From Deltaproteobacteria bacterium (GTDB lineage Bacteria > Desulfobacterota > Desulfobaccia > Desulfobaccales > 0-14-0-80-60-11), in NCBI GenBank assembly GCA_021813445.1, contig JAKAKP010000147.1:1285-65284 (forward strand): a stretch of 64,000 bases of DNA, read 5' to 3'. Shown one piece after another: positions 1 through 64,000 of this stretch. Under the pieces are notes generated by a model. That model was given only the letters and a program-made list of their open reading frames with translations, was not told where the DNA came from and ran no database searches. Both the position numbers and the translations under genes were made by a program. Numbering within the stretch: the stretch's first letter is position 1; each line of letters starts with the position of its first letter.

Positions 1-2876
1 AGGGTGGACATGGCAATGGGCCGCATCCGGTTTTTCCCGGCCAAAATCAAGGCGGTATGCCGATCCAGGTCCCGGGGTAAGGCATGGTATTCGGAGAAGT
101 AAAAGATGGCCACTTCGGTGACGATACCCACGATCATGGTCAGGCCCATCATGGAGGAGATGTTCAACTCCGTGCCGGTGAGCCAGAGGCCGATAAATAC
201 GGCGCTGAGAGCCAGAAGCGTGGTGCCCAGAATGGCGATGGCGCCCAGGAAGCGTTCATAAAGAAACAGCAGCAAGGCAAAGACCAGGACCACCGCGGCC
301 GCAAATACCACCAAAAGACCGGCAAAAGCAATCTGCTGCTGGGCATAGAGGCCGCCCAAGCGGAAGTACACGCCAGCCGGAAGCAGGCCCGGCTGCCCCA
401 GTGCGGCTTTCACGTCCCGGATCACCGAACCCAGATCCCGGCCGCTGATCCGCCCGGTGACCGCCACCATCCGCTTCAGATTGTCCCGGGTGATCTGGGG
501 TTGGCCGGTGATCACGGTGAGCTTGGCGATGCGCCGGAGGGGGAAGAAGTGCCCGTCCGGAGCCCGCAGATGCAAACGTTCCAGGTCGCGGGCGGTGCGG
601 CGGCTCCCGGGGGGCGTCCAGACCCGCACCCCCACCATTTTCGGGCCTTGTTGAATCTGGGTGGTGACCACGCCGGTCATAAAATCGGCCACCATGCAGG
701 TAACCTCATCGGGGTTGACTCCCTCCAAGGAAGCCTTATCCCGGTTCACTCGGATATCCAGGGCGTCTCCCGCCAGGACGATGCCGTCCGTGACATCCAC
801 TACCCCGGGAATCTTGCTGATGGCGGCGGCCACCCGGGGGGCCAGTTTTTGCAGGAGGCCGCCGCGGTCGGAAAAGATTTTGATCTCGATGGGCTGGGGC
901 ACTGCGGTCAGATCACCGATCAAATCTTCCATCAATTGGGCCATTTCCACATGCAGACCAGGGACCGCTTGTTCGACGCGCCGCCGCACCTCGTCCATGA
1001 CGGTTTCAATGGGTTTGCGAGGGAAAGGTTTGAGGCGGACAAAGAAATCCCCTTCATTGGCCTCGGTGAGGCCGACGCTGCCCAGCCCCAGGCCGGTGCG
1101 CCGGGAATAGGTGTCCACCTCCGGGATTTTCTGCAAGATCGCCTCCACCTGGCGGCACAGGCGGTCGGTCTCGATAAGGGAAGTGCCGGGCGGGGCATGG
1201 TAATCGATGACGAAACCGCCCTCGTCCATCTTGGGCATAAAACCGGAACCCAGGTGCTGATAAGCCAGCCAGCCTAAGGCCAGCAGGGGCACAATGCCCA
1301 GCAGGACCAGCCAGCGGCGTTTAAGAAGACGGTCCATCAAGGCGTCATAGGCCAGGTAGCAGCGCATGGTCCAGACGCCGCCGTCCTCGTGCCTGGCATC
1401 CTCGGGCCGCAGCAGGTGCGCGGCCAGAAGCGGCACGGCCAGCCAGGCCATCAGAAAGGAGATGATCAGGCTGGCCGCCATGGTCAGGGAGAGGGACTTG
1501 AAAAAGGCGCCGGTGACCCCGGAGAGAAAGGCCATGGGGGTAAAGATGATGATGGTGGCTGCCGACGATCCCGACAGGGGTTGGAAGAATTCCTGCATCG
1601 CCGCCATGACGCTTACGCGGTGGTGTGCCTCTGATTGGCGCAACCGCCGCACGATCTGCTCTTCCATGACGATCATGTCGTCGATGATCAGCCCCACCGC
1701 CGCGGCCATGCCCCCCAGGGTCATGATGTTAAAGCTCAGGTGCAGCACGTAGAGGAGCAGGATGGCGGCCCCCAGGACGCAAGGCACAATGACCGCGGCA
1801 ATGAAGGTCATGCGCAGATTACGCAGAAAGAGCCAGAGAATCAGGACCGCGCAAAGGACGCCGATGAGGATGGCGTCCCGGACGCTGCCCGCGGACGCCA
1901 GGATCAACCGGCTCTGGTCGTACCAGTTGGCGATGGTGACCCCCGCCGGCAGGTGGGGGCGGAAGCCGGCCAGCTCCTGCTTGATATCCCTGGCGATCTG
2001 CACCGTGTTGCCGCCGGGTTGCTGATAGACTTGAAAGATTACGGCGTCGCGGCCGTCGGCGGTGACCCTGGTCCATTGAGGAGCCGTGGCCGCAGTGACC
2101 CGGGCGATATCCTCCAGGCGCACCAGGCCATCTTTGCCTGAGCGCAGGATAGTCTGGCCGATTTGTTTCAGATTGTGAAAGCGGGTGTCGGAAACCACCA
2201 GGTAGAGTTTATAATGGTCTTCCAGACGGCCCACGGCGGTGATAATATTGGCGGCGGAAACGGCCTTGGCGACTTCGTCCAGGGAGAGATGAAAGCTGGC
2301 CAACCGGGCCGGATCGACCACCACGTGGTATTCCAACCGGGCCCCGCCCCCCACCCCCACCCGGGACACGCCGGGCACTGCGGAAAGCAAAGGCCGCAAT
2401 TGATACAGGGCGATGTCCCGCAACTCCACCAAGGAATGAGTCTTCGAGGTCAGGCTGTAGGCCAGCACCGGGAAAACCGTGGGGTCCATGCGCCGCACCC
2501 GGAAAGCGGTGCCGGCAGGCAGCGCAGCCCTTACCTGATTAATGGCCGATTCCACCTGGAGCATGGCAGCCATCATGTCCTGGCCCCAGTTGAAATTAAC
2601 CGAGATGTCGGCGCTGCCCCGGCTGGTGGTAGAGCGGATCTCCCCCACGCCGGGAACGGCGCGGATGGCCTCTTCCACCGGATAGGTGACCTCCACGGCC
2701 ATTCTCTCGGCGGGCCGGTCCCCTGCGTCCAGGCTCACTTCGAGGCGGGGGAAATTGACCCGGGGAAAGAGGGCCACCGGCAGGCTGAAACTGCTGACCA
2801 AGCCGCCCACGGCCATAACCGCCACCAGGAAGAGGATGGAACGGCGGTGCGCTTGAACCCACTCGGTTACCGTCAC
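1..2876 (-). CDS. RND efflux permease (CusA/CzcA/AcrB superfamily), 3' end outside window
   Basis: GTG start overlaps the MFP stop (GTGA). Manual translation MTVTEWVQAHRRSILFLVAVMAVGGLVSSFSLPVALFP... with later TLGGMAAAVGLIIDDMIVMEE, typical of RND pumps. Absent from the ORF track because it has no stop in the window. Confidence 0.9.
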   Translation of the reverse strand, partial: MTVTEWVQAHRRSILFLVAVMAVGGLVSSFSLPVALFPRVNFPRLEVSLDAGDRPAERMAVEVTYPVEEAIRAVPGVGEIRSTTSRGSADISVNFNWGQDMMAAMLQVESAINQVRAALPAGTAFRVRRMDPTVFPVLAYSLTSKTHSLVELRDIALYQLRPLLSAVPGVSRVGVGGGARLEYHVVVDPARLASFHLSLDEVAKAVSAANIITAVGRLEDHYKLYLVVSDTRFHNLKQIGQTILRSGKDGLVRLEDIARVTAATAPQWTRVTADGRDAVIFQVYQQPGGNTVQIARDIKQELAGFRPHLPAGVTIANWYDQSRLILASAGSVRDAILIGVLCAVLILWLFLRNLRMTFIAAVIVPCVLGAAILLLYVLHLSFNIMTLGGMAAAVGLIIDDMIVMEEQIVRRLRQSEAHHRVSVMAAMQEFFQPLSGSSAATIIIFTPMAFLSGVTGAFFKSLSLTMAASLIISFLMAWLAVPLLAAHLLRPEDARHEDGGVWTMRCYLAYDALMDRLLKRRWLVLLGIVPLLALGWLAYQHLGSGFMPKMDEGGFVIDYHAPPGTSLIETDRLCRQVEAILQKIPEVDTYSRRTGLGLGSVGLTEANEGDFFVRLKPFPRKPIETVMDEVRRRVEQAVPGLHVEMAQLMEDLIGDLTAVPQPIEIKIFSDRGGLLQKLAPRVAAAISKIPGVVDVTDGIVLAGDALDIRVNRDKASLEGVNPDEVTCMVADFMTGVVTTQIQQGPKMVGVRVWTPPGSRRTARDLERLHLRAPDGHFFPLRRIAKLTVITGQPQITRDNLKRMVAVTGRISGRDLGSVIRDVKAALGQPGLLPAGVYFRLGGLYAQQQIAFAGLLVVFAAAVVLVFALLLFLYERFLGAIAILGTTLLALSAVFIGLWLTGTELNISSMMGLTMIVGIVTEVAIFYFSEYHALPRDLDRHTALILAGKNRMRPIAMST

Positions 2877-3952
2877 GGCCCCGGCTCCACTTTCACTTTC
2901 ATGCCATCTTTGAGTTCGTAATTACCCAGCACCACCACCGGCTCCCCGGGCCTCAAGCCGGTCCCTTTGACTTCCACTTCCCGGTCGTTCCCCGGCCCCA
3001 GCTCCACCAAATGCTTCACTGCCGCACCATTATTTAAGGTGAACAGACTATGGCTGCGGCCTTCCGGAAGGACGGCGGCGCGGGGCACAATTAATCCATG
3101 GACGGCAGCTACGGCTATTTCCCCGGAGATGGACTCTCCCAACAGGAAATTCGTGGCGGCCGGCAGAGAGACGAAGACGTCCACCAGGTGCGTGGCCGGA
3201 TTGACGCCGTAGGAGACCTTACGGATATGACCGGTAACCCGCGGAGTCCCAGGGACATTCACCCTGGTCAAGGACACCGGCTGGCGGGGCGCCACCCGGT
3301 TGATGGCATCCGCTTCCAGCCCCAGCCGCACTTCCAGGCGATTTTGCGCCACGATTTCCAGCAAGGGGTTGCCGGCCGGAACAATGGCCCCTTCCTGGGC
3401 GAACACTTTCTTAATTAAACCTCCCACATCGGCATGAATGATGCGGGGAGCCCCAACGCCGCGCTTTTTCAGGCTCTCCAGGCGGGATTGGGCCTGTTGC
3501 AAGGCCTGTTTGGCCTGGAGCACCTGGTCATTGGTGGCCAGCTTCAGTTCAAACTTGCGTTCCATATAGCCCAGGCTTTGCCTGGCCAGGTCATACGCCT
3601 GGCCGGCCTGCTCCAGTTGCAGGGCGGTATCGGGGCTGGGCTTAATCTCCAGGAGATCGTTGCCCTTGGAAACCTTCTGACCCTGGTTGACCATGATCCG
3701 CACCACCTGGCTCTCAAACGGCACGGACACGGTCTGCACCGCGCCCGGGGCCGGGATGACTGTGCCGTAGGCGGCGATATATTCATTAATGGTTCCTTCC
3801 CTGATGGGCGCGGTCCGCACCTGGGCCACCGGCCCCGCGGCTTTGCCGGCGGCTTCCCGGCCCGGCCCTCTCGCCTGGCGCCAGCGCCAGAGGCCCACCG
3901 CCAGGAGCAGCAAAATTATGGCCAAGATAGCAAAGGTTCTTCCCCGTTTCAT
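2873..3952 (-). CDS. RND efflux periplasmic adaptor (MFP)
   Basis: N-terminal membrane anchor, lipoyl/hairpin segments, C-terminal GLRPGEPVVVLG; lies between TolC and RND genes. Confidence 0.9.
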   Translation of the reverse strand: MKRGRTFAILAIILLLLAVGLWRWRQARGPGREAAGKAAGPVAQVRTAPIREGTINEYIAAYGTVIPAPGAVQTVSVPFESQVVRIMVNQGQKVSKGNDLLEIKPSPDTALQLEQAGQAYDLARQSLGYMERKFELKLATNDQVLQAKQALQQAQSRLESLKKRGVGAPRIIHADVGGLIKKVFAQEGAIVPAGNPLLEIVAQNRLEVRLGLEADAINRVAPRQPVSLTRVNVPGTPRVTGHIRKVSYGVNPATHLVDVFVSLPAATNFLLGESISGEIAVAAVHGLIVPRAAVLPEGRSHSLFTLNNGAAVKHLVELGPGNDREVEVKGTGLRPGEPVVVLGNYELKDGMKVKVEPGP

Positions 3953-5322
3953 TATGGCACCGCCTTGTTGGTTCCGTCTCCCAGGTACTCGCCCGCGGCG
4001 ATTTCCAGGGCAATGCGCTGGTCGGCCAGATTCCGCTTCAGTTTGAGCAGCTCCAACTGCCGGGCGATCAGCTCGTCCCGGGCGTTGTAGTAGCTGATGA
4101 CATCGGCGTTGCCCTCCAACAGGGCGTGGTGGTAGGTCTGCACCAGGTTGCTCAGGGTGGGGATGGATTGTTCCGTGGTTTTGATCTGCCGGCTCAGTGC
4201 GGCCATATCGGCCAGGAGCCGCGCGACGTCGGCCCGGGCGGTAAAAAGCCGGCTGACGTATTCGTCAAAGAGCCTTTGCCGGGTCGCCTTTTCCATGGCG
4301 ATACGTCCCTGGTTGCGGTCAAAGATGGGCAGATCGATGGTCACTGCAAAACCGGTGGTAATAACGTGAGTGGTGTCGCTGGCATGGGCAAAGCCGATAT
4401 TGATTTTGGGAACCTGGGCCAGAATCGCCGCCCGGAGGCGCTCTTCCTGGCTCTGATAGCCCATCTTCAGGGCCAGCAGGTCCAAGCGCCGTTCCTCCAG
4501 GTTCCGGCTGATATCCTGCAAGGAAGGAAGCGTCTGCGGCGAAGGAGGGTCCAGGTGCGCCGCCAGGGGCACTTGCTGCTCGGGCGGCAAGCCCAAGGTC
4601 CGGTTCAGGGCCAGGCGCTCCTGCTCCCCCTGCTGCTCGATGGTCTGCACCTGGAGGTGGACCTTTTGCAAGGACGCCTGGGCCGCGGACAGGTTGATAA
4701 TGGTGACATAGCCCAGGTCCAGGGCGCGTTTGACCGTGGCGGCATTATCTTCCAAGCCCTTTTCTTCGTCTCTGGCCACCGTTAGTTGCCGGTCCAGGAG
4801 GGCCAGTCGGTATACCTGCAGCCGGGCCGCCTGGGCTATCTGCCATTCCTGCCAGGCCACGTCCAGGTCCACTGCCGCGGCCTGTTTCCGGGCCGCGGCC
4901 ATTTTGGCGCTCCGGGTCAGGAGAGAAACAATATCCCAACTCAATCCCAGGCCGTAGCCCTTGACGGTCCCCTGGGTGGCCCCGGCCATGGGGATATCTA
5001 GGCTATAAGAGAACTGAGGGTTGGGCAGAATCCCCGCCTGGAGGAGCTGGGCCTGGGCCAGGCCCTTCTGGTCCCGCAGGGCCCGGAGCTGCGGGTTGAC
5101 GATCACCGCCAGGATAGCCGCCTCGTCCGGTGAAAGCCCGTCCCGCAGATCGAAGTTTACCGGCCGCAGCAGGGGATGGTGACTCTGGGAGGCCTGAAGG
5201 GCAACCATCTCCAAGGCCGGCGGCGTCAAGGCCCGGTCCACCGCGGTCTTATCGAGCGGCATCGGGTGGTAGGTAGCGCAGCCGCTGAGCATCAGGATCA
5301 GGAACAGGAGTAATTTGCTCAT
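3952..5322 (-). CDS. TolC-family outer membrane efflux lipoprotein
   Basis: Lipobox LSGC after ATG 5322; PNPQF and LPIFDRNQG motifs. Confidence 0.9.
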   Translation of the reverse strand: MSKLLLFLILMLSGCATYHPMPLDKTAVDRALTPPALEMVALQASQSHHPLLRPVNFDLRDGLSPDEAAILAVIVNPQLRALRDQKGLAQAQLLQAGILPNPQFSYSLDIPMAGATQGTVKGYGLGLSWDIVSLLTRSAKMAAARKQAAAVDLDVAWQEWQIAQAARLQVYRLALLDRQLTVARDEEKGLEDNAATVKRALDLGYVTIINLSAAQASLQKVHLQVQTIEQQGEQERLALNRTLGLPPEQQVPLAAHLDPPSPQTLPSLQDISRNLEERRLDLLALKMGYQSQEERLRAAILAQVPKINIGFAHASDTTHVITTGFAVTIDLPIFDRNQGRIAMEKATRQRLFDEYVSRLFTARADVARLLADMAALSRQIKTTEQSIPTLSNLVQTYHHALLEGNADVISYYNARDELIARQLELLKLKRNLADQRIALEIAAGEYLGDGTNKAVP

Positions 5323-5405
5323 ATCAAAACCGATTAAAGAGCTACGCCATATCCAAAAACGCACGTGCATCCGCCGCAATTATGATGTTCCCCATCATTT
5401 CAGCC

Positions 5406-5978
5406 TCATTCCTCCTCTTTCTGTTTATGATAGGAACGAAAGCTATAAAAAACCATCCCTCCCCAGAGAAGCAGAATAAACAAGGGTTCCCCCAGGGCCA
5501 CCGGCAACACCCGGCCGGCGATCAGGGTCGCTTTCGGTTGCACCTCAAAAGGCACCAGATCGCTGACGATGGGCCGGTTTTCCCGGGGGTCCACCACGGT
5601 CAGAGCCACTCCGTATTTGCCCGCGGCGATGAGGCGCATGCCCCAGGGGCGATAATCCGAAGCGCCTGGATTCAACCGGTCCAAGCGCAGCGCCTTCTGG
5701 GCCGACCAGTCCTCCAGGTCCACCGGATGTTCATCGCCGGGCGCCAGGGATACCAGGGAGAGGTAGACCACCAGCCCCTGCGCCGGCTGCCGGCCGAGGT
5801 TGGTAACCACCCCGAGAAAATTGGGGGTGTCTCCCATCTGCAAGCCCCCCGCCGGGGGGTGCAAGGTCACTTTAAGAGCCGGACCATCGCCGGCCGCGGC
5901 CGGGGCCGCGCTGGCAGCCAGCCAGACACCGGCTGCCAACATGATCAGGGCCAAGTTCTTCCAGACTGGAAATTTCAT
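5406..5978 (-). CDS. Exported/membrane-anchored hypothetical protein of the ABC exporter operon
   Basis: Signal peptide, beta-rich domain, C-terminal TM helix; overlaps the upstream gene. Confidence 0.7.
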   Translation of the reverse strand: MKFPVWKNLALIMLAAGVWLAASAAPAAAGDGPALKVTLHPPAGGLQMGDTPNFLGVVTNLGRQPAQGLVVYLSLVSLAPGDEHPVDLEDWSAQKALRLDRLNPGASDYRPWGMRLIAAGKYGVALTVVDPRENRPIVSDLVPFEVQPKATLIAGRVLPVALGEPLFILLLWGGMVFYSFRSYHKQKEEE

Positions 5979-6727
5979 GGCTCAAGCCTCCTGGTAGCCG
6001 ACCGCAAGAACCAGAGGACGGCCAGGGAATAGCAGCCCATGATGGTCAGCCGGGCAAGTTGCCAGGACAGTCCCTGGCTGTCGATGATGACGCTGTCCAG
6101 GGTGTTCAAGGCCGCCGCCAGGGGGTTGGCCAGATCCAGCATCCGCCCTACGGCGCTCTGCCTGAGGGAGGGTCCCAGGACCATGGGGCTGCCCAGGAGC
6201 AGCAGGGCGGCCAATCCCAGGGACAGAACACTTTTGAAGCTCCTCATTTTCGCTGACAGGGCCAGGGCCGCGCCTCCGAACAAAAGCACCATTAAGGTTC
6301 CGGTAAGGAACAGGTATTGCACTGCGGGCAGGAGATTTTGCCCGGCGCTGCCCACCGCCCAAACGTAAGGGAGCGCCAAAATAAAAAGAGCCAGCCAGGA
6401 ACACAACAGGCCGCACAGCTTGGCCGCGGCCAAGCCGCGCCCGGTAATGGGGGCCAGCAAGAGTGGTTCCAGGGTCTCCCGGTCCCGCTCCCCGGCAAAA
6501 CCGTCGCTGCCCCGGATCACCGCCACCAAAGCCGCCAGGGCGATAACGATGCCGGCCATCAGATAAACCGCCTGGGCGTTATCCAGCAAGCTCAGCTCGG
6601 TATTGCTGACCAGCAGGACGGCAAAGGCGCTCAGGACCAGGGCGGCCAGCAACAGGAAAACTCCTCCCCGGCTGGCCTTGAAGTCCTCCTGAAATTCCCG
6701 CTTGATCAAGGGGAGCAAGGCATTCAC
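5975..6727 (-). CDS. ABC-2 type transporter permease
   Basis: Multiple TM helices; FAGERDRETLEPLLLAP motif. Confidence 0.88.
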   Translation of the reverse strand: MNALLPLIKREFQEDFKASRGGVFLLLAALVLSAFAVLLVSNTELSLLDNAQAVYLMAGIVIALAALVAVIRGSDGFAGERDRETLEPLLLAPITGRGLAAAKLCGLLCSWLALFILALPYVWAVGSAGQNLLPAVQYLFLTGTLMVLLFGGAALALSAKMRSFKSVLSLGLAALLLLGSPMVLGPSLRQSAVGRMLDLANPLAAALNTLDSVIIDSQGLSWQLARLTIMGCYSLAVLWFLRSATRRLEP

Positions 6728-7629
6728 ACCGCACCTCCCATAGTATGGTCCAGATAGAGATCTTCGAGGCCGCCGGAGACCGCCGTGGCCTCAATAATCG
6801 GGAGTCCGCCCAAAACCAGGGTCTTAATGGCTTCTGCAGGCGAGCCATCTTCTATCCTGCAAGTGATCCAACTATCCTGGCGCTCCAGTAAAGCCACACC
6901 GGGGAAATTCCAGGGTGAGGGAACCTCATTACCGTCCCCCAGGTGAAAGCGATAGCGCTTCCCCTGGGCGGCCTCTAAATGCACCGGTCCTTCATACTGC
7001 ACCTGGCCGTGATCCAGGATGGCGATGCGGTTGCACAACCGCTCCACGTCGTCCAGGATATGGGTGGAAATCATAATAGTCAGTCTTTTCTGCCGGTTAA
7101 GTTGTAAGAGGAGATCATGAATCTCCCGGCGTCCCCGGGGGTCCAGGCCATTGGTAGGCTCATCCAGAAAGAGAACTTCCGGGTCATTGATCATGGCCCG
7201 GGCAATACCCAGGCGCTGTTTCATACCCCGGGAGAAGGTCCGGACAGGGCGGGGATCATCAGGGTCCAGCCCCACCTGCCGCATCCGGGCGCGGCAATCG
7301 CCGCCGGAACCCATGCCGTAAAGTTCTGCGAAAAAGTCCAAGTAGGGCCTGGCCGGCATCCAGCCATACAGACCGTGGGATTCCGGCAAGGCATTGACCC
7401 GCCGCCGCAGCGCCGGGCCGGAGGTTGCCGGGTCCAGGCCCAACACGCTGACCTTGCCTCTCTCCCGGGAAATAATTCCCAGGAGAATGCGCAGCGTGGT
7501 GGTCTTGCCGGAGCCGTTGGGCCCCAGGAAGCCGTAAATATCTCCCCGGTTCACCTTCATGGAAACGCGGTGCAGCACCGGTCGGCCGTCAAAGCTCTTT
7601 TGCAACTCTTGAATCTCTATGGCAGGCAT
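6724..7629 (-). CDS. ABC transporter ATP-binding protein
   Basis: Walker A GPNGSGKTT, signature FSRGMKQR, Walker B LFLDEPT. Confidence 0.95.
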   Translation of the reverse strand: MPAIEIQELQKSFDGRPVLHRVSMKVNRGDIYGFLGPNGSGKTTTLRILLGIISRERGKVSVLGLDPATSGPALRRRVNALPESHGLYGWMPARPYLDFFAELYGMGSGGDCRARMRQVGLDPDDPRPVRTFSRGMKQRLGIARAMINDPEVLFLDEPTNGLDPRGRREIHDLLLQLNRQKRLTIMISTHILDDVERLCNRIAILDHGQVQYEGPVHLEAAQGKRYRFHLGDGNEVPSPWNFPGVALLERQDSWITCRIEDGSPAEAIKTLVLGGLPIIEATAVSGGLEDLYLDHTMGGAV

Positions 7630-7691
7630 GGCAACCTCTGCAAAGATTACCGGGGGCTTAAGATCATCCTGAGCCCCCGGAAGGTTGGAGG

Positions 7692-8105
7692 TTAGTCTTC
7701 TTCATCACGTCCTTCGCGGCCTTCGTGCCCTTCTTTGCCGGCCGGCTCCTGGTGGAGGATGCTGCCGTTGCCGGCATCAACTTTCACATCCATGCCGTTG
7801 CTCAGGTCAACGCTGTACATCAGGCAGCCGTTTTCGTTGTCCAGTTCCACTTTTTTCACCTGGGCGCCGGGAAAGGCGGCTTGGGCCGCGGCCATGGCCT
7901 GATCGGCCTTGATCTTGGCCAGGGTGGACAGGTCCGCGGGTTCAGGTTGCGGCACTTTGATGCTGCAGGTGTAGGCCGGTACCTGTTTCTGGCCCTGTTG
8001 CTGGGCGCCACCCGGAGCCGCAGCCCAGGCTACCTGGCCGGCGGCTTCGGCTAACAACAGGGCCAGGGCCAGGCTTGCTCCCTTCCAAAAGGCACTGTTT
8101 TTCAT
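7692..8105 (-). CDS. PepSY-domain periplasmic protein
   Basis: Signal peptide; KKVELDNENG...YSV...VKVDAGNGSIL PepSY pattern; GGAGG RBS. Confidence 0.85.
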   Translation of the reverse strand: MKNSAFWKGASLALALLLAEAAGQVAWAAAPGGAQQQGQKQVPAYTCSIKVPQPEPADLSTLAKIKADQAMAAAQAAFPGAQVKKVELDNENGCLMYSVDLSNGMDVKVDAGNGSILHQEPAGKEGHEGREGRDEED

Positions 8106-8145
8106 ATCTCGCACCTCCTTTTTGCAATCATCATAAGCAAACAGG

Positions 8146-8183
8146 ATTGCCGGAACCTTTCCCTAAGATTACAAATAAGTAAT
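8146..8183 (-). promoter_or_regulatory. Putative CusR/OmpR-type operator
   Basis: ATTAC-N6-GTAAT palindrome at 8168-8183 plus GTAA/GAAA/GCAA units at 11 bp spacing; same layout at about 8900-8937 and 30659-30697. Confidence 0.6.
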
Positions 8184-8324
8184 GATGGCGTTTGCCGGTG
8201 GAAAGAAATAAAGGCTATATTTCTAAGCGGTTGCCGTAAAAAGCGCAAGGGGCCGGAAACTTTGACGCTTCCGGCCCCCTGGATTGAGAAGATGGCTATT
8301 GGCCATAGGCGAAGCCCCCGACAG

Positions 8325-8849
8325 TTACCTCCCGAACATGCTGACATCCTTGGCGGCCTTCCAGTCCGGCAGGATGTCGCCGTTTTGGCCATGGACCGAT
8401 ATCTCGGTGATGACCGCACCCTGGTAAAGCAAGGGCACTTTCCATTCCCCCTGTTTTCCCAGCCAGGCGGACCCTGCCTGGAAGTTGGGCAGGATTTTCT
8501 GGACCGCGGCTGCGGCTTGCTCGGGAGCAACCGATAGTTTCTGGACTTCCAGCTTCTGTCCTTTTACCAGGACCTCCCCGGTCAGGGGGTTCAGTCTTAC
8601 CCGCCCCACCACTTTGTCCTGCCACTTCAGGGGAACTTCCAGCTTGATGTCTCCCCTCTTCCCCTGTTTGGTAAAGGGCTTGCCGAGGCTCAGTTGGGGC
8701 AGGGCGGAGGCGACCGCAGCTTTGGCTTGCTCCGCGGTAACGGTGGGTTGGATTTGATAGGCTTGCCCCTTGTCCTTCTTGGCATAAGCGGGTAAGCTCA
8801 CCATGAGAACCATAGTCAGGATACCCCCCCAGGCTGATGCGGTTTTCAT
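8325..8849 (-). CDS. Periplasmic protein with two PepSY-like repeats
   Basis: Signal peptide; repeated VTAEQAKAAV / VAPEQAAAAV modules; AGGAGG RBS. Confidence 0.75.
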   Translation of the reverse strand: MKTASAWGGILTMVLMVSLPAYAKKDKGQAYQIQPTVTAEQAKAAVASALPQLSLGKPFTKQGKRGDIKLEVPLKWQDKVVGRVRLNPLTGEVLVKGQKLEVQKLSVAPEQAAAAVQKILPNFQAGSAWLGKQGEWKVPLLYQGAVITEISVHGQNGDILPDWKAAKDVSMFGR

Positions 8850-8982
8850 ATAAGCTCCTCCTTTTTACCTGATATTCTGGATGATGCTATACCATGAGAA
8901 ATATTACCAGAACCTTGCCACAACATTACAAATCAGTGAGGTTGATTGGTGCGAGGGGATAAGGGAATCGAGGAGCGGAAAA

Positions 8983-10377
8983 TTATCGGGGCAAAGCAAT
9001 TTCAAAGATGGAGCCGGCGCCGGGAGTGCTGGTAACCAACACCCGGCCGCCATGCGCCTCAATAATGGCCTTTACCAGGCTCAATCCCAGCCCTAGGCCT
9101 CGCTGCGACCTGCTTTTGTCCCCCCGATACAGGCGATCCCAGATCCGGGGTAGATCTTCCGGCGAAATCCCCACCCCCGTATCCTGGAAGGCAACTATGG
9201 CCTCCCTGTCCGCCTCCCTGGCCTTCACTTCAACGCGCCCACCTGCGGGGGTGTACTTCAGGGCATTATCCAGCAGGTTGGCCAGGGCCTGGCGGAGACG
9301 GTTCTCATCGGCAGCTACCCAGAGCTCCATAGGATAGTCATTTATAACTGTGATCCGCTTCTCTTCGGCCACATAACGGTAAAGGTCTAAGACGTCTTCC
9401 AGCAGCCCGGCAAGATTGACTCGAGCCTTTTTAAGCGGTAGCGTCCCCGTCTCCGCCTCGGCAATATCCATCAGGGTGTTCAGCATGGTAAGGATTCGTT
9501 CGGATTCCTCCAGGCAATCACCCAGGGCTTCCCGGCAGGCTGCCGGGTCTTCCGGGCTTTGCAACGCCATCTCGGCAGTACCACGCATCCTGGTTATGGG
9601 AGTGCGGAGATCATGGGCCACATTGTCCAGGGTGCCCTTCATGCCTTTGATCAAGGCCTCGATTTTCTCCAGCATCCGGTTGAAGAGCCGGGCCAGTTCT
9701 CCGAGTTCATCCCCGGAGGGGGTGGCCGGCATGCGCGCTTCAACATCGCCCGTCTCGGTGATGGTTCGGACCGTCCGGATGAGCTGCCGGATGGGACGCA
9801 AGGCCCGGGAGGCCAGAAATTGCCCTCCCAAAAAACCCAGGAGGATAACCGGTAGCATGACCCCGACAAAGATGCCGCGGAAGGTTTCTAAAAAATCCTC
9901 CCGGCTTTCAGTGTCCTTGCCCACCTGGAGGATAAAGCCGTCGGCGAGCCGCAGCGAGACAATCTCCAAAACGTTTTCATCATGCCGGGCCCTAAGATGC
10001 ATCCAGATCTGGCCGCTGGGGGGTGTGCCATCCAGGGGCGCCAGGTCGAAATCGGCCCATTGATCGGGCAGGCTCAAGAACAGCGTCCGGTTATGCGGTC
10101 CTGCCAGGCGCACGAAGTACTCCTGCCGTTTGCCGCCATATTTTTGAAACTTGATCTCGTTTCTCAGGGCGATGATGCCCCCCGCCTGGTATTGCGTCTG
10201 GTAGTCCTTGAGTTTGCCCAAGATCGCTTCCTGGTCTTTTTGGCGCAGGGAGTTGGCCAGAAACAGATAGGCAGTAACAAACAGGACCAGGGAGCTGATG
10301 ACAAAGATGGCCGAGTACCACAGGGTCAGGCGGAAGCTGAGGGTTTGGCGGAGTTGCCTAAGAGGTTTTAAGAACAT
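8983..10377 (-). CDS. Sensor histidine kinase (CusS-like; HAMP, HisKA, HATPase)
   Basis: VAHDLRTP H-box, [10 protein letters not shown]-box, DTGVGI and GLGLGL G-boxes. Confidence 0.95.
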
Positions 10378-11041
10378 AGCCCACCCCCCGGATAGTTTGA
10401 ATCATCTTGACTTCGAAATCCCGGTCCACCTTGTTGCGTAACCGGCAAATCAAAACGTCCACAACGTTGGTCTGGGGGTCGAAGCTATAGTCCCAGATAT
10501 GCTCCAGGATCATGGTCTTGGAAACCACCCGGCCCGCCTGGCGCATCAGGTATTCCAGCAGGGCGAACTCCCGGGGCTGCAAATCTATCTTTTCGCCGCC
10601 CCTAACCACCTCTCGGGTCAGCAAATCCAGGACGAGGTCCCCGGTTGCCAGCCGGGTGGGGTGGGTCGCAGCCGCGCCGCCTCCTGCCCGACGGATGAGG
10701 GCTTGCACCCGGGCCAGGAGTTCGGCAAAGGCAAAGGGCTTCGTGAGGTAATCGTCGCCGCCGGTTTGGAGGCCCCTGACCCGATCATCCACCGAGCGTT
10801 TGGCGCTGAGGATAATCACCGGCGTCTGCACCTGCTGCTGCCGCAACTCCTGGATCAGGCTCAAGCCGTCCCGCTGGGGCAGCATAATGTCAATGACCGC
10901 CGCGTCATAAGGCTCGGTCAGGGCCAGATGCAGGCCGTCTTCGCCATCGGCCGCATGATCCACCGCAAAGCCGGCCTGTTCCAATCCCTTGACTACAAAG
11001 GCAGCGATCTTAGCATCATCTTCCACCACCAAGACCCGCAT
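10358..11041 (-). CDS. OmpR-family response regulator (CusR/CzcR-like)
   Basis: Receiver domain ([13 protein letters not shown]) and winged helix ([16 protein letters not shown]). Confidence 0.95.
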
Positions 11042-11939
11042 CGATTTTGTTCTCCCAAAATAAATTGAATAAGGGACAGGTACGCATCTGAAAAGGAGAA
11101 ACGGGATCTCGTTATCAGAATCTTAAATCACGTTGGCAGTGCTCTTCTGCTAATCAATAGACTATTATCGGACAGATTTCCCCGCCTTTGGCCTCTGTTG
11201 CCCTAGCTGCATTATACCGGAGACGCAAGAAAATATCCTTTCGGGAGTCAGTTAAAGACTATCTTGGACCAACCAGACCATTCTCCTTCATTCCCATCTG
11301 CCAACGGCATTTTCGGGAATTGCTGGAAAACCCCGCTGCCGGTCAAGGGGATTCCAGGGCCGACTCTGTAAAGCTGGCGCTGCAGGAAAAAAACGCCTGG
11401 GAAGGATATTTTGTTCCATTCCCAGGCATTTCTTTTCAGGAAGGATTATTGGGCTTTCTTGGAAATGCGGAAATCAATCCATTAGCTGCGGGACCGGTGG
11501 CTCATATCTTTGTCATTGTCCCGGGCTTCGACCCCTATTTTGTAATGCCTGCCGGGCTTCAGGACCCCGGTCTGCAGGGTTAACGGATTGGTGTAAACCT
11601 ACAGGGTGCGGATTCCCAGCAGATAAACGGGTTCTTTAATATCGGGCGTCACGTCGGTTAGATGGATGTCGTAATACTGCGCCCCCGGAACCTCGCCCCC
11701 CTTAATGGTGGGCGTTAGGTCCTTAACGGCGGCTCCCCTATGGGGAGATGCTATGATGGGCAGTGGCAGGAAAGTAGCGGTTAGCTCCTTGCTGGACGTC
11801 AGGGGAGGTTTACCGCCTAAGAGGAAAATTTTTCATGCTGCACCCCGAAGCCGACTTGATTCAATCCTATCTGATGGTGGTAAAGTAAACAGGCCCTGTT
11901 TCCATGGAGCCACCTTGTCTGTTTGGAGGAGATCGCTGC

Positions 11940-14075
11940 TTGGAGAAGTTTGAAAAACTCATTGACCAGGAAGAGAACCGCTGCCGGGAGATAGTGGGGA
12001 AGATAAAATCCACGATAGCGGCCGAAGATGACCTGCGGCGGGGAAAAAGCCAGGAAATCAAGGAACTGGAACAGCAGAAACTGGCGGCCGAAGGCTGGCG
12101 GGAAAAGCGGGAAATCAGTGAGCTCATCGGCGCAGCCCGGGAGCAAAATGCCCGAAGGCTCTACCAGGATGATGGGGTCATGAGGCAGCCCTACTTTGCC
12201 GTCCTCGAGATCGACGACAATAAGTTGGGGGAGCGGAGCTACTGCCTCGGGCGCCAATCTTTCTTTGACAGCAATCACAAAGTTTTAATTCTCGACTGGC
12301 GGGAAGCCCCGATCTCCCGCCTCTATTATGAATACGAGGCGGGGGAAATTTACGAGGAATTGATTCGGGGGCAAGAGCGGACTGGAACTGTCGCTGCCAA
12401 GCGCCAAGTTGATACCGCCGAGGGAGAATTGCGAAAGATTGTCGATGGGGGAATTCTCCTCGTCCGGCAGGAGGACGGCACCTGGCGGCGGGCCGGAGCT
12501 GAAACCGCCATCAGCCGGAAGGAAGAGGCCCAGGACCACCGCCTCCCCGAGATCACGTCCCTCATCAGCCGGGAACAGTTCCGGGCTATCACCCAACCAG
12601 ATTCCGGGACCGTTCTCCTTCAGGGCGGCGCCGGGAGCGGTAAGACCACAGTCGGTTTGCACCGGATCGCCTTTTTGGCTTACCAGAACCCGGACCACTT
12701 TCTCCCGCAACGAATTCTGGTGGTCATGTTTAATCGTTCCTTGCAACAATACATTTCCCGGGTCCTCCCTGATTTAGGCCTCAAATCCGGGGTCAACGTC
12801 GAGACCTTCCATAGCTGGGCCGGGAAAGTATGCTACAACGCTGGCATCACCTTACGGTATGAGTCTAAGGAAGGGCCTTACGAAGTCGTCCGGCTTAAAA
12901 AGCATCCCCTTATGCTGGCCTTGATTGAGCAGTACGTGGGAGAACTCCTGGAAAAGTCCAGGGCCTGGTTGCTGGAAAATTTGCCTCAGGGCGAAGACGG
13001 TCCTTTAGGCAAGCTCGTGGAAGAAGTTAAAAATAGTCCACAATTCCAGGATTTTTTCAGGATACTGATAAGGCAACCTGAAGACACCGGCGGAAATCAA
13101 GTTGAGGGGTGGCGGCGGGTAGTGGGCCGTCTGGTGGCCCGTCTGAATGACCACCAAGAGGACCTGAACGCGATGTTGACCGACAGACAGCTGCTTCAGG
13201 AAATCTTTTCGGGGTCAGTAGGGGTGCCCAAGAAATCTCTGGGACAATTGGTGGAGCACCAGGTGTTGCTGAAAGAAAAAGGGCTTGTGGACTTTGCCGA
13301 TGCCGGCCTTTTGGTCCGGCTCCTCCAGCTGAAGGGGGTGGCCGCGGCACGTCCGGGCTATGCTCACGTCATGGTGGATGAAGCCCAGGATTTGAGCCAG
13401 GTCGAACTTGCGACCCTCCTGGCGGCAGCCGACGACCGGCAATGTGTCACCATGTGCGGCGACATGGCCCAGAAAATCAAGGGAGAGGTGACTTTTGGAA
13501 GCCCGGCCGGGTTTGCCCATTTCATCCAAGAACAGCAAAAGAAATTGCAAGCCGGGCAAGTTCAGGCCGAGACTCTGATGGTCGGGTACCGGGCCACCCG
13601 GCCGATCATGGAAGCGGCCTGGAAGGTGGTGAACGAACAGCCGACTATGGTGGTGGCAAGGGATGGGGCCCCGGTGGAGGTGATCCGTACTTCGAGCTAC
13701 GAAGAAACCATCACGACCGCCTACAATATTTTAAATGATTACCGCCAGAACCGGCCTCAAGCCCTGGTGGCCGTAATCTGCCGCTATATTGCGGATGCCA
13801 ACCAGGTGTTTGCCGATTTGCAGCGACATAGGCTCGAGGACTTGCGGCGCCAGGCCAGGCAGGAGTTTTCGTTTCAGCCGGGGGTAGTCGTCACCAATGC
13901 GCACCAAGTGAAGGGGCTCGAGTTTTCAGCGGTAATGGTCATCAACCCCACTCCGCAACACTACCGGGATAACCGGGAAAGCCGGATGTTGCTCCACGTC
14001 GTCTTCACCCGGGCCGCCGATAACCTTTGGATCATCGGCCATCAACCTATGGCTTATGGAATTGAAAAGTTTTGA
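11940..14075 (+). CDS. HelD/UvrD-like superfamily I helicase (RNA polymerase recycling factor-like)
   Basis: PYFA...YCLGR...ILDWREAPISRLYY HelD-type segment; GGAGSGKTT, VDEAQD, KGLEF, HVVFTRA motifs; TTG start after GGAGGAG. Confidence 0.8.
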   Translation: MEKFEKLIDQEENRCREIVGKIKSTIAAEDDLRRGKSQEIKELEQQKLAAEGWREKREISELIGAAREQNARRLYQDDGVMRQPYFAVLEIDDNKLGERSYCLGRQSFFDSNHKVLILDWREAPISRLYYEYEAGEIYEELIRGQERTGTVAAKRQVDTAEGELRKIVDGGILLVRQEDGTWRRAGAETAISRKEEAQDHRLPEITSLISREQFRAITQPDSGTVLLQGGAGSGKTTVGLHRIAFLAYQNPDHFLPQRILVVMFNRSLQQYISRVLPDLGLKSGVNVETFHSWAGKVCYNAGITLRYESKEGPYEVVRLKKHPLMLALIEQYVGELLEKSRAWLLENLPQGEDGPLGKLVEEVKNSPQFQDFFRILIRQPEDTGGNQVEGWRRVVGRLVARLNDHQEDLNAMLTDRQLLQEIFSGSVGVPKKSLGQLVEHQVLLKEKGLVDFADAGLLVRLLQLKGVAAARPGYAHVMVDEAQDLSQVELATLLAAADDRQCVTMCGDMAQKIKGEVTFGSPAGFAHFIQEQQKKLQAGQVQAETLMVGYRATRPIMEAAWKVVNEQPTMVVARDGAPVEVIRTSSYEETITTAYNILNDYRQNRPQALVAVICRYIADANQVFADLQRHRLEDLRRQARQEFSFQPGVVVTNAHQVKGLEFSAVMVINPTPQHYRDNRESRMLLHVVFTRAADNLWIIGHQPMAYGIEKF

Positions 14076-14571
14076 GTCCGCTCCACCGCGGCCGCCTGGG
14101 TGCCTCTTCGCAGCGCAGGTAATCCACTCCGCGAATCTGCGCACATTGGGCGCAGGTGCCCTCCGGCCGGCCATTGATGCAACCTGGCCGCGGTCCATTT
14201 CTATCTGGGCCAGATCGAGCGCAGCCGGGAGCTCTTGCACGCCAGCCGGAAAATACCGCATCATGAACGGCTCATCCAGGGGAACCTGGATTTACTGGCA
14301 AGAGCCAGAGGGGCCGTGCAAGGATTCACGCCAGGAGGGATTAGCCAGCCTTGAGACAGTTATTCTCCCTTGAGCGGGGTCCCTGGCTTGCTCCGTTACA
14401 GGTATATGGAATGATCCTTTCCACAAGGACCTGGAGAGGATATGCAGATTAATTATGCTGCCTTTGATGGCCAAGTGATAAGGGAATGAGCTGGCAAGTA
14501 TCTGCTTATGACGTGCCTCCCTTCGGCCTACTACTCTAACATAAATAGTGGATCGCTTTTCGGATGGCAGG

Positions 14572-15780
14572 TCACCTTTGCCGAACCGTTATCTTAACTC
14601 CATCTTCTTGGAAAAACGTATTTCGATCCGGGATTATCTCATAATACCAAATGGCAAGAAATAGGTTGGCGTTCTCCGTTTCTTTAGCAAACCTTTCGGG
14701 AGTGCGAGACTCATAATGATAGACCACGCTCTTGGGACTGTAAACCACTTTATAACCTTTCTCTCTTATCCTGAAACAAAGATCCAGGTCTTCAATGCCG
14801 TTTAGATACCTTTCGTCAAATAATCCCGCCTCAAAAAACACCTTCTTCTTAATCAACACGCAAGCGGCGGTTACTGCTTGGAATTCTCTCTCCTTATTCA
14901 CCGCCGGGTGGTCTTGAGGAAAATTCCGATAGATATGGTAAACTTTTCTGTCATCATCAAATACTACTCCTGCATGTTGAATGGAGCCATCAGGATATAA
15001 CAACTTGGCCCCCACCACTGCCGTCTTTTCATCCTTTTGGGCAGTGCCGGCCAGTTCCAACAGCCATCCGGGCAGGACCTTGGTGTCATTGTTAAGAAAG
15101 ACCAGGTACTTCCCCCGGGCGGCAAGTGCCCCTTGATTGCACGCTTTGGCAAAACCGAGATTCACGGGATTGGTCAGGACCCGGAGACGTCCCAGGGCTT
15201 CCTCCTGCTGCAGGAACGCGGCGGTGCCGTCGCTGGAGCCGTTGTCCACCATAATTATTTCATCAGATATCTCCGGGGAAGCTTGCTGATAAATGGAGGC
15301 CAGGCAATCCCTAGTAAGCTTCTGGTTGTTGAATACGGGAATGATAATGGAAACCTCGATCTGGCTTTCTGCTTCCGGGACGGCCGCCTCAACTGGCGGC
15401 AATTCCCGGGGTGCGGACCGCGTCTCGGAGATTGCCGCCTGGAAGAGATTTTCCAGTTGCCTGACCGAGTCTTCCCAGGAGAACTTCTGAGCCTGTTTCA
15501 GTCCCATGGAGATTAACTGCTGCCGCAACTCCGGTTCGCTGATGAGATCGATCAAGGCTGCGGCCAATGCGTTCGGATTTTCCCGGGGGCAGCTCAGAAC
15601 CGTTTCCGAGGGCAGGGCATAGTCCGCATTCACGCCGGAGTCGATACTCACCACCGGTATGCCGCAGGCCATGGCTTCCGGGGCTAGATTGCCCTGCCCC
15701 GCCCACCAGTTCCCGGCAATAAAAGCCTCCAAAGAGCATAAATATCTTTGTAGTTGGGCCTGATCGGCGCAAATCACCAA
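14572..15780 (-). pseudogene. Multidomain glycosyltransferase (GT4 C-terminus plus GT2), 5'-truncated
   Basis: EAMACGIPVV followed by SIIIPVFN, DNGSSD and FLNND; N-terminal GT-B half missing, next to an IS remnant. Confidence 0.7.
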
Positions 15781-15783
15781 TTC

Positions 15784-15945
15784 ATCGCCTGCCCCCCGAA
15801 AAAAGATCCTTATGTCTTGTTAGAGTGGTGGATCAAGGGAGGCAGGGAAATGGGCAGGAAGCGTCATACCCTGGAGCAGATCATTGGGAAGCTGCGGGAA
15901 GCTAAGTTTGCCCTGGACCTAAGCCAGACAACAGAAGGAGCATAG
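15784..15945 (+). mobile_element. IS3-family remnant (left end and start of orfA)
   Basis: MGRKRHTLEQIIGKLREA from ATG 15850, stops at 15945; IR-like TGCCCCCCGAAAAAAGATCC upstream. Confidence 0.65.
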
Positions 15946-16149
15946 GTTGATCACTGCTCTGCTGAGAGAATTATCTCGAGTCTGAAAACGTCCACTCGCC
16001 ATATCATATCTTCATTTTTCCATATGCCGGCGATAACTCTCTCAGATGGCAAGCTAGTCGCAGGTATTTATGCTATTCAAGACAATTTTCTAAGAGGTCT
16101 TCTGTGGGTAGTTATGGGAAAATGACCAAATATACCGGTGGCCAAAGGA

Positions 16150-16490
16150 TTATGGATGGGCTTCTTGGGGCAGGCGAGCCAGGATTGCTTGATAGACTTC
16201 GCCGGCAACGCCACGGAATTGCCTGGCTTCCTCTAGAGAAGGGGCCTCAGCCTCTCCAGGGTAGCGAAACTCCCAGGCAAATACGGTCAAGTCCCTGGCG
16301 GGGTTCAGAACTTCTTTCAGAGTTGGGTCAACGGCCTCGCAGGTGGAGGCCAGTTCATCAAGATCGTGGGTTTTGCGAAATACCCGGTCATGAGCGGTCA
16401 GAAATCCCTTCATCGATTTCTCGGCAGCCTGCTGGCAATGAAAAAGCAAGTCTTCAATAAAGGGCGGGGATGCAGCCAGGTTAACCCCGG
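16150..16490 (-). pseudogene. HEPN-domain protein, 5'-truncated
   Basis: FHCQQAAEKSMKG, KTHDL and RYPG motifs; the rest of the track ORF is antisense to other fragments. Confidence 0.8.
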
Positions 16491-16567
16491 ATTGAAAAGA
16501 GCTGAAGCTGGGGTGAAGAAAAGTGAAGCTGAACTGCGCATTGCCAAACAGTACCCCAATCCGACCT

Positions 16568-16933
16568 ATCAAAGCCCCCTGCATGGTAGTGGAGCAGATG
16601 AACAACACCTGACCGTATTGTATGGCACAGGCTCCTGTGCTAAACGAGGTGTGCAACCTGGCTGGCAAAGACCCGGCTCTCAAAGGCAAGCTGAAGTTCA
16701 TGGGAGTGGGCAAGGGTAATGATGATAAGGCGATGAAAATGTGGAAGACCTTCTACAAGGTGCCTTTCCCCATGATTGCCGACCCCAACAGCAAGTTTGC
16801 CGAGGCCTTAAATTTTTCCAATTATCCGGTGACGATGGTTCTGGATAAAACCCGCAAGATCGTCTGGGTCCATGTGGGGGCCTTCGATAACGCCCAGGAG
16901 GTCCTGAAAGGCATCAAGGCCGCCGTAAAATAA
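16568..16933 (+). pseudogene. TlpA/thioredoxin-like protein with UxxC (probable selenocysteine), N-terminus missing
   Basis: In-frame IKAPCMVVEQMNNT-TGA(16610-16612)-PYC continues into ORF 16622-16933 (YPVT motif); hairpin GGCACAG-gctc-CTGTGCT at 16624-16641. Confidence 0.75.
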
Positions 16934-17269
16934 GGGAATCCGGGGACAGATGCAACCGCACCTGTCCTTCCACTTTCCCTTCCTTACTTCCCTTTCCTCC
17001 TTACAGTTACAGTTCCCTTAATATAAGTCTTTCAGTTTGCAGTTTGGGGGCGTCTTTGGGCTTCGCGGTTAATAAGCCCGATCGCTGAGACTTCAGCCGT
17101 TCTTAAGCAATAGCCATAATCCCTGAGAACTGCCCTGGACAGAGAATGCCTGCCCAAGAACCCTTGATTTCGATAAAAGGGGCACTATTTTGTCAATATG
17201 TTCAAATGCACAAGGGAAGGGAAGAATTACCCTGCCCTGATATGTCCATGAAAGGAGAATGATCTGACC

Positions 17270-17653
17270 ATGAAACCAAGGCTGTTGATTGTGATTTTGG
17301 TAGGGGCTTTGAGTCTCGTTTACGGACCGGTGGCGGCCCAAATGCACGGCGGCGGGGGCATGATGGGGTCCGGCGGCCAGCACATGATGGGACAGGGCAT
17401 GATGAACAACATGGGCATGATGTCCAACATGATGGGTGACATGCACCAGATGATGATGTCCCACAAAATGACCCCGGAACAGCAGCAGCAGATGATGCAG
17501 ATGATGGGGCAGATGGGGCAGATGATGCAGCAGATGCAGGGTTCCATGACCCCGCAGATGGAGCAGCAGCAAACCCAGCAGCTTAAAGAGATGCAGCAGC
17601 GGCTCCAGCAGATGAAAAGCCAGGTGCAAAAGCATAAAGCACATCAACACTGA
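17270..17653 (+). CDS. Met/Gln/His-rich periplasmic protein, putative Cu/Ag binder
   Basis: AAGGAG RBS, signal peptide, about 30 Met in 127 aa, upstream of cusBA. Confidence 0.8.
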   Translation: MKPRLLIVILVGALSLVYGPVAAQMHGGGGMMGSGGQHMMGQGMMNNMGMMSNMMGDMHQMMMSHKMTPEQQQQMMQMMGQMGQMMQQMQGSMTPQMEQQQTQQLKEMQQRLQQMKSQVQKHKAHQH

Positions 17654-17942
17654 TCCGCACATCCAACCAGGGGCTTTAGGCGCAGTGCCCCAATAAGTCT
17701 CAAGATCCAGGCGGCGGGCATCTCTCCTGGGGCGTTATCCGCGCCGACGGATAGCGCCTCAACTCAGGAGGCGCAGGGAGGAACCGGCCAGCAATCGATC
17801 CTTGGCCCTGATTTGCGGCACAATGTGGGAGTGCTGGCCGGTATGATGCGGGACATCCATTTCTTAATAATTTTGAAGAAAATCGGGCTGAATTGGAATG
17901 GCTGGTGGGCCAGGAATTGCCGCGTCCGCCGGAGGTCAGGAA

Positions 17943-19349
17943 ATGAATATCCGCCGCTTTTTACCGGGTCTGATTTTAGGTCTGGTCATCCTGATTTTTG
18001 CTGCTGGTCTGCTCTATTGGCGGGGTTACCGTCTGATGCAGCACACCACCGCTGCCGGTCCTTCACCCCCTGCACCCGAAGCCAAAGGCCGCAAAATCAA
18101 GTATTGGGTTTCGCCCATGAACCCAAACTATATCTCGAATAAACCCGGCAAGGACGCCATGGGCATGGAATTGAAGCCGGTCTACGAGGGTGAGGAAGGG
18201 GCAGTTAAGCACCCGGGCGCCATCGCGGTGGACCCCCAGACCATGCAGTCCATGGGGGTGCAAACCGCGAAGGTGGAGGTGCGGCCCCTGGCCCGGCCCA
18301 TCCGGGCCGTGGGCAAGGTAAACTATGATGAGACGCAGTTGAACGTGGTGAATACCAAAGTGAACGGCTGGGTAACCCGCCTGTACCTTAAAATTACGGG
18401 CGAATTGGTGAAAAAAGGCCAGAAGCTTTTGAGTATTTACAGCCGGGAATTGGTGCCGGCCCAAAGGGAATATCTTTTGGCCTTGAAAAATCTGCAAACC
18501 ATCGGCAAGAGCCCCTTTCCGGAACTGGCGGCAGGGGCTCGCAGCCTGGCTGCCGGCTCCCGCCAGCGCCTGGCATATTTCGATATTACTCCGGCCGAGA
18601 TCGCGGCCCTGGAAAAAACCGGCAAGGTGAAAAAGAACCTCTACCTGCTTTCGCCGGTAACGGGCATTGTCACCAAGCGCCTGGTCACCCAGGGCCAGTA
18701 TGTCATGTCCGGGATGAGTTTACTGGAAGTGGCCGATCTCACCTACGTCTGGGTGGACGCGGAAATTTACGAATATGAACTCCCCTGGGTGAAGGTGGGG
18801 CAGAAGGCCGTCATGACCCTGCAATACCTGCCGGGAGAGACCTTCACCGGCAGGATTGAGTATATCTATCCTTACCTCAACGACATCACCCGCACCGCCA
18901 AGGTGCGCCTGAGATTTCCCAACCCCGGCATCAAACTGAAACCGGAAATGTACGCCCAGGTGGAGATCAAGTCGGCTTTGCCCCACCCGGTGGTGGCGGT
19001 GCCCCCGGAGGCGGTGCTGGATTCCGGGGAAAAGCACCTGGTCTTCATCGCCCTGGGAAAAGGGCTGTTCGAACCTCGGGAGATCAAGGTGGGCATGGAA
19101 GGAGAAGGCCAATGGCGGGAAGTGCTTGAGGGCCTTAAAGGAGGAGAAGAGGTGGTCACCTCGGCCCAGTTCCTCCTGGATTCGGAATCGCGCATTCGGG
19201 AAGCGGTCAGGAAGATGCTGGCCCCCACTCCCATGGCACCTGAAACTGCCCCTGCTCCTTCTTCCGCGGCGCCCCCCACTCCCCCGGCGCCTGGAGCACC
19301 ACCGCCCAAAAAGCCGGGCAAATCAATGCCAGGGATGCCGGGAATGTGA
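17943..19349 (+). CDS. cusB: CusB-type efflux periplasmic adaptor
   Basis: YWVSPMNP...KPGKDAMGMELKPVY Met motif; SAQFLLDSES C-terminal motif. Confidence 0.9.
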   Translation: MNIRRFLPGLILGLVILIFAAGLLYWRGYRLMQHTTAAGPSPPAPEAKGRKIKYWVSPMNPNYISNKPGKDAMGMELKPVYEGEEGAVKHPGAIAVDPQTMQSMGVQTAKVEVRPLARPIRAVGKVNYDETQLNVVNTKVNGWVTRLYLKITGELVKKGQKLLSIYSRELVPAQREYLLALKNLQTIGKSPFPELAAGARSLAAGSRQRLAYFDITPAEIAALEKTGKVKKNLYLLSPVTGIVTKRLVTQGQYVMSGMSLLEVADLTYVWVDAEIYEYELPWVKVGQKAVMTLQYLPGETFTGRIEYIYPYLNDITRTAKVRLRFPNPGIKLKPEMYAQVEIKSALPHPVVAVPPEAVLDSGEKHLVFIALGKGLFEPREIKVGMEGEGQWREVLEGLKGGEEVVTSAQFLLDSESRIREAVRKMLAPTPMAPETAPAPSSAAPPTPPAPGAPPPKKPGKSMPGMPGM

Positions 19350-19395
19350 AAATCTGCCGCCTGATTCATCTGCATTAGAAAAAGGGTTTAGGGCT

Positions 19396-24314
<4,919 letters not shown>

Positions 24315-24322
<8 letters not shown>

Positions 24323-24659
24323 ACCGGATGCTCCTGAGAAAAGGCCTGGGGAAAGGTTCTTCCGGCAGGTGAGCCGCAAAGAGGCCCGAAAGCTGAAGGC
24401 CAGAAGGCGCAAACCGCGAGGGGTATGGTTCGGCCTGGGCATGTTCGGCCTGGTGGGCTGGTCGGTAGCCCTGCCTACGTTGGTCTGCATTGCTTTGGGA
24501 ATCTGGCTTGATAAGCATTGGCCGGGCACGCATTCCTGGACCCTGAATTGCCTGATCATGGGAGTGGTCATCGGCTGTATCAACGCTTGGCTGTGGATCA
24601 GCCGGGAACACAAGGCCATCGAAAAAGAAGAGCAGGAAGAGGGCAATAACCATGGATGA
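24315..24659 (+). CDS. atpQ: N-ATPase AtpQ (AtpZ/AtpI-like), copy 1
   Basis: VWFGLGMFGLVGWSVALPTL...GIWLD...SWTL. Confidence 0.85.
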
Positions 24660-24972
24660 TTTGCCCGAGGAAAGGCCGTCGGCTAGGGAAGAATTTTCCC
24701 GGCAGGCAAGCCTCAAAGAAGAGCGGAAGCTGAAGGCCAAAGGCCGCAAACCGCGAGGGGTATGGTTCGGCCTGGGCATGTTCGGCCTCATCGGCTGGTC
24801 GGTAGCGCTGCCCACCCTGGGCGGGGCGCTGCTGGGGGCCTGGATCGACCGCACCTGGCCCAGCCGCTACTCCTGGACCCTGATGCTGCTCTTGGGCGGC
24901 ATCATCCTGGGTTCGCTGAACGCCTGGTATTGGGTGGGCCAGGAACGCAAAAAAATCGAAAAGGACCAATAG
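24652..24972 (+). CDS. atpQ: N-ATPase AtpQ (AtpZ/AtpI-like), copy 2
   Basis: Same motif; about 90 bp nearly identical to copy 1. Confidence 0.85.
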   Translation: MDDLPEERPSAREEFSRQASLKEERKLKAKGRKPRGVWFGLGMFGLIGWSVALPTLGGALLGAWIDRTWPSRYSWTLMLLLGGIILGSLNAWYWVGQERKKIEKDQ

Positions 24973-24982
24973 GCGGACTTCC

Positions 24983-25729
24983 ATGGAAATCAGTTTAGAT
25001 AACTGGGTCCTCTGGCAACAGGGGCCGGTGCTGTTTAACGCCACCATCCTCTATACCTGGCTGGTGATGGCGCTCCTGGTGCTGGGCTCCTGGCTGGCAA
25101 CCCGCAGGCTGTCCACGGACGCCAAAATTTCTCCCTGGCAAAACCTGCTGGAGGTCCTGGTGGGGGGCATGCGGGAGCAGATTCGCCAGATCAGCCAGCA
25201 GGAGCCGGGGACCTATCTGCCCTTTATCGGCACCCTTTTCGTCTTTATCTCGGTGAGCAACTTGCTGGCTGTTGTCCCCGGCTACCATCCGCCCACCGAT
25301 TCTTTATCCACTACCGCCGCCCTGGCCCTCTGCGTGCTGGTGGCCGCGCCGATCTACGGCATTGCTCAACAAGGACTGAGGGGCTACCTGAGCCACTACC
25401 TGAAACCCACACCCTTGATGCTGCCTTTCCATATCATCTCCGAACTGAGCCGCACCCTGGCCCTGGCGGTGCGGCTTTTCGGCAACGTCATGAGCGGCGC
25501 CATGATCGGGGCCATCCTCCTGGCGGTAGTGCCCTTGTTTTTCCCTTTAGTGATGCAATTGCTGGAACTGCTCATCGGCCAGGTCCAGGCCTTTATCTTT
25601 GCGGTGCTGGCCACCGTCTACATTGCTTCCGCCCTCCAGGCCCATGAAGAAACGAGAGAGGAAATTATAAAAACGCCGGCTGAACCGACCCGGGGAGGCG
25701 AGATACCAAAGGAGGATGAAAAAACATGA
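24983..25729 (+). CDS. atpB: N-ATPase subunit a
   Basis: SRTLALAVRLFGN, VQAFIFAVL. Confidence 0.95.
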   Translation: MEISLDNWVLWQQGPVLFNATILYTWLVMALLVLGSWLATRRLSTDAKISPWQNLLEVLVGGMREQIRQISQQEPGTYLPFIGTLFVFISVSNLLAVVPGYHPPTDSLSTTAALALCVLVAAPIYGIAQQGLRGYLSHYLKPTPLMLPFHIISELSRTLALAVRLFGNVMSGAMIGAILLAVVPLFFPLVMQLLELLIGQVQAFIFAVLATVYIASALQAHEETREEIIKTPAEPTRGGEIPKEDEKT

Positions 25730-26004
25730 ATATGGTTTCACTTATCGGCATGGCTTCCATCATCATCGCCGGCCTGGCTATCGCCATTGGGTCCATCGGT
25801 CCGGCGTTGGCCTAAGGCCGGGCCATCACCCAGGCCCTCGCGGCCATGGCCCAGCAGCCCGACGAAGCCGCCACCATCGCCCGCACCCTATTTGTCGGCC
25901 TGGCCATGATCGAGTCCCTGGCCATTTATTGCCTGGTGGTGGCCATGATCCTAATCTTTGCCAATCCTTTCTGGAATTACGTGATCGCCAAGGCCGGAGG
26001 GTAA
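25726..26004 (+). pseudogene. atpE: N-ATPase subunit c with in-frame TAA at codon 30
   Basis: MNMVSLIGMASIIIAGLAIAIGSIGPALA*GRAITQALAAMAQQPDEAATIARTLFVGLAMIESLAIYCLVVAMILIFANPFW...; TAA at 25813-25815; GGAGG RBS. Confidence 0.9.
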
Positions 26005-26008
26005 GACC

Positions 26009-26785
26009 GTGCTGATCAACTGGTTTACCGTGGCCGCCCAAATCGTCAACTTCCTGATCTTGGTGGCCCTGCTGAAGCGTTTTCTCTACGGTCCCATCGT
26101 GGCCGCCATGGCGGCCCGGGAAGAGAAAATCGCCGCCCAGCTCGCAGAAGCCCAGCAAAAAAGGCAGGACGCGGAGCAAGAGGAAGCCTCCCTGCGCCAG
26201 AAGATCCGGGATATTGAAGAGCGGCGGCAGGAACTGCTCACCGAGGCCGGGAATCAGGCGGAAGCCCATAAGAAGGAGTTGTTTTCTCAGGCCAGGGAAG
26301 ACGTGGAGCAGATTCGCCAAAAGTGGGCCGCCTCCTTGCAGCGGGAAAAGGAGACCTTTCTCCAGAACCTGAAGCAGCGGCTGGGCCAGGAGGTAATAGA
26401 GACCTCCCGCCGGGCCTTGCAGGAAATGGCCGGCCTGGAGTTGGAGCAGCGTCTGACCGAGGTCTTTCTGGACCACCTCCGGCAGTTGCCCCCGGAGGAA
26501 CAGGCGGCCATCCGGGAATCCCTCCAGGAGACGGGGGGCGAGCTGCTGGTCACCACCGCTTTCGAGTTGTCCGAGGAAGCCCGGCAAAAGATCGCCGCCC
26601 GGGTTCAAGAGCAGTTCGGCCGGGACCTGGCCCTGCGGTTTACCACTTCCGGGGAACTATTGGCGGGGATCGAACTGCTTACCAGCTCCCGCAAGCTCGC
26701 CTGGAGTCTGGGAAGCTTCCTGGACAGCCTGGATGAGGACCTCTCCCAGGCCTTCCAGCAGTTGGAGAAGAGCGAGGCGGCATGA
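26009..26785 (+). CDS. atpF: N-ATPase subunit b (extended, delta-like C-terminus)
   Basis: [27 protein letters not shown] followed by a coiled coil. Confidence 0.92.
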
Positions 26786-28329
26786 ACCAGGACCCGCCGG
26801 AACTGCAGGCCCTGTTGGACGAGACCGCTTCGGTCCTGGAACGGGTGTTAAGCGCCCATAAACCTGGACTCAGAACCCGGGAGGTGGGCCGGGTCCGCTC
26901 CGTGGGCAACGGCATCGCCCTGGTGGAGGGCTTGCCCGGGGTGAAAGCGGAGGAACTGATCCGTTTCCCCGGAGGGTTGGAAGGAGTAGCCTTCAACGTG
27001 GACCCCGCCGAAGTGGGGGTCGTTCTCCTGGGAGAAATGGGAGAATTGAAGGCCGGGGCCGAGGCCCGGCGCACCGGCCGGGTGCTGGACGTGCCGGTGG
27101 GAGAGGCGCTGCTGGGCCGGGTGGTGGATGCCCTGGGCCGCCCCCTGGACAATCTGGGACCCGTGCGCACCCTGGAGCGCCGCCCGGTGGAACGGGAGGC
27201 GCCGGCCATCATGGATCGGGCCCCCGTTACCGAGCCTCTGCAAACCGGATTAAAGGTGGTGGACGCCCTGGTGCCCATCGGCCGGGGCCAGCGGGAACTG
27301 ATCCTGGGGGACCGGCAGACGGGCAAGACCGCCATCGTCCTGGACACTTTGATCAATCAAAAGGAGACAGGAGTCATCGGTGTCTACTGCGCTATCGGTC
27401 AGCGGGACACCGCGGTGGCCCAGTTGATCGCCGACCTTAAAGAGCAGCGGGTCATGGACTACTGCATCGTGGTGGTGGCCCCGGGGGAGGCCCTGCCAGG
27501 GCTGCATTTCGTGGCGCCCTATGCCGCCACCTCCATGGCCGAATATTTTATGGAGCAAGGGCGGGACGTTCTGATCATTTATGACAATCTCACCAATCAC
27601 GCCCGCTCCTACCGGGAGCTGTCCCTGCTGCTCCGGCGTCCTCCCGGCCGGGAGGCCTATCCCGGGGATATCTTTTATATCCATTCCCGGTTGTTGGAGC
27701 GCTCCACCCACCTGCGGCCGGAGCACGGCGGCGGTTCGCTCACCGCCCTGCCCGTGGTGGAGACCGAGGCCCAGAACATCGCGGCCTATATTCCCACCAA
27801 TCTCATCTCCATCACCGACGGGCAGATTTACCTCACGCCCGGCTTATTTCAGAAAGGAATCTTCCCCGCAGTGGACGTGGGTAAATCCGTCTCCCGAGTC
27901 GGCGGTAAGGCGCAGTTGCCTGCTTATAGGGCCGTGGCCGGGGACCTCCGCCTGACGTACTCCCAGTTCCAGGAGCTGGAAGCTTTCTCCCGCTTCGGCA
28001 CCCGGCTGGACGAACGCACCCGCAAGACCCTGGAGCACGGCTACCGCGTCCGGGAGGTGCTCAAACAGGCCCAGTTCGATCCCATGCCGGTGGCCCACCA
28101 GATCGGCGTGCTGCTGGCGGTGACCCAGGGCTTGTTCGACGACATTCCCCTGGAGCAGGTGGCGGCCGCCGAAAAGGCGGTGCGAAAAATGCTCTGCGAA
28201 CAGCTCCCGGAGCCCTGCCGGCGCATCGAGGCCGGGGAACATCTAAGCGATGAGGAGCGGCACCTTATTTTGGAGAAAATCAAGGAGGTCGTCCAGTCCT
28301 CTCTGGGGCAGGTCCATGGAAACCATTGA
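26782..28329 (+). CDS. atpA: N-ATPase alpha subunit
   Basis: [20 protein letters not shown]. Confidence 0.97.
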
Positions 28330-29200
28330 GTCATTGAGAAGAAGAATCGGGGTCACGGAAGACCTGCGGGAAGTGGTGAAAACCATGAAAACCCTTTCCG
28401 CGGTCAGCATCCGGCAATATGAAAAGGCCGTGGCCTCACTGCGCCAGTACAGCCGCACCGTGGAGATGGGCATCCAGATAGTAATGCGCGGCCGCAGAGA
28501 GGAAAATACGCAGCCCCGGCCCGCTCCCGGCCGGCGCCTGGGCGCGATTGTCTTCGGTTCGGAACTGGGCATGTGCGGCCAGTTCAACGAACTGCTGGTG
28601 TCCTTTGCCCTGGACAAGTTCAAGGAACTGCAAGTGGCGCAAAAGGACCGCGCCGTCGTTGCCGTGGGCGCCCGGGCCGTCTCCCGCCTGGAGGAGGCGG
28701 GAGAACAGGTGGAATCCCATTTTGCCGTGCCCGGCGCAGTGGGCGGCATCACTTCCCGGGTCCAGGAATTATTGCTGCAAATCGAGGCCTGGCAGTGCCC
28801 GGGGGGAATAGACCGGATCATGCTGTTCCATCAGCAACCGGTCTCCGGCGCTACTTACCGGCCCCAGGCCATGCCGCTGCTGCCCGTGGACCTGGACTGG
28901 CTGGAAAGCCTGGGGCAAAAGCCCTGGCCTTCCCGGGTCCTGCCCACCTTCACCATGGCCCGGCCCCGGTTGGTTTACGCGCTGTTGGGCCAGTACCTTT
29001 TTGTTTCCCTGTACCGGGCCTTTGCCGAGTCCCTGGCCAGTGAAAACGCGGCCCGCCTCGCGGCCATGCAGGCCGCGGAAAACAACATCGAAGACCGCCT
29101 GAGGGAACTGCGGCTGCAATACAACCAGTTGCGCCAGAGCACCATCACTGAAGAACTCCTGGATATTGTCGCCGGATTTGAGGCCCTGACGGAAAAATAG
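28316..29200 (+). CDS. atpG: N-ATPase gamma subunit
   Basis: [27 protein letters not shown]. Confidence 0.95.
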
Positions 29201-29239
29201 CAGGAAACACTTGATTTCCCGATAACCCGATGAATCCTC

Positions 29240-29812
29240 ATGCAAAAAACTAAAATAATCTGGTTCACCCTGGCGGGGATGGCAGCGGGATATCTGCTCA
29301 TGCATCCATTTGCCATGCTCGCCTATCTCTTGGGTCCTCAACATACGCATGCCATCATGGGAATTAACCTTTGGGGGATGCAATTAAAGCAGGCTTTCAG
29401 CTTAGCAGGGCTGGCTATGGGAGGGGCTTTCGCTTTTATGGGGGGAGTTGCCGGCCTTTTTCTGGGAGCCTGGTATTTAAAGAAGGAAGAATCCCAGCGC
29501 CGCCAGGTAGCCCTGAAGACCTTGCAGGAACTAATGGTCACCCTTGCCCATCATATCCGCAATGCTAATATTGTTATTGGCGGCTTCAGTTCCCGGATGC
29601 TTAAAAGCCTGCCCGAACCGGAAGTACAGCGCCAGCTGCACTTGATTCAGCAAGCCTCTCGGGAAATCGAGGCTGTGATCGCCTCCCTGGAAAGTCTCTC
29701 ACAAATTGACCGCGCCAAGTATATAAGCGAATGGGAGACCAAGATGATTGACTTGAAACAGGAACTCAAAGCCAGGTTGGCGGAGTTTGAGTCTCCGAAG
29801 GGCATCCCATGA
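29240..29812 (+). CDS. Membrane protein with HisKA-like helix
   Basis: Two TM helices; TLAHHIRN H-box-like motif; no ATPase domain. Confidence 0.65.
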   Translation: MQKTKIIWFTLAGMAAGYLLMHPFAMLAYLLGPQHTHAIMGINLWGMQLKQAFSLAGLAMGGAFAFMGGVAGLFLGAWYLKKEESQRRQVALKTLQELMVTLAHHIRNANIVIGGFSSRMLKSLPEPEVQRQLHLIQQASREIEAVIASLESLSQIDRAKYISEWETKMIDLKQELKARLAEFESPKGIP

Positions 29813-30271
29813 ACGACGAATCCATCAATCCGGTAGTACTGAAATCACCTATCCATAAGGAATTTCTCGTTTGCCAGATTTATCCAAGCGGCCCTTTTCG
29901 AAAAAGCCCGGTTCGTCGGCCAGGTTCTTTTCAACCACGCGGAAATACAAGGTGAAGCCGACTTCCGCAACGCCAGCTTCGATGGGCAGGCCATCTTTCA
30001 ACATGTTAATGAAAAGCGGGAAACTGGACGCCGTTTACCGCTCATGGCCAATTTTCAGAATCTCGCCTTCGGCCCCTGGGGTCGCCTCCGGTTTCAAGAC
30101 CTCTCCCTCGCCCTGGCGACGTTCCTGGACACGGATATGCGGCGGATGGAGTTTCATAACGTCCGCTGGCGCCCTTATCAGGGCCGCCAGGCAATCTATG
30201 ATGAAATTTTACTGCACAGTAAAGGTGTCCCCCATGCTCCCAAGATCGGCCATGAGCTTTTCTTCATTTGA
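29809..30271 (+). pseudogene. Frameshifted pentapeptide-repeat-type protein fragment
   Basis: Pieces such as ADFRNASFDGQAIF and FQDLSLALATFLDTDMRRMEFHNVRW lie in different frames. Confidence 0.45.
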
Positions 30272-30547
30272 AAGTCTCAGCCCTACATTGCGATGATGCA
30301 ACCATGGGACTGACGGCCCCGGTGGTAATTATTATCGCCCGTTTATCAGTAAATCTCCGGGGTATCTTCGTGGCCCCTTGAGATTGACTAATTATTAAGA
30401 GGAGGGAATCATGAGAAAGATTTTGGTACGGATTTTGGCGTTAGCATTTATGCTGGCTGCCACCCTGGCTTTTGCCCGAGAGGAGGGCTTCAGCCACCGA
30501 TAAAAACGAATTTATAATCTGACTGATTTATGAACTTCGAGTGAGCT

Positions 30548-30635
30548 TGGCCCCATGGAGGAGAGAGATTATGGTAAAGAGCTCCCCAGGAAAGGGCAGC
30601 ACTTTTACCGTCTCCCTGCCCCGCAGAGGCATTGA
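30548..30635 (+). pseudogene. Histidine kinase C-terminal remnant
   Basis: ...IMVKSSPGKGSTFTVSLPR matches an HATPase C-terminus. Confidence 0.6.
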
Positions 30636-30658
30636 TTCTTAGCCCGTTCCAGCCTAAC

Positions 30659-30697
30659 ATTACTAAAAAGTAATCTTCCGGTAAGCTTCCGGTAAGC
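30659..30697 (+). promoter_or_regulatory. Putative CusR/OmpR-type operator
   Basis: ATTACtaaaaaGTAAT then cttccgGTAAgcttccgGTAAg (11 bp period), upstream of the tolC gene. Confidence 0.65.
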
Positions 30698-30751
30698 TCT
30701 TTCGTTTATACTGGCTTCACCTCAATTTATCTCGACGGGAGTTGATCAACC

Positions 30752-32170
30752 ATGGACAGGCGGGGCCGGCTCTTTATCTGGTCAAGCATCGCTGCCTTAT
30801 TGACAGCGGGCTGTGCTTCTTTCCATCCCCGCCCCCTGTCGCCGGCGCAAACCGCCGCTGCTCTGGAAGACCGCCGTCTGGACGATCCTAAACTCAAGGA
30901 CTTCATCGAAGCCAACCTGCACCGCCAACTCACTTCCTGGCCGCCGCGTTCCTGGGATTTCTCCATGCTCGCCCTCACAGCTTTCTATTATCATCCGGAT
31001 CTGGATGTGGCTCGCGCCCGGTGGCAGGTGGCCGAGGCCGGCAAGATCACCGCCGGGCAGCGTCCGAACCCGAGCATCTCTGCGGCGCCCGGCTTTATCA
31101 GCAACCCGGGCGCGGCCAATCCCTGGCTTTACGGGGCCTCCCTGGACATTCCCATTGAGACCGCAGGCAAACGCGGCTATCGCCTGGCCCGCGCCGGGCA
31201 TCTGGCTGAGGCGGCCTATCTGGATATCGCCACCGCCGCCTGGCAGGTACGCAGCCGTTTACGGACGGCCCTCCTGGACCTTTACCTGAGCCGGGAAAGC
31301 GCCAGCCTGCTTAAGCGGCAAGTTGCGGTCCAGGAAGAGCTGGCCCAGGCTTTGGCGGCGCGGTTGGCCCAAGGGGAGATTCCCAGGCCGGACCTTACCC
31401 AGGGCCAGATTTCCCTGGACCAGACCCTTCTGTTGCTCCAGGAAGCCGAAAGGCAAGCGGCTGAGAATCGCGTGCGGCTGGCCGCGGCCTTGGGTTTGCC
31501 GGTGAGCGCTTTGCAACCGGTGGAGATTTCCTTTGCCTTTCTGCAACAGCTTCCACCCAAGCCGCTATCGCCCGAGGTCAGGCGGCAGGCCCTGCTGAGC
31601 CGTCCGGATATCCTGGCCGCCCTGGCGGGTTATGAGGCGTCCCAGAGCGCCCTGCAACTGGAGATCGCCAAACAATACCCGGACCTGCACCTGGGGCCGG
31701 GCTATCATTTTGATGACGCCGAGAATAAATGGACTTTTGGTCTTTCTGTGACGCTGCCCGTGCTAAACCAAAACCAGGGGCCCATTGCCGAGACCAGGGC
31801 GCGGCGCCAGGAAGCCGCCGCCCGCTTTACCGCTTTGCAAGCCCGGGTCATTGCGGAACTGGACCGGAGCCTGGCCGGGTATTTCCAGACGCTCCGGAAA
31901 CTGAAGACCGCCGAGGCCCTGGAGGCGGCGGAGAAGACCCAGGAACAGGCGGCGGAGCGCAGTTTGCGGGCAGGCGAAAGCGACCGCCTGGCCTTGCTCA
32001 GCACCCAATTGGTCTTGAATAAAGCGGCCCTGGACCGGCTCCAAACTTTCTACCAGGCGCAACAGGCCCTGGGCCTCCTGGAAGATGCCATAAAGTCACC
32101 GCTGGGGACTTCCGTGCGTGTCCCCACTGGCCTGCAAACCTCCCCGCGCCAAGGAGAACCTCACCCTTGA
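30752..32170 (+). CDS. TolC/CzcC-family outer membrane efflux lipoprotein
   Basis: Lipobox TAGC; QRPNP and LPVLNQNQG motifs. Confidence 0.9.
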
Positions 32171-33180
32171 AAAACCCTTACCTTCTTCGGCCAATAATCG
32201 TCGTCATAGTGCTCGTCCTCCTGGGTTTGTGGGGGCCATGGCCAGTTGGGGCCGGCGAGAAGCCGGGGGCCATGGTCGTCCCCCTGGAGAAATCGGCCCA
32301 GGAAAAGGCCGGCATCGTCACGGCTCCGATGACCCAGGTGTCCCATGCACAGGAACTGCGGGCCTATGGCACGGTGCTGCCGCTCCAAGGTCTGGCCGAC
32401 CAGAGCCGCAGCTTGGCCCAGGCCAGGGCCCAGGTGGAAAACGCCCGAGCCCGGCTCAAGGCTTCGCAAGCGGAATACGACCGCCTCAAGGCGCTTCATG
32501 TTCAGAACCAGAACGTGTCCCTCAAAGCCCTCCAGGCGGCGGAGAGCACCTGGCAAGAAGATCGGAATAATCTGCGGGCTTCCCAAGAAAGCCAGCGGGC
32601 CTTGGAAGGTGCAGTGCGGCAACTATGGGGAGCGGTGATTTCCCGATGGGTGGTCAGCGGCTCTCCGGCCTTGGCCAGGTTGCTGAATCAAGAGGAATTT
32701 TTGGTGCAGGTCACCCTGCCCGCCGGTGAAAAGCTTGCCCCTATGCCGCATAAAATCGCTATTCAGCTACCCAACCAAACATGGTTGGCCGCCAGCCTGG
32801 TTTCCCCGGCCACGCGGACTGACCCCCACATTCAGGGGCTGAGCTTCTTCTATGGCGTAACCGGCCACGCCGGCCAGGTGCAGGCTGGTATGAATGTCGC
32901 AGCTCAAATCCCTGCCGGGCCCCGGATCAAGGGCTTTCTCATTCCGGCGGATGCCGTGACTTGGCAGAATGGCCTGGCCATGGTTTTTGTCCAGACCGGC
33001 CCCGACCGCTTCACGGCCAGGCCGGTCGACACGGGCACCCCGCTGCCCGAGGGCTATTTCGTTTCCACCGGTTTCACCGAACGGGAATGCCTAGTTGTCC
33101 AGGGAGCCCAGGCCTTGCTATCCGAGGCCTTGATTCCCCGGTCCAAGGCAGGCCAGGGTAAAGAAGAGGACACCGATTAA
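32167..33180 (+). CDS. RND periplasmic adaptor (CzcB-like)
   Basis: Hairpin coiled coil; [11 protein letters not shown]; operon position. Confidence 0.85.
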
Positions 33181-33192
33181 AGGGTAGATGGT

Positions 33193-36100
33193 ATGGGATC
33201 CTCAGACCCCGGACTACTTACAAATATTATCCGCTTTGCCCTGCGGCGGCGCGGCGCCGTCATGGCCATGGCCATCGTCGTCATGGCCTATGGTTTCTAT
33301 CGTCTCAGCCGCACTAAATACGATGTGTTTCCCGAGTTTGCCTTACCCCAGGTGTCAATCCGCACCGAAGCCCCGGGCTTGTCCCCTGAACAGGTGGAGG
33401 CCCTGATTACCCGGCCCATCGAAAGTGCGGTCATCGGCGCCAGCGGCATTTCCGCCGTGCTTTCGAGTTCTATCCAGGGGTTGTCGGCCATCAAGGTCAA
33501 TTTTTCTCCAGACACCAATGTTTATCTGGCCCGGCAACTGGTGGCGGAGCGGCTGGTGTCGCTGCCTGGTCAACTACCCCTGGAGGCCAAGCTACCGGTG
33601 CTGACGCCGCTCACTTCCTCCACCGGCAATGTGCTGGAGCTGGGGTTGACGTCCTCCAGCCGTTCTTTGATGGAGGTGCGCACCATCGCCCGCTGGCTGG
33701 TGAAGCCTCGCCTATTGGCAGTGCCCGGCGTCGCCGGGGTGATCAGCTTCGGGGAAGGGATCAAGCAATTCCAGATTCAGGTCAGGCCGGAACGCCTGAT
33801 AAAGTATAGCCTGGGCTTGAATGAAGTGCTGGCTGCGGCGCGCCGGGCCACCGGGGTCCGGGGGGCCGGCTTCATCGAAAATCCCAATCAGCGCCTGGTC
33901 CTGCAAACCGAAGGCCAGGCTTTGACGCCGGCCCAACTGGCGGGCGTCGTCCTGCTGCACCGGCGGGGGGCCAGCGTGCGGCTGGGGGACGTGGCGACCG
34001 TGACCGCAGCCCAGGAGCCTCCCATCGGGGCCGGCCTGATTAATGGACAGCCCGGAATCGTGATGCTGATGGATGCCCAATACGGGGCCAACACTTTGGA
34101 AGTGACGCGGCGGCTGGACCGGGCGCTCCAGGAACTGCGTCCGGACCTCGAAAGGGAAGGCATTGTCCTGCACGCAAGTCTTTTCCGCCCGGCGACCTTT
34201 ATCCACACTGCCGTTCACAATGTCGTGTCGGCCCTGGCCATCGGGGCCGCCTTGGTCGTAATCGTGCTGTTTCTGTTCCTGTTCAATTTCCGGACTGCCG
34301 CCATTTCCTGCACCGCCATTCCGCTCTCGCTGCTGGCCGGGACAATCGTCATGGAGCGTCTTGGCTTCAGCCTCAACACCATGACCCTGGGCGGCTTGGC
34401 CATCGCCATCGGGGAAATCGTCGATGATGCGGTAATCGATGTGGAAAATATCTACCGGCGGCTGCGGGAAAACCGGGGACAGGAGCATCCCCTTCCGGTG
34501 CTGGAGGTTATCCTGTCTGCCTCCCTGGAGGTGCGGAGCGCGGTAGTTTTTGCCACCCTGGCTGTGATCCTGGTTTTTTTCCCTATCCTAACTCTGTCAG
34601 GGGTAGCGGGCCGGCTCTTCTCACCCCTGGGAGTGGCTTATATCCTGGCGGTGCTGGCCTCACTTTTGGTCGCGCTTACCGTCACCCCGGGCTTATGCCT
34701 GCTGTTATTAGGCCGGGGTGAGTTGCCGCCGAAAGAGCCGCCGGTGATAAGCCGTCTGAAGGCCGGATATGTCCGCCTGCTGGGCCGGGTTGAGCGCCAC
34801 CCACGTCTAGTGACCCTGGGCGTTCTCGTGCTGATGGGGAGCGCCCTAATCGCCCTGCCTTTTTTGCGAAGCAGCTTTTTGCCCGAGTTCCGGGAAGGCA
34901 ACATGATTGTCCATATGGTTATGGCCCCCGGCACGTCGCTGGCGGAATCCTTGCGTTTAGGGGACCGGGTGACCCGGGAACTGCAAAAACTTCCCTATGT
35001 GATGAGCATCGCTCAGAAAGCCGGCAGGGCCGAAGCCGGGGGCGAACCTCGCGGACCTAATGCCAGTGAAATGGACGTGAGCCTCAATCCTGACCATCAA
35101 CCGGCGTCGGCCGAGTCGGAAATCCGCCGCAAAATGGAACAAATCCCCGGTGCCACTTTCAGCGTCAACACCTTCCTGACCGAGCGCCTGGAGGAAACGA
35201 TCTCGGGTTACCGGGCCGCGGTGGTTATCAATGTTTTCGGCAATAACCTGGACGTCCTGGACCAGAAAGGACAGGAGATTGCAGCGGCGCTGCAAAAGAT
35301 TCCCGGAGCGGCCGATGTCCAAGTGCGTTCCATGACCGGCGCCCCCCAAGTTGCCATTCACCTCAAGAAAGCCGCATTGCCGCGCTGGGGGCTGGACCCG
35401 GTGAGCGTGCTGGACGCCGTCCACACCGCCTATCAGGGGAGTCTGGTGGGCCAGATTTACCAGGGAGAGCGCGTCTTCGACACCACGGTGGTTCTACCGC
35501 CCCAGGAGCGGCGGACGGTGGTGGCCATCGGCAAATTGCCGGTCCGCAGTCTTAGCGGGACATTTCTGCCTTTGAAGGAACTGGCCGACATCAGGGTGAC
35601 TTCGGGCCGCTTCGTCGTTCTGCACCAGGGCGCCCGGCGCGTTCAGACCGTCACCTGTAATGTCACCAGTGGCAACAGCAACGCTTTTATGGCAGAGGCC
35701 AAGAGGCGCATCCTTTCTCAGATTAATCTTCCTCCTGGCACCTATGTGGAATTCAGCGGCACTGCCGAGGCCCAGACCAGGGCCGAGCGGGATTTGCTTT
35801 TCCATTCCCTGTTGGCCGCTGTGGGCATAGTCCTGCTGGTCTCTGCCGTCGTCGGGCATTGGCGCAACGTCTCCCTGCTCTTGATTAACCTGCCCTTCGC
35901 CTTGGCGGGCGGGGTGCTGGCCGTACTGCTTACCGGCCGGACGATGTCTCTGGGCTCCCTGGTGGGCTTCGTCACCGTCTTTGGCATCACCCTGCGCAAT
36001 GCCATCATGATGCTGTCACATTATCAGCATCTGGTGACTGTGGAAGGGCTGAACTGGGGCCCGGAAGCAGCGGTCAGAGGGGCTTCGGAGCGGCTGGCGC

Positions 36101-36312
36101 CAATACTGATGACCGCCCTGGTCACGGCCCTGGGATTACTGCCCCTGGCCATAGGCAGCCGGATGCCAGGCCAGGAGATTGTCGGGCCCATGGCCATAGT
36201 AATTTTAGGCGGGCTGGTTACCTCGACCGCCCTAAATCTCCTGGTATTGCCTACTCTGGCCTGCAGGTACGGCAGGTTTGAAGAAGCAGCGGGTGGTCAA
36301 GAAGTTCTTTAA
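33193..36312 (+). CDS. CzcA/CusA-family heavy-metal RND pump
   Basis: YDVFPEFA, TLGGLAIAIGEIVDDAVIDVENI, ERLAPILMTA. Confidence 0.95.
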   Translation: MGSSDPGLLTNIIRFALRRRGAVMAMAIVVMAYGFYRLSRTKYDVFPEFALPQVSIRTEAPGLSPEQVEALITRPIESAVIGASGISAVLSSSIQGLSAIKVNFSPDTNVYLARQLVAERLVSLPGQLPLEAKLPVLTPLTSSTGNVLELGLTSSSRSLMEVRTIARWLVKPRLLAVPGVAGVISFGEGIKQFQIQVRPERLIKYSLGLNEVLAAARRATGVRGAGFIENPNQRLVLQTEGQALTPAQLAGVVLLHRRGASVRLGDVATVTAAQEPPIGAGLINGQPGIVMLMDAQYGANTLEVTRRLDRALQELRPDLEREGIVLHASLFRPATFIHTAVHNVVSALAIGAALVVIVLFLFLFNFRTAAISCTAIPLSLLAGTIVMERLGFSLNTMTLGGLAIAIGEIVDDAVIDVENIYRRLRENRGQEHPLPVLEVILSASLEVRSAVVFATLAVILVFFPILTLSGVAGRLFSPLGVAYILAVLASLLVALTVTPGLCLLLLGRGELPPKEPPVISRLKAGYVRLLGRVERHPRLVTLGVLVLMGSALIALPFLRSSFLPEFREGNMIVHMVMAPGTSLAESLRLGDRVTRELQKLPYVMSIAQKAGRAEAGGEPRGPNASEMDVSLNPDHQPASAESEIRRKMEQIPGATFSVNTFLTERLEETISGYRAAVVINVFGNNLDVLDQKGQEIAAALQKIPGAADVQVRSMTGAPQVAIHLKKAALPRWGLDPVSVLDAVHTAYQGSLVGQIYQGERVFDTTVVLPPQERRTVVAIGKLPVRSLSGTFLPLKELADIRVTSGRFVVLHQGARRVQTVTCNVTSGNSNAFMAEAKRRILSQINLPPGTYVEFSGTAEAQTRAERDLLFHSLLAAVGIVLLVSAVVGHWRNVSLLLINLPFALAGGVLAVLLTGRTMSLGSLVGFVTVFGITLRNAIMMLSHYQHLVTVEGLNWGPEAAVRGASERLAPILMTALVTALGLLPLAIGSRMPGQEIVGPMAIVILGGLVTSTALNLLVLPTLACRYGRFEEAAGGQEVL

Positions 36313-36353
36313 GAATGTTAAGAATTGTGTTGTCCCATGAACGAGGTGCCCCG

Positions 36354-36593
36354 ATGGAAACAGGTATAGACCAGGATTTGTTGAATAAGGTCAAAGCAGT
36401 AGCCCAAGGGCCGGAAGCGGACCTGCTGAGAGAATTTGTGGACCTGCTCTATTACCGGCACGAGGAACCGGATACCGAGCCCCTCAGCTCACAGGAGCAA
36501 GCAGCCTTGGAGGAAGGCCGGGAGGCATTGCGCCGCGGCGACAAGTCATATTTTACCCCTTGGGAGGAAGTGAAAAAGGAACTGGGCTTATGA
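36354..36593 (+). CDS. Putative type II antitoxin
   Basis: Small acidic protein ending PWEEVKKELGL; ATGA overlap with a RelE-like ORF. Confidence 0.75.
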   Translation: METGIDQDLLNKVKAVAQGPEADLLREFVDLLYYRHEEPDTEPLSSQEQAALEEGREALRRGDKSYFTPWEEVKKELGL

Positions 36594-36769
36594 GCTATGG
36601 CGTGGAGCTTAGTCATCAAGCCAAAAAGACTTTAAAACTCCTTGATAAGGTTATCATCAGGCGCATAGAAAAGCGGCTTGAAGAATTGTGCCTGGACCCT
36701 CATGACCCTCCGGGCCACTTCCCGACTCCCCAAGCAAAACCTTACCAGCAATGGAGGAAGCGGCGATGA
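36590..36769 (+). pseudogene. RelE/ParE toxin, C-terminally truncated
   Basis: MSYGVELSHQAKKTLKLLDKVIIRRIEKRLEELCLDP; the catalytic RVGDYR half is absent. Confidence 0.7.
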
Positions 36770-37144
36770 GTTTAAGACGACAAGCGATGATAGTCCTTGG
36801 TCTGGCGGTTTGGCTCCTGGGTGTGAGTTATGCGTTGGCGGCCGATATTTATGGAGACTATGAGTGCCGGGACAAAGCGGTTCTCCGTGGATTGACCATC
36901 TCCAAGTGGCAGCAACCGGGAGCGGTTTTGTTTAAAATTAGTGCAAATATATGGGCGGACGGCCGCTCCGGGGGCATGTCAGGCGTGGCCGACCTGAAGG
37001 GAAACACCGCTTCCTTATGTAGATAGTGATAAAAAGTGCCCCCTGACTATCACGTTTCAGGGGAATAAAGCCGTGGTCAAAGCTCCCAAATGCCATGATA
37101 GCCTGGGGCCTCTACCATTTGAGGGCGTCTATAAAAAGAAGTGA
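36766..37144 (+). pseudogene. Exported hypothetical protein with +1 frameshift near 37015
   Basis: Signal peptide ORF stops at 37026; a shifted frame continues YVDSDKKCPLTITFQGNKAVV...FEGVYKKK*. Confidence 0.55.
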
Positions 37145-37854
37145 CTCGGCCGCATCCGCGATAAGGCATTTTTTTCTTATTTTTCTGGAGCTCCTGGTTT
37201 TGGCGATCCGGGGGCGACGGCTGGTGCGGAAAGTCAGAGAGAGGGGAATCAGATGCAACCTCACCGAAAGTCGAGCACCCGTTTGTTCGTCTACCTTTTT
37301 CTGGTCTTATATAATCTCGGATTTTCTCAGATCCGATAAACTTTATTTTTTGGTTTAACTTGCCTGGTTTTAAGATTTACTATGAATTTATCATCCCTCT
37401 CATTCCAGATAAGCAAATGATTATCTTGGAGTTCCATCTTTTTGATAAAAATATCTTGCACGTCTCTTTCCATCCGTGGTTTATACTTAATGGTATATAT
37501 TTGCTCTCCTTTATCCTTTATCTTCTTCTCAAAAAACCCTTTCCCAATATTCCCCCCGGGCTGCAGGGCTTTTAGCTTTTGCTAACAGGTGTCTTAGAAG
37601 AGCTATCATTTTCTCGGTAACTCGACCTATCGAAGCACAAAAGTAACCGCGCGCCCAAAGATGTTTTCACCAGTATCTCTTCCGAAGATGCGGAAACTCC
37701 TGTTGGAGGAGCCGGGAACTGCCCCCTACGGGAAAAATATATGGGATTGGGGGAGGGGGTAAGGGTCTGTGACCCTTAGCCTCCTCCCCCAGAATCCATT
37801 TCCAAATCTCTCAGTCCAAGCCGACCAAGGGCGGACACATGGGTCCGCTACGGG

Positions 37855-38493
37855 TTATTTGCTCTGGCGCATTTTGTAGGCCAGGCCCATGAGGCGGTAG
37901 ACGGAGGCGCCGGCCAGGGCGGCGATGTCTTCGGTGGAGAGGTGCTGGGGGATGGTGGCGTCGAAGAGGATGTTGGCCTCCGGGGAGAATTCCTCGTCGC
38001 CCCGCCAGAGGACGTGGGTCACGGGCACCAGGGGGAAGGCCGGGAAGGTGGCGGAGGCGTCGCCCTGGCTGCCGATGACGCCGCCCGCGGCCCCGGCCAC
38101 CTTCAGGTAAAGGTCCAGGTCGTGGCCGAAGGTCTCCAGCAGGGGTTTCTTGGCCCGGGAGACGAACGCGGACCAGTAAAACCCGCCCTCCGGCACGTCC
38201 CGGAAGTCGATTTCCCGGCCGCTTAAGGGTTCGCCGGTGGTCCGGAGCAGGTAGTGGAGGATGAGAATCTGCTCGGTGAGGGGCAGCTCGGGCTGGCCCT
38301 CCGGGGGCAGGACTTTCACCTCCGGCCAGACGACCTGGCGGGGCTGGCCGAAGTATGGCACTACCAGCCACTCCCGGGTGTCCTGACAAAAATATTCGCA
38401 GCGGCTCAGGCCGGAGATACGCTTGGGGTTTTTCTGCTGCAATTCGGCTACGGCCAGGGCTATAGCCGCCTTGTAATCGTCAATGCGGGGCAT
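37855..38493 (-). CDS. DUF3786 domain protein
   Basis: EQILILHYL, FRDVPEGGFY, LWRGDEEFSPEANILFD, LSTED; AAGGAG RBS before ATG 38493. Confidence 0.88.
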   Translation of the reverse strand: MPRIDDYKAAIALAVAELQQKNPKRISGLSRCEYFCQDTREWLVVPYFGQPRQVVWPEVKVLPPEGQPELPLTEQILILHYLLRTTGEPLSGREIDFRDVPEGGFYWSAFVSRAKKPLLETFGHDLDLYLKVAGAAGGVIGSQGDASATFPAFPLVPVTHVLWRGDEEFSPEANILFDATIPQHLSTEDIAALAGASVYRLMGLAYKMRQSK

Positions 38494-38671
38494 GGGGGCT
38501 CCTTTTTTGAGGGGACAGGGACAGGGATCAGGGGGCAGGAAAAAGTGCTGAAGTAACCGCTTTTCCTGGCCCCTGGCCCCTGGCCCCTGATAGAGTAGCA
38601 TAGGATAAGGGGTATAACCCGCCGTTAGAGCTCTATTCCAAAACAATTTGAAAATATAGCATATTTTTTCC

Positions 38672-38700
38672 TTGACATGGAGGGGCGGATATTTTAAGTG
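38672..38700 (+). promoter_or_regulatory. Sigma70-type promoter of the aro operon
   Basis: TTGACA at 38672-38677 with a weak -10 (TTAAGT) 16 bp downstream. Confidence 0.55.
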
Positions 38701-38727
38701 TGAAGACTAAGGAGTCGAGGATCGCAA

Positions 38728-38817
38728 ATGTTGCAGCTTAGCTGGCGCCGGTATTTTTATTTTAGCTACTATTATTTTACCGGGCCGGAGTGCGCCTCGA
38801 CTTTTAAAAGACCCTAA
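38728..38817 (+). CDS. Aromatic amino acid leader peptide (MLQLSWRRYFYFSYYYFTGPECASTFKRP)
   Basis: AAGGAG/GAGG upstream; 9 aromatic codons within codons 6-17; followed by alternative hairpins. Confidence 0.85.
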   Translation: MLQLSWRRYFYFSYYYFTGPECASTFKRP

Positions 38818-38836
38818 ACAACCCAGAAAATCTTTT

Positions 38837-38877
38837 AAAAGCCGTGGCGCAGGCGAGGCGACCACGGCTTTTTTTTT
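38837..38877 (+). terminator. Attenuator terminator
   Basis: AAAAGCCGTGG...CCACGGC followed by T9; left arm can pair instead with 38791-38811. Confidence 0.85.
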
Positions 38878-38934
38878 CGGCGGTGGCCGTCTCTTGGACC
38901 CGGATCGGGTCCGGCCGCGGACAAGGAGGGAGCA

Positions 38935-39732
38935 GTGATCGGCAAAAGCATTCGCCTGGAGCGCATTTTGAACCGGGAAACCGGCCGCACCGTGATCGTG
39001 CCCATGGATCACGGGGTGACGGTGGGTCCCATCGAGGGCCTCATTGACATGAAGACCACCGTCAACCAGGTGGCCAGCGGCGGGGCCAACGCCATTATCA
39101 TTCACAAGGGCCTGGTGGAGGGCGGCCACCGCCGCCGGGGCAAGGACGTGGGGCTGATCGTCCACCTGTCCGGGTCCACGGCCCTGTCGCCCTTTCCCAA
39201 CGCCAAAACCCTGGTGTGCACGGTGGAAGAAGCCATCAAGATCGGCGCGGACGGGGTGTCCATCCACGTCAACATCGGCAACGGCACGGAACGGGAGATG
39301 CTGGCCGACCTGGGCTGGGTGGCCCGGGAGTGCCGGGAATGGGGCATGCCCCTGGTGGCCATGATGTATCCCCGGGGGGAGAAGATCAAGGACGAATACG
39401 ACGCGGGCGTGATCATGCACGTGGCCCGCTTGGGTGCAGAACTGGGCGCGGACATTGTCAAGGTCTCCTATACCGGCTCGGTGGAGTCTTTCCGCCGGGT
39501 GGTGCGGGGCTGCCCGGTGCCGGTGGTCATCGCCGGAGGGCCGAAGATGGACTCCGACCGGGATATCCTGGAGATGGTGAAAGGGGCTATCGAGGCCGGT
39601 GGTGCCGGCGTGTCCATCGGCCGCAACGTCTTCCAGCACCGGGACCCGAGCCGCATGGTGGGGGCCATCAGCCTCCTGGTGCATGAGAACAGCAGCGTGG
39701 ATGAGGCGCTGTCGTTTTTGCAGGCGGTGTAA
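38935..39732 (+). CDS. 2-amino-3,7-dideoxy-D-threo-hept-6-ulosonate synthase (AroA', class I aldolase)
   Basis: [24 protein letters not shown]; adjacent to DHQ synthase II. Confidence 0.92.
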
Positions 39733-39736
39733 TAAG

Positions 39737-40729
39737 ATGAAACAGCTATGGGTCAAAGTGGACCCCTGGGATAAGGAACTGGTCACCGCGGCGCTGGAGT
39801 CCGGCGCGGACGCGGTCTGGGTTCCCGAGGGCCGGGTGCAGGAGGTCAAGGCCCTGGGGTTGATCAAGGTGGTGGCCCCGGATGGGGACCTGGTCCCGGG
39901 GAAGGATGTCCAGGAGGTGGCCATCACCGGCATGGGCCAGGAAGAGGAGATCATCCGCCTCAGCCGCCAGGGTCCGGTGGTGGTCAGCACCCCGGACTGG
40001 ACCGTCATTCCCCTGGAGAACCTGATCGCCCAGGGCGGCAACCTCTGGGTGGAAACCGGGGACCCGGACGCGGCCCGCACTTTTTTGGGGGTGCTGGAGA
40101 AAGGCGTGGACGGGTTGTTGGTCACCAGCCGGGACCCGGGGGTGATCAAAAAGGTCGCCCGCCTGGTCAAAGAGTCCTCGCCCCCGGTGGAGCTGGTCAC
40201 GGCCAAAATCACCAAGGTGCGCGCCCTGGGGATGGGGGACCGGGTCTGCGTGGATACCTGCGCCAACATGGGGCTGGGGGAAGGCATGCTGGTGGGCAAC
40301 TCCTCCGGGGGGCTCTTCCTGGTGCACGCCGAATCCCTGGAGAATCCCTACGTGTCGCCCCGGCCCTTTAGGGTCAACGCCGGACCGGTGCATGCCTATA
40401 TCCGGGTGCCCGGGGGCAAGACCCGTTACCTGGGGGAACTGGCCGCGGGGGATGAGGTGCTCATTGTCAACCACCAGGGCCACACCTGGCCTGCAGTAGT
40501 GGGCCGGGTGAAGGTGGAGCGCCGGCCCCTGATGCTGGTGGCAGCAAGCGCTGCCGGCCAGGAGATCACCACCATCCTGCAAAACGCCGAGACCATCCGC
40601 CTGACGCGCCCCAACGGCGAGGCGGTATCCATCGTCACCCTGCAGCCTGGGGACGAAGTGTTGGTAGCCCTGGAAGCATCCGGCCGCCACTTCGGCCACA
40701 AGGTCCAGGAAACCATCCTGGAGAAATGA
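39737..40729 (+). CDS. 3-dehydroquinate synthase II (AroB')
   Basis: GMGDRVCVDT, RPFRVNAG, ILQNAETIRL, RHFG. Confidence 0.95.
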   Translation: MKQLWVKVDPWDKELVTAALESGADAVWVPEGRVQEVKALGLIKVVAPDGDLVPGKDVQEVAITGMGQEEEIIRLSRQGPVVVSTPDWTVIPLENLIAQGGNLWVETGDPDAARTFLGVLEKGVDGLLVTSRDPGVIKKVARLVKESSPPVELVTAKITKVRALGMGDRVCVDTCANMGLGEGMLVGNSSGGLFLVHAESLENPYVSPRPFRVNAGPVHAYIRVPGGKTRYLGELAAGDEVLIVNHQGHTWPAVVGRVKVERRPLMLVAASAAGQEITTILQNAETIRLTRPNGEAVSIVTLQPGDEVLVALEASGRHFGHKVQETILEK

Positions 40730-40732
40730 GCC

Positions 40733-41818
40733 ATGACGGAAAAAGAGGAATTGCGCCAGCAGATCGACGCCTTGGACCGGGAACTGGTCACCCTGCTCAA
40801 CCGCCGCCTGACCCTGGCCCAGGGCATCGGCCGCATCAAGAACCGTGAGGGCCAGCGCACCCTGGATTTCCAGCGGGAAGAAGGCGTCCTGGCGAACCTG
40901 ATGCGCCTCAACCCCGGCCCTTTGAGCCAGCAGGCGTTAAAAAATATCTTCCGGGAAATTATCTCCGCGGCCCGGCAGATCCAAAGTCCTCTAAGCGTGG
41001 CCTTCCTGGGGCCGGAGGCCACCTTCTCCCACCTGGCAACCCTGAAAAAATTCGGCAGTTCTACCCGTTTCGGGCCGCTGCTGAGCATCCATGAGGTCTT
41101 TACGGAAGTGGAGAAAGGGAATTACGATTACGGAGTGGTGCCCATCGAGAACTCCACGGAAGGGGTGGTGAACGACACCCTGGACCACTTTGCAGAGACC
41201 GGTCTAAAAATCTGCGGGGAAATCTTTTTGGAGGTCTCCCACGATCTGGTGTCCAAGTCCGGACAGAGGCAGGATATCGAAGTGATCTACTCCCACCCCC
41301 AGGCCTACGGCCAGTGCCGCCGCTGGCTGGCGGGGCATCTCCCGGAAGTCCCCAACATCGAGGTGGCCTCTACCGGCATAGCCGCGCAAAAGGCCGCTAA
41401 AAACCCCAATGCCGCGGCCATTGCCAGCGCCGCGGCCGCTTCCTTGTATGACCTGCGGGTGGTGGAGCGCAGGATAGAAGACCATCCGGGGAACGTCACC
41501 CACTTTTTCGTCATCGGCCCGGAATCCCCCGGCCCCACCGGCAGGGACAAGACCTCCATCATCTTCGCGGTGGACAACATCCCGGGGGCGCTATACAAAA
41601 CCCTGCAGCCCCTGGCCGAGCGGGGCCTCAATATGACCCGCATCGTCTCCCGGCCGGCCAAAAACGAGGCCTGGCGCTACCTCTTTTTTCTGGATCTCGA
41701 CGGCCACCAGGAAGACGCTCAGGTGCGGGAAGCCCTGGCCGAGATCGAAGCCCTGAGCGCCCATTTTCACCTCCTGGGCTCTTTCCCTCGGGCCGGAGGG
41801 GTGGAGAATCCCAGTTGA
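40733..41818 (+). CDS. pheA: Chorismate mutase/prephenate dehydratase
   Basis: CM domain, FLGPEATFSH, PIENSTEG, SHPQA, ACT domain. Confidence 0.95.
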   Translation: MTEKEELRQQIDALDRELVTLLNRRLTLAQGIGRIKNREGQRTLDFQREEGVLANLMRLNPGPLSQQALKNIFREIISAARQIQSPLSVAFLGPEATFSHLATLKKFGSSTRFGPLLSIHEVFTEVEKGNYDYGVVPIENSTEGVVNDTLDHFAETGLKICGEIFLEVSHDLVSKSGQRQDIEVIYSHPQAYGQCRRWLAGHLPEVPNIEVASTGIAAQKAAKNPNAAAIASAAAASLYDLRVVERRIEDHPGNVTHFFVIGPESPGPTGRDKTSIIFAVDNIPGALYKTLQPLAERGLNMTRIVSRPAKNEAWRYLFFLDLDGHQEDAQVREALAEIEALSAHFHLLGSFPRAGGVENPS

Positions 41819-41915
41819 AGACGTTTTTCTGCTTCCGGTTTTCTGTTTTCTGTTTTGATCCGATGTCTTGGCGTTTCAACTTTTCAACCCTGATCTTATG
41901 TCCGACAGGCCTGCT

Positions 41916-42635
41916 ATGATTCTTTCGAATGCAGAAAACAGAAAACAGAAAACAGAAAACAAGCCCCTCCGCATCTGTGTACCAGTAGTTGAAAGCAACG
42001 TCCACCGGGCCCGGAACCTTTATCTACGGAGCGCGCGCCGGGGTTTCTGGACGGAGCTGCGGTTGGATTACCTGGAGCAGCCGGATCTCAAGCGCCTTTT
42101 GCGCACCCGGCCCGGCAAGGTCATTGCCACCAACCGCCTGGCGAGCGAAGGGGGGCAGTGGCGGGGGGGCGAAGCCGACCGCCGTCTGATTTTGGAGGAG
42201 GCCCTGGCTCTGGGCGCGGACTGCCTGGACCTGGAACTGGCCGCGGACGCGGCCTGGCGGCGGGAACTCTGGAGCCGCCGGGGCGCGACGCAAATCATCC
42301 TCTCCTGGCATGATTTCTCCGGCACTCCCGGGGCTGACCGGCTGGACGGGGTGTTCCAGGAGATGCTGGCCGGGGAGGCCGATATTCTCAAGATCGTCAC
42401 CCAGGCCCGGGAGCCTGCGGACAATCTCCGGGTGCTCTCCCTCATTCCCCAGGCCAAAGCGGCGGGCCGGGAGATCATCGCCTTCTGCATGGGACCCCTG
42501 GGGAAATGGTCCCGGGTGGTGGCCCCGAATTTGGGGAGCTTCCTGACCTTCGCGCCCTTCAGCAAAAAAGGGGCGTCCGCGCCGGGGCAATTGACGGTGA
42601 ATGAGATCAGGCGGCTGTGGAAGATGTTGAAATGA
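41916..42635 (+). CDS. aroD: Type I 3-dehydroquinate dehydratase
   Basis: ELRLDYL, ILSWHDF, AFCMG, SAPGQ; start codon uncertain. Confidence 0.9.
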   Translation: MILSNAENRKQKTENKPLRICVPVVESNVHRARNLYLRSARRGFWTELRLDYLEQPDLKRLLRTRPGKVIATNRLASEGGQWRGGEADRRLILEEALALGADCLDLELAADAAWRRELWSRRGATQIILSWHDFSGTPGADRLDGVFQEMLAGEADILKIVTQAREPADNLRVLSLIPQAKAAGREIIAFCMGPLGKWSRVVAPNLGSFLTFAPFSKKGASAPGQLTVNEIRRLWKMLK

Positions 42636-42642
42636 AAAAATT

Positions 42643-43461
42643 ATGATCAACGGCCATACCAAAATCTACGGCATCCTGGGGCGGCCGGTGGCTCACTCCC
42701 TGAGCCCGGCCATGCACAACGCCGCGTTCGGCAAGCTGGGCATCAACGCGGTGTATGTGCCTTTTCCGGTGACCGATCTGCCCCAGGCGGTGGCGGGCCT
42801 CCGGGGCCTGGCCATCGGGGGGGTGAGCGTCACCATCCCCTTCAAAGAAGAAATCATGCCCCTGCTGGACGAAATAGACCCCCTGGCGGCCCGCATGGGC
42901 GCGGTGAACACCGCGGTCAACCGGGACGGCCGGCTGAGCGGCTACAACACCGACTGGCTGGGCGCGGTCACCGCACTCAAGGCACAAACTGCCATTGCCG
43001 GGGAGCATGTTCTTCTTTTGGGGGCCGGAGGCGCGGCCCGGGCCATTGCCTTCGGCATCCTGGAAAACGGGGGCAAGGTCACCATCACCGACATGGACGC
43101 GCCCCGGGCCGAGACCCTGGCCCGGGAACTGGCCGTGGAGGCCGTACCTTTAAAGGCCCTGGAGCAGTGTCCCGCGTCCATCCTGATTAACGCCACGCCC
43201 GTGGGCATGGCCCCGGACCTGCACGGCCTGCCCGTGGAACCCGAATTGCTGCACCGCTTCACCCTGGTGATGGACATCGTCTACCGGCCGCTGCTAACCC
43301 GGCTGCTGCGGGAGGCCCAGGCCCGGGGCTGCCGCATCATCGACGGCCTGCAGATGCTCATCCACCAGGCCACGGCCCAGTTTGAGCTCTGGACCGGCCG
43401 GAGCGCGCCCCTGGACACCATGTCCCGGGCCGCGTACGCAGCCCTGGAGGAGGAGGGGTGA
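42643..43461 (+). CDS. aroE: Shikimate dehydrogenase
   Basis: HSLSPAMHN, VTIPFK, GAVNT, GAGGAA, NATPVGM. Confidence 0.96.
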   Translation: MINGHTKIYGILGRPVAHSLSPAMHNAAFGKLGINAVYVPFPVTDLPQAVAGLRGLAIGGVSVTIPFKEEIMPLLDEIDPLAARMGAVNTAVNRDGRLSGYNTDWLGAVTALKAQTAIAGEHVLLLGAGGAARAIAFGILENGGKVTITDMDAPRAETLARELAVEAVPLKALEQCPASILINATPVGMAPDLHGLPVEPELLHRFTLVMDIVYRPLLTRLLREAQARGCRIIDGLQMLIHQATAQFELWTGRSAPLDTMSRAAYAALEEEG

Positions 43462-43596
43462 AAGGATTTTGGGGGAGAGGGCCAAGGGCCGCGGGCCCTT
43501 GCCCTCTCCCCCAAACCCCCTCTCCCAATCCCATATATGTTTTGAGTGGCTGCGCCATACGTCCTGGATTATTGATGGCTTGCAGGGCTATTCCTG

Positions 43597-44226
43597 ATGA
43601 CTTACTTTAAAACAGTTCTTCATGGGCCATCGGCCCACCCGCAAAGCATAAAAAGAATCGTAGGGGCGGGCGTCTCGCCCGCCCTGATAATCCGCACAGG
43701 CTGGAAAGCCTGTGCTACCGCTCAGGAACTTTTCGGAGAAGAGGAATCGAGTCTAGTCATCACCCGGGCCGCGCCTGCGGACGCCCAGGAGATCCTGGAC
43801 CTGCAGAAGCTGGCTTATCAAAGCGAGGCGGCCATTTACCAGGACTATACGATTCCGCCCCTGACGCAGACGCTGCCGGAAATCGAACTCGAACTGCAAA
43901 CCCAGGTCTTCCTCAAGGCCGTGGCCGCAGGCCGGATCGTGGGCTCGGTGCGGGGGTATCTCCAGGACGGGACCGGTTTCATCGCCCGGCTGATCGTCCA
44001 CCCGGCGTATCAAAACCAGGGGCTGGGCCAGGAATTGATGGGAGCCATCGAGGGCTGCTTCCCCCAGGCCGGACGGTTTGCATTGTTCACCGGCCACCTC
44101 AGTGAGCGCAATCTCTATCTTTATCAGAAATTGGGCTACCAGCGGGTGGGAGCAGAGCCGGTTTCAGAGAAACTGACTATGATCTTTCTGGAGAAGAGAG
44201 TTCCAATTAATTGCGGCCAGTCATAA
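43597..44226 (+). CDS. GNAT acetyltransferase (N-terminus built from repeat DNA; true start uncertain)
   Basis: LQKLAYQSEA, VHPAYQNQGLG, LYQKLGY. Confidence 0.75.
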   Translation: MTYFKTVLHGPSAHPQSIKRIVGAGVSPALIIRTGWKACATAQELFGEEESSLVITRAAPADAQEILDLQKLAYQSEAAIYQDYTIPPLTQTLPEIELELQTQVFLKAVAAGRIVGSVRGYLQDGTGFIARLIVHPAYQNQGLGQELMGAIEGCFPQAGRFALFTGHLSERNLYLYQKLGYQRVGAEPVSEKLTMIFLEKRVPINCGQS

Positions 44227-44314
44227 TATGCTGGCAGGTGGATTTCGGGGATTATAAGGCTCTTAGATAATCCCCCCAGCTCCCCTTTAGAAAAGGGGGG
44301 AAAAATTTTATTTT

Positions 44315-44436
44315 ATACCAAGTCATAATCAAACGGATATTTTTTCGTAGGGGCGAATCTTGTATTCCCCCTGCCTCGTTGGGCGAACACAAGGTTCGCC
44401 CCTACAATTTGTTGCCTTTTGATTGCGACTAGGTAT
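44315..44436. repeat. MITE-like element A containing a REP doublet
   Basis: Terminal IRs ATACCAAGTCATAATCAAA / TTTGATTGCGACTAGGTAT; internal GTAGGGGCGAA...TTCGCCCCTAC; partial inverted copy at 52294-52357. Confidence 0.75.
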
Positions 44437-44460
44437 GAGAACGTGCACACTTGAAGGAAA

Positions 44461-45726
44461 ATGCCCCAGAAAATCAAACCCACTGACAAGATTCAGGCCA
44501 CCCTCACCCTGCCCGGCTCCAAGAGCTACACCCACCGGGCCCTGGTGGCCGCGGCTTTGGCTGCGGGGGAGAGCCTTCTCACCAACGCCCTGGATGCCGA
44601 AGACACCCGGTACACCGCCCAGGCCCTGGCGCAGATGGGGGCCGGCATCGACTGGCGGCAAGAGGGGGTGCGGGTGCAGGGGACCGGGGGCCGCTGGCAG
44701 CCGGTGACGGGCCCCATTTACCTGGGCAACTCCGGCACCTCCATGCGTTTCCTCACCGCGCTGGCGGCCCTGGGCCAGGGCGAATACCGCCTTACCGGCA
44801 GCCCCCGGCTCTGTGAGCGGCCCCAGAGCGAGTTGCTGGCGGCCCTGGCCCAATTGGGAGCAACAGCCGTTTCCGAAAGGGGGGACGGCTGCCCCCCGGT
44901 GCTGGTGCAAGGGGGACTCCAGGGCGGCAAGGCCCGGCTCTCCGGGTCCATCAGCAGCCAGTATCTTTCGGCCCTCCTGTTCATTGCCCCCCTGGCCCCC
45001 CAGGGGGTGGAAATCGAGATCACCGGGGACCTTGTCTCCCGGCCTTATGTGGACCTGACCCTGGACGTCCTGGGGGATTTCGGTATTTCCTACTACCGGG
45101 AAAGCTACCGCTATTTCCAGGTTCCCGGGGGGCAGTGCTACCTGCCCCAGGATTACGCCATCGAGGCGGACGCGTCCAGCGCCTCCTATTTTTGGGCTGC
45201 GGCTGCGCTCACCCGGGGCCGGGTGACCATTACCAACCTGACGCCGGATTCCTGCCAGGGGGACGTGGGTTTCGTGAAGGTTTTGGAGCGCCTGGGCTGC
45301 CGGGTCGACTCCGGCGCCGAGGGCCTCACGGTGGCAGGCGGACCTCTTAAGGGCCTGGCAGTGGACATGGCCGCCATGCCGGACCTGGTCCCCACCCTGG
45401 CGGTGGTGGCCGCGTTCGCTGAAGGGGAGACGGTGATCACCGGTGCGGCCCACCTGCGCCACAAGGAATCGGACCGCCTGGCCGCAGTGGCTGCCGAGCT
45501 GGGCAAGATGGGGATAAAGGTCCGGGAGACCGCGGACGGCCTGGTCATTACCGGCGGGCAACCCCAGGGCGCGGAGATCGACACCTACCAGGACCACCGC
45601 ATCGCCATGAGTTTCGCGGTGGCCGGACTCAGGGCTCCGGGCACGGCCATCCGGGACCCGGACTGCGTGGCCAAGTCTTTTCCCGAATTCTGGGATTTTT
45701 TTGCTAAACTCCGGGAAGATGACTGA
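44461..45726 (+). CDS. aroA: EPSP synthase
   Basis: PGSKS, GNSGTSMRF, SSQYLS, LRHKESDR, DHRIAM. Confidence 0.97.
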   Translation: MPQKIKPTDKIQATLTLPGSKSYTHRALVAAALAAGESLLTNALDAEDTRYTAQALAQMGAGIDWRQEGVRVQGTGGRWQPVTGPIYLGNSGTSMRFLTALAALGQGEYRLTGSPRLCERPQSELLAALAQLGATAVSERGDGCPPVLVQGGLQGGKARLSGSISSQYLSALLFIAPLAPQGVEIEITGDLVSRPYVDLTLDVLGDFGISYYRESYRYFQVPGGQCYLPQDYAIEADASSASYFWAAAALTRGRVTITNLTPDSCQGDVGFVKVLERLGCRVDSGAEGLTVAGGPLKGLAVDMAAMPDLVPTLAVVAAFAEGETVITGAAHLRHKESDRLAAVAAELGKMGIKVRETADGLVITGGQPQGAEIDTYQDHRIAMSFAVAGLRAPGTAIRDPDCVAKSFPEFWDFFAKLREDD

Positions 45727-45858
45727 TACCAATTCATATTGCCATGCAACAAACCGGCAGAATCAGCGGCGTTCATCTGCGTTTATCGGCGGTTAAATAT
45801 TAGCCGCCGATGCATGCCGGTCTTTAGGATTTGTTGCCTGCAAAAGCGAACATAGTAT
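45726..45858. repeat. MITE-like element B
   Basis: Begins ATACCAATTC; inverted near-copy at about 52555-52697. Confidence 0.75.
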
Positions 45859-45884
45859 GATCCGGCAGCGGCAGGGATAACGCC

Positions 45885-46484
45885 TTGGAACACATTCCCC
45901 AATTTATCTCCCAGTACGGCTACCTGGGGATTTTTGCCTTGTTGATGGTGGGGATCTTGGGCCTGCCCGTGCCCGATGAATTGATCCTCACCTTTGCCGG
46001 GTACATGGTTTTCAAGGGCTACCTGCACCCGGTGCCCACCGCGGGAGCCGCCATTCTCGGCACCTTCTGCGGCATTACGGTGAGCTATGGCCTGGGGCGG
46101 TCCCTGGGTTTCTTTCTCCTTCAGAAATATGGGCCTTTCCTCCGTATCTCCCCGGAAAAACTGGCCCGGGTGGAGGCCTGGTTTCAACGCGTGGGCAAGT
46201 GGGCCATATTCTTTGGATATTTTATCGTGGGGGTGCGCCACCTGATGGCGCTGGTGGCCGGCTCCTCCCGGTTAAACTTCCGGGTCTTCGCCCTGTTTGC
46301 CTACCCCGGAGGCACCTTATGGGCCCTGTCTTTTATCTGCCTGGGCTATTATCTCGGGGAAGAGCTGCCCAAGGTCACCCCCAAGATGTACCCCTATCTT
46401 CTCATCCTCAGTGGCGTAGCCCTGCTGGTCATCTCCGGGGTCTTCCTGCTGAAATATTTTAAGGACCGCAGGTTGGCCTCCTGA
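45885..46484 (+). CDS. DedA family membrane protein
   Basis: GLPVPDE, SYGLGR, FIVGVRH motifs. Confidence 0.92.
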   Translation: MEHIPQFISQYGYLGIFALLMVGILGLPVPDELILTFAGYMVFKGYLHPVPTAGAAILGTFCGITVSYGLGRSLGFFLLQKYGPFLRISPEKLARVEAWFQRVGKWAIFFGYFIVGVRHLMALVAGSSRLNFRVFALFAYPGGTLWALSFICLGYYLGEELPKVTPKMYPYLLILSGVALLVISGVFLLKYFKDRRLAS

Positions 46485-46499
46485 GATATCTGTGTTATC

Positions 46500-47777
46500 G
46501 TGGGCCCATCACTAGTATTTGTGTCGAGAACCTTGGAAACCCGAGCCCTCTTCGTCCTGACTGCGCTTAATGTCCTGCTTTATGTCGACCGGTATCTCAT
46601 CGCGGCGTTGGGCAGCCTGGTTAAGGGAGAGCTGGGTCTGAGCGACCAGGCTTTCGGATTATTGGGCACCGCCTTTTTCCTGGTCTATTTCCTTACTTCC
46701 CCCCTGTTCGGTTACCTCGGGGACCGCTTCGGCTTTATCCGTCTCATGGCCGTTGGCGCAGTGCTCTGGAGCCTGGCCACCAGCCTCACTTACTGGGTGG
46801 TCTCTTACCCGGCAATGCTAGTGGCCCGGAGTTTGGTGGGAGTGGGGGAAGCTTCCTTCGGCACCCTGGCCCCTGCTTACATGGCGGATCTCCTCCCCTT
46901 GAACCGGCGCTCCCGGGCCCTGGGTATTTTTTATCTGGCGATACCGGTGGGCTCCGCCCTGGCTTATCTGGTGGGAGGGCTGGTAGGGGGCAAATGGGGC
47001 TGGCGTCCGGCCTTTCTCCTGGCCGGGTTCCCGGGTATGCTGCTGGCTCTACTGGTATTGCGGCTGCCCTCAATGGAATTAGGGAAAATTGCGAGGCCGG
47101 CGGGCGAATCCCAGACCCATCCCCTCCCCCGCGGTCATCTGGCCTCTCTCTGGGACGGCGCCCGGGCTCTCTGGCGCCTGCCCACCTTTCGGCTGGTGAC
47201 CCTGGGCTACGGCATGGTCACCTTTACCTTGGGGGGCCTGGCTTTCTGGATGCCCCGCTATCTGGAGGCGGCCAAAGGACTGGACATGGCCCAGGCCAAT
47301 TATCTGCTTTTCGGGACGGTAACCGTGGCCGGGGGCCTGGGTACCCTGGCCGGGGGATTTCTGGGGGACCGCCTCCTCAAATACACTCTCAAAGGGCCTC
47401 TCCTGGTGAGCGGGGTGGGGGTAGCCCTGTCCCTGCCCCTGGCCGCGCTGGCTATTTTTGCCAGAAATCCGCTTCTTTATGTCCCGGGGTTGGTGGGCGC
47501 CATTTTCCTGCTCTTTCTCAATCCCGGAGTACTCACCGCAGTGGTGGTCAGCGTGGCCGGACCCCAGCGCCGGGCCCAGGCCGTGGCCTTGAATATTGTG
47601 GTCATCCATCTCATCGGGGATGTGCCCTCCCCTTTCCTCATCGGCTGGCTCGCGGACATTTGGAACCTGCAATGGGGGGTATCCTTGACCCTGGTGGCCC
47701 TCCTGGGCGGAGCCGTCCTGATCCTCGCGGCTATGCCTTATTTGTCCCGGGACCTGGCCGCAGCCGGGGAACTTTAA
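46500..47777 (+). CDS. MFS transporter (spinster-like)
   Basis: YVDR, GYLGDRFG, RSLVGVGEA; multi-TM pattern. Confidence 0.9.
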   Translation: MGPSLVFVSRTLETRALFVLTALNVLLYVDRYLIAALGSLVKGELGLSDQAFGLLGTAFFLVYFLTSPLFGYLGDRFGFIRLMAVGAVLWSLATSLTYWVVSYPAMLVARSLVGVGEASFGTLAPAYMADLLPLNRRSRALGIFYLAIPVGSALAYLVGGLVGGKWGWRPAFLLAGFPGMLLALLVLRLPSMELGKIARPAGESQTHPLPRGHLASLWDGARALWRLPTFRLVTLGYGMVTFTLGGLAFWMPRYLEAAKGLDMAQANYLLFGTVTVAGGLGTLAGGFLGDRLLKYTLKGPLLVSGVGVALSLPLAALAIFARNPLLYVPGLVGAIFLLFLNPGVLTAVVVSVAGPQRRAQAVALNIVVIHLIGDVPSPFLIGWLADIWNLQWGVSLTLVALLGGAVLILAAMPYLSRDLAAAGEL

Positions 47778-47812
47778 AGACGGTTTTCAGTTTTTAGTTT
47801 TCAGCAAAAAGA

Positions 47813-47852
<40 letters not shown>

Positions 47853-47876
47853 TCTCCTGTTGAGGTGTTTTCGCGG

Positions 47877-47905
47877 TTGACTAATCGTGAGTAAGCAAGT
47901 ATACT
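47877..47905 (+). promoter_or_regulatory. Sigma70 promoter of tRNA-Met
   Basis: TTGACT-17 bp-TATACT. Confidence 0.8.
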
Positions 47906-47916
47906 AAAAAAGTTGA

Positions 47917-47993
47917 CGCGGGGTGGAGCAGCCTGGAAGCTCGTCGGGCTCATAACCCGAAGGTCGTGGGTTCAAATCCCACCCCCGCTACCA
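47917..47993 (+). tRNA. tRNA-Met(CAT), initiator type; attL
   Basis: 77 nt cloverleaf, unpaired C1, anticodon stem TCGGG/CCCGA, CCA end. Confidence 0.97.
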
Positions 47994-48072
47994 AGCTTGA
48001 AAGCACCAGGTGCGAACTGGTGCTCTCTTAGGGCCTGCCCTGCAGCCTGAAAAGTTAGGGCAGGCCCGTTTT

Positions 48073-48957
48073 TTAGGGAACGACCCTCATCAAACTCTGC
48101 CGACCTAAAACCAATTCGATAATTTTCTCTCCGTCAGGCTTCACCTCCTCCAGATACGAAGCGTATTCAAGAAAGAGCTGATCTGGGCGCGAGTGACCCA
48201 TGGTTTTGGCAACCCATAGGGGATCTTCGCCCGCCGCAATCGAAAGGGAAGCGAAAGTATGCCGAGTAGCGTATAGAGGACGTGGGTCAATATCGAATGC
48301 CCCAAGAATGGCTTTCCAGGCCTTGCGTAGCGCCTGCCTGCTGATGATCCCGCCCTTAGGGTGCGCACTGTAGAAGAACCAGGGCGAGTCCAGTTCGTTC
48401 GCCTGGCGCCGCCGCTGGTAGACTTCCCAGATCGGCCTGAGCAGGGGGACGTCTCTTTCTCCCGCCTTGGTTTTGGTGGTAACCATCTGCCCACAGCTAT
48501 TTGCCCTCCTGATCGAGACTCGCCGCTTCACCAGGTCAAAGTCATCGAAGCGCAGTCCCAGTGCCTCACCGGTTCGAACCCCCGTAAGTATTGCGAATTG
48601 GAAGTAATCCCTGTAGGGGAAGGGAGCGTAGGCCATTATTAGCCGGGCTTCTTCCGGAGACAAGGGCTTAATTTTGGATCCACGCCAGCGAAACCGCGGG
48701 ATCTCGTAGAGGGTCCCGTTCCAGATTTCGCGCCGACGCGCCCAACTCACAAATGACCTGATGGCCGAGATGATGTTGTTCTTTCGCTTTCCCGAGATGG
48801 CCAGCGCCGCCAGGTACTCTTCAAGACCCAGGTTCAGGTCCTCGAAGTTCTCAAAATGAGAGATGTGGTGCTTGAGGATGGACCGATAGTCAAGGTAGGT
48901 GGACGGTTTCAGCCGCCCCTGATAGGTGCGTAGGAACTGGTCAATAATTCCGTTCAT
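48073..48957 (-). CDS. Tyrosine recombinase/integrase
   Basis: TGVRTGEALGL, TKTK, YATRHTFAS, MGHS...Y catalytic motifs. Confidence 0.95.
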   Translation of the reverse strand: MNGIIDQFLRTYQGRLKPSTYLDYRSILKHHISHFENFEDLNLGLEEYLAALAISGKRKNNIISAIRSFVSWARRREIWNGTLYEIPRFRWRGSKIKPLSPEEARLIMAYAPFPYRDYFQFAILTGVRTGEALGLRFDDFDLVKRRVSIRRANSCGQMVTTKTKAGERDVPLLRPIWEVYQRRRQANELDSPWFFYSAHPKGGIISRQALRKAWKAILGAFDIDPRPLYATRHTFASLSIAAGEDPLWVAKTMGHSRPDQLFLEYASYLEEVKPDGEKIIELVLGRQSLMRVVP

Positions 48958-49210
48958 CCCTGGCCCCCTGAGGGATGCCCCAGGCCTGGGCCATCTTGGG
49001 GGACCGCCCAGGCCCAGGGGTTGAGGTTGAAAAGCTTAGCAGGCCTTTCTCCTCGTTCCAACTAATGCAGGTTTTGTTATTGCAATGTCAAGTAAAAAAG
49101 ATTCGTAGTCGCTTCGCTCTGCTATTGATATGCGAGCCTCAATGTGGTTGAAGTAGCGATGTTTGTTAATCGAAAGGCATATAAATAAAAAGGAATAATT
49201 TTACCATCTT

Positions 49211-49297
49211 TCGGGGCGGCATCTGATAATGCAGCATTATGTTAAGACCAGCCTTCAGCAGGTTAACATAATGCGACATTATCAGACGCCGCCCCGA
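49211..49297. repeat. 35 bp inverted repeat made of two dif-like sites
   Basis: TCTGATAA-N7-TTATGTTAA in both arms; 17 nt spacer. Confidence 0.85.
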
Positions 49298-49680
49298 GCA
49301 GCGGTAGACTTTTTCTTATCGGGGGCTGCGTCCCGGCCTCTTCCGGGGCTCCTGGGTTTGCGGGGGGCGCCGGCGCGCCCGGGCGTCCCTGCCCGGGGCC
49401 GGCGCCTGGCTTCTTCCGGTGTCCTCCTTTTGCGGGCGTCTGCCGGGCCTCCGCCCCCGAACTCCCCGCCCGCCCACCTCTCGGAGTCCCGGCTCTGCCG
49501 GGCCAGAAAATTCGCCGCCCGAGGCTCTGCCGTCCGGTGGCCGGCTGCCCATTGCCGGGGAAGAGGGGCGGCCCGGGCGCGAATCTTCATACGCTAAAGC
49601 GAATTCGATTGCGCCCGGGCCGCGCGCGTTTGCCTGGCGCTCTGCCCCCGGCTTCAGGGCAACCGGCCACCGGAACCGGG

Positions 49681-49876
49681 GCCTGAACCCAGACCCTGGG
49701 GGTTCAGCGTAGCAGCGGCCGCCCCAGGGCCGTCCAGGGCGAAATTTTTTCATGGCCATGACCTGGTGATGACCGACCATGGCCATGAAAAAATTTCTAG
49801 ATCCCCAACAGAATGAGGTGCCCTGGACGGCCCTGGGGCTCCGTGCTCGAGTTCAGTTGGGGGTCTGGGTCCAGGC
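49681..49876. repeat. Long nested inverted repeat (bulged hairpin)
   Basis: Perfect 20 bp pairs 49741-49760/49778-49797 and 49721-49740/49820-49839; 15/16 pair 49681-49696/49861-49876. Confidence 0.9.
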
Positions 49877-49974
49877 TTCGCGGCGCGCGTCCGGAGGAGA
49901 GGAGCGGAGTTGAAAGGTTGGGGGCGAGGGTGTCAATTTATTGACAGATCGGGCGAAATCGGTTTTCTTGATTC

Positions 49975-50160
49975 TTGATGAATGAATCTTTAAAGCTGGT
50001 TAGTAAGATGCTGCCGCTTCTCCTGGAACTCGCCCTTCTGGATGATCCCGGCGACGTCGTCGCCGCCAGGCGCTTCCATCTTTACAGCACCACCATTTAC
50101 CGCTGGCTCCGGAACTCCGGGAATGAAATTGTGTTGACCAGGTCAAGGGCCCCTTCGTAA
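49975..50160 (+). CDS. Small HTH-like protein
   Basis: VAARRFHLYSTTIYRW HTH pattern; TTGACA upstream. Confidence 0.5.
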   Translation: MMNESLKLVSKMLPLLLELALLDDPGDVVAARRFHLYSTTIYRWLRNSGNEIVLTRSRAPS

Positions 50161-50303
50161 ATTTGCAGCTTGGAAAGTATCTCTCTGGCTATCTCTGCGC
50201 CTTGCGCCGGCGTCATGGCCATCACCCGCAGAGTGCCGAATTCCCCTTTGAATTCGTAAAGAGAGAATTCAACTGCCCTCTTTTTTCGCGGCCGTTTCCT
50301 CAT
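50097..50303 (-). CDS. Small hypothetical protein
   Basis: ATGA coupling to the upstream ORF; GAGG RBS. Confidence 0.55.
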   Translation of the reverse strand: MRKRPRKKRAVEFSLYEFKGEFGTLRVMAMTPAQGAEIAREILSKLQIYEGALDLVNTISFPEFRSQR

Positions 50304-50488
50304 TCTGATAATCCTCTTTCCAGGTCCCCAGGGAGGTGCTCTCCTCTCCATAGTCCATCAATGTTTTGCTCGGGCTCATACTTCATCACCCGCCAGGCTA
50401 TTAGGATTATGAAGATGGCCACCAGCAGCCAATAAAAAGCTACCATTCCCCAAACCATTGGGCTAAGGTCCTGCCACCTTTTACTCAT
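50300..50488 (-). CDS. Small single-TM membrane protein
   Basis: GGAGG RBS; hydrophobic helix; overlaps both neighbours. Confidence 0.6.
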   Translation of the reverse strand: MSKRWQDLSPMVWGMVAFYWLLVAIFIILIAWRVMKYEPEQNIDGLWRGEHLPGDLERGLSE

Positions 50489-50837
50489 TTCCCTCCTCCT
50501 GCAGCCCCTTTTTGAAGCGCTCCATGATTTCCGCCATGAAGCCCTCGAGCCATACGCGCTCTTTCTTGCTCATTTTCACGTCTGAAATTCTGAAAACCTC
50601 TGCTTTTTTGCGTTTTTTCCGCCGCGCCTTCCTCTCCCGCCTGGCGCTGGGCGCCTGGCTGGCCATCATATCTTCCGGGAGGTGCCAGGTCCCGGTCAGG
50701 ATCCGGATCTCGATCCCCAGGCCCTCGCCTTCGATGAGGTCCCAGTTCAAATTTTGCCCGATGAAGAGGTTGCACGCCTGCCTGATTCCCCGGGGAATTG
50801 TGATCTGCCACCGCTGCCTGATGAGCCCTCGCTCCAT
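50481..50837 (-). CDS. AbrB/MazE/SpoVT-like DNA-binding protein
   Basis: QRWQITIPRGIRQACNLFIGQ motif; AGGAG RBS. Confidence 0.75.
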   Translation of the reverse strand: MERGLIRQRWQITIPRGIRQACNLFIGQNLNWDLIEGEGLGIEIRILTGTWHLPEDMMASQAPSARRERKARRKKRKKAEVFRISDVKMSKKERVWLEGFMAEIMERFKKGLQEEGNE

Positions 50838-51547
50838 AGCCTCTCCTGCTCGATGTCGGCCCGCCTGGCCACGCTCTCAACCCAGGCCTGGGCGTTTCGG
50901 GCTTGTCGGTTTCCGTCCTGGATGAAGCGCAACGCCGCAAAAAGCCTGGCTGCCCGCGATCGCTTTTTCGCTTTTGCTCTGGGCGCGATGCGGTATACCC
51001 GCATCTCCATTTTTTCCAGCTCTTCCCCGCTCAGCCTGATCACTTCCTGGAGTAAATCCTTTTGCCCCAGGTCCATCCACGCTTTAAAGCTTTCTTTAAA
51101 CACTCTTAAGCTTAAGCTAAGCTGTGTCTCCGCCTGGCCACCCATGTCCGGGCGCTCCGGCCCCGCCTTGGAACCACCGCCGTTTCCCTGATCTCCACGC
51201 TTGGACATGGGTGTCCAGGTAGGCTTCTCTGAACCCCCATTTCCGCCCCCGCCTGGACATAGGCGTCCATCCGCCTGGACATACATGTCCAGGCGCAACC
51301 TATCCACCAGGTGAACGATGATTTGCCCGGCCTGGTTTTTTGGCCGGTGGAGGACCAGCAGAAAATTCTTTGACTCCAGGCTCAAAAGGTGCCGCAAAAA
51401 TTGCTTGGCGCTATATACTTCCCGCAGCCAGCGGCTTTCCCGGATTCTTGGAACGGTAACTTTCGATGATTCCTGTCGGTTTGCCAGGTCACAGAGGTAA
51501 GTCCAGACCCATAACTCCCCCGGTTGGAGCTTCAGGACCTCATCCAT
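50747..51547 (-). CDS. Putative replication initiator (phage O-like architecture)
   Basis: N-terminal winged-helix-like region; Gly-rich linker whose DNA holds four palindromic repeats and an AT-rich tract. Confidence 0.6.
   Translation of the reverse strand: MDEVLKLQPGELWVWTYLCDLANRQESSKVTVPRIRESRWLREVYSAKQFLRHLLSLESKNFLLVLHRPKNQAGQIIVHLVDRLRLDMYVQADGRLCPGGGGNGGSEKPTWTPMSKRGDQGNGGGSKAGPERPDMGGQAETQLSLSLRVFKESFKAWMDLGQKDLLQEVIRLSGEELEKMEMRVYRIAPRAKAKKRSRAARLFAALRFIQDGNRQARNAQAWVESVARRADIEQERLWSEGSSGSGGRSQFPGESGRRATSSSGKI
51081..51295. other. Putative intragenic replication origin
   Basis: CGCCTGGACA-N4-TGTCCAGGCG-type repeats at 51131, 51198, 51250 and 51272; AT-rich 51081-51123. Confidence 0.65.
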
Positions 51548-51582
51548 TCCCCCCCGCCTTCCAAGGCCCTAGTCGCGACTGC

Positions 51583-51632
51583 TCGGGCTCATAACCCGAA
51601 GGTCGCAGGTTCAAATCCTGCCCCCGCTACCA
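51583..51632 (+). repeat. attR (3' part of tRNA-Met)
   Basis: TCGGGCTCATAACCCGAAGGTCGCAGGTTCAAATCCTGCCCCCGCTACCA. Confidence 0.95.
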
Positions 51633-51640
51633 AGAAATCC

Positions 51641-51672
51641 AAGGGGCTTAGGTTAAAATCTAAGCCCTTTTT
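51641..51672 (+). terminator. Intrinsic terminator (probably the original tRNA terminator)
   Basis: GGGCTTAG...CTAAGCCC followed by a T run. Confidence 0.75.
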
Positions 51673-52061
51673 CTTTATCCCTGGAATTTCCATCCTCCCA
51701 CTAATCCCCAAAGAGCAGGAGTAAAGAAGGGTACGAGGGGACAGATTGCGGCCTGGTGTCCGCCTCTCGGCCTGAGCAGTCGCCGCTTGCTGGGCCAGGC
51801 AGGCAGTCACTTTTCTTCTCCCCGTAGCCTACCGCAGGGGCGCTCCACCCCTTACAGTTGCGTCACCCGCGGCCAGGTGCCCGCCCCAGGCTGCCTGCGA
51901 TGGGACTCAGCCACCACAAATTTTTGAAAAAATCTCTCCCTCCGCTTGGGGGTTGATAAATCCAGGGAAAATTATGCTACTATTGCTGGCGTCAAATAAT
52001 GCGGCTATAAGAATCGGGGTTAAAAACGTTTTTCAACCCTGATGTCAAAAAGAGTCCCCAG

Positions 52062-52343
52062 ATGATGAAAAGACTGACGGGAATACTCGGGTGGCTGGCA
52101 TTTTGGCTTTTGGCAGTGGCTCTGCTCACCAGCGGTGGCGCCTGGGCCAAGGCCACCACCGCGGAGCAGGCCCAAACTGTGGTGCTGAACTGGCTCCGCC
52201 TGGACGGCGTGCCTCTGGGCGCGGCCATGGCCCAGCAGATCAAAGAAGTTCAAACTTTTTCTTATGGGGGCTCCCCCGCCTATTACGTGGTGTCGAGGCA
52301 GGGCGAATACAAGATTCGCCCCCACGAAAAAATATCCGTTTGA
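52062..52343 (+). pseudogene. Exported protein (C10 peptidase propeptide-like), truncated by repeat A
   Basis: Signal peptide plus TTAEQAQTVVLNWL...AYYVV, then runs into the repeat at 52294. Confidence 0.55.
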
Positions 52344-52747
52344 TTGCGACTTGGTATTAGGCGCGAAGAACCGGCTAGGTCTTTGGCGAGTAATCCCTAA
52401 TTTGCTGCTCCACCTTAGAGGATGACAGACTAAAGACGGCCACCGGGTGATAGAACAGGCGGCGGTCTTTCCAGGAATAGGTCAATTCATCCAGGTATTC
52501 CAACACTTCCTGCTTGGGTGCGTTAAGAAAAAAGAGAATCCTCCCTTAACTTATTTCAAGTTCGTTTTTGGATGCAACAAATCCTAAAGACCGGCGTGTA
52601 TCGGCGTGCATCGGCGGCTAATATTTAACCGCCGATAAACGCAGATAAACGCCGCTGATTCTGCCGGTTTTTTTGCATGGCAATATGAATTTGTTATTAT
52701 GCGCTGCCTGATGCCAGACAAGCCCGAAATTAGGTGGATAAGGACTT

Positions 52748-53857
52748 TTAGAACTCACCTCCGGCAAGCTCGCCGATTATACCCCTGATGACGCGTTCCT
52801 GTAATTCGATACTCTCCATCAGCCGAAACTGCACCAGGGCCCGGGCCAGGTTGTGTTCCGGGCTCCGGACCTTGAAGTAGACATTTCCCGCCAAATAATC
52901 GGTAAAGAAGCGCAGCCCCAACTCAAAGGGCAGGAGTCGAATGGCGGCAAAGAGATAGTCATAGTCGCCGGAGGTGAGGAAGCCCCGGGCCTGGGAGAGA
53001 TAGCCCCGGAGCAGGGCGCGGCAGATTTCGGAGTCGAAATGCACCGCCTGCCAATCCCCGGTTTCCTCCCCCAGTGGGTTACAGCCGGAGCGGAGGCAAT
53101 CCCCCAGATCATAGTGCACCAGGCCGGGCTTGACCGTGTCCAGGTCTATCAGGGCCACAGCCCGGCCGCTGGCCGCATCCAGCAGGACGTTGTTGACCTT
53201 GGGATCGCCGTGGATGGTGCGCCGCGGCAGCTTGCCCGCGGCTTTGGCCTCCTCCAGAACCCCGGCCCCGGCCCGGCGCGCGGCCACGTAGCGGTGGCAC
53301 CAGTCCGCTTCCGGGGACTGCTTCCCAGGACCCTGGGCGATGACCTGGTCATAATGGCGCAGATACCGGGGGAGGTGGTGAAAGCCGGGGAGGGGGTCCG
53401 CCAATCTTTCCGGGGGAAGATCGCTGAGCAGATAGTGGAAACGGCCCAGGGCATAACCTACTTCCCGGGCGTGCTCCAGGTCCTGGATGGTGTCCTGGGA
53501 CCGGGCCTGGTCAATAAAGCTGAGGGCCCGCCAGAAGGCCCCGTCCGGGTCGAACCAGTGGTCCTGGCCGCCCGCGGTCAGGAGCACCTCCGGCACTTCC
53601 CAGCGGCGGCCCGGGGGCAGGGACTCCTGCTGCAAACGGCCCCGCAGGTGCGCGGTGAAGGTGCGCAGGTTCTCCATGATGAGTTCCGGGCGGGGAAAGA
53701 CTTTGGTATTGAGGCGCTGCAGGATGAAGCTTTTGACAGCCGCACCTTCCAGGGTCACCAGGAAGGTGGCGTTGATATTGCCCTGGCCGTATTCCTTAAC
53801 GTCCAAGACGCGGCCCTGGGGGGTGAATTGTTGGGCGGCGGTAAAGCAGTGGGACAA
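52748..53857 (-). CDS. Aminoglycoside phosphotransferase-family kinase (N-acetylhexosamine kinase-like)
   Basis: GQGNINAT, IHGDPKVNN, IDLDTV, RFFTDYL. Confidence 0.88.
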   Translation of the reverse strand: MSHCFTAAQQFTPQGRVLDVKEYGQGNINATFLVTLEGAAVKSFILQRLNTKVFPRPELIMENLRTFTAHLRGRLQQESLPPGRRWEVPEVLLTAGGQDHWFDPDGAFWRALSFIDQARSQDTIQDLEHAREVGYALGRFHYLLSDLPPERLADPLPGFHHLPRYLRHYDQVIAQGPGKQSPEADWCHRYVAARRAGAGVLEEAKAAGKLPRRTIHGDPKVNNVLLDAASGRAVALIDLDTVKPGLVHYDLGDCLRSGCNPLGEETGDWQAVHFDSEICRALLRGYLSQARGFLTSGDYDYLFAAIRLLPFELGLRFFTDYLAGNVYFKVRSPEHNLARALVQFRLMESIELQERVIRGIIGELAGGEF

Positions 53858-53877
53858 GATATTGATTTCCAGAAAAG

Positions 53878-53943
53878 TCAGAACGCTGCCGCCTCGTTGA
53901 TCTCGACTTCCGCCTCAGGGTGAAACCACACAGAAAAGTTCAC
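53878..53943 (-). pseudogene. RelE/ParE toxin 5' remnant
   Basis: GTGA overlap with the antitoxin; MNFSVWFHPEAEVEINEAAAF*. Confidence 0.65.
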
Positions 53944-54164
53944 CGCAGTCGCGACCTTGCATCCTTCAGCACTTCATCTCTCGGACGCAAAGACACCTGG
54001 CCCGCATTAATCTCATCATCCCGACGCAAAGCTTCATCAACCCACAGGCGCTCAATCTCGGCTGCCGACAGGTCTTCAAGACTTGCCAAAAGGGCGCGGG
54101 CCAGTTTCGCCCGGGCTTCAGGGGAAAGTTTCATCGCCTCTTTCTTTAATTCATCTAAACCCAT
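53940..54164 (-). CDS. Addiction module antitoxin
   Basis: AMKLSPEARAKLARALLASL...WVDEALRR; GGAGG RBS. Confidence 0.85.
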   Translation of the reverse strand: MGLDELKKEAMKLSPEARAKLARALLASLEDLSAAEIERLWVDEALRRDDEINAGQVSLRPRDEVLKDARSRLR

Positions 54165-54300
54165 CATATCCTCCAGATGAGGAGTCACTGCCACTGAGAT
54201 TTCATCAATTATAATAATTTTCGAGGTTTTTTAAATGCATTTCCCAAATTATTGGTTATCTGGAAATGGAATAAACATAACCGGCTATGTCTCCCATGCC

Positions 54301-54558
54301 TTAATGCTTCTTCCCTCGCAGCCGTCTCGCCACCTGGGCTTCCAGGTCCTGGGTGAGGACTTTGAGGTTACGGCTTTCCGGGACCGGGCCGGAGTCGCCC
54401 CAGCCCTTTTGCAGCGCCTCTTTTTTCTTCTGGCGGAATTCCTCGACGCTGGCGGCCAGGTCCCTCCAGAGGAGCAGCTTCTGTAGAATGTGGCGCTCGG
54501 GCCCGGAGAAGCCATTCTCCAGATCGAAGGATTCGCCCCGTTGGGTGGTGTAGATCAT
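54301..54558 (-). CDS. Small hypothetical protein
   Basis: Plausible RBS and protein-like sequence (ERHILQKLLLW). Confidence 0.65.
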   Translation of the reverse strand: MIYTTQRGESFDLENGFSGPERHILQKLLLWRDLAASVEEFRQKKKEALQKGWGDSGPVPESRNLKVLTQDLEAQVARRLRGKKH

Positions 54559-54822
54559 GGAATCCGCCTTTTAGAGTTCAAAGTTCAAGGTTCAAAGTTG
54601 TTGGCGCTGGGCGCCGCACCCCGAGAGTAATGGCGGGCGAGGACGCCCGCCGCTACGTATTTTCGTTTTTTGCGATGGGCCTGGCGAAAAGCAAATAGTC
54701 CAATATGTTATTAACTAGCACAGGCTTGAAAGCCTTTGCCGCCATTAAATTTTAAAAATTTACTCTATCTAAGGGACCTTGCCCCACCTTGAACTTTGAA
54801 CCTTGAACCTTGAACCTTGAAC

Positions 54823-55620
54823 TTATCTTTGTCTGAGATCCCGCAATAATATCAGGTCATCAACGGTGAGGGCGCAGGAGAAACGGTAACCAGCCAGCAC
54901 CTTGACCGGCCGCAAATCCGGCAGCTCCAGGTACGGGTGGTCAAAGAAGGTCAGCGCGGCCTCCCCTTTCCAGATGGGGGAGACCTGCACATCCCGGGAC
55001 TTCAGTTGCACCAGTTCATAGACCGCGGGCCGGTCATGCTTCCCGGCCGCCAGTTCGGGAAAGTGCCGGGTGTTGATCGCGCCGGCAAAGGTGGGTTGGG
55101 GCAGTTCCGTGGTCTGCCCCCGGAGGGTGACCACCGCCTCCACGAGGCGGCGGTCCTTGACCGCCAGGGTGGCGCCGAACCTGCCGCCGGGCCCCAAAAC
55201 CGGGGTGGCCGGAGAAGGCAGATCGTAGGCCCGGGTGATCCAAGTGGAGCCGATCTGTTTCGGCCAGCCCTGGGCCCAGCCCCGGAACAGGGAGACGTCC
55301 TGGTCCACCCAGATGAAGGGGCAACAGGCCACGGCCGCGCCTTCATAGGCCGCGGAGATGAGGATGATGGTCTCCCGGTACTGGCTGCGGGCGGGGTCGA
55401 GATATTCATCCCCGGCGTCGCTGGCGTATTGCCACTCCACAAAGTAGGCCGCACACCGGGGGGAATGGAAGGTCAGGCCCTGGGGCAGGAAAGCCGCCAC
55501 CGCCGCGGGCGCGGCTTCGTATTCCACTGCCAGACAGGTGCCCACATAGTGCCAGGGCGGGGTGGGAGCCAGGCTGGAAGTGCCTTTGGGAGTCCGGGGT
55601 AAAGAGTAACCTTTGAGCAT
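54823..55620 (-). CDS. Acetoacetate decarboxylase family protein
   Basis: PPWHY, QYRE, RGWAQGWPKQ (Schiff-base Lys); GGAG RBS. Confidence 0.88.
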   Translation of the reverse strand: MLKGYSLPRTPKGTSSLAPTPPWHYVGTCLAVEYEAAPAAVAAFLPQGLTFHSPRCAAYFVEWQYASDAGDEYLDPARSQYRETIILISAAYEGAAVACCPFIWVDQDVSLFRGWAQGWPKQIGSTWITRAYDLPSPATPVLGPGGRFGATLAVKDRRLVEAVVTLRGQTTELPQPTFAGAINTRHFPELAAGKHDRPAVYELVQLKSRDVQVSPIWKGEAALTFFDHPYLELPDLRPVKVLAGYRFSCALTVDDLILLRDLRQR

Positions 55621-55921
55621 GTTATCTCCTATGGGTCATTTGTGCTTCTGTAAGGCCCGATCTCGGGGTGGAACAGACGACGGCCAGCAGCGCCACCAGG
55701 ACCATAAGTCTGATTTTGAGCGGCAGCATACTTCCCTCCCGCAATGAGTATCCTCTCAGTGGGGCGAATTATAGGCCATGCCGGCAAGAAAAGCAAAAAT
55801 GGCGCCTGATTCTCAATTTCGCCCTGATACCGGAACTGATGGGGAGGTTCAGCCCGGGGTTGATCTGATACCCATCCTCTCAATGGAGAGGAGGTAATGT
55901 TGTCGGCCTACGTAACTTTTT

Positions 55922-55992
55922 CTGTCATCCTGAACGCAGTGAAGGATCTCAGCGCCTCGGAAATACGAGATTCGCGGCGCTCAGAAGGACAA
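55922..55992. repeat. REP-like palindrome
   Basis: TGTCATCCTGAACG...CGCTCAGAAGGACA. Confidence 0.6.
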
Positions 55993-56395
55993 ATTAGGAT
56001 AATTGAGTTTTTGAAATAGCTTCTAAGCAAAGATGAAGGGTCTTAACGGCAGTAGGATAAAGGAGGGGCCAAGGTTAGAGATTTCCCCATAATCGAGGTC
56101 AAGATTAATGACGGAAGGTCGATTCGTAATCTTCCCATTGCAACCGTCTCTGGTATTCTTCCTCGGTTTCCGGATTCGTATACCACTTTTTGGTTTGATA
56201 ATACCCGGGAGGCTCATCCCCGGGAGCGGTTTTTTTCATAATAACCCGGGGCGCAGCAGGTGATGAGCGTCAGAAGGGGTAAAAACCAAAACCAGGCCTG
56301 CACAGATGTTCTTTTGGAAGCGGAGCGACGGCATATATTCAAAGTTAACAGGGAAAAGGAGCGGTACATGTTATTGGCAACTAAGAGAAGCCGTC

Positions 56396-56917
56396 TTACT
56401 TCCCCTTTTTCGCGGGGGGCATTTTCTCCATGGGAGGAGGGGTTGACGGCACGGGCTTCTCCGGGGTGGCAGCGATCTTGGCCTTCAGCTTGGCCATATT
56501 TTCGGCAACGGTTTTAGCGATGACGCTCTCATTGCCTACCTCTTTCACCGGCTTGACCCCGGTGCAGAGCCCCCCGGTAAAGCACACCTGCTGAATCTTA
56601 TACTTGTAATCATTGGCGTACTTGGACGCGTCAGTCAGATAGGCCAAGGCCTCTTTCAGTTTGCCTTCCTGAGCCTTGATGGCCGCCAAGTTGTTGAGGG
56701 CAAAGGGGTTGTAGCGGTCCCGGCTTAGAGCTGTCTTAAACTCTGCTTCGGCAGCGTCATATTTGCCAGCCCGCATCAAATCAAACCCCTTGGTGAGTGG
56801 GGTAAAGACATCTTCCGGCATAATCCGGGGTTGGGCCATGGCCGAGGAGGTGATCAAGAGGAAAACCGCCAATGCTGACAACGCCAGAATTGTAGTCCAT
56901 TTCGCGCTACGTACCAT
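56396..56917 (-). CDS. Exported TPR protein
   Basis: Signal peptide; FALNNLAAI TPR motif; AAGGAG RBS. Confidence 0.8.
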   Translation of the reverse strand: MVRSAKWTTILALSALAVFLLITSSAMAQPRIMPEDVFTPLTKGFDLMRAGKYDAAEAEFKTALSRDRYNPFALNNLAAIKAQEGKLKEALAYLTDASKYANDYKYKIQQVCFTGGLCTGVKPVKEVGNESVIAKTVAENMAKLKAKIAATPEKPVPSTPPPMEKMPPAKKGK

Positions 56918-57151
56918 TTATTGGCTCCTTTCGCTAAGTGCGGGGGTGGAACGCAGAACCGCACCTTTTCCCGTGAACAAAATCTAGGACATAATTTGGC
57001 CGTGTCAAGAAAGGAAGGAAACTTAAATGTATTTTAGTCCTTTAATTAAAGAAGCGAAGGGTAACAGGGGGGGCGCGGGGAGGATTGAAAAAGGGGGGGT
57101 CGGGGCCACGGCCACGCCCCCCCTGCCTTGCCAGGACCGGTGCCTACCAGG

Positions 57152-57751
57152 TTAAGGAGCCGCCGCGGTCTGCGGCCGCATCCGCTCTAAGGCCCGGGTC
57201 AGCTCCAACAGGACCCCCAACCCCTGGCGGCATTCCGGACTCCGCATCTGCCAGAGCAGGCCCAGGGGCCCCACCGGTTCGGCCTCCTGCAGACGTGAAT
57301 TCAGAGCCACATCCGCCAGCCGGTCCATGAACTGGAGCATCTCTCCGGAGAACAGCTTGCCGAAGATCTTGAAGACCTGCTGTTGTTCCAAGACATCCAA
57401 CTGGTCGATCATTTTAGGCACCGCAATTTTCAGGATCGGCTCCATGTCCGCCCACCAGTCGATGAAGTTTTCCAACTGCTCCAAAGCCCAGGAGAGGTAC
57501 TTCAGGCTGGGGAGAAGCCTTTTTAAAAGGGCGAAAAAGTCCTCCAACTGGAAGCCGATTTCCACTTCCACCAGTTCTTCCGTCAGCTTCCTGGCCGCGG
57601 GGTCCATGAGGATGGAGAGATCCTTACCCAGATCCGTCAGGGTCTCCCAGGGCCGGGCAAAGACCTCCAACTGCTTTTCCACCCGGGCGACTCCCTCCAG
57701 CCTCTCTTCGATGCGGGCCAGCCGTTCCAGCAGCAGTTCCTCGTTGATCAT
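57152..57751 (-). CDS. DUF1641 domain protein (SQR partner)
   Basis: C-terminal PVGPLGLLWQMRSPECRQGLG; ATGA overlap with sqr. Confidence 0.8.
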   Translation of the reverse strand: MINEELLLERLARIEERLEGVARVEKQLEVFARPWETLTDLGKDLSILMDPAARKLTEELVEVEIGFQLEDFFALLKRLLPSLKYLSWALEQLENFIDWWADMEPILKIAVPKMIDQLDVLEQQQVFKIFGKLFSGEMLQFMDRLADVALNSRLQEAEPVGPLGLLWQMRSPECRQGLGVLLELTRALERMRPQTAAAP

Positions 57752-59019
57752 GGCCGCTTCCTCCTGAGGGGCATCTCAATATCCGGCGACAAAATACCCC
57801 GCACTTTGCCGGCCAGCACAAACTGTGTTTCCAGGGGCAGGTGGCTGCCCTTGAGCATCAGGTTGTAATAGACCCACCGGAACATCATCTTGCCGACGTA
57901 ATTGGCGAAGCTTTCTTTGAGCAGGTCCATGGGGCCGAGGCCCGGAAAGGGGAATTTACCCGGCAGGGGCTCAATTTTGTAATTGAAGTCGAGAAGGGAC
58001 CCCTTCTCGTAACCGGTGACCACCAGTCAGGTGGCGTGGCCATCGTAATCGGGTAAGGGCGGCTGGCCATCGATTTCCCGCTGCAGATTTTTAATGATGG
58101 TGTCAGCCTCGTAGTGGGCCACGGCCCCGGCCTTGGAAGTGGGCACGTTGGCTGCGTCGCCGATGACATAAATATGATCGAAGTTTTTGGCCTTCAAGGT
58201 GTGGTGGTCGGTGTCCATATATCCCATGGGGTCGCCCATACCGCTGTCGATGATGCACTGGGCCCCGAAATTCGGCGGGATTGCCACCAGGAGGTCGTAG
58301 GGCACCTCCTCGCCCCCGTAAGATTTGATGATCTTCTTCTCCCCCTCCACCTGGGCGATCTGGTAGTTGGTGGTCACCTTGATGTTCTTCTGCTCGCAGA
58401 TATGCCCCAAAATGCCGGCGGCCACGGGTTTGGTGAAGGCCGCGCCCAGGGGGGTCACCAGTTCGATCTCAATGTTTTTCCGCACGCCGTTGACGCTGAA
58501 ATACCAGTCGGCCATGAACGCGAATTCCAGGGGGGCCACCGGGCATTTGAAGGGCAATTCGGCGATATTGATCACCACCCTGCCCTTATCGAAATATTTC
58601 AGTTTGTCGCAGAGGGCCACTGCGCCCTCCTGGGAATAGAAATTGTGGATGTTCCCCCCCATCCCCTCAGCCATACCCTCCACTTCAGCGGGCATAATGC
58701 GGCAGCCGGTGGCGATCACCAGCCAATCATAGGGATAGGTGTCCCGCTTGGTCTGCACCTCCTTCTTAGTCGGGTCGATGGCGGTGATGTCATCGAGGAC
58801 AAAATTTACTCCCGGCGGGATATACTTGACCTTGGGTTTGACGCAGTCTGCCGCGGTGTAAATGCCGAAGGGGATGAAGAGCCAGCCGGGTTGGTAGTGG
58901 TGCTGCCAGTCCCGGTCGATGATGGTGATGTCCCATTGGGTCTCGGGTAATATTTTGCGCATTTTGCCGGCAATAATGGTGCCGCCGGTGCCGCTGCCCA
59001 GAATTACCAATTTTTTCAT
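57748..59019 (-). CDS. sqr: Type III sulfide:quinone reductase with probable selenocysteine at codon 331
   Basis: GSGTGG, YQPG, FKCPVAP, PTSKAG; YDGHAT-TGA(58027-58029)-LVVTGYEKG joins two track ORFs in frame; hairpin at 57990-58009. Confidence 0.9.
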
Positions 59020-59048
59020 GACCCTGGCCTTCCTTCTGTCCTGAGAGT

Positions 59049-60119
59049 TCAAAGTTCAAGGTTTGAAGTGCAAAGTTCACCAATAAAACATTGGGGGTCC
59101 GGGGCCAGAAAATCCGGGTGGCCCCGGGCCTGGGAATAGGCATAGGCAATGGCCCGGCAGCCCCGGCACTGGGCCCAGCGGCCGCACGAGCCGCAACCTT
59201 CCGCATACCGGCTCCGGTCTCTCAGGGCTTCGAGCACCGGCGAGGCAGCCCAGAGTTCCCGCAGGGAATCCCGGCGCACGTTGCCAATGGGCAGGGGCAG
59301 CCTGCGGCAAGGGGTGACCGTGCCGTCGGGGAGCAGAGTGAGCCCGGAGACCCCGGCAGCGCAGCCGCCCAGGGCAATGGTGCCGGCATCCTGCCCGGGT
59401 GCAGGAAAATTCATTTGGGAGGCCATGGGATCGCCGGTGGTGATTTCCAAACCGGAAATCCGGAGCCCGGCAATCTTCCCGTAGAGTTCCTGAACCTGCG
59501 CCGTGCTCAGCATCTGGTCCAAGAGGGCCAGGCCCCGGCCGGAAGGCACCAGCCGGGAAAAGCCCAGGCGGGGCACCCCCAGGGAGGCCGCCAGGTCCGC
59601 CAGGTCGAAGAAGTCCCCGGCATTCATCTGGGATAAAGTGGTGTTGAGGGAGACCTGGACCCCGGCAGCCAGCAGGTCCCTCACTCCGGCCACCGCGGCG
59701 GCAAAGCTGCCCGGCCCCCGGATGCGGTCATGAGTCCTTTCCAGCCCCTCCAGGGAAACCTGGACGCCGTCCACCCCCAGATCCGTCAACTTCCGGGCGA
59801 TGTCCCGGGTGATCAAGGTGCCGTTGGAGAGGATGTAGACTTCGAAGCCCGTGGCCAACATTCGCTCCAGGATGGCAAAGAAATCTTCTCTTAAGAAAGG
59901 TTCGCCGCCGGTGACATTAAAACTGGGAAGAAATTGAATACCATAAGTATCTTGCCATTCTTGCACCATTTGTGCCGCGGTTTCTATGGTCGCCGCAATT
60001 TCCAAAAAAGACATCTCATCTATTTTCTTATTATCCTGATAACAGTGCTTGCACCGCAAATTACACCGTTCGGTGAGGTGCCATTGAATTAAAAAGTCGA
60101 AAGACTGCGCCACCGACAT
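59049..60119 (-). CDS. Radical SAM/SPASM domain protein
   Basis: CNLRCKHC, TGGEP; SPASM C..G..TPC...CGSC....CRGC...DPQC. Confidence 0.93.
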   Translation of the reverse strand: MSVAQSFDFLIQWHLTERCNLRCKHCYQDNKKIDEMSFLEIAATIETAAQMVQEWQDTYGIQFLPSFNVTGGEPFLREDFFAILERMLATGFEVYILSNGTLITRDIARKLTDLGVDGVQVSLEGLERTHDRIRGPGSFAAAVAGVRDLLAAGVQVSLNTTLSQMNAGDFFDLADLAASLGVPRLGFSRLVPSGRGLALLDQMLSTAQVQELYGKIAGLRISGLEITTGDPMASQMNFPAPGQDAGTIALGGCAAGVSGLTLLPDGTVTPCRRLPLPIGNVRRDSLRELWAASPVLEALRDRSRYAEGCGSCGRWAQCRGCRAIAYAYSQARGHPDFLAPDPQCFIGELCTSNLEL

Positions 60120-60168
60120 GAATATTCACCACTAATAAGCTTGAAGTAAAAAAACTAATATAATAAGA

Positions 60169-60216
60169 GCAGATATGGCGAACGGTAATTTACTACCCCG
60201 TGTTTGCCATATCTGC
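60169..60216 (-). terminator. Stem-loop between peptide and rSAM genes
   Basis: GCAGATATGGC...GCCATATCTGC followed by an AT/U-rich tract on the minus strand. Confidence 0.6.
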
Positions 60217-60223
60217 CCGCCTT

Positions 60224-60244
60224 TAGTTGCTGAACCAGCAACTA
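60224..60244 (-). promoter_or_regulatory. SECIS-like hairpin
   Basis: TAGTTGCT-ggttc-AGCAACTA; loop about 20 and 29 nt after the two UGA codons. Confidence 0.65.
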
Positions 60245-60364
60245 TTACTTCGATTTTCATTCCTTTCATTTGTGACATACCTTACCAGGATTTTGCACCA
60301 ACATCTTCTTGATGTTTTCCCAGAAGGCAGCCTCTTTAGCCAACGCTTCTTTATTTAGCTTCAT
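60245..60364 (-). CDS. Putative di-selenocysteine peptide MKLNKEALAKEAAFWENIKKMLVQNPGKVCHKUKEUKSK
   Basis: AAGGAGGTG RBS; TGA at 60266-60268 and 60257-60259 in CxxUxxU spacing; TAA-TAG double stop. Confidence 0.78.
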
Positions 60365-60401
60365 CCTGTCTTCACCTCCTTTCTGTCAGATTTATGCTGG
60401 A

Positions 60402-60430
60402 AAATTAAGCACCAGCCCCGGGCGTGTCAA
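60402..60430 (-). promoter_or_regulatory. Sigma70-type promoter of the peptide/rSAM/sqr unit
   Basis: TTGACA-17 bp-TAATTT. Confidence 0.6.
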
Positions 60431-60481
60431 GCGGCCGCACTGGCGGCAAGACCGAAGGCATATGGAGGAAAACTGAGGGTG

Positions 60482-60691
60482 TTAAGGTTCTTGCAGACAG
60501 GGGGCGGGGGTGTCAGTCAGCCGGTCGGGCCAGCTGTAGGTGCAGAAATAGGAGGAAGCGTCGCAAAAACAGACAAAGGCTTCATCCAGGGCCAGATAAA
60601 TGCAGGAATCGCAACAGGAGGGGAGCTCATCTCTGGAGGAGCCGGGCAGGCTGAATTGCCCGGTGCGGAACCCGGTCAGATCAAAGGTCAT
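60482..60691 (-). CDS. Small Cys-rich protein
   Basis: MTFDL...CCDSC...CFC...C...C; start overlaps the end of the TPR gene. Confidence 0.5.
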   Translation of the reverse strand: MTFDLTGFRTGQFSLPGSSRDELPSCCDSCIYLALDEAFVCFCDASSYFCTYSWPDRLTDTPAPCLQEP

Positions 60692-61601
60692 GGTCTTCTT
60701 CTGCCAGCCACAGGCGGACGGACTCGGCCCTTTTACTGTCTGGGTCCAGGAGCAGGTATTGACGCCAGTGTTTCCCGGCTTCCTCCAGATCCCCCCGCTT
60801 TTCCAGAACCCGGGCCAGATTAAACAAGGCATCCACGAACTCCGGGTCTTCATGGAGGGCTTTGCGGTAAAACAAGAGGGCATTGTCCAGCTCGCCCCGT
60901 TCCTCGAAGATCTGGGCCAGATTGTAATTGGCCTCCGGATGATCCGGATTGAGGTACAGGGCCTTGCGGTAGGCCCATTCGGCGGCCGGGCCCAGGGTCA
61001 GGCGGTGCAAAAGATTCCCCAGATTGACCAGGGCATTGGGGTATTCGGGTTTAAGGTGCAACGCGGCTTCGTACTTCTCCCGGGCCTGTTCCCACTCCCC
61101 CAGTTCCTCCCCCGCCAACCCCTCGAAAAAAAGCTCCTCCGCCGGGTCCACCGGCGGCGCCGGAACAGAGCCGTCAGCGGCCTCAAACTTGATGAGCATC
61201 TGCCCTTCCGGGGTGAAGGCCTGGTTGTCTTTGCCGAAGACGATCTGGTCCCCCCGGATGGTCACCCGCACTTCGGACAGGGGCTGTTCCAGGTCCGGCA
61301 GCAGCGACCGCACCCGGGCCAGGCATTTTCTGATTTTTCTTAAAGAAGCGCCCTGGTCCAGCAGGGCCTTGACCGTGCGGAAGGCCACCAGGCCCTGAAA
61401 ATCAAAGAGCAGCTTCCCCTTTTCCCGTTCCACGTGGGGGATGAGGCCGACACTGTCCCAATAGCGCACCTGGCTCTCGGAGATGCCCGCCAGTCTGGAT
61501 ACCTGCTTCTGGTCGAAGAGCTGTTTCATGGCATTATGGGGCTGCTCCATCCTCCCGGGCCGGAGTGGCTCCATTATGGCCTTTGGGTCCACGGCCGTCA
61601 A
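60681..61601 (-). CDS. MerR-HTH plus TPR protein
   Basis: VSRLAGISESQVRYWDSVGLI followed by several TPRs; start may be 61529. Confidence 0.88.
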   Translation of the reverse strand: MTAVDPKAIMEPLRPGRMEQPHNAMKQLFDQKQVSRLAGISESQVRYWDSVGLIPHVEREKGKLLFDFQGLVAFRTVKALLDQGASLRKIRKCLARVRSLLPDLEQPLSEVRVTIRGDQIVFGKDNQAFTPEGQMLIKFEAADGSVPAPPVDPAEELFFEGLAGEELGEWEQAREKYEAALHLKPEYPNALVNLGNLLHRLTLGPAAEWAYRKALYLNPDHPEANYNLAQIFEERGELDNALLFYRKALHEDPEFVDALFNLARVLEKRGDLEEAGKHWRQYLLLDPDSKRAESVRLWLAEEDHDL

Positions 61602-61712
61602 GCCGTTCCCGGCCCGGCCGCGTCAAAGGAGCAAGCGGGCGAGGCTATCTTGAGTCTGCAGCCAGCCCGTCTTTCTTTTAAGCCCACTTGAGCAAGGCCA
61701 GAAATCCCAAAA

Positions 61713-63437
61713 TCACTTCAGCATCCTTAACATCTCCGCTACCGGCCAGGCGTTGATGATATCCTCTTTTTCGGCCCAGCCGCGGCGGGCCTGGGCGACG
61801 CCGAACTTCATGAACCGCAGCTGCTCCACCTGGTGGGCGTCCGTGTTGATCACCATCTTGAGGCCCAGGCGTTTGCAGGTGCGGATATTCAGGTCATTCA
61901 GGTCCAATCTCTCCGGATAGGCGTTGATTTCCAGGACGGTGCAGGTGGCCCGGGCCGTTTCCAAAATCTGCTCCAGGTAGATGTCGTATTCTTCGCGCTT
62001 CATCAATAACCTGCCCGTGGGATGGGAAATGATGTCTACGTGAGGATTCTCCATGGCAGTAATCAGCCTCCGGGTCATTTCCCCCCGGTCCATTTTGAAC
62101 TGGGAATGCACCCCGGCAATGACGAAATCCATCTCGGCGAGCACCTCATCAATGATATCCATGGAGCCGTCGGCCATGATATTGGCTTCGCAGCCTTTGA
62201 GCACGGTGAAGTTGAGGCCCGCTTTCTGGAATTCCAGGTTGATCTGGTCAATCTCCTGGTTCCGCTGGCGCAGCCGCTCTTCGTCCAGCCCCCGTTCAAT
62301 CTTCAAAAATTTCGTATGGTCGGAGATCCCCACGTATTCGTAGCCCCGCTGCCGGGCCGCGGCCGCAATCTCCCGGATGGATTGCTTGCCGCCGTTCCAA
62401 TCGCTGTGGACGTGCAAGTCCCCTTTGAGGTCCCCATAACCGATCAGCTCGGGGAGCTTGCCGGCCAGGGCCGCGTCAATCTCCCCCCGGTCCTCCCGCA
62501 GCTCCGGGGGGATCCAGGCCAGACCCAGCTTGGCGTAGACCTCTTCTTCCGTGGCCGCGGCCACCGGCGTGTCCCCCTGGAAAAGACCGTATTCGCTGAG
62601 TTTATAGCCCTGGTCGATGGCGATTTTGCGCAGCGCGATATTGTGCTCCTTGGAGCCGGTGAAATATTGCAGGGCCGCGCCATAGCTGGCCGGGGGGATG
62701 ACCCGCAGGTCCATGTCAAAGCCCTCTTTCAGGCGCACCGAGGATTTGGTATTCCCATGGCCCCAGACCTTGACCACTCCGGGGAGGGAGACGAAAAAGT
62801 CCATGACTTTCTCGGGATGGTTGGAGACGACCAGAAAATCCACGTCGCCGATGGTCTCCTTCAGGCGCCGCAAGGAACCGGCGGTGTCGATTTTGGCCAC
62901 CTCCGGCAAACTGCGCAGCTTTTCCAGGACCTCCTGGGCAATGGGCAGGATGTCCCCCAGGAGAAACCTGCCTTTGCCGGTTTTCAAAAAGCCGATGCCC
63001 TGGAGGATATTGTCCTCGGTCTTCTGGCCGAAGCCGAAGAGGGGGGCGATTTTGTGGGCCCGGGCGGCCTCCTCCAGTTCGTCCAGGGTCTTGATGCCCA
63101 ACTGCTCATAAAGGACCTTGGCCTTCTTGGGCCCCACGCCCTCCACGCCCACGATCTCCTCCAGGTTGATGGGCATCTTGGCTTTAAAATCTTCATAATA
63201 CTGCATCTTGCCGGTGGTGAGGTACTCTTCGATTTTCTGGGCCATGGACTCCCCGATGCCGGGGATTTTTTTCAGGGCTTTTAGGCCGCCCTGGCGGTAA
63301 AGGACTTCCAGGTCCTCCGGCAGGGCCTCGAGACTCATGGCCGCCTTTTGATAGGCATAGGGCTTGAACGCGACCCCCTCCATCTCCAGGTACTCGCTGA
63401 TTTCGGTGAAGAGTTTGGCGACTTCTTTGTTTTTCAT
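61713..63437 (-). CDS. polX: DNA polymerase X with PHP domain
   Basis: AGSLRR, GDVD, YFTGSKEHN, GDLHVHS, NTDAH. Confidence 0.96.
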   Translation of the reverse strand: MKNKEVAKLFTEISEYLEMEGVAFKPYAYQKAAMSLEALPEDLEVLYRQGGLKALKKIPGIGESMAQKIEEYLTTGKMQYYEDFKAKMPINLEEIVGVEGVGPKKAKVLYEQLGIKTLDELEEAARAHKIAPLFGFGQKTEDNILQGIGFLKTGKGRFLLGDILPIAQEVLEKLRSLPEVAKIDTAGSLRRLKETIGDVDFLVVSNHPEKVMDFFVSLPGVVKVWGHGNTKSSVRLKEGFDMDLRVIPPASYGAALQYFTGSKEHNIALRKIAIDQGYKLSEYGLFQGDTPVAAATEEEVYAKLGLAWIPPELREDRGEIDAALAGKLPELIGYGDLKGDLHVHSDWNGGKQSIREIAAAARQRGYEYVGISDHTKFLKIERGLDEERLRQRNQEIDQINLEFQKAGLNFTVLKGCEANIMADGSMDIIDEVLAEMDFVIAGVHSQFKMDRGEMTRRLITAMENPHVDIISHPTGRLLMKREEYDIYLEQILETARATCTVLEINAYPERLDLNDLNIRTCKRLGLKMVINTDAHQVEQLRFMKFGVAQARRGWAEKEDIINAWPVAEMLRMLK

Positions 63438-63606
63438 AAGAGGCCCTTTAAGTGAGCAGTGAGCAGTAAGCGGTGAGCAGTATTATTCTGGTTCCCAGCT
63501 CAGCTTGGGCCCAAATGGCGTTCCCCGGTGCAACTTGGGTACGAGAATAATTTCCTGGGTTTTTCTTTTACTGCTCACTGCTCCCTGCTCGCTGCTTACT
63601 TAATTA

Positions 63607-64000
63607 TCAAGGACGGAGGATGATTTTTCCATAGGCGCCTGGTTCCAAAACTTGCTGATGGGCCCGGGGCGCATCCGCCAGGGGGAGTTCCCGGCCGATG
63701 ACCGGCCGCAGGGTGCCGTTCTCCAGGCCCGCGGCCAGGGCCGCGTGAACGCCGGCATACTCCTGGGGTGTGGCATTAAAAAGAGAAGTTCCCAAAATCG
63801 CGGCATCCCGGCTCATGGTATCCCGGGGATCGATCTCCACTGTGCCCCGGGAGCCGATGACCACCACCCGGCCCTTGGGAGCCAGCACTTTCAAGTCCTT
63901 CCCCAGGTTGACGTTGGCCAGCATTTCCAGGATGATCTCTACTCCCCGGCCCTGGGTCGTCAGCTTGAGGACTTCCTCCAGGTAAGCCGGGGCGTGGTGG
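63607..64000 (-). CDS. NADPH:quinone reductase (zeta-crystallin family), 3' part only
   Basis: GVDIILEMLANVNLGKDL...GAYGKIIL (translated VEIILEMLANVNLGKDL here). Confidence 0.85.
   Translation of the reverse strand, partial: HHAPAYLEEVLKLTTQGRGVEIILEMLANVNLGKDLKVLAPKGRVVVIGSRGTVEIDPRDTMSRDAAILGTSLFNATPQEYAGVHAALAAGLENGTLRPVIGRELPLADAPRAHQQVLEPGAYGKIILRP

Follow-up and report, generated by a model that had tools for sequence, protein, structure and literature searches.

Results

An integrated 3.6-kb element in an initiator tRNA gene

The window (the whole stretch of 64,000 nucleotides that was analysed) contains a 3.6-kb insertion at positions 47996-51582, with a tRNA-Met gene of initiator type on one side and, on the other, a 55-nt copy of the 3' half of that gene. 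This insertion is a real mobile element that inserts into the initiator tRNA gene, and from its sequence we consider it likely (probability roughly 0.7) to be a self-replicating integrative mini-plasmid (episome), apparently belonging to a so far undescribed family of very small integrating plasmids. It encodes a tyrosine integrase, a 266-aa protein (Rep), a weakly AbrB-like protein and three small ORFs, and includes about 1 kb of hairpin-rich non-coding DNA. The att, gene and non-coding features are far beyond chance, and all ORFs are intact with coding-type GC3. The original prediction had placed the element correctly and had described it as a small integrative plasmid or satellite; the plasmid half of that description is supported by the minimal relatives and by a circular form, and to it is added a proposed origin inside the rep gene, which the original prediction had not seen.

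The features of the target site are:

47917..47993, plus strand: initiator-type tRNA-Met(CAT) gene (ARAGORN; Rfam, 61.2 bits)
47941..47995, plus strand: attL, copy of the 55-nt att repeat, spanning the anticodon stem through CCA and a further 'AG' (sequence; direct-repeat families D1 and D2)
51580..51634, plus strand: attR, the host's own tRNA 3' half, displaced from the gene (D1 and D2; Rfam partial tRNA, 26.7 bits)
51641..51670, plus strand: terminator hairpin of the host tRNA gene, now past attR and outside the element (terminator scan)

The tRNA sequence has the C1/U72 mismatch and the GGG/CCC anticodon stem that are hallmarks of initiator tRNAs. The direct repeat of its 3' half at 51583-51634 is 92% identical over 52 nt and extends to the pair 47941-47995 and 51580-51634. 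Upstream, at 47817-47868, there is also a degenerate third copy (69%). The element is flanked by att repeats of which one lies inside the target gene, as in site-specific integration, and the predicted attL and attR in tRNA-fMet are confirmed by the tRNA matches and the direct repeats. The T-stem of attL (GTGGG/CCCAC) is identical to that in the attP of a free relative (L010/L011, see below), the tRNA of genus relatives has GTAGG/CCTAC, and the T-stem of attR (GCAGG/CCTGC) is of host type and is followed by the host terminator, a hairpin of a type also found 3' of the tRNA in five genus relatives. Read in this way, the tRNA gene is the integration target and is now a chimera with an element-derived T-arm.

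Integrase and left end

47996..48072, no strand: the element's left end, where two G+C-rich hairpins separate the tRNA from the stop of the convergent int gene (sequence)
48073..48957, minus strand: tyrosine integrase, 294 aa, SAM-like N-terminal domain and catalytic domain (Pfam, PHROG)

The predicted tyrosine integrase was confirmed as a family member by Pfam Phage_integrase (PF00589, E = 6.4e-15, 55.8 bits against a cut-off of 27.1) and PHROG 1 integrase (E = 3e-49), and PF14659 was matched with 23.6 bits (cut-off 22.6). No arm-binding domain was detected in this short protein. Its clade is distinct, with 96 clusters at at least 50% identity or partial, and the next-best integrases are 32-35% identical. 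The left-end hairpins, the second of which is followed by a T-run, look like terminators, and the folding z-scores of 47996-48195 are -2.5 and -2.9. A near-identical left-end stretch is found 3' of the tRNA in genome G005, where the integrase beside the tRNA has decayed to its last ~70 codons.

Relatives, a circular form and an empty site

In the window's own genome the element is single-copy and its DNA has no match elsewhere. A circular or empty-site form of the window copy was not seen, the Logan contigs breaking at the att repeat. For one relative the circular form was found: metagenome contigs L010 and L011 agree at 99.96% (L010 1-2284 with L011 837-3120) and 95.6% (L010 2569-3411 with L011 1-808) and each spans the junction of the other's ends (28 nt and 284 nt), giving a circle of ~3.44 kb with attP between int and rep. 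The order int 3' end, attP, rep leaves only a circle or a tandem as possible arrangements. Contigs of relatives that contain attP and have no chromosomal flank came from two samples.

The tRNA-Met loci of related genomes, where the original prediction had proposed to search, gave both integrated copies and an empty site. In L028 an integrated copy of exactly 4,015 bp lies between perfect 50-nt repeats at the same tRNA, in the same aroA-MFS-tRNA synteny as in the window; together with L009 and L029, which show attR junctions at this tRNA, there are three integrated relatives. The sister genome G008 has the empty site, in which the MFS gene and the tRNA are followed after ~100 nt by a gene matching window positions 52748-53857. 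The gene sets of L009, L012 and L029 agree with that of the window element, and four independent relatives, one of them the free circle, have the same genes in the same order within 3.4-4.0 kb. Among the 32 entries of the Rep family the longest contig was 3.0-5.8 kb in 19 and above 5.8 kb in 3; for the integrase clade (n = 96) contigs were 3.0-5.8 kb in 37 and larger in 16.

The original prediction would have been overturned by homologues that always formed part of larger prophages, and the opposite was found: the relatives are the same minimal element, which supports the plasmid reading. An origin by deletion from a larger prophage or ICE is consequently highly improbable and already contradicted. 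Decay does occur at this tRNA locus, as seen from the integrase remnant of G005 and from G004, in which an N-terminal fragment of Rep is fused to larC, but the four relatives with one gene order and sizes of 3.4-4.0 kb and the intact ORFs with coding-type GC3 argue against such an origin. A prophage remnant was rejected on the attP circle of the relative, the three relatives integrated at the same tRNA and the empty site of the sister genome.

A predicted replication initiator with a proposed origin inside its own gene

50747..51547, minus strand: replication-initiator-like protein, 266 aa, of an unnamed family (predicted fold, embedded repeats)
51135..51291, no strand: iterons, four dyad repeats of the form TGGACA-N4-TGTCCA in the linker-coding DNA of rep (proposed origin)
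51081..51127, no strand: AGCTTAGCTTAAGCT palindrome and A+T-rich stretch adjoining the iterons (sequence; proposed unwinding region)

The predicted initiator-like gene had no match in Pfam (at E <= 1), PHROG or NCBIfam, but its predicted fold and the repeats embedded in it support an initiator. The AF2 model (pLDDT 74.5) has a winged helix (residues 1-90), a disordered linker (95-144) and a helical C-terminal domain (145-241). Structure matches in BFVD were models of lambda gpO-N, a replisome organizer and a replication initiator (E = 3e-4 to 1e-2, seven at E <= 0.001), all weak with TM 0.2-0.3. The winged helix matched PDB entries with Z about 7-8, a value to be read with the fact that this is a generic DNA-binding fold for which Z of ~8 is common; Foldseek against PDB gave nothing at E <= 0.001 and a sequence search of PDB gave no match. 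No sequence relation to known initiators was detectable, and hhalign of a 26-sequence Rep alignment against lambda O (Phage_rep_O) returned a probability of 0.2%. The family has 40 representatives among 1.84 billion and was found neither in curated plasmids nor in IMG/VR (alignments A1 and A4) or INPHARED (50,697 phage records).

The iterons occupy nt 257-413 of the 801-nt rep gene. Four of the seven motif matches in the 64-kb window fall within these 157 nt of the linker (1.98 expected), and an extended form of the motif has three sites against 0.00 expected. Element-specific repeats clustered beyond chance are what characterizes iteron-type theta replicons. The codon phases of the four repeats are 2, 0, 1 and 2, and in five of five rep genes read a dyad specific for that element, with its own sequence, is located at the same site. 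Because the repeats span three codon phases and vary among elements they are DNA sites, and selection on them acts at the DNA level. L009, L010 and L028 carry the AGCTTAGCTTAAGCT motif at the corresponding point of rep, and an AGCT-palindrome with an A+T-rich stretch after the dyads is common to four of the five rep genes. DnaA boxes (at most one mismatch) occur 12 times in the window and not once within 47996-51582; not every iteron-type theta replicon needs them. We propose, from this sequence layout, that the iteron region is the replication origin and, from the structural model, that the 266-aa protein is the initiator acting on it.

Alternatively, the 266-aa protein could be a winged-helix repressor with the dyads as its operators, in an element that integrates and excises but does not itself replicate. 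The sequence of the protein shows no homology with any known initiator, its winged helix matches many transcription factors equally well, and the contig depth of the element is about that of the flanks, depth figures that are not copy numbers according to the tool's own warning. Nevertheless, a set of four phased dyads with an A+T-rich stretch after it, placed within the gene's own linker, is an origin layout rather than an operator layout, the full-length two-domain structure matches are replication proteins, and attP contigs free of chromosomal flank in two samples would be hard to obtain from rare non-replicating circles, which makes a repressor quite unlikely.

Small genes

49975..50160, plus strand: 61-aa HTH protein, the sole gene on this strand (HTH_28, E = 0.019, weak)
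50097..50351, minus strand: 84-aa basic protein, conserved in the family (counterparts at the same position in relatives)
50300..50488, minus strand: 62-aa ORF with a single hydrophobic (TM) helix (ORF list)
50481..50837, minus strand: 118-aa protein, N-terminal SpoVT/AbrB-like motif and basic stretch (sub-threshold PF04014)

All three predicted tiny ORFs are present, and the 61-aa and 84-aa ones have syntenic counterparts in relatives. The 61-aa HTH gene lies where relatives carry excisionase-type HTH genes: its L012 homologue has 110 aa (HTH_23, E = 9.5e-5, below cut-off) and L010 has two HTH_17 genes (41.5 and 38.1 bits, cut-off 27), and it is therefore a candidate excision or regulatory factor. 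The 84-aa protein has counterparts at the same position in L010 (78 aa) and L028 (97 aa) and matched no Pfam, PHROG or NCBIfam family; the Atlas leads were all under the Atlas bar. No counterpart of the 62-aa ORF was seen in the ORF lists of L009, L010 and L028, and this ORF is optional or doubtful.

The gene predicted to be AbrB-like exists, its start overlapping the end of rep by 91 nt, with a GC3 of 0.78 against a GC2 of 0.39. As to the AbrB assignment, all matches to PF04014 are sub-threshold (E = 0.095, 4.4e-4 and 1.8e-3; 13.1, 20.6 and 18.6 bits; cut-off 24.7), though they fall on the same residues of the conserved N-terminus in three of three homologues. The structural model (pLDDT 58.7, best match Z 4.2) is too poor for a fold test. 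The N-terminal motif suggests that the product is probably a DNA-binding regulator.

The non-coding kilobase

48958..49974, no strand: ~1 kb of non-coding DNA with large hairpins (fold z-scores, codon-position GC, no shared ORF)
49193..49315, no strand: hairpin A, imperfect inverted repeat of 53 nt around a 17-nt loop (inverted repeat I1)
49533..49674, no strand: hairpin B, 18-nt arms, 94% complementary, with another hairpin inside (I7; folds)
49681..49876, no strand: hairpin C, a ~200-nt rod built from nested inverted repeats that include two perfect 20-mers (I11, I2, I3)
49931..49946, no strand: palindrome TGTCAA-TTTA-TTGACA directly upstream of the HTH gene (sequence)

The folding z-scores of this region are -5 to -10 on both strands (-9.2 and -9.4 for 49696-49895, around hairpin C), compared with values of about 0 for the flanking genes. 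GC content is 0.42-0.44 in an A+T-richer part (48996-49295) and 0.71-0.75 in a very G+C-rich core (49296-49695). No codon periodicity was found; GC by codon position is flat (0.74/0.74/0.71, compared with 0.56/0.43/0.66 in int), and the equivalent regions of L010 and L028 have no ORF or nucleotide similarity in common with it. The prediction of about 1 kb of structured DNA with no convincing gene therefore holds. Rfam searched over 47500-52500 at E <= 1 returned the tRNA matches and two chance-level rows, with no structured-RNA family in 48958-49974. The palindrome may be a pair of back-to-back -35 boxes or an operator, and a similar TGTCAAAACTTTGACA is present at the equivalent place in L028. 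An inverted repeat resembling hairpin A (TGATAA..ATTATGT) was read by eye at L010 2510-2575. This kilobase makes up a quarter of the element and is left unexplained by the mini-plasmid model, which counts against the model.

Large inverted repeats are typical of oriTs, and one of those present here could be an oriT nicked by a helper relaxase, the element being an oriT-only conjugative hitcher. The element lacks a relaxase of its own (6 ORFs scanned), three genes resembling T4SS coupling proteins are present in the genome, and relaxase-less integrative elements bearing an oriT are described as frequent in the available part of a preprint (bioRxiv 10.64898/2026.01.13.699239). On the other hand, the non-coding region is unlike anything else in the genome, in which, at 97% completeness, no PF03432 relaxase was found, and among relatives its sequence is not conserved and its L028 equivalent is weakly structured (z about -2). 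We regard this reading as unlikely.

The kilobase might also hold the cis site by which a helper phage, having induced excision and replication, packages concatemers of a minimalist (PICMI-like) phage satellite. As predicted, no capsid, terminase, relaxase or primase family was matched by the six ORFs scanned (Pfam, PHROG, NCBIfam), and a content of integrase, HTH and replication module with no morphogenesis genes is that of a minimalist satellite core; the Rep fold resembles phage replisome organizers, and two HK97-type capsid genes in the genome could be those of helpers. A satellite nevertheless has a low probability given that the element contains no phage-derived gene, that the Rep family was not found in the phage collections named above and that, with no match to the element elsewhere in its genome, no long pac or cos region is shared with a resident prophage.

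Discussion

In the mini-plasmid model, the short tyrosine integrase would join the host gene to attP, the copy of the tRNA-fMet 3' half borne by the element. With the crossover 5' of the T-stem, the working tRNA of the lysogen would have the T-arm of the element, and the old 3' half from the host would remain at attR. Excision is probably directed or regulated by the small HTH protein, and the AbrB-like and 84-aa proteins are probably regulators. The excised ~3.6-kb circle would replicate in theta mode: the winged-helix N-terminal domain of Rep would bind the four dyad iterons within the linker-coding part of its own gene, the adjoining A+T-rich stretch would melt, and the helical C-terminal domain would recruit host replication proteins, a design like that of lambda O and ori-lambda minus the P-like loader. 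Integration would ensure that this replicon, which lacks a partition system, is stably inherited. Replication initiation by the 266-aa protein and continued excision of the window copy are what we infer from these data.

Two features recall lambda O/ori-lambda. The proposed initiator, like O, has a DNA-binding domain at its N-terminus that a flexible linker joins to a C-terminal domain, and its gene contains four dyad iterons with an A+T-rich stretch after them; in the lambda record the annotated iterons, also four, lie at nt 349-433 of O (900 nt). Unlike lambda, the element has neither a P-like helicase loader nor any sequence relation to O, and its iterons sit in a 3.6-kb plasmid-like element rather than in a phage. 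By analogy, the origin layout would show a lambda-O-like way of working, not membership of the lambda O family.

PICMI elements have a likewise minimal core, made up of an integrase, a small HTH protein and a replication protein, and also lack capsid and packaging genes; PICMI115, with 6,110 bp and three core proteins, is packaged as 8-mers (both from the available part of PMC10803314). The present element reaches ~60% of the PICMI115 length; its target is a tRNA instead of the fis region, its replication protein differs, and evidence of a helper phage or of packaging was not found for its family (IMG/VR, INPHARED). Integrative mobilizable elements and oriT-only 'iOriT' islands are likewise integrated and rely on others for transfer (preprint cited above, in part), and those with theta-replication genes may, according to an excerpt of PMC5704250, replicate briefly after excision while needing others for transfer. 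The element is far smaller than these and has no relaxase, identified oriT or cargo.

Among the closest known systems are also integrative plasmids (archaeal pTN3 and pSSVi, actinomycete AICEs of the pSAM2 type), which combine a replicon with a tRNA-targeting tyrosine integrase and exist both integrated and as episomes. Compared with pSAM2 (10.9 kb, located in a tRNA according to the accessible text of PMC2440964) the element is one third the size and has no transfer gene, and in contrast to archaeal 'suicidal' integration its integrase gene stays intact. The element's host is a bacterium, apparently of Deltaproteobacteria/Desulfobacterales type, and the Rep family is unrelated to those of the archaeal and actinomycete plasmids. 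For a replicative plasmid, integration has been proposed as a simple safekeeping device (review PMC8371274, excerpt).

Gene content and insertion site

The original prediction for this locus comprised att repeats, a tyrosine integrase, an initiator-like gene, an AbrB-like gene, three small ORFs and about 1 kb of structured, gene-free DNA, with no packaging or transfer genes, and all of these parts were confirmed. The tRNA-Met(CAT) gene is the only tRNA gene in the window and carries a C/U mismatch as its first base pair together with three G-C pairs in the anticodon stem, which are the marks of an initiator tRNA. The 3,587 bp between the att repeats were single-copy in the genome (97% complete). 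Aligned in strict register, the two att copies show five differences in 52 nt (92% identity), and a hairpin of the type found 3' of the second copy also follows the tRNA in five genus relatives.

Features of the insertion site and genes of the element
47917–47993: tRNA-Met(CAT) gene (Rfam, 61.2 bits)
47941–47995: att repeat at the tRNA (attL), 55 nt, the tRNA 3' part plus two bases
51580–51634: second att copy (attR)
51641–51670: host-type terminator hairpin 3' of the second att copy (terminator scan)
48073–48957, minus strand: 294-aa tyrosine integrase (PF00589, 55.8 bits vs 27.1; SAM-like N-domain; PHROG 1, E 3e-49)
49975–50160, plus strand: 61-aa helix-turn-helix protein (HTH_28, E 0.019)
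50097–50351, minus strand: 84-aa basic protein, no family match
50300–50488, minus strand: 62-aa hydrophobic ORF, no family match
50481–50837, minus strand: 118-aa AbrB-like protein, sub-threshold SpoVT/AbrB matches in the first 40 residues
50747–51547, minus strand: 266-aa initiator-like protein (Rep), no match in Pfam, PHROGs or NCBIfam

Five of the six genes are on the minus strand and one is on the plus strand, and no match to capsid, terminase, portal, primase or relaxase families was obtained among the six scanned ORFs. For the AbrB-like protein and two homologues the SpoVT/AbrB scores were 13.1, 20.6 and 18.6 bits vs a cut-off of 24.7; the predicted model was too poor for a structure search to mean anything, the Atlas gave no usable match, and the homologue search returned two shorter gene calls and nothing else. 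The 84-aa protein has counterparts of 78 aa in L010 (a metagenome contig of a relative) and 97 aa in L028 (an integrated relative); its leads in the Atlas were all under that search's bar and it has no known relatives. The position of the 61-aa helix-turn-helix gene is taken in L010 and L028 by two excisionase-family HTH_17 genes (41.5 and 38.1 bits vs 27), and from this position we infer that the 61-aa protein may act in excision or its control.

Several other repeats surround the insertion. A third, degenerate copy of the tRNA-fMet (anticodon and T-arm region, 69%) lies at 47817–47868, upstream of the promoter-like site TTGACT-17-TATACT of the tRNA (47877–47905), and could have been left behind by an earlier integration or by a tandem tRNA gene. 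Just upstream of it, a stretch of about 40 nt (ACGGTTTTCAGTTTTTAGTTTTCAG..., 47772–47812) had dozens of matches in all 8 other genus genomes and is a member of a dispersed short repeat family. On the other side, the empty site of the genus relative G008 lacks the roughly 1.1 kb that separates attR from the next conserved gene in the window (51648–52766). This segment contains a 93-aa ORF (52062–52343) whose tail (GEYKIRPHEKISV) is found again, in inverted orientation, where the aroA region of the window starts (around 44329–44380), and contig depth was several-fold higher at 52238–52800, which suggests that the segment holds another short multi-copy repeat. In two sister species, a second, partial copy of the 3' half of the tRNA was found about 8.6 kb (G001:C35) and 31.6 kb (G002:C140) downstream of tRNA-fMet, and the same tRNA seems to host other, larger islands there.

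Relatives of the element and a circular form

A search of 1.84 billion cluster representatives (50% identity) gave 40 Rep relatives with E <= 0.001, nearly all of them 240–270 aa in length. The DNA of four distinct relatives was read (L010/L011, L028, L009/L012 and L029). The first is represented by contigs of 3,411 bp (L010) and 3,120 bp (L011) from two metagenome records. Both ends of L010 are inside the integrase gene, which is whole in L011, where 28 nt join the L010 ends; L010 in turn supplies 284 nt that join the ends of L011, and the identities between the two contigs were 99.96% and 95.6%. Together they form a circle of about 3,439 bp with the order int, attP, rep, AbrB-like gene, 78-aa gene, two HTH_17 genes, non-coding region and back to int. 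A junction of the int 3' end, att and the rep 5' end cannot occur in a single integrated copy. L028 has this gene order as well, bounded by perfect 50-nt repeats that lie 4,015 bp from each other, and its insertion is in tRNA-fMet, where the neighbours are the MFS-transporter and aroA genes also seen in the window.

At the tRNA-Met loci of relatives, which the original prediction put forward for comparison, same-site copies were seen in L028, L009/L012 and L029, the latter two loci being attR junctions of further copies, and an uninterrupted site without the element in G008. These relatives bear on the explanation that the element is a deletion remnant, according to which homologues would always be parts of larger prophages. 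They were instead the same minimal element of 3.4–4.0 kb, including a circle of about 3,439 bp, an integrated copy of 4,015 bp and further attR junctions, and the remnant explanation was rejected. Among the 32 Rep family members with a recorded longest contig, 19 had contigs of 3.0–5.8 kb, 10 shorter and 3 longer, one of which is the window's own. The integrase clade stood clearly apart: it comprised 96 clusters with at least 50% identity (or partial), beyond which identity fell to 32–35%, and its contigs were under 3 kb in 43 cases, 3.0–5.8 kb in 37 and longer in 16. A pile-up of contigs at the size of a whole element is as expected of complete small circles, and we regard it as suggestive only.

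The T-stem GTGGG/CCCAC is common to attP of the free relative and the working tRNA of the window at attL. The T-stem at attR is GCAGG/CCTGC and that of genus relatives GTAGG/CCTAC, each of these stems being internally compensated. Given that the attL stem is of the attP type and the attR stem differs, the exchange was placed 5' of the T-stem. On these comparisons the tRNA expressed by the lysogen takes its 3' part from the element.

Traces of related elements were also seen in other genomes. In G005 (locus L027, G005:C51 11651–12109) the last ~70 codons of a related integrase and the two terminal hairpins of the element stand beside tRNA-fMet and abut an ABC-transporter ATPase fragment; this locus is a decayed copy of a related element. 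In G006 (locus L023, G006:C34 1–163) the contig starts 73 nt before an attR-type junction and is 79% identical to window 51528–51672, and a related element is probably present in this genome, unassembled or unbinned.

State of the present copy

The stretch was traced in four runs of a single study, the only public runs that contain it, one of which may be its source. They are available as Logan contigs, which break at the repeated tRNA half, so that attP and empty attB are not resolvable in them. The element formed a single piece, 3,399 nt long in one run and 3,652–3,667 nt in the other three. Contig depth of the element vs its two flanks was 22.6 vs 18.2 and 24.3, 11 vs 12.5 and 10.5, 13.2 vs 16.1 and 21, and 9.46 vs 11.5 and 12.4, figures that are contig depths and not copy numbers. 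A joint from 47931 to 51586 in one run, X2 (depth 5.16, side 24, 13 foreign letters between), was below the reliability bar and was rejected; it probably comes from another organism's tRNA. The host genome (97% complete) encodes three coupling-protein-like proteins and two HK97-type capsid proteins, had no match to the PF03432 relaxase or Terminase_6N families, and contains nothing else that resembles the DNA of the element.

A probable replication protein and a proposed origin

A Rep model was obtained with AlphaFold on a 26-sequence alignment (mean pLDDT 74.5) and consists of a confident winged helix (1–90), a disordered linker (95–144) and a helical domain (145–241). Matches to solved structures were confined to the winged helix (ORC/Cdc6 winged helix, Z 8.2, rmsd 2.9 over 81 residues; pPS10 RepA, Z 6.9), and such Z scores are common. 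In the PDB, Foldseek gave nothing at E <= 0.001 and the sequence search nothing below E 0.1. Against predicted viral structures there were seven matches at E <= 0.001 that spanned both domains, and the named entries among the top 50 were lambda GpO N-terminal, replisome organizer, replication initiator and replication protein C. Their TM-scores were low (0.2–0.3), as would be expected of two domains joined by a floppy linker.

The DNA evidence for a replication module is stronger than the fold evidence. The part of rep that encodes the linker contains a set of dyads followed by an A+T-rich block:

51135–51291: four TGGACA-N4-TGTCCA dyads in the linker-coding part of rep
51081–51127: AGCTTAGCTTAAGCT palindrome and A+T-rich run, after the dyads

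Four of the seven matches to the dyad motif in the 64 kb fall at 51135–51291 (1.98 expected), and for the extended motif there were three sites vs 0.00 expected. The dyads start in codon phases 2, 0, 1 and 2 and encode the unrelated peptides LDMYVQ, DGRLCPG, WTPMSK and PDMGGQ; three phases and unrelated peptides indicated that the repeat is kept as DNA and not as protein. Dyads are present at the same position of rep in the relatives, with TTGACA-N4-TGTCAG in L009, GGGAAC-N4-GTTCC in L028, GGTGCG-N4-CGCACC in L029 and the window type in L010, and the AGCT palindrome with its A+T-rich block is common to four of the five rep genes read (window, L009, L010 and L028). The dyads thus appear to do what iterons do, that is, to be sites that change together with their protein. 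No DnaA box was found within the element.

The same design is found in the record of the lambda O gene, where four 18-bp iterons at nt 349–433 of a 900-nt gene are followed by an A+T-rich stretch. By sequence Rep is not a relative of lambda O and falls outside that family (hhalign probability 0.2%), and by analogy the Rep/dyad module may work like O/ori-lambda. The element itself is real and looks intact. We estimate with a probability of roughly 0.7 that it belongs to a so far undescribed family of 3.4–4.0-kb integrative mini-plasmids with a lambda-like origin design.

The non-coding kilobase

The claim that the segment around 48960–49950 contains no gene was borne out. GC content by phase in the core of 48958–49974 was 0.74/0.74/0.71, i.e. 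without a codon-position signal, compared with 0.56/0.43/0.66 in int and 0.69/0.43/0.80 in a flanking gene. Folding relative to shuffled sequences gave z values of -5 to -10 in 49096–49395 and 49496–49895 and about 0 in neighbouring genes. The signal was equally strong on both strands and came from three large inverted repeats, two of them with perfect 20-mers. No Rfam family matched the region, the TCTGCCGGGCC motif showed no specific enrichment in it, and no tandem repeats were found in that of the window.

The place of the region, between the HTH genes and int, is kept in the family elements, with a size of 1.0 kb in the window, 0.8 kb in L010 and 1.2 kb in L028 and a G+C content that is high throughout (0.61–0.65 overall). 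No shared ORF (six frames) or nucleotide similarity was found among these three regions, nor any similarity of the window's region to the first 160 nt of L012. Structure was strong in the window and L010 (z to -7.6) and weak in L028 (z about -2). L010 has two tandem arrays, one of 36 nt x 3.7 upstream of int (2663–2793), in which L011 is 95.6% identical with indels, and one of an 8-nt unit, (GCCAGGTC)x4.9, adjoining the HTH genes (2107–2145). The region may serve as a site for transfer or packaging, contain copy-control sites, form a long leader of int or encode an RNA. A more specific proposal, which we consider rather unlikely, is that this hairpin-dense quarter is not a spacer but a hitch-hiking module, be it a large structured RNA or a cis site that resembles an oriT or a pac site.

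Distribution in sequence collections

A first scan of genome contigs gave no Rep match. Rep was found in 2/61 related genomes, namely the window's own and, as a weak N-terminal fragment, G004, and in 1/401 genomes sampled from the phylum. The integrase was present at E <= 1e-20 in one of nine genus genomes. The Rep family was not found in PLSDB, INPHARED or IMG/VR at the sensitivities used, and word searches of open-access text, which are weak evidence of absence, gave no description of such elements. In environmental data the family is no rarity, with 96 integrase clusters and about 40 Rep representatives (50% identity), and it is nearly invisible in genome collections. Its environmental presence combined with near-absence from genome, plasmid and phage collections indicated a blind spot of current mobile-element catalogues.

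A 500-aa ORF in G004 (locus L008, G004:C140 241–1743) has about 90 residues like the Rep winged helix (36% identity, E 6e-6), and the rest, in frame, resembles a LarC-type (DUF111) nickel-insertion protein by eye only. This ORF is probably a relic of another Rep-family member.

Comparison with known elements

The family shows how little a bacterial element needs to integrate and replicate: 3.4–4.0 kb with one integrase, one predicted initiator with its origin nested in the gene, and a further two or three small proteins that bind DNA. With it comes an initiator family that has no detectable sequence relative and would have either reached or retained the lambda O/ori design. In sulfate-reducer-type bacteria, which are poorly tractable, the small att-int-rep cassette could be of use as a vector for integration or shuttling, and how the element spreads across hosts without any transfer gene is a testable question that it raises.

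Plasmids that also integrate into a tRNA gene are a known kind, exemplified by the pSAM2-type elements of actinomycetes, whose size is given as 10.9 kb in PMC2440964. Minimal satellites of the PICMI115 type have an int, HTH and rep core in common with the element, and PICMI115 itself, at 6,110 bp, is called the smallest satellite with characterised activity in PMC10803314. The present family is smaller than both. If the hitch-hiking proposal were true, no bacterial element that combines integration and replication with parasitism of a helper for transfer would be known to be smaller than these 3.4–4.0-kb replicons, which have about 60% of the size of PICMI115. What sets the family apart is its small size, a predicted initiator without sequence relatives and a proposed origin nested in the initiator's own gene.

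Follow-up and report, generated by a model that had tools for sequence, protein, structure and literature searches.

Mirror-image copies of the host dif in a 3.64 kb tRNA-Met-integrating element: a putative Xer module on an element with its own integrase

Most known cases of mobile elements that borrow XerC and XerD from their hosts are filamentous phages, a small number of genomic islands, and plasmids of well-studied Proteobacteria. The attachment site of the CTX phage of Vibrio cholerae, attP(+), carries two inverted dif-like XerC/XerD sites on one strand; according to PMC4246890, these lie 90 bp apart and have spacers of 12 and 5-7 bp, which leaves the folded form as the only substrate. 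CTX is described as an element without an integrase, found at dif, whose single-stranded DNA arises by rolling-circle replication. In the same account the attP of VGJ, which likewise has no integrase and integrates at dif, is a single 29-bp dif-like site. The plasmid sites cer (ColE1) and psi (pSC101) are presented in PMC5357621 as single sites, each with some 180 bp of accessory sequence to which PepA binds together with ArgR or ArcA; cer has an 8-bp spacer and its strands are exchanged by XerC only. Both act only in direct repeat (PMC5357621; 10.64898/2026.02.23.706985), and modules flanked by Xer sites have been described as well (PMC7399989 and PMC10132070).

We have analysed a stretch of 64,000 nucleotides (the window), in which an initial annotation had noted two inverted dif-like sites forming a foldable hairpin inside an element with an integrase of its own. 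The carrier of the hairpin is a 3.64 kb element located in a tRNA-Met gene and bounded by 52-bp direct repeats of tRNA-Met (Table 1); the exact blocks of the left repeat (47944-47966, 47969-47979 and 47982-47995) recur at 51583-51634. The claimed integrase was confirmed as a 294-aa tyrosine recombinase matching Pfam PF00589. It lacks an arm-binding N-terminal domain and is not an orthologue of XerD (29.3 bits, NCBIfam cut-off 329.6) or XerC (22 bits, cut-off 335). Since the integrase is not a Xer orthologue and the att sequence is the 3' half of tRNA-Met, with no similarity to the dif-like arms, these sites are not its core sites.

Table 1. Features of the element and its target gene (positions in the window).
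Feature	Position	Strand	Evidence
tRNA-Met (CAT), target of integration; left att copy formed by its 3' half	47917..47993	+	ARAGORN; Rfam tRNA, 61.2 bits
attL, left 52-bp repeat; two mismatched dinucleotides in the T-stem	47944..47995	+	Exact-match blocks
294-aa tyrosine recombinase, the element integrase	48073..48957	-	Pfam PF00589 (6.4e-15), PF14659; PHROG 1 integrase (3.1e-49)
AT-rich block holding the hairpin, 38-50% GC per 100 nt	49030..49320	.	GC profile, blastn, three-way alignment
Core hairpin	49211..49297	.	Sequence, inverted-repeat search, DNA fold
dif-like site 1, GCATCTGATAA-TGCAGCA-TTATGTTAAGA	49219..49247	+	Arms 17/22 against host dif (9+8); genome-wide arm scan
dif-like site 2, GCGTCTGATAA-TGTCGCA-TTATGTTAACC	49261..49289	-	Arms 19/22 against host dif (10+9); arm scan and order pattern
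Nested second hairpin, larger and of unrelated sequence, also in this non-coding region	49681..49876	.	Inverted repeats I2, I3, I6
61-aa ORF, weak helix-turn-helix signal	49975..50160	+	Translation; Pfam HTH_28, E 0.019, below cut-off
118-aa ORF	50481..50837	-	Translation; tblastn to L113, L114; no Pfam family
266-aa element-specific protein	50747..51547	-	Homologue search, structure model, winged-helix matches, atlas leads
Three 22-nt palindromic iteron-like repeats within the 266-aa gene	51197..51292	.	Direct-repeat family D1
attR, right 52-bp repeat of the tRNA-Met 3' half; right end of the element	51583..51634	+	Repeat match, sequence

The hairpin has a 35-bp stem with three mismatches and a 17-nt loop, as verified by a check of the sequence, the arm 49211-49245 (TCGGGGCGGCATCTGATAATGCAGCATTATGTTAA) pairing with 49263-49297 around the loop 49246-49262. 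Its fold as a single DNA strand has an energy of -38.2 kcal/mol, compared with -13.3 +/- 2.3 for shuffled sequences (z -10.7), and none of 200 shuffles folded as well; the sequence and the fold thus bear out the two inverted sites, 17 nt apart, as first described. The description of the stem also held, in that two of the three mismatches sit side by side at the centre of the 7-nt spacer, albeit this placement alone is not significant (p ~0.07 by a hand estimate, or ~0.3 if the adjacent pair is taken as one event). An inverted-repeat search lengthened the arms to 53 nt with 79% complementarity (49193-49245 and 49263-49315), the outer part being weak. The outer 8 bp of the stem, beyond the dif-like sites, form a G+C-rich clamp. 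The 9-mer TTATGTTAA occurs twice in the window where 0.05 copies are expected, a count reached in none of 100 shuffles. The hairpin is surrounded by non-coding DNA that separates an upstream gene set from the start of the integrase at 48957; one of its flanks is an AT-rich stretch, the opposite one consists of G+C-rich repeats. The sole Rfam family found in the window was tRNA. Contigs built separately from four public runs contained the identical sequence without any difference, and the hairpin is therefore not an artefact of a single assembly. Neither hairpin variants nor informative joints were found in these runs, three of which may be the source of the sequence; one joint across the element, with a shorter side of 24 letters and 13 foreign letters in between, was rejected as probably stemming from the tRNA-Met of another organism.

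The chromosomal dif of the host was securely identified as ACGTCTGATAA-TATATA-TTATGTAAACT, with a 6-bp spacer, at 3187-3214 of contig C66. Its 20-nt core recurs with at most one mismatch in 37 of 40 relatives, and a pattern of its invariant positions, GTCTGATAA-N6-8-TTATGTNAAC, is present in 78 of the 83 genomes of the order (no matches for the reversed control), where it is single-copy per genome apart from three extra sites. In G027, a relative assembled as a single contig, cumulative skew of GC computed over 400 kb has its maximum at 2,230,254, roughly 400 bp away from the dif site (2,230,628-652), with a change in skew from +0.018 to -0.036. A dif site has thereby been defined for a whole bacterial order. 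The host possesses a XerD gene on contig C141 at 3124-3987 (362.5 bits, cut-off 329.6) and encodes, at 13595-14467 of contig C31, a XerC-like protein that falls just under its cut-off (330.3 bits, cut-off 335.15). One genome of the order, G016, has two dif copies, which looked like a possible element at dif, but one of them is flanked by housekeeping genes (carA, a Kdo transferase gene and a NUDIX gene); the second copy is possibly a strain duplicate or due to assembly. The extra site of genome G021 (on contig C9) has a 7-nt spacer, is single rather than paired and lies beside AT-rich foreign DNA; it was rejected as a junction at dif, as it is on another contig and the dif of G021 is in native synteny.

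Each of the two inverted 29-bp sites of the hairpin is built as XerC arm, spacer and XerD arm (11+7+11). Comparison of their arms with the host dif had been set beforehand as a check, and against the independently identified dif they match at 19 of 22 positions in site 2 and at 17 of 22 in site 1. Apart from dif, nothing in the 4.18 Mb genome matches as well as site 2, and no site scores 18; site 1 ties with three chance sites, which lack the inner ATAA/TTATG. The matches of the sites fall on these inner positions, at Xer-type spacing, and include the clade-specific XerC arm. Moreover, site 2 has all 9 invariant XerC-arm bases and 9 of the 10 invariant XerD-arm positions of the order's dif, fits the invariant-position pattern and is one of its only three extra sites in 83 genomes. 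Since the sites are mirror-image copies of the host dif, it is very probable that they would be bound by the host XerC and XerD.

The overlap regions agree only in part. Next to the XerC arm the spacers read TAT in dif, TGT in site 2 and TGC in site 1, and the first base is common to both sites and dif but the remainder is not; strand exchange between site 2 and dif would give a T-A pair, a G-T wobble and a T-A pair. The 7-nt spacers and the location inside a mobile element are not features of a chromosomal dif, the true dif being on C66. A length of 7 bp fits the range of 6-8 bp that is given for Xer sites in PMC5357621.

The proposed likeness to the CTX attP was borne out by the inverted arrangement (PMC4246890): both have inverted XerC/XerD sites on one strand that form a hairpin, arms modelled on the host dif and an imperfectly paired spacer, and one of the CTX sites has a spacer of 5-7 bp. 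In contrast to CTX, the element has an integrase, sits in tRNA-Met and has equal 7-nt spacers in sites 17 nt apart, each of which looks complete by itself as a duplex, and no rolling-circle gene was found among its ORFs. Each half of the hairpin resembles the 29-bp VGJ site, also in having a spacer unlike that of dif on the XerD side, a difference that would confine the reaction to XerC (PMC4246890). Unlike VGJ, there are two inverted sites, on an integrase-bearing element that is flanked by tRNA-Met repeats and not located at dif. With cer and psi the hairpin shares the presence of a Xer core site on a small mobile element, with dif-like arms and a non-dif spacer of 6-8 bp; it differs in being a palindromic pair, on a candidate replicon, with no accessory region identified in the element. 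The pdif modules of Acinetobacter are similar in that pairs of XerC/XerD sites lie in opposite orientation on a mobile replicon, but pdif pairs flank modules of hundreds to thousands of base pairs, whereas here the sites are only 17 nt apart and make up one hairpin. Small tRNA-integrating elements with tyrosine integrases (islets and integrative plasmids) have the same 52-bp repeats of a tRNA 3' half and an integrase beside the tRNA, but the sister elements lack a look-alike of the host dif, and our literature search met none in such elements at the level of abstracts.

In the reading that is best supported, to which we assign a probability of about 0.4, the hairpin is a lineage-specific XerCD-binding module, and the host Xer proteins would resolve multimers of the excised circle. 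Both 29-bp sites appear to be modelled on the order's own dif, and they stand head-to-head within non-coding DNA of the element. The element would excise as a small circle and then replicate by means of a winged-helix initiator-like protein and the iteron-like repeats. XerCD would recombine each site with its identical copy in the multimer to give monomers, as cer and psi do for small plasmids, and the 7-bp spacers, unrelated to the TATATA of dif, would prevent full recombination with the chromosome. In support of resolution, an identical site in a multimer offers perfect spacer homology, whereas dif shares only the first spacer base with both sites. Against it stand the absence of the block from the sister elements, the read depth given below, and the fact that plasmid resolution sites are single sites with long accessory sequences and not tight palindromic pairs (PMC5357621). 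Besides, both the 8-bp G+C clamp and the palindrome look selected for folding, and resolution explains neither. We know of no description of such a compact palindromic form among plasmid resolution sites.

The leads to a replicating circle come from the 266-aa protein and the repeats in its gene. Only six homologues of this protein were found among 5.8 billion proteins. Its structure model (pLDDT 62) has an N-terminal winged helix, a disordered Gly-rich linker and a C-terminal helical domain, and structure matches were limited to generic winged helices (Foldseek E > 0.1; VIA Z up to 8.3). The nearest named atlas clusters are all of replication initiation (HTH_36, DnaD, RepA_N and Phage_rep_O at 0.93-0.94, with fewer than 170 shared features). 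These weak leads make the protein a candidate replication initiator or organiser and point faintly to theta-type initiators. The sister element G447 has three 23-nt repeats (family D3) at the place equivalent to 51197-51292. The 61-aa ORF is a possible excisionase or regulator. The 118-aa ORF shares 67-70% identity with both sister elements over its N-terminal 33 residues and was judged AbrB-like by inspection only. The second hairpin is located 370 nt from the core hairpin; the DNA at 49670-49890 has a folding energy of -78.9 kcal/mol (z -9.7). In four public runs of one study the contig of the element had 0.6-1.2x the depth of its flanks, or approximately one copy per chromosome, and these samples therefore give no hint of an episome that replicates. 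Many contigs of 3.3-4.5 kb carry homologous integrases, but these are not proof of free circles, because the integrated copy here likewise assembles as a 3.65 kb unitig broken at the att repeats.

Sister elements were compared as DNA in two complete cases (G447, 4,015 bp; G440, ~3.45 kb) and at two partial loci (L024 and L025), all with integrases 52-61% identical to that of the element. Sisters of 3.4-4.0 kb occupy the same tRNA-Met in two related genomes, and a family of tRNA-Met mini-elements of this size has thus been delimited as a by-product. The repeat, which in the initial annotation was to be looked for in sister elements, is not kept there: neither the hairpin nor any dif-like site is present in G447, G440, L024 or L025, and G447 has GC-rich DNA (60-77%) in place of the AT-rich hairpin block, as seen in the GC profile, blastn and alignment. 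The closest relatives of the integrase (P0009-P0011, 76-86% identical) are known from a protein database, and the DNA comparison is that with the 52-61% set. As the sisters lack the block, it is, judged from these comparisons, a lineage-specific acquisition, and its function is therefore dispensable for the element family.

In the other 82 genomes of the order, a blastn search with 49150-49330 met chance matches only (20-37 nt, E at least 0.002), and no second copy of the block was found in the host genome or in those 82. The pattern TTATGTTAA-N5-40-TTAACATAA occurred in 6 of 400 other genomes of the phylum, compared with 4 for the reversed control, in no case with a dif-like left arm. None of 2.9 million viral contigs had the exact site pattern; a looser one (one full arm plus the inverted XerD-arm pair) occurred in 35, with 34 of the matches one-sided, and the sole two-sided match was rejected as AT-rich low-complexity sequence with arms of 22/31. 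Protein scans of metagenome and genome collections yielded two useful partial loci and one distant locus among the matches listed. The viral collection held integrases of at most 34% identity and no relative of the 266-aa protein, no integrase was found at E <= 1e-60 in the 400 other genomes of the phylum, and plasmid and phage collections matched the tRNA-Met fragment only. Reading frames through the hairpin, used as a proxy for sister hairpins, had no match in the protein collection (0 of 4).

The initial annotation had proposed that the hairpin serves a second, Xer-dependent route of integration or resolution. Of the two, resolution is the better fit, and integration is a possibility that we consider unlikely. 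The block would then be an attachment site, used either as a CTX-like folded hairpin or as a VGJ-like 29-bp duplex. In this scheme the host XerC would swap one strand pair with the chromosomal dif, the insertion would be completed by replication, and the element would gain a fallback for when tRNA-Met is unavailable. Two inverted, foldable dif-like sites are the hallmark of the CTX attP, whose attP2 spacer is 5-7 bp, and VGJ manages with one 29-bp site (both from PMC4246890); the arms match the host dif, and the 8-bp clamp, the short loop and the two unpaired spacer positions would suit a folded substrate. A second large hairpin is present nearby, and for site 2 the pairing with dif predicted above adds to these points. 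On the other hand, the element has its own integrase and a place in tRNA-Met, and the unequal spacers and 90-bp distance of the CTX sites, as described, are not seen here. Related elements inserted at dif, which the earlier proposal had led one to look for, are missing: in the 83 genomes of the order neither an element relative nor an extra site adjoins dif, the second copy in G016 having housekeeping genes as its flanks and the extra site of G021 being no junction at dif. Nor did the implied single-stranded stage find support, as none of the ORFs in the 3.64 kb matched an HUH Rep, a rolling-circle Rep, a relaxase or a phage morphogenesis gene in Pfam, PHROG or NCBIfam, and the sole large unassigned protein is the winged-helix protein with its weak theta-type leads. 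Because the sisters lack the block, no element is found at dif, no gene for a single-stranded stage was seen and a single spacer base is common to dif and the sites (the only one that site 1 shares with dif), integration is not the best-supported reading. The bolder form of the idea is still harder to credit: a dual-route integrative mini-element would use its own integrase for tRNA-Met and a self-folding double-dif hairpin, formed from a transient single strand or as a cruciform on the supercoiled circle, for recombination with dif by the host XerC.

Somewhat less probable than integration is that the Xer proteins bind the sites for another purpose, either at a relic or docking point of Xer module exchange or at an operator or insulator upstream of the integrase that XerCD would occupy. 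The first version would be comparable to the inversely oriented pdif pairs of Acinetobacter, with 17 bp in between, and could have been the entry route of the AT-rich block. The orientation XerC-XerD/XerD-XerC is the one that flanks dif modules, the block is an AT-rich insertion specific to the lineage relative to the sisters, and another dif look-alike with a 7-nt spacer in the order, that of G021, also lies beside AT-rich foreign DNA. Yet that site is single, no cargo lies between the two sites of the hairpin, and neither the host nor the other 82 genomes of the order hold a second copy of the block. The operator version is favoured by the location of the block, which has the upstream gene set on one side and the start of the integrase on the other, but we know of no precedent for the regulation of an integrase by Xer binding.

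It is quite improbable that the palindrome is unrelated to Xer, with a function as terminator, insulator, single-strand initiation site or origin cruciform and a merely coincidental likeness to dif. The high stability of the hairpin, its place in non-coding DNA that separates gene sets and the second, unrelated large hairpin nearby would agree with this, and so would the score of site 1, which alone is no better than that of the three chance sites. From the score distribution (28 sites at 16, three chance sites at 17 and none at 18), approximately 0.05 sites are expected at 19 or above, an estimate that is not vanishingly small. Coincidence is, however, hard to reconcile with the invariant bases of both arms in site 2, with matches that fall on the inner positions at Xer-type spacing, or with an order pattern that has true extra sites in only 3 of 83 genomes and none for the reversed control. 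Nor is the palindrome an intrinsic terminator: a terminator scan calls two small sub-hairpins (2, shuffle mean 1.6) but not the palindrome, on neither strand is the 35-bp stem followed by a T-run at a distance of up to 2 nt, and Rfam finds the tRNA alone. An integron attC was dismissed, as the recombinase scores 17.3 bits against a cut-off of 265 bits for integron integrases and the conserved end boxes would presumably sit at the wrong end of the stem, and so was a MITE or repeat family, the block being single-copy in the genome.

The element described here, 3.6 kb long, tRNA-integrating and with an integrase of its own, belongs to an uncultured lineage and bears a pair of Xer sites matched to its host. 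If Xer does not bind, the hairpin is a curious palindrome only. If Xer does act on it, two systems of site-specific recombination can be united in tiny integrative elements, and the hairpin would be a minimal natural substrate for asking whether XerCD takes hairpin or cruciform sites outside CTX. Should the dual route be true, CTX-style hairpin integration would no longer be confined to filamentous phages, but would extend to a non-phage element that has an integrase and resides in an uncultured bacterium of mine drainage.

The initial annotation had described an inverted pair of dif-like sites forming a 35-position stem with three mismatches, two of them in the 7-nt centre, and this description proved accurate in both coordinates and fold. 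An inverted-repeat search paired 49211-49245 with 49263-49297 around a 17-nt loop; the wider inverted repeat has 53-nt arms (79%), weak in the outer portion beyond the core stem. The folding energy of the hairpin as single-stranded DNA was -38.2 kcal/mol, compared with -13.3 +/- 2.3 for 200 shuffled sequences (z -10.7), none of which equalled it, and TTATGTTAA occurs twice in the window against 0.05 expected. Each arm holds one 29-bp unit (site 1 and site 2), and the stem base outside both sites is a clamp of 8 extra G+C-rich base pairs. The two mismatches in the spacer centre adjoin each other, a clustering that, taken alone, we estimate not to be significant. The hairpin sequence was the same, with no differences, in independently built contigs from four public runs.

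Features of the tRNA-Met element and of its sister elements
Feature	Position	Strand	Details
tRNA-Met gene	47917-47993
tRNA-Met 3' half, left copy	47944-47995		recurs at 51583-51634 with two mismatched dinucleotides
Tyrosine recombinase, 294 aa	leftmost gene in element	-	Pfam PF00589; PHROG 1 integrase, 3.1e-49
AT-rich block with hairpin	right of recombinase gene
Site 1	49219-49247	+	GCATCTGATAA-TGCAGCA-TTATGTTAAGA
Site 2	49261-49289	-	GCGTCTGATAA-TGTCGCA-TTATGTTAACC
Second, nested hairpin, 196 nt	49681-49876		G+C-rich non-coding stretch; -78.9 kcal/mol, z -9.7
Small helix-turn-helix-like ORF	right of G+C-rich non-coding stretch
Three small ORFs	between helix-turn-helix-like ORF and 266-aa gene	-
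Sister in genome G447	L113 3074-7138 (G447:C214)		integrase 61%; 4,015 bp; perfect 50-bp tRNA-Met repeats; no dif-like site
Sister in genome G440	L114 5919-9400 (G440:C2)		integrase 52%; about 3.45 kb between tRNA-Met repeats; no dif-like site
Sister L024	partial metagenome locus and upstream DNA		integrase 59%; no dif-like site
Sister L025	partial metagenome locus and upstream DNA		integrase 58%; no dif-like site

The two copies of the tRNA-Met 3' half bound a 3.64 kb element, with housekeeping genes on both sides (aromatic amino-acid genes and an MFS transporter to the left, a phosphotransferase-family gene to the right). From left to right it carries the recombinase, the AT-rich hairpin block, the G+C-rich non-coding stretch, the helix-turn-helix-like ORF, the three small ORFs and a 266-aa protein. 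The recombinase scores far under the NCBIfam cut-offs for both XerC and XerD. The second hairpin contains perfect 20-nt arm pairs (I2, I3) plus I6, and its sequence is not related to that of the dif-like one. For the 266-aa protein no family match was obtained, and six homologues were found among 5.8 billion proteins. In its model (pLDDT 62) a disordered Gly-rich linker joins a winged helix at the N-terminus to a helical domain at the C-terminus, and fold searches matched it to nothing more specific than generic winged helices (Foldseek E > 0.1, VIA Z up to 8.3). Among named atlas clusters the closest (0.93-0.94) are HTH_36, DnaD/DnaB_2, RepA_N and Phage_rep_O, all replication-initiation families; they give leads rather than proof. 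This gene contains three palindromic repeats of 22 nt (51197-51292), and the equivalent place in the G447 sister (L113 6682-6796) has three 23-nt repeats of different sequence; both sets are iteron-like and may mark the replication origin of the element. A CCG insertion at 49392, in the G+C-rich non-coding region of one contig from run X1 (depth 11.9 of 25.1), is a population polymorphism inside the element.

The att copies (47966-47982 vs 51605-51621) differ by a compensatory dinucleotide pair in the T-stem, which reads GTGGG...CCCAC in the intact tRNA and GCAGG...CCTGC at the right end of the element. Since the GCAGG form is also found in the tRNA-Met of G447 and in the right-end copy of G440, it seems that the element arrived from another host with a tRNA 3' half of its own and that the crossover fell to the left of the T-stem. 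An exact 27-nt duplicate of the tRNA-Met anticodon-arm region (47940-47966) is present at 47813-47839, some 100 nt upstream of that gene, and may have been left behind when an element integrated or excised at this tRNA in the past.

A comparison with the arms of the host dif had been proposed, and a genome-wide motif search identified that site as ACGTCTGATAA-TATATA-TTATGTAAACT in an intergenic gap (G000:C66:3187-3214). All 28 bp are kept across ten aligned loci, and 37 of 40 relatives carry the 20-nt core with no more than one mismatch. A pattern of the invariant positions (GTCTGATAA, 6-8 nt, TTATGTNAAC) was found in 78 of the 83 genomes of the order, once per genome except for three extra sites, and its reversed control gave 0 matches in the same genomes; completeness is 56-92% in the five genomes lacking a match. 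Cumulative GC skew, followed over 400 kb of the single-contig relative G027, has its peak about 400 bp away from dif, and the skew shifts from +0.018 to -0.036. The C66 site is the dif of the terminus. Among the host proteins are XerD (362.5 bits, cut-off 329.6) and one that matches XerC best, slightly below cut-off (330.3 against 335.15 bits).

The arms of site 2 match the host dif at 19 of 22 positions (10+9), and those of site 1 at 17. When both strands of the 4.18 Mb genome were scanned with spacers of 6-8 nt, site 2 ranked directly after dif, with no site at 18 and 28 sites at 16. Site 1 was level with three chance sites, which lack its inner ATAA/TTATG. Site 2 also fits the invariant-position pattern, being one of the three extra matches. 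In dif sites it is the XerC arm that varies with the taxon, and the full match of site 2 to the invariant XerC-arm bases of the order thus argues for adaptation to the XerC of this host. The host Xer proteins probably bind the element sites. The sequence given above for the host is the dif of the order as a whole, in which the 7th XerD-arm base varies (A or C); G040, one genome from another family of the phylum, has T, as do the element's sites.

The initial annotation had named a repeat not conserved in sister elements as evidence against its reading, and none of the sisters compared here has the repeat. About 100 integrase homologues (50-86% identity) were recovered, many on contigs of 3.3-4.5 kb and the metagenomic ones mostly on 1-4.5 kb; such contigs do not speak for free circles, since breaks at the att repeats turn even the integrated copy into a 3.65 kb unitig. 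Four sisters with integrases 52-61% identical, the closest (76-86%) not being among them, were compared as DNA, and all four lack a dif-like site. TTATGTNAA is absent from 9 kb around the G447 element and 12 kb around the G440 element, and the AT-rich block (38-50% GC, against 60-77% at this position in G447) has no counterpart in the G447 alignment. The hairpin is thus a lineage-specific addition. The element and the G447 and G440 sisters share the integrase (broken by 2 TAG stops in G440) and the N-terminal parts of the winged-helix protein (33%) and of the 118-aa ORF (67-70%). This mini-element family of 3.4-4.0 kb occupies the same tRNA-Met across one bacterial family.

Other dif-like sites were seen in the order. 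On contig C9 of G021 (L120 1086-1114) a single 29-bp look-alike, ATGTCTGATAA-TTTTACA-TTATGTAAACT, borders an AT-rich, metallophosphoesterase-encoding foreign block (29-38% GC) at the contig start, the true dif lying elsewhere in native synteny; dif look-alikes with a 7-nt spacer thus recur outside dif, and this one may serve a different mobile element as its Xer site. In G016 dif is present as two identical copies (L118 12409-12432, C25; L119 5330-5353, C32) whose left flanks are similar; one copy is only 330 bp away from the end of a contig. Beyond the C32 copy come housekeeping genes (NUDIX, Kdo-transferase and carA), and after these a block of 30-36% GC where the contig starts. The duplicate could equally be an element at dif, a strain duplicate or an assembly effect.

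Known Xer systems were compared as two papers describe them. The attP of CTX has a pair of dif-like sites in inverted orientation, 90 bp from each other, with spacers of 12 bp and 5-7 bp; its folded plus strand is the sole substrate, XerC alone catalyses the exchange, bases adjoining the XerC arm determine specificity, and the phage has no integrase, while the VGJ attP is one 29-bp duplex site (PMC4246890). At cer, whose 8-bp spacer is within the 6-8 bp norm, only XerC carries out the exchange; the site comes with accessory sequences of about 180 bp and functions in direct repeat only (PMC5357621). The element resembles CTX in its foldable inverted pair, VGJ in its 29-bp units, and cer in the logic of a small replicon whose site joins dif arms to a spacer unlike that of dif. 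However, it has its own integrase and equal spacers (7 and 7), unlike CTX; it is not at dif, unlike CTX and VGJ; and its sites are paired, unlike VGJ and cer, with no accessory region identified. As it misses defining features of all three, the hairpin was not filed under any of these classes. A limited search of the literature turned up no account of a tRNA-integrating element that has both an integrase and a paired dif-like hairpin.

Our main reading, with a probability of roughly 0.4, is that the element, once excised, replicates as a circle whose multimers are resolved by host XerCD bound at the sites. It best fits three points, namely that a dedicated integrase is already present, that the spacers are perfectly homologous to themselves only, and that the block is dispensable in sisters. 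Neither the palindrome nor the G+C clamp is explained by it, and the depth of the element relative to its flanks, 0.6-1.2x in four runs from a single study (three possibly the source), gives no sign of an episome. CTX- or VGJ-like integration at dif would suit the foldable design but is unlikely: the element lies in tRNA-Met, its spacers are unrelated to the TATATA of dif save for the first T, and no rolling-circle Rep, relaxase or phage morphogenesis gene was found among its genes with Pfam, PHROG and NCBIfam. Nor were the related elements at dif that had been suggested encountered, no second site adjoining dif in the 83 genomes. Xer binding in another role, as a module-exchange relic or an operator or insulator, is slightly less likely still, and a structure unrelated to Xer is the least probable of the four; a small share of the probability was given to none of these readings.

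Overall, the initial observation was confirmed and its interpretation partly supported: a second Xer-dependent route for integration or resolution gains from the dif-matching arms, with resolution favoured, but loses from the absence of the block in sisters and of elements at dif. Under multimer resolution, each site in a multimeric circle would recombine with its own identical copy through the XerCD of the host.

Follow-up and report, generated by a model that had tools for sequence, protein, structure and literature searches.

In the portions of the literature examined, SbtA/SbtM is the only family of Sec-containing peptides modified by a radical SAM (rSAM) enzyme. According to the available sections of PMC9204691, SbtM turns Cys or Sec of its peptide into a thio(seleno)oxazole, and SbtA peptides annotated more recently likewise have two or more Sec residues. 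Sec is also accepted by two further maturases, PapB and Tte1186, which use it to make Se-C bonds via their auxiliary cluster and for which Se K-edge EXAFS was used to look at Se-Fe and Se-C contacts (excerpts of PMC10177961). Pairs of Sec residues are also predicted in the UxxU double selenoproteins, a Prx-like oxidoreductase, the NF041115 metal-binding protein and an FmdB-family protein, which appear in the available part of PMC13188914; in these, two UGAs 9 nt apart are presumably decoded with one SECIS.

The window, a 64,000-nucleotide stretch of contig JAKAKP010000147.1 from a Deltaproteobacteria bacterium, contains a gene pair that invites comparison with these systems. An earlier note, made from the letters alone, had pointed to a hidden peptide with two selenocysteines beside an rSAM/SPASM enzyme and proposed a candidate new seleno-RiPP system. 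Conservation, covariation, the Sec machinery and the linkage between peptide and enzyme support this overall reading. We consider it likely that the locus is a two-gene cassette, in which a dedicated rSAM/SPASM enzyme modifies the Cys/Sec core of a selenopeptide.

All features of the cassette lie on the minus strand. The selenopeptide gene (60242..60364) comprises 39 codons, two of them UGA(Sec), followed by a double stop, TAA (60247-60245) and TAG (60244-60242); the ATG is at 60364-60362 and the coding part runs from 60364 to 60248. Reading TGA as U gives 39 residues, MKLNKEALAKEAAFWENIKKMLVQNPGKVCHK-U-KE-U-KSK, whereas the table 11 ORF listing shows only a 32-aa stump (60266..60364). The sequence thus confirms the 39-codon ORF with two in-frame TGAs and a TAA-TAG end. 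The first UGA (Sec33, 60266..60268) and the second (Sec36, 60257..60259) lie 9 nt apart behind a Cys codon and produce the C-x-x-U-x-x-U spacing that had been claimed. The proposed ribosome-binding site is also real: a Shine-Dalgarno sequence, AGGAGGUG (60373..60380), stands 8 nt upstream of the ATG and is kept in homologues, where almost every one of 67 listed peptide genes has an AGGAGG(T) or GGAGG-type sequence in front. The sigma-70 promoter proposed further upstream was not confirmed. A perfect TTGACA, a possible but weak -35 hexamer, is present at 60425..60430, but the candidate -10 (TAATTT, 60407-60402) matches the consensus at only 3/6 positions, and for this reason a consensus promoter/terminator scan of 60050-60520 called no promoter-like site.

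That scan called no terminator either. However, between the peptide and rSAM genes there is a second hairpin (60148..60216) with arms GCAGAUAUGGC and GCCAUAUCUGC, a 26-nt interior and then a T-rich run, which went uncalled because its loop is longer than 8 nt. The 146-nt region containing it folds at -43.6 kcal/mol (z -4.96), and many of the homologous loci share the motif of its 5' arm. Its predicted fold is terminator- or attenuator-like. The rSAM/SPASM gene starts 125 nt past the TAA (122 nt past the TAG), as the earlier note had it.

Of 80 related loci, drawn from Desulfobaccales, Nitrospirota/Thermodesulfovibrionales, Geobacteraceae, Deferribacteres and other records, 68 have the selenopeptide gene upstream of their rSAM orthologue. 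Three of the remaining 12 loci have less than 160 nt of upstream DNA and nine have another gene upstream; among loci with enough upstream DNA the two genes are adjacent in 68 of 77. ORF, both TGAs and hairpin recur together in these 68 loci, across several phyla, and both TGAs, always 9 nt apart, are found in 68/68 as well as in 10 further copies. This pattern of ORF, TGAs and hairpin is beyond chance. The family holds 75 distinct peptides of 35-43 residues. The N-terminal part (K-E-A-A-F-W) is conserved and helical-looking, its 30 residues being kept across phyla, and the C-terminal core is N-P-G-K-V-C-H-K-U-K-x-U-K-S, usually ending two residues past the second selenocysteine.

Homologous loci remain conserved past the first TGA, as a peptide with two Sec residues would lead one to expect. 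The pattern TGA-AAR-NNN-TGA-AAR is kept in the 64 distinct sequences, and the stretch from the Cys codon to the second TGA is free of indels. Codon +1 after the first TGA is AAG (59), AAA (3) or AAC (2), the middle codon takes 10 different forms, and codon +4 is AAG in 48 and AAA in 13; the spacer behind the second TGA, by contrast, ranges from 1 to 17 nt. A third in-frame TGA, 6 nt past the second, is the terminating codon in 29/67 peptide genes, so Sec-UGA and stop-UGA must be told apart by position alone.

A database search with a peptide profile gave 411 matches. Of the 25 that were fetched, 24 end at the first TGA and one reads TGA as W; the family is systematically mis-annotated as a hypothetical protein of 32-34 residues. 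The interchange of Cys and TGA codons anticipated in the earlier note did not appear. Neither TGC nor TGT occupies either Sec position in the 80 loci, although the search pattern allowed Cys, no Cys form occurs among the 25 sequences fetched out of the 411 matches, and none of six fetched members of sister rSAM families (206-282 bits) has a Cys version of the peptide upstream. The usual comparative sign of a selenoprotein, Cys homologues aligned to Sec, is therefore missing from the sequences inspected, while the sign looked for in bacterial selenoproteins, a conserved in-frame UGA, is present. As the TGAs themselves are invariant and in frame, we read the family as probably obligate for Sec, and the lack of interchange not as a refutation.

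Behind the second UGA lies a SECIS-type hairpin, AGUUGCUG-GUU-CAGCAACU (60225..60243), which runs from 60243 to 60225 and overlaps the TAG of the double stop. Folding confirmed the geometry originally described, with the first loop G 20 nt past the second UGA and 29 nt past the first. The stem has 8 bp in the window and a 6-bp core common to the family. The helix was named by hand and made into an RNA model, and pairs were counted on the family alignment fitted to that model (70 sequences, 64 distinct), which leans towards structure: 98.9% of cells are paired, with compensatory change in four of six stem pairs. Slid controls had 15-58% of cells paired. On four of five measures 0/500 shuffles reached the observed value; the fifth, the count of further pair types, was reached by 14/500. 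The covariation expected of a genuine element is thus present, and a covarying 3' SECIS with a loop G is itself a mark of selenoproteins.

The stem begins 10-11 nt past the second UGA in 50/64 distinct sequences, and 19-20 nt past the first; the latter exceeds the distance that works best in E. coli. The loop starts GGU in 58/64, and the SECIS region of the adjoining selenoprotein described below folds with GGUC loops. RNAalifold on a MAFFT alignment predicted no pairs, because a MAFFT gap fell inside the 3' arm. Rfam at E<=10 returned no bacterial SECIS family, only unrelated sub-threshold matches (ctRNA_pND324 at 34.7 bits against a gathering score of 45, frnS and rliE). Among weak matches to the RNA model that we rejected, one was the SECIS of SelD in another genome (G233), while those in G214 and in the rSAM-bearing G183 are unrelated; neither G233 nor G214 has the rSAM.

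The genome encodes the Sec machinery that such a peptide needs. selA (598 bits), selB (364 bits), selD (371 bits, with its own TGA) and tRNA-Sec (76 bits) were all found above their cut-offs. selB is present in 4/5 peptide carriers tested, which are all those at least 90% complete, the fifth being 85% complete. Metatranscriptomic contigs from two studies, 85-99% alike, cover 60203-60390, including both UGAs and the hairpin, and lend weak support to transcription of the peptide gene in relatives. These contigs come from relatives and could be DNA carry-over. The RNA runs contained only 0.04-0.06 of sampled words, and that the rSAM gene and the spacer are for the most part uncovered carries no meaning.

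Peptide and enzyme also co-occur between genomes. We took two samples of 151 genomes, one from the same phylum and one of Nitrospirota type. In the first, the element occurs in six genomes, which are exactly the six with an rSAM scoring 427-673 bits; the next best rSAM scores 275.5 bits. In the second, the rSAM exceeds 500 bits in 21 genomes, all 18 element matches of at least 40 bits fall among these, and a 19th genome has a divergent peptide, CRKUSSUKS. The peptide is therefore present in 19/151 Nitrospirota-type genomes, about one in eight. The two of the 21 without it are G183, where none was found, and G290, where the rSAM is disrupted. Nine genomes have an rSAM without a neighbouring peptide gene, and in each of the nine a single copy of the peptide lies elsewhere; the next ORF converges on the peptide gene in six of these nine, and selB or selD adjoins it in three. 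A short peptide gene that adjoins and co-occurs with its enzyme, the hallmark of a RiPP pair, is what we find.

The genes around the pair change from locus to locus. In the window a Sec-type sulfide:quinone reductase (SQR) gene (57748..59019, also on the minus strand; NF049943 658.8 bits against 525, TGA read through) is the neighbour, and it was rejected as a third cassette gene, being adjacent in only 3/80 loci. Downstream, an ICMT-like methyltransferase occurs in 15 loci, a thiol peroxidase in 12, and others elsewhere, and the conserved unit contains no protease or exporter. The neighbours are redox/chalcogen-themed: Sec-SQR, thiol peroxidase, a PhsA-like Mo enzyme, selB and selD.

The enzyme itself (59049..60119, 356 aa) belongs to the rSAM/SPASM proteins, with PF04055 at 80.3 bits (cut-off 29.5) and PF13186 at 39.9 bits (cut-off 21.5). 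The description of it as a short maturase without an obvious N-terminal RRE was accurate. It starts directly with the rSAM core, its CxxxCxxC motif being C19, C23 and C26, without an RRE-sized extension, and no PqqD-like partner is conserved beside it. Cysteines 19, 23, 26, 253, 271, 309, 312, 318 and 321 are invariant in 13 aligned orthologues and Cys344 is nearly so. The nearest solved structures are SkfB (87.6 bits), PqqE and anSME, with CteB weak at 35.8 bits, and these nearest solved relatives are peptide or protein maturases. The enzyme falls below every NCBIfam cut-off, including those of the ACGX-system rSAM (TIGR04340, 181.2 bits against 400) and SbtM (TIGR04082, 145.8 bits against 350, over profile positions 199-503 of 516 only). 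Peptide models, SbtA (TIGR04081) among them, matched neither the window peptide at E<=0.1 nor any of 24 family members at E<=1. The earlier judgement that the system is unlike the Sbt family therefore holds.

The enzyme could instead belong to a heme or siroheme pathway, as an AhbD, AhbC or NirJ type, with the peptide an unrelated neighbour. NirJ2 (180.2 bits) and AhbD (171.3 bits) are among its best NCBIfam matches and some source databases label its relatives 'AdoMet-dependent heme synthase', but these scores, like those for NirJ (140.7), NirJ1 (138.2) and AhbC (134.9), are far under the cut-offs of 500-650. As no heme-pathway gene is conserved beside the rSAM, whose presence tracks the peptide in two samples of 151 genomes, we think this extremely unlikely. 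The earlier note had named a grouping with these types, without a linked peptide, as a refutation; the low scores and the linked peptide speak against it. A different view would take the first TGA as a real stop, leaving a 32-34-residue product ending C-H-K and making UGAAAG-NNN-UGAAAG and the hairpin an untranslated RNA element. Gene prediction stops the protein at this codon, read-through lacks the proof that a Cys variant would give, and the third in-frame TGA of many loci must be a stop. Yet the TGAs are always in frame and 9 nt apart, around a free middle codon, with synonymous AAG/AAA changes and a variable spacer behind; the hairpin has the position, GGU loop and covariation of a SECIS; and selB, found in every tested carrier of at least 90% completeness, lies with selD among the genes beside unlinked copies. 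Termination at the first TGA is very improbable.

The peptide might also act through its own translation, as a Se-sensing leader in which tandem Sec decoding and a terminator-like hairpin control the rSAM operon, comparable to the tandem Trp codons of trp attenuation. Such a role would fit the small size of the ORF, its two codons of rare decoding, the strong second hairpin with its T-rich run ahead of the rSAM gene, and the GCAGAUAUGGC arm that recurs in many loci; arrest peptides, moreover, can show conserved Trp and Pro residues. However, in nine genomes the peptide is unlinked from the rSAM and still co-occurs with it, in six of them the convergent next ORF leaves nothing downstream to regulate, and the N-terminal 30 residues are conserved across phyla; we give regulation of this kind very little credence. 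The remaining proposal, which we consider unlikely, is a two-Sec micro-selenoprotein with a redox or metal/chalcogen-binding tail, a partner and not a substrate of the rSAM. It might donate Se or electrons or ligate a cluster, with a different molecule as the target of the enzyme. The CxxUxxU spacing is that of the ferredoxin-type CxxCxxC ligand motif, the peptide is conserved over its full length, protease and exporter genes are absent from the cassette, the enzyme lacks an RRE and the neighbours have the redox/chalcogen theme described above. Predicted UxxU metal-binding selenoproteins also exist (available part of PMC13188914). Against it, adjacency and near-perfect co-occurrence of a Cys/Sec-rich peptide with a SPASM enzyme form a precursor-maturase signature, and the nearest solved relatives of the rSAM act on peptides or proteins. 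To our knowledge, the rSAM enzymes that donate sulfur are not SPASM proteins.

If the locus is, as we favour, a cassette of selenopeptide and modifying enzyme, both UGAs would be decoded as Sec with the help of the single SECIS hairpin. As the enzyme has no RRE domain, we propose that it binds the peptide directly. The chalcogen of a Cys or Sec may be held on an auxiliary Fe-S cluster of the enzyme before the C-x-K-U-K-x-U-K core is altered by 5'-deoxyadenosyl radical chemistry. Two outcomes are plausible: sacti- or ranthipeptide-like S/Se-C crosslinks, or a thio/seleno-heterocycle formed by Cbeta oxidation, as SbtM does. Oxazole formation of the SbtM type lowers the mass by 4 Da per residue (PMC9204691). 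A crosslink lowers it by 2 Da. The strong sequence conservation, the lack of Cys variants and a unit without protease or exporter suggest that the selenium peptide has a housekeeping role in redox or metal binding and is not an antibiotic. More tentatively, and with some doubt, the product might be a widespread, obligately Se-dependent peptide-derived cofactor or metallophore, with natural Se-C (selenoether) crosslinks or selenol-bearing heterocycles on its C-x-K-U-K-x-U-K tail.

If true, this would be the first native chemistry of the selenoether or selenol-heterocycle kind outside SbtM, and nature would offer a case of a single SECIS serving two UGAs separated by 9 nt, with the third, 6 nt beyond them, read as a stop. 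As no Cys form was found, selenium appears chemically indispensable, and the system suits asking what Se does in radical peptide chemistry that S cannot. The rules of SECIS spacing could be studied in a compact, natural setting on the tandem UGAs, which many members combine with a stop-UGA set by position. At about 1.3 kb, the gene pair is small and lends itself to direct tests.

Among curated enzyme families, the best NCBIfam profiles are those of the ACGX-system, GeoRSP, NirJ2 and AhbD (TIGR04340, TIGR04303, TIGR04055 and TIGR04545), at 164-181 bits. Those enzymes resemble the one here in size (about 330-350 aa), in joining rSAM and SPASM domains and in having no RRE, but no score reaches half of its curated cut-off, these being 400-500, and the partner here is a Sec peptide rather than an ACGX-repeat peptide or a tetrapyrrole. 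The predicted UxxU selenoproteins share with our peptide two Sec residues three residues apart, but are domains of larger or unrelated proteins; in the available part of PMC13188914 none of those tabulated is CxxUxxU or an rSAM partner, and the string 'CxxUxxU' has 0 occurrences.

SCIFF/ranthipeptide and PapA/PapB systems (CteB, Tte1186, PapB) likewise pair a SPASM rSAM with a small, conserved peptide rich in Cys. SCIFF systems are two-gene units with no obligatory protease or exporter, and the C-x-x-x-K and U-x-x-x-K spacings of the core here resemble the C-x3-D motif of PapA. The CteB, Tte1186 and PapB maturases have an N-terminal RRE, whereas our enzyme starts at the rSAM core. SCIFF/PapB-type maturases place the Cys chalcogen on an auxiliary cluster and then form a chalcogen-C bond. 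With PapB and Tte1186, Sec substitutes in vitro to give Se-C bonds (excerpts of PMC10177961). The natural substrates of the three maturases contain Cys, not Sec.

SbtA/SbtM resembles the cassette in uniting a short UGA-Sec peptide, a SECIS and an rSAM/SPASM enzyme in anaerobic Deltaproteobacteria-type organisms. The Sec of SbtA stands in a GGUG/SGUG context (available parts of PMC9204691 and PMC13188914), whereas the peptide here carries C-x-K-U-K-x-U-K-S at its extreme C-terminus, and our enzyme has no counterpart of the N-terminal portion of SbtM, which is roughly 200 residues long. According to the available sections of PMC9204691, SbtM takes Cys peptides in vitro and the SbtA/SbtM pair is confined to Geobacter and Desulfobacteria. 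In the present family no natural Cys form was found, and the family is common in the Nitrospirota-type sample. The cassette would represent a second Sec-peptide/rSAM family, unrelated to SbtA/SbtM, with a smaller enzyme, another Sec motif and a much wider spread among anaerobes.

The small ORF that starts with ATG at 60364 on the minus strand, behind a Shine-Dalgarno sequence (AGGAGGUG, 60380-60373) read from the sequence, stops after 32 codons under translation table 11. Reading its two in-frame TGAs (60268-60266 and 60259-60257) as selenocysteine gives a peptide of 39 residues, MKLNKEALAKEAAFWENIKKMLVQNPGKVCHKUKEUKSK, ending at a double stop, TAA-TAG (60247-60242). An earlier note had described this ORF with its two TGAs, double stop, hairpin and following radical SAM/SPASM gene (rSAM), and all were confirmed, as were the distances from the UGAs to the loop (20 and 29 nt) and the spacing of about 125 nt before the next gene. 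The only doubtful feature is the sigma70 promoter it placed upstream, where a perfect -35 hexamer is paired with a -10 that fits at only three of six positions, and where a scan found no promoter-like site. Metatranscriptomic-library contigs from two studies, from relatives 85-99% alike, span the peptide gene, both UGAs and the hairpin, a hint that the gene is expressed.

We collected 80 loci with rSAM relatives at 56-90% identity from one-genome-per-species contigs. The DNA upstream of each was translated reading TGA as U and searched with a pattern permitting Cys or Sec at all three core positions. The same small peptide gene was present at 68; three of the others had too little upstream DNA and nine had a different gene upstream. 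The first core position is Cys in all 68, and the other two are TGA. Neither TGC nor TGT occurs at either TGA position, and the Cys/TGA interchange named in the earlier note as a supporting sign is thus absent from these loci. Conservation continues past the first TGA, which was another of its tests: both TGAs are kept in every case, and the general pattern is TGA-AAR-NNN-TGA-AAR. The middle codon is free (10 forms), AAG and AAA exchange, there are no indels from the Cys codon to the second TGA, and the spacer behind the second TGA varies from 1 to 17 nt. The nucleotide pattern around the two TGAs is that of coding sequence.

Nearly all of 67 peptide genes have an AGGAGG-type Shine-Dalgarno sequence in front of them, and their products range from 35 to 43 residues. 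E11, A12, C30, K32, U33 and U36 are invariant in 24 representatives and W15, P26, K34 and K37 nearly so; His31 varies in the family (H, R, Q, L or F). Of 75 distinct peptides, 65 terminate two residues past the second Sec. Among these 75, the invariance of C, K and U is partly built in by the collecting pattern, and the looser, Cys-permitting pattern is the independent test. In 29 of the 67 genes (for example at loci L037, L047 and L054) a third in-frame TGA, just 6 nt past the second Sec codon, serves as the stop, so that Sec-UGA and stop-UGA would be distinguished by spacing alone. This stop stands directly ahead of the hairpin, into which readthrough would carry the frame. One locus (L026) has two near-identical copies of the peptide gene (854-958 and 2658-2762), about 1.8 kb apart. 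A Cys-rich 69-aa ORF in the window (MTFDLTG..., 60485-60691, minus strand), starting four codons before the MerR-TPR gene (60681-61601) terminates, matched no family and has homologues in only 2 of the 80 loci.

Searched against 5.8 billion proteins, the peptide profile gives 411 matches at E<=10, those listed being mostly 32 or 34 residues long. Of 25 that were fetched, 24 end in C-H-K or C-H-N, which corresponds to the first TGA, and one had TGA translated as W. The family is therefore common, and systematically truncated in databases.

The hairpin AGUUGCUG-GUU-CAGCAACU (60243-60225, minus strand) overlaps the TAG of the peptide gene. A covariance model was built on 62 sequences and served to align 70 matches. 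In the six-pair helix 98.9% of cells pair and four pairs change on both sides (UA to CG, CG to UA), which is the covariation that had been sought. None of 500 shuffles equalled the observed helix values on four of five measures, and 14 did on the fifth; when the 3' partners were slid as a control, pairing dropped to 15-58%. Among 64 distinct sequences the stem base lies 10-11 nt past the second UGA in 50, and the loop opens with GGU in 58, a spacing and loop that we take to match the minimal SECIS of E. coli fdhF. In a different genome the model also matched a SECIS that belongs to a SelD selenoprotein. The hairpin is, as predicted from these features, a SECIS. Between it and the rSAM ORF there is another, larger hairpin that has a T-rich tail (60216-60148, minus strand). 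The sequence of its 5' arm (GCAGAUAUGGC) is itself kept, a few nt after the SECIS, at many loci of different phyla, and this conservation exceeds the needs of a plain terminator.

Sec machinery, whose presence had been proposed as a check, is encoded in the genome, with selA (598 bits), selB (364), selD (371) and tRNA-Sec (76 bits) all above cut-offs. SelD (contig C72, 13215-14132) carries one in-frame TGA and so is itself a selenoprotein. The next gene but one in the window encodes a selenoprotein-subtype type III sulfide:quinone reductase (57748-59019, minus strand). An in-frame TGA (58029-58027) makes two ORFs of it under table 11, 341 and 91 aa long; with that TGA read through, its score on NF049943 is 658.8 bits (cut-off 525), and two hairpins with GGUC loops are predicted by folding downstream of its UGA. 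We rejected it as a cassette member, as it adjoins in only 3 of the 80 loci. Among the 80, no further gene is conserved in a unit with the peptide and rSAM; 15 loci have an ICMT-like membrane methyltransferase next, and 12 a thiol peroxidase. The methyltransferase (for example L093, 4040-4630) gives weak matches (31-45 bits) to the isoprenylcysteine-carboxyl or methanethiol S-methyltransferase (MddA) type, and behind the rSAM it could be a tailoring enzyme, catalysing Se- or carboxyl-methylation for instance.

The peptide and rSAM share a phyletic pattern beyond adjacency. Among 151 genomes of the same phylum, the peptide element found by the covariance model occurs in six, this genome included, and exactly these six have a best rSAM match of 427-673 bits, the next genome reaching 275.5. 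In a second sample, 151 genomes from the phylum of a Thermodesulfovibrionales record, the rSAM exceeds 500 bits in 21 (next best 282), and all 18 element matches of at least 40 bits fall within these. A 19th carrier (G277) has a divergent peptide, CRKUSSUKS, missed by the model; no peptide was found in two rSAM-bearing genomes, G183 and G290, the latter with its rSAM interrupted by TAA. Genomes lacking the rSAM gave three element matches, all under 36 bits; the two inspected were something else, and the third is in G269. In all nine genomes without the peptide upstream of the rSAM, a complete peptide is encoded by exactly one copy at another site, with no second rSAM of the family beside it. 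Its neighbours are selB (2 genomes), selD (1), an ArsS (seleno)protein (1), a PhsA/Fdh-like molybdoenzyme (2) and other genes. Unlinked copies are often beside selenium-machinery genes, convergent with selB (L098, L103) or selD (L102), and the ArsS neighbour, at L105, belongs to the rSAM selenoprotein family of that name.

We think it probable that a two-Sec peptide is decoded through one SECIS and that a dedicated rSAM/SPASM enzyme modifies its Cys/Sec core. A micro-selenoprotein that works with the rSAM but is not its substrate seems unlikely, and the remaining readings much more so. If the ORF encoded a Sec-sensing attenuator peptide, unlinked, convergently flanked copies would not be expected; the next ORF is convergent in six of the nine unlinked genomes, which argues against a mere leader peptide and makes this very improbable. 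There is as slight a chance that the TGAs are true stops followed by a regulatory RNA, a reading contradicted by the in-frame TGA pattern and the SECIS features. That the rSAM is a heme-pathway enzyme, of the AhbC/AhbD/NirJ type without a linked peptide, was one of the cases the earlier note set against its own proposal; it is barely credible given the NirJ2 (180 bits) and AhbD (171) scores, far below cut-offs, and the co-occurrence with the peptide.

The seleno-RiPP interpretation is supported, its chemistry being putative. SelB on the single hairpin would deliver Sec-tRNA at both UGAs, the second at canonical spacing and the first 9 nt further upstream; the third in-frame TGA, where it is the stop, is presumably too near the hairpin for recoding. 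The rSAM would directly recognise the conserved K-E-A-A-F-W segment and then modify the C-x-K-U-K-x-U-K core. This core holds C-x-x-x-K and U-x-x-x-K spacings, with lysines invariant or nearly so, which invite the idea of chalcogen-to-Lys crosslinks. No export or cleavage gene accompanies the pair, Sec is obligate and conservation is strong, which together suggest a redox or metal-binding role inside the cell rather than an antibiotic.

The rSAM ORF (60119-59049, minus strand, 356 aa) has Radical_SAM and SPASM domains with all their expected cysteines conserved, and its core begins at about residue 10, leaving no room for an RRE. Besides NirJ2 and AhbD, its best NCBIfam matches are the ACGX-system rSAM (181 bits), GeoRSP (165), MftC (149) and SbtM (146); all fall far below their cut-offs, placing it in an unnamed SPASM clade. 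The closest solved structures are SkfB, PqqE, anSME and CteB. In sister families (L107 and L109, 228-242 bits) the gene ahead of the rSAM encodes a membrane protein with a strongly repetitive, GC-rich C-terminal stretch, which looks like a different class of peptide or protein substrate for a neighbouring SPASM clade.

Scanning 24 peptide members gave no meaningful NCBIfam or Pfam match, and the absence of a model for either gene from NCBIfam release 20.0 suggests that the family is uncurated. We found no description of a CxxUxxU peptide/rSAM family in the papers searched on Sec, rSAM enzymes and RiPPs; a table in a 2026 review of prokaryotic selenoproteins enters three UxxU families, none of them CxxUxxU, and gives SbtA as a 'selenobacteriocin' (TIGR04081) with the motif SGUG (PMC13188914). 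SbtA/SbtM is the closest known system, and the earlier view that the pair is unlike this selenobiotic family holds: the peptide has no model, and the SbtM match covers only profile positions 199-503, so we rejected membership. According to PMC9204691, SbtA/SbtM is the first Sec-containing RiPP to come from an rSAM enzyme; its Sec lies in a GGUG motif, and its range is given as Geobacter and Desulfobacteria only. It is one of two precedents that frame the chemistry, SbtM removing Cbeta hydrogens from Cys or Sec to form a thio(seleno)oxazole, with loss of 4 Da. The other is PapB and Tte1186, which according to PMC10177961 use an auxiliary cluster to bind Sec and make Se-C bonds.
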